Positions 1 to 11,178 of a stretch of 11,178 nt of DNA are shown here, one piece after another. Every line of letters begins with the position of its first letter. Positions within the stretch are counted from its first letter, which is position 1. Source of the DNA: Pseudobacteriovorax sp. (lineage in GTDB: Bacteria > Bdellovibrionota_B > Oligoflexia > Oligoflexales > Oligoflexaceae); the NCBI GenBank assembly GCA_050293845.1, contig JBNKNM010000187.1, positions 1 through 11,178 on the forward strand, given 5' to 3'. The notes under the pieces were generated by a model. The model had not been told where the DNA came from and did no database searches. It saw nothing but the letters and a program-made list of their open reading frames with translations. The translations under genes were made by a program, and so were the position numbers.

Positions 1-126
1 GATGCCGTTGAAGCCAGAGTTGACGCTATCTCCGAGAATCAAAAGCTGAAAGACGAAGTAAAACAGCTCAAAATGGAGCTTGAAATAGTAAAAAAAGCCG
101 CGGTTTACTTTGCGAGCCAAAAGTAG
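1..126 (+). CDS. IS3-family transposase OrfA, C-terminal part (5' end outside window)
   Basis: Reads DAVEARVDAISENQKLKDEVKQLKMELEIVKKAAVYFASQK*: a leucine-zipper-like segment plus the ELEIxKKAAxYF signature. Stop TAG at 124-126. Confidence 0.85.
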   Translation, partial: DAVEARVDAISENQKLKDEVKQLKMELEIVKKAAVYFASQK

Positions 127-200
127 ACCGCTATAAGTATATCAAGCGCCACTCTGGGATCTATCTAGTAAAGCTCTTATGCCAAGCTCTTGAACTAGTG
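1..200 (+). mobile_element. IS3-family insertion sequence remnant (orfA 3' end, frameshift site, start of orfB; truncated)
   Basis: Frame 1 reads ...KQLKMELEIVKKAAVYFASQK*, a typical IS3 OrfA C-terminus. An A7G slippery motif lies at 90-97. The -1 frame reads KSRGLLCEPKVDRYKYIKRHSGIYLVKLLCQALEL, like IS3 OrfB N-termini. Similarity is lost near 198, with no DDE domain or right inverted repeat. Confidence 0.85.
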
Positions 201-266
201 ATTTTGTTGATAATTGCCATCTATACCTTAAAGACTTGTGGGGCTGTGCCGATTCCCTCGTTATAA
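93..266 (+). pseudogene. Truncated IS3-family transposase OrfB
   Basis: In the -1 frame relative to orfA, entered through A7G. About 35 codons resemble OrfB (RYxxI...YxVKxLCxxLxL), followed by unrelated sequence to TAA at 264-266. Confidence 0.75.
229..255 (+). promoter_or_regulatory. Putative sigma-28 (FliA/SigD-type) promoter
   Basis: TAAAGACT-N11-GCCGATTC against the consensus TAAAGTTT-N11-GCCGATAA. It is followed by SD GGGAGG (271-276) and a TTG start at 285. Confidence 0.65.
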
Positions 267-284
267 TCATGGGAGGAAACCCTT

Positions 285-1631
285 TTGAGATTCTATGTAA
301 TTTATTTGTTCTTAGTTCTGTCTTGCGACAACCCGGAAGGCGATGAAGGTTCGGGTGGTGGCGGAGATGGTGAAATTGATAGTCTATCTTACGGTCAAGT
401 AAATATTGTATCTTCCACGTTAGCCGTCGATACTAGCGGAAGCTTGTATCTTCAAGATGGTGAGGATATTGAAGACTGCGATTTTAGCATGGATATTTAT
501 CGAGCAGAAGGCTCATGCTTCACTCCCTACTCGGTAATCGGCTACGCCACGGTGATCACCGGAGCTGATGCCACATCCACAGAAGTCGGCAGCGCTGCAA
601 GGTTAGCTGGAGTGCCGGGTACTGGATACGACCCAACCTTTGATGAAGAAGAAGGAGCTCTGATATCTGGTGCAGAAATTGATTTTGCTGTGGATCAGCC
701 GTTTACCGGATTTAATGAGATCTTCCAGCAGTACGAAACTAAACCTCTATACACCCATATTTCAATGGGCACGGCCTATCAGAAAATAGGATTTTCTTTA
801 AAAGACAAATTCGTAACAATGCTTATTCCTGCCTTTAGTCAGCCAGTTGTTGATTGGAGTGCCTGGGATAATTGCCCATTGAGCGAAGAAGAAAAGGAAT
901 ACGATCGATTCCAAAATGCAAATGTTTTGGAAGGCATGACTTTTGAAGCCGGTGACTATCTATTCTGTGTGAAAGATGCCCAGACGGATAGTTGCGAGGC
1001 AGATGATTTTCAGTGGTACGATATGGATGATGAAACGTTAGTATCGACACGTCCTGACAACCCACGAAAGCATAGTTATTTGACATTTAATAAGTCGGAT
1101 TGCATCGACGAGGGGGAAGGGCGAAAGAATCTAAATATGACTATGATGTTCTTTCCTGCTGTTTTGACTAACAAATTCCGGCTCTATTCTGATTATTCCC
1201 ACGGTATTAATAGTGTTCAGTGGCCAGATGCAATCGAGCCCTTTGGTGAAGCTATTCCCGCTGGAGATCGTACGACGGACGAGTTTGCAGAGACCTATCA
1301 GCTCTATTACTACCATCCAGAAGATGGAGAGATAACAGAAGGAACGAACTTGGCACTTGATTTTGATTTTGATGTTTCGGAAATGCTTTATCTCGACGGT
1401 GTTCGCTCTAGTGATATCGCTGCCAGTAGTTTGCAAGAGCTACTGAAAATTGTTTACACTAAACACGATTGGGTTTTTCAGCAAAAGGGTGATAATAAGG
1501 TCATAGGATACAGTATTGATCAGGTTACATCAATGGGAGTTGAAGTAGAAGTCACCCTAACCGGAGATCGAAATCCACCGGATGTTCCAGAATACATTGA
1601 ATCTTTACAAGAAGAGGACGAAACTGAATGA
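285..1631 (+). CDS. Acidic, Cys-containing lipoprotein of unknown function (448 aa)
   Basis: Long ORF with a strong SD and TTG start. Signal peptide II MRFYVIYLFLVLS-C with lipobox, then a Gly/acidic tether (GDEGSGGGGDG). D/E-rich with several Cys. Confidence 0.85.
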   Translation: MRFYVIYLFLVLSCDNPEGDEGSGGGGDGEIDSLSYGQVNIVSSTLAVDTSGSLYLQDGEDIEDCDFSMDIYRAEGSCFTPYSVIGYATVITGADATSTEVGSAARLAGVPGTGYDPTFDEEEGALISGAEIDFAVDQPFTGFNEIFQQYETKPLYTHISMGTAYQKIGFSLKDKFVTMLIPAFSQPVVDWSAWDNCPLSEEEKEYDRFQNANVLEGMTFEAGDYLFCVKDAQTDSCEADDFQWYDMDDETLVSTRPDNPRKHSYLTFNKSDCIDEGEGRKNLNMTMMFFPAVLTNKFRLYSDYSHGINSVQWPDAIEPFGEAIPAGDRTTDEFAETYQLYYYHPEDGEITEGTNLALDFDFDVSEMLYLDGVRSSDIAASSLQELLKIVYTKHDWVFQQKGDNKVIGYSIDQVTSMGVEVEVTLTGDRNPPDVPEYIESLQEEDETE

Positions 1632-2631
1632 TGAAAATGCGCTCTAGCGACCATCTCTTTTTATTTGCAGTTCACCACTGGTCATCAAGTCTATTTTTAT
1701 TCCTTAGCAATGTCAAAGTCGTTGCAAATAGAACTTATTTACTTTGAGTTTGGCTTTTCAAGCGGCGATGAATTGTCGAAACGTAGGAGAGAGCCGTCGA
1801 TAAAAAATAAAGAGGAAGATAAGAATTGTATTTACAAAACCACCCTTCATCTCTTCCATAAAATACTGCTGCATGATATAAATCTTCTATATCCATAGAT
1901 AGCACGTAAATACCATCCTTGAGTTTAGGCGAAAATCCTGTAATTCATAGTCAATTAACAACATAATATTTCCATCTTTTTCAAGAATCGGTTTCGTATT
2001 TTTATCAGCTAATTAAAGAAACTATTTTATTACTTTACAGAAAGTACTCCTGTTGTGTCGGTCTGCAGTATATTATCCGGCAAGCAGCTTATTAAAAAAA
2101 TTCAAGAGAATGGTATGAGTAAATATGATAATACAATAAAATCGATTCAAGGCACTGAAGACTGAAGTGGCATCGTGTGCAAACAATTTGCTACTTTAAG
2201 CAAACACAATAGCTGGAGTGTTGTGAGTATTCCGGTGTAATTTAAAGATCACCTAAATAGGATATCACAGATTGATTCATAAAAATACTTAACGCAAGAG
2301 AGATACTCCTAAAATAAAAGGTAAATTGAAAGCAATAACCGTAGATCAACTCTAATCCAGCTAGTAGTGAATTTCAGTCATAGGCTTCCTGCAATTTACA
2401 CTCGAATTTTTTCGTAAATTAAGTTTTCATCGCCCATTGGTGAGAGACAAACAGAGTAGAATCTATACTTTATTAGCATTCTTCTAACTTTATCTACTAC
2501 AATATATTCAAATTCAAGGCAAAAGCGGTAAGATAAGAATCCAACTATTTCTTAGGATTTATAATTCTTCGGTTGTTCCGATTCTAGGTTAATTGTTTAA
2601 GGATAAAACCGTCAACACTTGAGAACCTGAT

Positions 2632-3285
2632 ATGGGATCAAAGAAAGAGAAAAAACAAAACTATATAGTTATAGAAGATTCAAAAGAGCTTTTAAACAAA
2701 GTCCACATAAATATACTGAATTGCTATAAATGTAAATCTCAAGTTGGAGAAACCTTTCACAAGACAGATATTCACCATCGAGGAGATGCTGGACGGGTAG
2801 TGATTATAGGGCAGCAACCAGGAAAACAAGAAATCAAAAAAGGACTACCCTTTTCAGGGAAAACTGGTCAACGATTGGATTCCTGGCTTATTGAATGCGG
2901 AGCGAATCCTTTGCAACCGAGAGAAGGAATTTATACAACATCAATTGTCAAATGTTACGGAGGAAAAAAACATTTAAAATTGATGTCATCTAACTGTGAA
3001 AATTTTCTAAGTGAACAATTACGAATAATAAAGCCTGAGTTGATTATAACTCTTGGAAAGCATGCATTTTTTGCAATTGACGTGTCTAGGCAGACCTATG
3101 CAGAATCTCTGTGCAAGCTCTACCCAAGCAAAAATCACATACTCTTTACTAACTTTGGGTTTCATTATATTCACTTACCCTGGCCACATCCGAGTGGATT
3201 AAATAGGTGGCATAACAGCCCCAGCAATAAAAAACTTTTGACAGCAAGCTTTGAGTTTGTGAAAGAGTATCTAAATGTCTTATAG
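2632..3285 (+). CDS. Uracil-DNA glycosylase superfamily protein, family-4/5-like with probable 4Fe-4S cluster
   Basis: Motif A-like VVIIGQQPGKQE, followed by GLPFSGKTGQRLDSWL, IYTTSIVKC and LRIIKPELIITLG. Motif B is PHPSG. Four Cys (CYKC, VKC, SNC) are placed like Fe-S ligands. Confidence 0.9.
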   Translation: MGSKKEKKQNYIVIEDSKELLNKVHINILNCYKCKSQVGETFHKTDIHHRGDAGRVVIIGQQPGKQEIKKGLPFSGKTGQRLDSWLIECGANPLQPREGIYTTSIVKCYGGKKHLKLMSSNCENFLSEQLRIIKPELIITLGKHAFFAIDVSRQTYAESLCKLYPSKNHILFTNFGFHYIHLPWPHPSGLNRWHNSPSNKKLLTASFEFVKEYLNVL

Positions 3286-4066
3286 GAAAATTTGGATATC
3301 TTTGATCATAGTAGTAATACAAATTTTGATTGCATTTAGCCCATTAATCAAAATAGTCAATGATGTATTGAGTCCTGCAACTGACTATGCATCAATACGG
3401 GATCAGTTTATCATGATTATAGGCTTTCAGATCGCCTTAATGACTGGCTCAATTTCACTTGCTGGTAATATCCAAGCAGCCGCCTGCGAAAATGCGGTGG
3501 AACAGTTAAAAGCAAAGAACCGACAATTCGACACTATCGAAAAGATAAAAGATGTTGAGTTTTATCCTAAATTTCTTTCTCATGCAGAAACTGCAAAAGA
3601 CAGCGTTGACATATGTTATCTTGCTCCTTACCCTCCTGATGCCACCACCCACAGAGAAAGACACAAGTATTATCAAAAAATACTATCGCTTATGAAAAAA
3701 AACAATACAGTGAGATTTAGGAGAATTGTCAGATATAGTGAGAAGAATATTGCTTGGATAAAAAGTCTGTCAGCCGAATTGGCTAACATACCAAATTCAG
3801 ACCTGGCTATCCTTCATGATAGTGCCGATACAGAAAAAATGCCTCTTGCACTGTCGGTGCAGATCATTGACGATAACCACGTTTGGCTTGTTGCCGTAAA
3901 TGGCCATGAAAGAGAAGGATCGTACCGAGATGTTTATATCAGGAATACAGATTACGTCGAAGTAATGAAACACTACTACAATCGACTTTGGCGCCGTTCT
4001 GAAGTTCTCATAGACTCTGGAATGATTACAGAAAAGCTTACCGAGTTATTAGAGGTGAACAAATGA
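3275..4066 (+). CDS. Membrane-anchored protein with two N-terminal TM helices and a PLD-like (HKD-less) C-terminal domain
   Basis: Hydrophobic segments IWISLIIVVIQILIAF and FIMIIGFQIALMTGSISLA. The pattern AKDSVDICY...VRFRRIV...VQIIDDNHVWL...MKHYYNRLWRRS resembles PLD/TrmB-C-like folds, but no HxK motif is visible. Overlaps the upstream gene by 11 bp. Confidence 0.7.
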   Translation: MSYRKIWISLIIVVIQILIAFSPLIKIVNDVLSPATDYASIRDQFIMIIGFQIALMTGSISLAGNIQAAACENAVEQLKAKNRQFDTIEKIKDVEFYPKFLSHAETAKDSVDICYLAPYPPDATTHRERHKYYQKILSLMKKNNTVRFRRIVRYSEKNIAWIKSLSAELANIPNSDLAILHDSADTEKMPLALSVQIIDDNHVWLVAVNGHEREGSYRDVYIRNTDYVEVMKHYYNRLWRRSEVLIDSGMITEKLTELLEVNK

Positions 4067-4563
4067 TGACAATTGAAAATGAAACTTTTTTACTTCTGTC
4101 AATTCACGAGGTACATGCGAATCGAATTATGGACAGGCTTAAGAAATTCGAGCTTAGAAAACGCTTACCCAAAGAAAAATTTCATAAAGTGTTCCTGTAT
4201 CAAACCAAAGGTGAAGGACTTATTGGTGCATTTGGTGTAGGTGAGATACTTAAAATGACAATTTCTGAACTTTGGGATACAGTCGGGGAAGATGCCACAT
4301 CTAAAGAGAGGTTCGATGCGTACTTCGAAGGAAAGGTTATTGGCTGCGCTATAGAAGTAAAAAATCCAGTTAGGTTCAGGCTTTCTGCTGCTTCAAATGT
4401 AATCCAAAATTGTGTTAGTGAATTTACTGCTCCACAAAGTTTCAAAGTATCACGACCCGGGGATGACCTTCATCAATACTTATGTCTGAAATATCTGGAG
4501 GAGACAAAAAAAAAATCGTCAAGATCGAAGAAATCAAAGCCTCACAGCGATCTAAATTTGTAA
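4063..4563 (+). CDS. ASCH-domain (PUA-like) protein
   Basis: LLSIHEVHANRIMDRLKKFELRK...VFLYQT...LIGAF...APQSF matches the ASCH pattern (LSIxPxxxxxIxxGxKxxExR...PQSF). SD GAGGTG at 4052-4057 and ATGA overlap with the upstream gene. Confidence 0.85.
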   Translation: MMTIENETFLLLSIHEVHANRIMDRLKKFELRKRLPKEKFHKVFLYQTKGEGLIGAFGVGEILKMTISELWDTVGEDATSKERFDAYFEGKVIGCAIEVKNPVRFRLSAASNVIQNCVSEFTAPQSFKVSRPGDDLHQYLCLKYLEETKKKSSRSKKSKPHSDLNL

Positions 4564-5507
4564 ATATAGTAACTAATCAAATAGGGGCGAACTATACTGC
4601 AATTACGGAAAAATTTGCTAAACGTATTCTTGAAATACACGATTTGGGAAAAGATCCAAAAGGATACATGACTGTTTCGAAGAAATCTTTTTCAATTTAC
4701 GACAGCTCTAATTCCCATATTGGATACACTGTACTTACGTTTAAGCTGGGATCGACTGCGAAATCTGGCCCTACGATTTTATTCCCAAAATTTAGAAACT
4801 TAGGTTATGGTCAAGCCGTGCGCACAGCAGTTAACAATTATTGTAGTGAAAACGGAATAACTAAGATATATTGCACGGCGTCCTGCAATGACATACGTCT
4901 TATTCGATATTTGATTAAATCAGGAATGAGTATTGAGGCACATCTTAAGCGTCAATACTCACAATATAGGGATGAAATTGTCCTGGGTCAAATTCTCAGT
5001 CACGAACCAGTCTCCCCAAAAACTTATGAAAGAAAACGTGAAGCGTTTGAAATAGTAGAAAATAGTTTTTCTACAGAAGTCGTTTCCAACTTTTTAAATA
5101 GACTTTTTAGGAAAACTTTTTTCGAAGTTGATAATAGTTTTGGACATCGGCTTGTTGAAACATTTTCTCAAGTTGGAGCTTGCAATTACGAGGATAAAAA
5201 TAGATGGTTAATATTAGGGCAAAGGAATTCAAAAATTGGGGCTACGATAATACTGATTCCAAAACGCGGTGGTTCGGTCAAAGGAGTAATACTTTCTGAG
5301 TCATGCCACCCCTCCTCTCTTACAACCCTTATTCAAAAGGCTTTAAGTCACTGTAAATCTCAAAATCAATCCAAATTATATTTTTGTCACCCTTTTGATG
5401 ACATTCTAATTTTGCAGACTCTAATTAGTTTGGGTTTTGAGAATGAAGGGATACTTCGGTCACCCTCTTCCTCACACCAAATCATACTATCAAAATTCAT
5501 TCTGTAA
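4482..5507 (+). CDS. Tandem GNAT-family N-acetyltransferase (possibly expressed as an ASCH-GNAT-GNAT fusion)
   Basis: Acetyl-CoA motif A FPKFRNLGYG and YLIKSGMSIEAHL in domain 1. A second GNAT-like repeat has KLYF...TLISLGFENEGILR. No SD before ATG 4482, and an 82-bp overlap with the ASCH ORF. Confidence 0.8.
   Translation: MSEISGGDKKKIVKIEEIKASQRSKFVNIVTNQIGANYTAITEKFAKRILEIHDLGKDPKGYMTVSKKSFSIYDSSNSHIGYTVLTFKLGSTAKSGPTILFPKFRNLGYGQAVRTAVNNYCSENGITKIYCTASCNDIRLIRYLIKSGMSIEAHLKRQYSQYRDEIVLGQILSHEPVSPKTYERKREAFEIVENSFSTEVVSNFLNRLFRKTFFEVDNSFGHRLVETFSQVGACNYEDKNRWLILGQRNSKIGATIILIPKRGGSVKGVILSESCHPSSLTTLIQKALSHCKSQNQSKLYFCHPFDDILILQTLISLGFENEGILRSPSSSHQIILSKFIL
4506..4515 (+). repeat. A10 homopolymer at the ASCH/GNAT frame junction
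   Basis: gagac-AAAAAAAAAA-tcgtc. The GNAT frame is -1 relative to the ASCH frame and both frames are open across the tract. Confidence 0.9.
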
Positions 5508-5697
5508 GGAAAATCAGATAAGTTATCAATTAGAGCCAGTTAAATTACTCCATTATTCCTCTTCTCAGCAATGTCTGCTAGTGATTGGGTTTAAGATTCG
5601 ATTCGACACCTTTATTTATCGCATTTCTCGCCTGTTTACCAACAGGGATCTTAACAGTTTTGCTAAATTTTTATGTAGCTTAAATTTAATAGAAAGT

Positions 5698-5742
5698 GGG
5701 TCCTTCTAAACACCTATGTCGAACGGGGGGGATCTCTGCCCG
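5698..5742 (+). other. Candidate lambda-type cos site (cosQ + cosN)
   Basis: GGGTCCT (5698-5704) is identical to lambda cosQ. It is followed 21 nt later, after ACG, by GGGGGGATCTCT (5726-5737), 7/12 identical to the lambda cohesive end GGGCGGCGACCT, which is also preceded by ACG. It lies about 260 bp upstream of terS. Confidence 0.55.
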
Positions 5743-5750
5743 CTTTTTTT
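5724..5750 (+). terminator. Possible weak intrinsic terminator after the four-gene operon (overlaps cos candidate)
   Basis: Imperfect stem CGGG...CCCG followed by C and T7. The dyad could instead reflect cosN symmetry. Confidence 0.35.
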
Positions 5751-5925
5751 ACCTGTCAGCTCTGATAGGGGGCAACAACAATCCCATTATGACTTATATG
5801 AGTTTCATTTAAGTAACCCACTTAATATATTAATAATAATTTTCAGAAAATGGAAATAGTCTGTACTTTTGACTCTCCCTCGATTGACTTTTCGCCTTTA
5901 ATTTAACGCAAATCTAGTCGTAAAC

Positions 5926-5948
5926 TGCAATGCTTGGTATTCCCACAA
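5926..5948 (+). repeat. 23-bp dispersed motif, copy 1 (upstream of terS)
   Basis: TGCAATGCTTGGTATTCCCACAA; 19/23 identical to the copy at 8321. Confidence 0.65.
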
Positions 5949-5987
5949 GATGACGTGAGTGTTTTAATGCCTGCCAAAGGAGGTTCT

Positions 5988-6434
5988 ATGAAACACGTAA
6001 CAATTTCAGATCTAGGAGACCTTACGGGGTTCACATACCGAACTATTAAAAGGAGACTTCAAAATCTAAAGCCACTATCTTTACAAATTCAAGGTACATA
6101 CTACAACTCGGAAGATGCGCTAAAAGCAGTCTTTAGTGTTCAGCAAAAAGATGAGCTTTCGCTTGCCGCTGAAAGGGCAAAGTTAGCAAAGGCCCAAACT
6201 CAAAAAATTGAACTTGAGTACAAGGTCATGAAGGGTGAGTTGGTCGTTGCTGAAGAATTTATCGAAGAATACTCAAAACGAGTGGTCGCAACCAAAAATA
6301 AATTTCTTGGAATTCCATCCAAGCTTGGAGCTCGGTTTAGATCCTTTGGTGAAGCCGCAGATCTCGAAGAGGAAGCAGAAGAGTTAATCCACGAAGCCTT
6401 AAGGGAGATGGCCGTAGCCGATGCTAGCGCTTGA
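5988..6434 (+). CDS. terS: Phage terminase small subunit (Nu1-like), 148 aa
   Basis: The start is reassigned to ATG 5988 after SD GGAGG (5979-5983). N-terminal wHTH (ISDLGDLTGFTYRTIKR), the coiled coil ERAKLAKAQTQKIELEYKVMKGELV and FLGIPSKL are present. Overlaps terL. Confidence 0.9.
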   Translation: MKHVTISDLGDLTGFTYRTIKRRLQNLKPLSLQIQGTYYNSEDALKAVFSVQQKDELSLAAERAKLAKAQTQKIELEYKVMKGELVVAEEFIEEYSKRVVATKNKFLGIPSKLGARFRSFGEAADLEEEAEELIHEALREMAVADASA

Positions 6435-8241
6435 GTGCGTTGATGCCGTTTTTAATAATCTTTCGCCACCCCCTAAGATAACTCTTTCAGAGTGGGCAGA
6501 CAAATACAGGCAGCTTTCCCCCGAATCTTCAGCAGAACCAGGACAATGGAAGACAGATCGTGCTCCCTATCAAAGGGGCATGATGGATGTCTTTTCTGAT
6601 CGGACCATTCACACTGTTGTCGATATGACATCTAGCCAGGTAGGAAAGACAGAAAAGCATCTTAATACCCTTGGTTACTTCATAGACTATGATCCCGCTC
6701 CAATTCTAGTCGTTCAGCCAACAATAAAAATGGCTGAAGCTTTCTCGAAAGACCGCTTAGCTCCCATGATTCGTGACTCTCCTACTTTGGCCAAAAAAAT
6801 TATGTCAAAGAAAAAGGGCGACTCTACGATCTACCACAAAAAATTTGTTGGTGGTCATGTAACCCTAGCCGGGGCTAACTCTCCAGCCTCCTTGGCATCA
6901 AGGCCAATTCGCATTTTACTTTGTGATGAGGTGGACCGCTGGCCGGCCTCAGCCGGAACAGAGGGCGACCCACTTAACATTGCGAGAAAGCGGACTTCTA
7001 CTTTTCACAATAGAAAGACGATTTTATCCTCAACCCCAGGCAATAAATACATTCCTGGCGAGGGTGGGTCTCGAATCGAGTTTGCGTGGCTCCAGTCTGA
7101 CCAGCGCCATTATTTTGTTCCCTGCCCCCATTGTGATCATGAGCAACACCTAGAATGGGAGCAGGTCAAGTGGTCTAAGGATGAGTTAGAAAACGATTTA
7201 GCCAAAACGGCATACTATGAGTGCAAGTCATGTAAAGGGGAGATCTACGAACACCACAAGCTTAAGATGCTAAGGCGCGGTAAATGGATCGCCACGGCTA
7301 CCAGTGATGGCATCGCAGGATTTCATCTTAACGAATTGTATTCACCCTGGAAAACGATTGTCGAAGTCGTCGAGGAATATCTCGAAGCCAAAGATGATAT
7401 TGAGCTTTTTAAGGTCTGGGTCAACACCTCTCTAGGGCTGCCATTTGAGCATAAAGGTGGTGACCAACCTGACTGGAAAAAGCTCTATGATCGCCGCGAG
7501 AATAGGCCCGAGGGCAAGATTCCTGCAAAAGTAGTCCTTCTAACTGCAGGTGTTGATGTGCAGCAAGATCGCTTAGAGGTCTCCATAGTAGGTTGGAATC
7601 GTAAGAGGTCTTGGCTCATTGAGCACAGAAGGCTTATTGGAGATACAGCAAATGAAGAAGTCTGGAATGATCTTTCTGAATTATTGGATCACGAATACGA
7701 TCACCCAAATGGCGAAAAAATTGCGATCCGCGTTCTCGGAATTGATTCAGGATATCAAACCTCCAAGGTATATGATTGGGTACGCAAGAAAAGTAAGCGT
7801 CGAGTATTTGCGTTAAAAGGCCGTGACCAACTCGATACCCCTGTTTCTGCACCATCCGTCATCGATGTCAATTTCAGGGGTAAAAAATCTCGGGTGGGGA
7901 TAAAGTTGTGGAAAGCGGGGGTTTCAGTCCTAAAATCAGAGCTTTACGGAAGATTAAATATCGAAAAACCCACTGATAGTCAGCTAAAAATAAAAGGGTA
8001 TCCGGTTTCCTGGGTTGCCTTTCCTCAAACTGATGAGGAATATTTTAAACAGCTTACCGCTGAAACCTGCGTTCTAGAAAAAACTTCCAGCGGTCACGCA
8101 AAATATGTCTGGAAAAAAACCTATAGAGAAAATCACGCTCTAGATTGCTTTATATATGCCATGGCTGGATTCTATGTCATTGGTGCCAATAAATGGGGTG
8201 CTGAAAAGTGGGACGAGCTGTCAAGCTACTACCAAGCATAA
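6421..8241 (+). CDS. terL: Phage terminase large subunit, lambda GpA family
   Basis: SEWADKYR, Walker A SSQVGKT, Walker B ILLCDEVD, SSTP, a Zn ribbon CPHC/CKSC and nuclease motifs AGVDVQ, IDSG and NHALDC. Confidence 0.97.
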   Translation: MLALECVDAVFNNLSPPPKITLSEWADKYRQLSPESSAEPGQWKTDRAPYQRGMMDVFSDRTIHTVVDMTSSQVGKTEKHLNTLGYFIDYDPAPILVVQPTIKMAEAFSKDRLAPMIRDSPTLAKKIMSKKKGDSTIYHKKFVGGHVTLAGANSPASLASRPIRILLCDEVDRWPASAGTEGDPLNIARKRTSTFHNRKTILSSTPGNKYIPGEGGSRIEFAWLQSDQRHYFVPCPHCDHEQHLEWEQVKWSKDELENDLAKTAYYECKSCKGEIYEHHKLKMLRRGKWIATATSDGIAGFHLNELYSPWKTIVEVVEEYLEAKDDIELFKVWVNTSLGLPFEHKGGDQPDWKKLYDRRENRPEGKIPAKVVLLTAGVDVQQDRLEVSIVGWNRKRSWLIEHRRLIGDTANEEVWNDLSELLDHEYDHPNGEKIAIRVLGIDSGYQTSKVYDWVRKKSKRRVFALKGRDQLDTPVSAPSVIDVNFRGKKSRVGIKLWKAGVSVLKSELYGRLNIEKPTDSQLKIKGYPVSWVAFPQTDEEYFKQLTAETCVLEKTSSGHAKYVWKKTYRENHALDCFIYAMAGFYVIGANKWGAEKWDELSSYYQA

Positions 8242-8320
8242 TTTAAAATTTGTTTTTCCCTTATTACTTACAGAAATCATTGAACGGAATCTTTTTTGCG
8301 CTCGTTAATATGTATATTTC

Positions 8321-8343
8321 TGCAAAGCTTCGTATTCCCAAAC
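8321..8343 (+). repeat. 23-bp dispersed motif, copy 2 (downstream of terL, left of inserted lipoprotein gene)
   Basis: TGCAAAGCTTCGTATTCCCAAAC; 22/23 identical to 10149-10171. Confidence 0.85.
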
Positions 8344-8512
8344 CTCTTTTCAGCCCAGTAAAGTCTACCTCTTGATTTACCCAAGGTAAACACCGTCAAA
8401 CTGTCCATAGATTTTAAAAACTTCCCTATTCTGGGCTTATTGGAAAATAGGTCCTATTTATTTAAGCGCATCCGCTATTACGCGAAAGTAATGCTTAGGG
8501 TTGATATGATGT

Positions 8513-8539
8513 TAAATTTTTTACCTCCTTCTCCGATGT
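8513..8539 (+). promoter_or_regulatory. Putative sigma-28 (FliA-type) promoter
   Basis: TAAATTTT-N11-TCCGATGT, with the same spacing as 229-255. It ends 32 nt upstream of ATG 8572. Confidence 0.55.
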
Positions 8540-8571
8540 TTAAATGTATTCTTTTAGAGAAGGGTATTGTA

Positions 8572-9921
8572 ATGATAAGCAAAAAATTAATGGTGTTCTG
8601 CACATTTTATGCAGTAATAGCTGCAAGTTGTGGTAAAGACGAAGAAGAATCCCTTGGAACACTAAAACTATCAATGACAACGACTGGTCAACCGAGTTCA
8701 TCGTTGAAGTTAGCCTCAGCCAATGATTTTTTAAACTCATCCATTGCATCGGGGGCCCCCGATTCTATGACGCTCTATATTAAGCGCATTTCGTTAAAAG
8801 AAACCGATGAAGGTGCTCCGTTTCCTATTTTTTATGAGGAGTCAGGTAAACCCATTAAAGTTTCTGCTGGTAAAATAGATATAAGTCAACTTTTTACCTT
8901 GTATGAATGTATTGGCAGCGCTGGAGTTCCTGTGGAAGGAGTAGGGGAATGTCCCTGTGGACTTGATGAGGATGACAAGCCGGTCGCAAGCAATAGCGAT
9001 GGTACTTGCCCTGAGGGTGAAGGTACGAATGCAGTGGCTATAGCTGATGCCCAAGAAGGGTCGTTCAAGTATCTTGAAATGGAATTATTGATGCGTGGTA
9101 CCATTAAGGGTTGTGTCACGGGAAATTTCCAAGGGGGCGATCAATCAAATAGTGCAGCAACCCAGGGAGAGCATACCTATTGTACACAGGAGTCGCTACA
9201 CACCTTTCAGGATTCCCAGGGGGCTGCTTCAGCTAGCGATTTCGAAAATGTTTCTGCAGAAGATATGAAGTTTCAAATCTCTCTAGGTAACGAGTTGATC
9301 TCTGATGAAACAGCCACAACAACTCTCAACATACCGTTAACTGAAGAAATAACCATTTCAGGTGATAGCTCACCGACAATGACGATGGTTATTGACACCA
9401 ACCGTATGCTAAGGTTCTATAATAAGAACTTCGAGCAAAGTATTAATCCAGGAGTGCCCAAGGATCGTGCATTCTTTTTTAATACTGTATTTGATTACTC
9501 CACTTTCGCTTTTGTCGGCAGTCCTGGAGATATTCGTGGCTTTCAATGGTGGACAGAAGCCTGTTCAGGTACGGTAACTAACGATCGACTCTGTACCTCA
9601 GGTTCAAATGTACAAACCGTTGCAGGATGGGTTACAGTTGTCAAAGGTAGCGATGACAAACCTTTGGTCGTAGGTTTTATGCCAGATGATGATAACTCAT
9701 GGACTATCATTAAAGGATCAAACAAGTCTGCAAGTGGCTTAGATCCAGATGCCTTTACATCTTCTGGATCAGCCTATGATATCGGCTTTCAGTTAGGAAC
9801 CGATGGATCTGGGGTGATCTACGGTTTAGAGCTTGATAATGACCTGGGAACTATCCAAGAGTCGACTTTCGAAGGTTTGCAAGACTCCTATGGAAAGATC
9901 TACCTAGATCGCAAACTTTAG
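8572..9921 (+). CDS. Acidic, Cys-rich lipoprotein of unknown function (449 aa), moron-like insert between terL and gpW
   Basis: The start is reassigned from 8440 to ATG 8572 (SD-like GAGAAGGG at 8557-8564). This gives signal peptide II MISKKLMVFCTFYAVIAAS-C. Multiple Cys and beta-rich segments. Confidence 0.85.
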   Translation: MISKKLMVFCTFYAVIAASCGKDEEESLGTLKLSMTTTGQPSSSLKLASANDFLNSSIASGAPDSMTLYIKRISLKETDEGAPFPIFYEESGKPIKVSAGKIDISQLFTLYECIGSAGVPVEGVGECPCGLDEDDKPVASNSDGTCPEGEGTNAVAIADAQEGSFKYLEMELLMRGTIKGCVTGNFQGGDQSNSAATQGEHTYCTQESLHTFQDSQGAASASDFENVSAEDMKFQISLGNELISDETATTTLNIPLTEEITISGDSSPTMTMVIDTNRMLRFYNKNFEQSINPGVPKDRAFFFNTVFDYSTFAFVGSPGDIRGFQWWTEACSGTVTNDRLCTSGSNVQTVAGWVTVVKGSDDKPLVVGFMPDDDNSWTIIKGSNKSASGLDPDAFTSSGSAYDIGFQLGTDGSGVIYGLELDNDLGTIQESTFEGLQDSYGKIYLDRKL

Positions 9922-9950
9922 GCGAGAAGGGAAGTCACAATTGTTAAATA

Positions 9951-9981
9951 CCACAGGTTGATCTTGCTTGTGGGTCTCTTT
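9951..9981 (+). terminator. Possible terminator hairpin after the inserted lipoprotein gene
   Basis: CCACAGG (9951-9957) pairs with CTTGTGG (9967-9973) including one G-U pair, followed by an imperfect U tract GTCTCTTT. Confidence 0.35.
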
Positions 9982-10148
9982 AATTAAGGCCTTAATAACT
10001 GACCTGCCAGATAATGAAAGTATTCTACCAAAGTTGTCTATCTAATATAAGCCTTATCAGATTTGGTTAAAAAGGTTGAAGTAAAACAGGTTAGTCCCTC
10101 CTTAGCGCAAAAGTTACTTTTTGAAGAAGCAAGTTAATTTGAAAAATA

Positions 10149-10171
10149 TGCAAAGCTTCGTCTTCCCAAAC
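10149..10171 (+). repeat. 23-bp dispersed motif, copy 3 (upstream of gpW)
   Basis: TGCAAAGCTTCGTCTTCCCAAAC; 22/23 identical to 8321-8343. Confidence 0.85.
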
Positions 10172-10231
10172 TCCTAATCCATGTTTTAGTATCGACCCTG
10201 GTAGAGACTCTAGACCAGGGAAGGTCATATT

Positions 10232-10426
10232 ATGTGGACAAATGAGGATTTGCAGCGACTTGAAAAAGCAATCTCGCTTGGCACATTAAAAGTTAAATTC
10301 GCTGACAAGGAAGTCACCTACCAAGATATCTCCGAAATGCTGAAGGCACGTAGCACGATGTTACGTGTCCTTAGGCAACCCACATTAAAAACGAATGTCA
10401 TCTCGACTTTTGACAAAGGACTATGA
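10232..10426 (+). CDS. Phage head-tail joining protein, gpW-like (64 aa)
   Basis: MWTNEDLQRLEKAISLGTLKVKFADKEVTYQDISEMLKAR matches the gpW-like pattern (LxxLExAIAxGxxxVxxxDxxVxY). Located immediately before the portal gene. Confidence 0.9.
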   Translation: MWTNEDLQRLEKAISLGTLKVKFADKEVTYQDISEMLKARSTMLRVLRQPTLKTNVISTFDKGL

Positions 10427-10427
10427 A

Positions 10428-10511
10428 ATGGATTTCTCAGTCTACTTTACAATTGGACTTTTTTTAGGTTTACTCATTTACTATATTTGCGATGATCGTT
10501 TAAATCCATGA
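10428..10511 (+). CDS. Putative 27-aa single-TM microprotein
   Basis: MDFSVYFTIGLFLGLLIYYICDDRLNP*. SD AAAGGA at 10415-10420, starts 1 nt after the gpW stop, and has an ATGA overlap with the portal start. Confidence 0.6.
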   Translation: MDFSVYFTIGLFLGLLIYYICDDRLNP

Positions 10512-11178
10512 ACTTTTTGGATCAAACAATTGAATATATCGCACCTCAGTGGCAGGCCCGAAGATTAAGAGCTAGGGTTACCATCGATGCTATGACCCGT
10601 ACATTTGAAGCTGCTTCTAGGAGCAGCCGCACGAAGGGCTGGAGGACGGTATCATCTTCAATTAATAACGATCTGAAAAAAGACCTTAAGCTAATTGTTT
10701 CAAGATCTCGCTATCTTTGTATCAATAACGCTTATGCCAAGCGCGGCATTAATGCCATTCCCTCGCACGTAGTAAGAAAAGGCATCGTTCCGAATTTCAC
10801 TGGTTCCACTAAAAAATTTGAAAATGCTTTTAAAAAGTGGGCTAGATCAACCAAGTGCGATTATGAAGGAAGACACAATTTATATGGTCTGCAATGGCTA
10901 GCCATGAAAACCATTGCTGAATCCGGTGAAGTTCTCATTAGAAAAAGGATCTATCGCCTTGATTCTGGTTTGAAAATACCGCTTAAGATTCAGGTTCTTG
11001 AACCTGATTTCCTAGATACCAATAGACCAGGAACTAAGCAAGGTATCGAGTTTAATGAGGATGGGGAAAGGATCGCCTATTGGATCTTTACCTCCCATCC
11101 TGGTGAGCCAGGTCCACGTCCTTTATCTGTCAGGGTCCCAGCAGACGAAATTATCCATGCATTCGAAACCTTAAGACC
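10508..11178 (+). CDS. Phage portal protein, lambda family (partial, runs off the window)
   Basis: Translated by hand: MNFLDQTIEYIAPQWQARRLRAR...FEAASRSSRTKGW...SRSRYLCINNAYAKRGI...CDYEGRHNLYGLQWLAMKTIAESGEVLIR...LKIQVLEPDFLD...GIEFNEDGERIAYWIFTSHPGE...VPADEIIH. Open to the end of the window. Confidence 0.95.
   Translation, partial: MNFLDQTIEYIAPQWQARRLRARVTIDAMTRTFEAASRSSRTKGWRTVSSSINNDLKKDLKLIVSRSRYLCINNAYAKRGINAIPSHVVRKGIVPNFTGSTKKFENAFKKWARSTKCDYEGRHNLYGLQWLAMKTIAESGEVLIRKRIYRLDSGLKIPLKIQVLEPDFLDTNRPGTKQGIEFNEDGERIAYWIFTSHPGEPGPRPLSVRVPADEIIHAFETLR

Follow-up and report, generated by a model that had tools for sequence, protein, structure and literature searches.

The window, by which we mean the whole 11,178-nucleotide stretch of Pseudobacteriovorax DNA analysed here, carries a conserved and previously undescribed gene set. 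It encodes a UDG-superfamily protein, a membrane protein with a PLD fold, and an ASCH domain followed by tandem GNAT domains. The set is real, and its UDG, PLD-fold and ASCH-GNAT genes are strictly linked to one another across at least four phylum-level lineages. By analogy with a published operon, the cassette is a good candidate for a system directed at modified nucleobases, probably those of invading DNA.

Layout and conservation of the cassette

Gene 1, the UDG-superfamily ORF1, occupies positions 2632-3285 of the forward strand (217 aa), and gene 2, the two-transmembrane (2TM) PLD-fold ORF2, follows on the same strand at 3275-4066 (263 aa). Gene 3 lies in two forward-strand pieces. The 5′ piece is the ASCH ORF3 (4063-4563), with the domain at residues ~5-145 and then an out-of-frame tail of ~17 aa past an A-tract, and the 3′ piece is the tandem GNAT ORF4 (4482-5507). 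The first-pass annotation had described four co-oriented ORFs, AT-richer than their neighbors and isolated by non-coding DNA, and in these respects it was accurate. The ORFs overlap by 11 bp (ORF1/2), 4 bp (ORF2/3, as ATGA) and 82 bp (ORF3/4). G+C content is 36.9% in the cassette genes, against 41.2% in the genome, 43.3% in the left flank and 42.6% in the packaging module. No ORF of at least 50 aa occurs at 1906-2631, and a 426-bp gap separates the cassette from the phage gene terS.

The AT-rich non-coding stretch upstream of the cassette (1899-2631, ~32-35% G+C) presumably holds the cassette promoter. It contains no Rfam family, tRNA or notable repeat, and promoter-like sites within it are no more frequent than in shuffled sequences.

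The count of four genes did not hold up. The reading frame changes at a run of ten adenines (A10, positions 4506-4515 of the forward strand) in the linker between the ASCH and GNAT parts. Because the 82-bp overlap of ORF3 and ORF4 reflects a frameshift within one ancestral gene at this run, the cassette is three genes rather than four.

Synteny was assessed in 31 loci fetched with the gene 2 protein alone, which form 25 distinct groups. A UDG-like gene lay directly upstream of gene 2 in 27 of the 28 loci with at least 500 bp there, and ASCH and/or GNAT lay directly downstream in all 28 loci whose sequence extends at least 300 bp on that side. The co-occurrence that the first-pass annotation had proposed as a check was therefore found, in the same gene order. 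The order UDG-like, 2TM PLD-fold, ASCH-GNAT-GNAT is kept in these 31 loci, all of other organisms and including Acidobacteriota, and two distant cassette loci (~32% identity) come from a Zoogloea MAG and a Terrimicrobiaceae MAG. Across the relatives, the G+C content of the loci spans 37% to 62%, and integrases, a resolvase or transposases lie near six loci (L017, L020, L021, L022, L024 and L125). Besides the three genes, nothing around the cassette is constant between loci.

The three proteins

ORF1 is UDG-like, as had been proposed. It matches the Pfam UDG family PF03167 at 1.7e-25 (90.2 bits, cut-off 24.3), as do the UDG proteins of the distant cassette copies (3e-18 and 5e-22). Its nearest solved relatives are the family-4 UDGs of Thermus (PDB 1UI0), Sulfolobus (4ZBX) and Thermotoga (1VK2), at ~1e-12, or 3e-19 with a profile; none of its PDB matches up to E 1 is an entry named Brig. 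Like these enzymes and UdgX, which are its best sequence matches, gene 1 retains the C-x2-C...C...C pattern and an HPS motif B (PHPSGLNRW). The four cysteines (C31, C34, C108 and C122) do not vary across 16 cassette copies and are also present in L125 and L126; on this sequence evidence the protein is of the Fe-S type, with the cysteines as predicted ligands of a 4Fe-4S cluster. Unlike family 4 and UdgX, gene 1 is always encoded alongside two partner genes, and it scores far under the NCBIfam cut-offs (60.3 against 125.3 for TIGR00758, 71.8 against 250 for NF040953, and 55.2 against 189.95 for the UdgX model). It also differs in motif A. The family-4 motif is GE(A/G)PG, with a Glu, a pattern visible in the 1UI0 and 4ZBX alignments. 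Motifs A and B were seen in 21 aligned cassette copies, and the motifs also figure among the invariant columns of alignment A6. Motif A is GQQPG here, GQ(G/A/Q/E/S)PG in the clade, GIAPG in L023 and GVAPG in L125. Since the Glu is replaced by Gln, Val or Ile, glycosylase activity of the gene 1 product is not assured.

The gene 2 product is modeled (AF2, pLDDT 82.1) as a pair of hydrophobic helices at the N terminus and a PLD-fold domain on the cytoplasmic side. Foldseek matched it to NucT (3.2e-8), Nuc (4.8e-6), PLD3/4, Zucchini, FAM83 and TrmB, with E from 3e-8 to 1e-5 and a TM score by target of up to 0.67, and no Pfam, PHROG, NCBIfam or PADLOC family matched. It shares its fold with the PLD-family nucleases (Nuc, NucT, Zucchini and PLD3/4) but not their HxK(x)4D motif, which is missing from the window protein; among 127 full-length family members just 2 contain it, and there at unrelated positions. 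The helices and fold of the first-pass annotation thus stand, while a PLD-fold domain lacking HKD makes gene 2 no obvious lytic effector. The fold also resembles that of HKD-less proteins (the DUF1669 domain of FAM83 and the TrmB sugar-binding domain). Relative to known PLD-fold proteins, an S-x-Q-x-x-D motif, an R-D pair and the two-helix N-terminal membrane anchor are its own. The residues conserved among the 127 members are S194-x-Q196-x-x-D199, R218-D219, R150, R153 and Y132, and the gene 2 profile matches 508 clusters at 50% identity.

Gene 2 is physically linked to gene 3 in one database protein, P0039, in which the gene 2 soluble domain is fused to ASCH-GNAT. Complex prediction for gene 2 with ASCH-GNAT scored 0.41 (runs 0.23, 0.46 and 0.41) against 0.00 for the best control, and the score fell to 0.00 once the ASCH-GNAT chain was swapped out. 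Contact agreement between runs was at least 69% and partner pLDDT at least 74. Of 157 solved complexes, 116 clear the pass mark for such predictions, as do 2 of 215 mismatches, and passing scores of 0.60 or below come from only 18 of the 157 solved complexes plus both passing mismatches. The predictions lend weak support to a complex of the two proteins.

In relatives, the ASCH and tandem GNAT parts are encoded as one fused protein, which is split in the window copy. Non-self homologues of ORF4 are 481-522 aa long in 28 of 31 cases, and a single gene 3 ORF of 483-519 aa is present in 14 complete relatives. ORF3 aligns to residues 21-161 (40% identity) and ORF4 to residues 169-499 (37% identity) of the same 501-aa protein, P0002. 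Both earlier domain calls were confirmed. ORF3 matches the Zymomonas ASCH protein (ZmASCH, 5GUS/5GUQ) in sequence, with 5GUS at E 6e-4, and phrog_3136 at 2.3e-22, with no match to any Pfam family, ASCH PF04266 included, up to E 10. A homologue model (pLDDT 89) matches ASCH structures 5GUQ/5Y6B (E 3e-10, TM by target 0.78-0.84, rmsd ~2.1) as well as the tandem GNAT 2WPW, SpeG and RimL. The match of ORF4 to Pfam Acetyltransf_1 is weak (0.028; 15.1 bits, under the 20.7 cut-off). Separately, and as a lead only, PF04266 is present in 24-99% of the members of Atlas clusters near the fusion.

The first GNAT domain is predicted to be acetyl-CoA-competent and the second degenerate. The R-x-x-G-x-G acetyl-CoA motif of GNAT-1 is intact (RNLGYG, R105-G110 of ORF4); across 39 fusions its first position is R in 33 and Q in 5, and its glycines are kept in 36 and 38. 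GNAT-2 lacks the motif and retains an invariant K-R-G-G-x-x-K. The tandem GNATs whose structures are solved have, for the most part, small molecules or proteins as their acylation substrates, which counts against base acylation.

Genomic setting and proposed function

Downstream of the cassette lie terS (PHROG 57, 1.1e-16), terL with gpA ATPase and nuclease parts (~2e-87 each), a head-tail joining protein and a lambda-type portal. The prophage packaging locus noted in the first-pass annotation is therefore present, but its link to the cassette runs through a repeat (5697-5900) common to sibling phage-like elements of the same genome, at which the assembly branches. The repeat matches contigs C215 (92% over 204 nt), C4 (89% over 82 nt) and C327 (100% over 40 nt), and public run assemblies branch there, with loose ends and depth jumps at 5693-5790. 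On C4, a sibling prophage copy has, directly ahead of terS, a gene for an OLD/GajA-like ATPase-TOPRIM protein.

A defence-island setting, the subject of another check proposed earlier, was seen in only one locus group, where the neighbors are a type I restriction enzyme, a Pycsar cyclase with a TIR effector, PDC-S05 and AbiEi; the other 24 of the 25 groups have no clear defence island. Weaker hints are a Fic/SoFic-like gene at L028 and an HD, dGTPase-like gene (2.4e-8) at L008. Six of the 31 loci (L002, L012, L014, L028, L029 and L030) lie directly downstream of the class II ribonucleotide reductase gene nrdJ, co-oriented with it across gaps of 41-568 bp, and polA lies 1.2 kb downstream of the cassette in L020.

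The reading we favor, tentatively and at somewhat less than even confidence, is a conserved, horizontally mobile three-gene operon with a modify-and-excise mechanism. As with Brig3-BapA, the ASCH domain would read a flipped-out unusual DNA base. The attached GNAT would N-acylate that base, for example at an amine, exocyclic or side-chain, of a hypermodified phage base, and the UDG-like enzyme would excise the altered base, leaving abasic sites at which the invader's replication is blocked. The PLD-fold protein may anchor ASCH-GNAT to the membrane's inner face, or bind nucleic acid or a ligand there. In the window, the cassette would be an accessory (“moron”) set beside the lambda-type packaging module of a prophage family that is multi-copy in the genome. 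An intact gene 3 would need an A11 or A8 allele here, or transcriptional or ribosomal slippage on A10. The first-pass interpretation is thus partly supported: the writer, reader, eraser and effector roles that it proposed, and the part in phage defence, stay at the level of inference.

A bolder version is distinctly unlikely as a whole. It proposes a novel form of immunity, with the lesion itself made by a transferase, and it joins a restriction glycosylase, a membrane complex and an A-tract switch. ASCH-GNAT would N-acylate incoming DNA, either at free-amine hypermodified bases or at normal bases in a host-protected context, and the Fe-S UDG-like “restriction glycosylase” would excise the acylated base only. 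The HKD-less PLD-fold protein would keep the complex at the membrane where phage DNA enters, and the A-tract would be a slippage-prone on/off switch of the marking enzyme.

Several other readings have to be weighed, one of which is about the window copy only and concerns the A-tract. Three-frame translations give one gene 3 ORF of ~490 aa with a -1 slip or with a tract of A8 or A11. Contigs of runs X1 and X2 read the tract as A10, and a single 3.5x contig of run X4 reads it as A9; A/T runs of at least 10 number only 21 in the 6.68-Mb genome. Both tract lengths seen are out of frame, as would be expected if the window copy were a decaying, non-functional remnant and the frameshift a plain inactivation, neither a switch nor a programmed slip. 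We consider this a substantial possibility, although we lean against it. No stimulatory RNA structure was found 3′ of the tract (z = 0.36), and three other cassette copies (L024, L027 and L028) are likewise frameshifted or truncated, but both gene 3 pieces stay open over a long stretch, free of further stops, and have all conserved motifs intact. The ASCH ORF is moreover complete by itself, and one relative (L003) naturally does without ASCH. Transcriptional slippage is known at runs of nine or more A, and some full-length product would result from it.

An accessory module for DNA repair or nucleotide hygiene is a rather unlikely reading. Here the family-4-type UDG would take out uracil or a base that is damaged or acylated, ASCH-GNAT would handle N-acyl-cytosine-type adducts or nucleosides (compare YqfB and EOLA1 on N4-acetylcytidine), the PLD-fold protein would be a membrane scaffold, and the phage adjacency would be incidental. 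The nrdJ and polA neighbors fit a role in repair or nucleotide metabolism, repair UDGs are the closest solved relatives of gene 1, and excerpts of the EOLA1 preprint have ASCH enzymes deacetylating free ac4C. Yet such a module should be widely retained, and the family is very sporadic: of 131 genomes in the host's phylum only the host has it, and in the order of one Acidobacteriota carrier 1 of 401 genomes does. Its flanks vary by locus, often with transposases or integrases, and its G+C departs from the host's. The nrdJ-linked loci with a named organism are all Acidobacteriota/Terriglobales MAGs, so the link could reflect one lineage's insertion site. Even if repair were the function, the strictly linked trio would be an undescribed pathway. 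We regard it as very unlikely that a mobile element uses the cassette for anti-restriction, with ASCH-GNAT acylating the element's own bases, like Mom-type or thymidine-hypermodification enzymes, and the UDG-like protein as a base-exchange, proof-reading or modification-dependent partner. The adjoining packaging genes in the window would suit this, and excerpted sources describe acetyltransferases in phage thymidine hypermodification (PMC8989533) and propose GNAT/TGT-based DNA marking for BREX-related systems. However, the queries used gave no match to the cassette among 50,697 phage records or in IMG/VR, and its carriers are mostly chromosomal loci without phage genes. It also includes no kinase, hydroxymethylase or other hypermodification enzyme, and a membrane anchor is not expected of a replication-coupled modifier. 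A toxin-antitoxin or abortive-infection system, with a GNAT toxin that acetylates, for example, aminoacyl-tRNA, ASCH targeting it to RNA, and the other proteins as regulator and membrane effector, seems highly improbable. The set always includes a partner of DNA glycosylase type, which points to DNA; the tandem GNAT form is unlike single-domain toxins, and no conserved small antitoxin-like gene or DNA-binding regulator accompanies the set. In its favor are, in the available excerpts, GNAT toxins and the (PIN)-GNAT-EVE plus ASCH operons, which are putative, restriction-linked toxin-antitoxin systems (Bell et al. 2020, PMC7641849), and an RNase activity of ZmASCH in the literature.

Comparison with known systems

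No named PADLOC system matches the cassette, in agreement with the first-pass annotation, which recognised none. Even up to E 10, PADLOC has no model that fits the UDG, PLD-fold or GNAT protein. The ASCH part matches PDC-M11B models (9e-24 and 2e-23), a component of the candidate system PDC-M11, whose other component, PDC-M11A (501 positions), is absent from the host genome (96% complete). Iyer and colleagues reportedly described (PIN)-GNAT-EVE operons with a separate ASCH protein in 2013. Base acetylation has been proposed for these operons, according to excerpts of the later account by Bell, Wolf & Koonin (2020, PMC7641849), and the cassette resembles them in combining GNAT with PUA-like modified-base readers in conflict-type loci. 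The cassette differs in having no EVE, PIN or AAA_17 domain, in the N-terminal fusion of its ASCH domain to the tandem GNAT, and in its constant UDG-like and PLD-fold partners.

Brig1, Brig2 and Brig3 are described in the excerpted sources as UDG-superfamily defence glycosylases (Hossain et al. 2024, PMC11078745; bioRxiv 10.64898/2026.02.25.707755; bioRxiv 10.1101/2025.10.29.685425). The brig3 gene overlaps bapA, and BapA, a protein of ASCH-type fold, changes the phage base and thereby makes it a target for excision by Brig3 (Mejia-Pitta et al. bioRxiv 10.64898/2026.02.25.707755, in excerpt). By this analogy, Brig3-BapA appears to be the closest published precedent for the cassette. As far as the excerpts go, both pair a UDG-superfamily gene with a gene for an ASCH-fold enzyme that alters a base (putatively so in the cassette), and both consist of mobile, AT-rich genes from a soil source. 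The cassette, in contrast, has a putative family-4-like glycosylase with Fe-S cysteines and a third, membrane-anchored PLD-fold gene in between.

If its function is phage defence, the cassette would offer a test case for enzymatic N-acylation of bacterial DNA bases. An acyl-transferase, rather than a hydrolase, would then prepare the base for excision, and a widespread, unannotated family of membrane PLD-fold proteins would gain its first role. The cassette would then extend glycosylase immunity, as in Brig and Dag, to a three-component form.

The three-gene set and its distribution

An ORF scan places four frames on the plus strand, ORF1 (2632-3285), ORF2 (3275-4066), ORF3 (4063-4563) and ORF4 (4482-5507), which overlap by 11, 4 and 82 bp at the successive junctions. 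Their G+C content is 36.9%, against 41.2% for the genome, 43.3% for the left flank and 42.6% for the downstream phage module. The 733-bp region 5′ of the cassette contains no ORF of at least 50 aa, and 426 bp separate the cassette from terS. The first-pass annotation had described overlapping AT-rich ORFs on one strand, isolated by non-coding DNA near a packaging locus, and these coordinates and compositions bear it out. Its count of four genes has to be revised to three, as ORF3 and ORF4 form one ORF in relatives. We refer to ORF1 as gene 1, ORF2 as gene 2, and ORF3 with ORF4 as gene 3. A promoter and terminator scan returned sites that were not in excess of shuffles, and no att-like flanking repeats, tRNA or Rfam families were detected around the cassette.

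Relatives were collected using gene 2 patterns alone. This yielded 31 loci (25 groups at ≥95% nucleotide identity): 26 from metagenomes, three from Acidobacteriota/Terriglobales MAGs, and two, from one Zoogloea MAG and one Terrimicrobiaceae MAG, that represent a distant gene 2 subfamily (about 32% identity). Among the 28 loci that extend 500 bp or more upstream of gene 2, 27 have a UDG homologue immediately before it; the sole exception is L024, in which a transposase cuts into gene 2. ASCH and/or GNAT sequences follow gene 2 directly in every locus with at least 300 bp downstream (28/28), and the gene junctions typically overlap. The G+C content of cassette loci spans 37% to 62%, and frameshifts or decay are seen in the cassettes of L024, L027 and L028. 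At L003, a tandem GNAT without ASCH (7845-8819) stands directly 3′ of gene 2, a natural ASCH-less form.

Beyond these three genes, the flanks of 19 loci (105 ORFs compared with Pfam, 84 with PADLOC) revealed no constant neighbour. A B12-dependent class II ribonucleotide reductase with a TSCPD domain is found directly upstream in six loci (L002, L012, L014, L028, L029 and L030), co-oriented with the UDG-like gene and separated from it by 41-568 bp; compared with the L012 copy, gene 2 of these reductase-linked cassettes has 43%-77% identity. Genes for integrases, a resolvase or transposases are present near L017, L020, L021, L022, L024 and L125. A clear defence island surrounds the cassette in one group, L016-L019. 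Its neighbours there, located at 1722-6533 and 10087-11769 in L017, include the Pycsar genes PycC (1e-77) and PycTIR (2e-103), together with genes for a fragment of a type I restriction subunit, a DDE transposase, RhuM/PDC-S05 and an AbiEi-like protein. A Fic/SoFic-like gene is located near L028, and the remaining flanks consist of ordinary metabolic genes.

The gene 2 family was found in one of 131 genomes of the host's phylum, namely the host itself, and in one of 401 sampled genomes of the order to which the Acidobacteriota carrier G131 belongs. ORF4 relatives were likewise present in the host only, among 41 related genomes, and a search of genome contigs for related loci with ORF4 alone found none. 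Host RpoB is 55-64% identical to that of Myxococcota, Bdellovibrionota, other 'delta'-type and alphaproteobacterial MAGs, which places the carrier of the window in a different phylum from the named carriers. INPHARED contained no DNA or protein match to the cassette, and IMG/VR no match in a search limited to sequence patterns. The cassette strictly links three genes for domains directed at nucleic-acid bases; the element that carries them is mobile, sporadic and laterally spread.

The encoded proteins and a shifted reading frame

Gene 1 matches Pfam UDG at 1.7e-25, and the solved structures closest to it are the family-4 UDGs 1UI0, 4ZBX and 1VK2 (about 1e-12; 3e-19 with a profile). Sixteen cassette copies share the same four cysteines and motif B (PHPSG-NR) without exception. 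Motif A reads GQxPG, in contrast to the GE(A/G)PG of family 4, two copies have Val or Ile at the Gln/Glu position, and NCBIfam family-4 scores fall far under their cut-offs. Gene 1 represents a distinct family-4-like clade.

Gene 2 has no match among the Pfam, PHROG, NCBIfam and PADLOC families. Its AlphaFold model (23-sequence alignment, pLDDT 82.1) has two N-terminal helices and an alpha/beta domain resembling PLD-fold NucT (3e-8), Nuc, PLD3/4, Zucchini, FAM83 and TrmB. The conserved residues of the family, judged from 127 full-length members, are S-x-Q-x-x-D, R-D, two Arg and a number of aromatic ones. The HKD motif is missing from this family (two of the 127 have one, at unrelated positions), and a reading of gene 2 as an active PLD nuclease effector was rejected on this ground. 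A profile search of 1.84 billion representatives retrieved 508 clusters at E≤1e-3 and 122 at E≤1e-30, almost all of them 250-270 aa long. An A8 homopolymer at 3695-3702 lies in frame within gene 2.

The two parts of gene 3 are normally fused. In a search of 5.8 billion proteins, 28 of 31 non-self ORF4 homologues were 481-522 aa long. In one of them, the 501-aa P0002, residues 21-161 correspond to ORF3 (40% identity) and residues 169-499 to ORF4 (37%), and a single ORF of 483-519 aa holds the ASCH and GNAT parts in 14 complete relatives. Fusion of ASCH to GNAT is in itself common in the ESM Atlas. The P0002 model (pLDDT 89.1) matches ZmASCH in its ASCH domain (TM by target 0.78-0.84) and 2WPW, SpeG and RimL in its tandem GNAT. 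The window's own ORF3 sequence matches ZmASCH at 6e-4 and PADLOC PDC-M11B at 9e-24. R-x-x-G-x-G is retained in the first GNAT (as RNLGYG in ORF4) and absent from the second, where K-R-G-G-x-x-K is invariant.

In the window the reading frame shifts within an A10 run at 4506-4515. The ORF3 frame reads EETKKK and then enters an unrelated tail; the ORF4 frame reads GDKKKIVKIEEIK and continues the linker of the homologues. A tract of A11 or A8, or a -1 slip at the run, would restore one ORF. Assemblies of two public runs from which this DNA may derive (8.9x and 14.5x) have A10 and one 3.5x contig of a third sample has A9, so tract length varies, and both lengths seen are out of frame. This genome has few runs of A or T of at least 10 (21 in 6.68 Mb). 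The run fits A_AAA_AAA, yet a programmed -1 frameshift is unsupported because no stable RNA structure was found 3′ of it (z = 0.36). The run may be a switch, a slippage site or plain decay.

The prophage setting in the host

Downstream of the cassette lie terS (PHROG 57, 1.1e-16), terL (gpA ATPase and nuclease, about 2e-87 each), a 493-aa ORF (8440-9921, plus strand), a head-tail joining protein gene and a lambda-type portal. For the 493-aa ORF, Pfam, PHROGs, NCBIfam and PADLOC gave no family match. It looks like a second inserted cargo gene, because a sibling module on contig C4 has only about 250 bp between terL and the next gene. Three contigs, C4, C463 and C322, have a terL 95% identical to the window's, C4 holds a second related copy (80%) and C25 has one at 52%, so this phage family is resident in the genome. 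Lambda-type terS/terL/portal modules (52-95% protein identity) are carried by C4 (two), C463, C322, C206, C219, C25, C215, C327 and C382. The window is the complete contig C187 (11,178 bp), one of 741 in the assembly, and the many prophage modules probably explain part of this fragmentation.

The gap that separates the cassette from terS contains a repeat (5697-5900) with further copies on C215, C4 and C327. Within the repeat are a G7 homopolymer and, at 5724-5738, a terminator-like hairpin. Run assemblies branch at this repeat, with several left-hand continuations: depth jumps from roughly 9-15x to 25-69x, and 5693-5790 is where several different sequences meet. Such branching fits a variable cargo site, and it makes the cassette-terS join, which runs through the repeat, a provisional one. 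In the C4 sibling prophage whose terL is 95% identical to the window's, an OLD/AriA/GajA-like gene (AAA_15 ATPase and TOPRIM; L037, 7650-9563, minus strand) sits between the shared repeat and terS, which puts a known defence-type gene near the same site.

On C215 (L036, 726-6263), a terS copy 92% identical to the window's is followed by a solute-binding protein, a histidine kinase and a sigma-54 response regulator, with no terL, and represents the end of a remnant prophage or a misjoin. Left of the cassette, the window has nothing recognisably phage. Positions 1-194 are a transposase-like fragment (phrog_151, 2e-6) with 97% identity to C209 (L039, 2492-2725), and the contig therefore ends in an insertion-sequence repeat. 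A 448-aa ORF at 285-1631 (plus strand) begins like a lipoprotein (…LVLSC) and is acidic and rich in Gly near its start; it matched no family, and C274 carries a 46%-identical paralogue.

Possible function and relation to known systems

A preprint describes Brig1, Brig2 and Brig3 as defence glycosylases of the UDG superfamily, which remove modified bases from phage DNA; the brig3 gene overlaps bapA, whose product has an ASCH-type fold and removes glucose from glc-5hmC, enabling Brig3 to act (bioRxiv 10.64898/2026.02.25.707755). By analogy with Brig3-BapA, the ASCH domain would read an unusual base, the fused GNAT would N-acylate that base and the UDG-like enzyme would excise the product. The HKD-less PLD-fold protein may tether the transferase at the membrane. 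With the L012 proteins, complex prediction of the gene 2 soluble domain and the other chains scored 0.41 (runs 0.23, 0.46 and 0.41; best control 0.00), in a method whose mark is reached by 116 of 157 solved complexes and 2 of 215 mismatches, and in which only 18 of the 157 pass at ≤0.60, the range that also holds both passing mismatches. The runs share at least 69% of contacts, partner pLDDT is at least 74, and the score drops to 0.00 once the ASCH-GNAT protein is replaced. These predictions weakly suggest that the gene 2 soluble domain binds its cassette partners. One database protein, P0039, fuses a gene 2 domain to ASCH-GNAT; this single truncated record may be a read-through or gene-calling artefact, and we give it little weight.

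Defence by modification and excision, as drawn from the Brig3-BapA analogy, is our leading but tentative reading. Several observations count against it: defence context is sparse among the loci, some cassettes are linked to nrdJ, motif A of gene 1 is altered, the phage collections gave no match with the queries used, and the copy in the window is frameshifted. A role in repair or nucleotide hygiene seems unlikely, one in self-modification is harder still to credit, and a toxin-type role is the least probable that we considered.

PADLOC called no system at the cassette, where the ASCH part alone matches PDC-M11B and PDC-M11A is absent, and none of its model sets covers the UDG/PLD-fold/ASCH-GNAT trio. 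The papers examined contained no description of the trio, and none was found that brings together ASCH, GNAT, glycosylase and modified bases; Iyer et al. 2013 may hold a relevant prediction. The parts belong to known superfamilies and a glycosylase with an ASCH-fold helper is an already known defence design, that of Brig3-BapA, of which the cassette may be a variant. It would differ from Brig3-BapA in having a transferase in place of a hydrolase. This predicted replacement and the putative Fe-S family-4-like glycosylase clade would be new, as is a large unannotated membrane PLD-fold family as obligate third partner.
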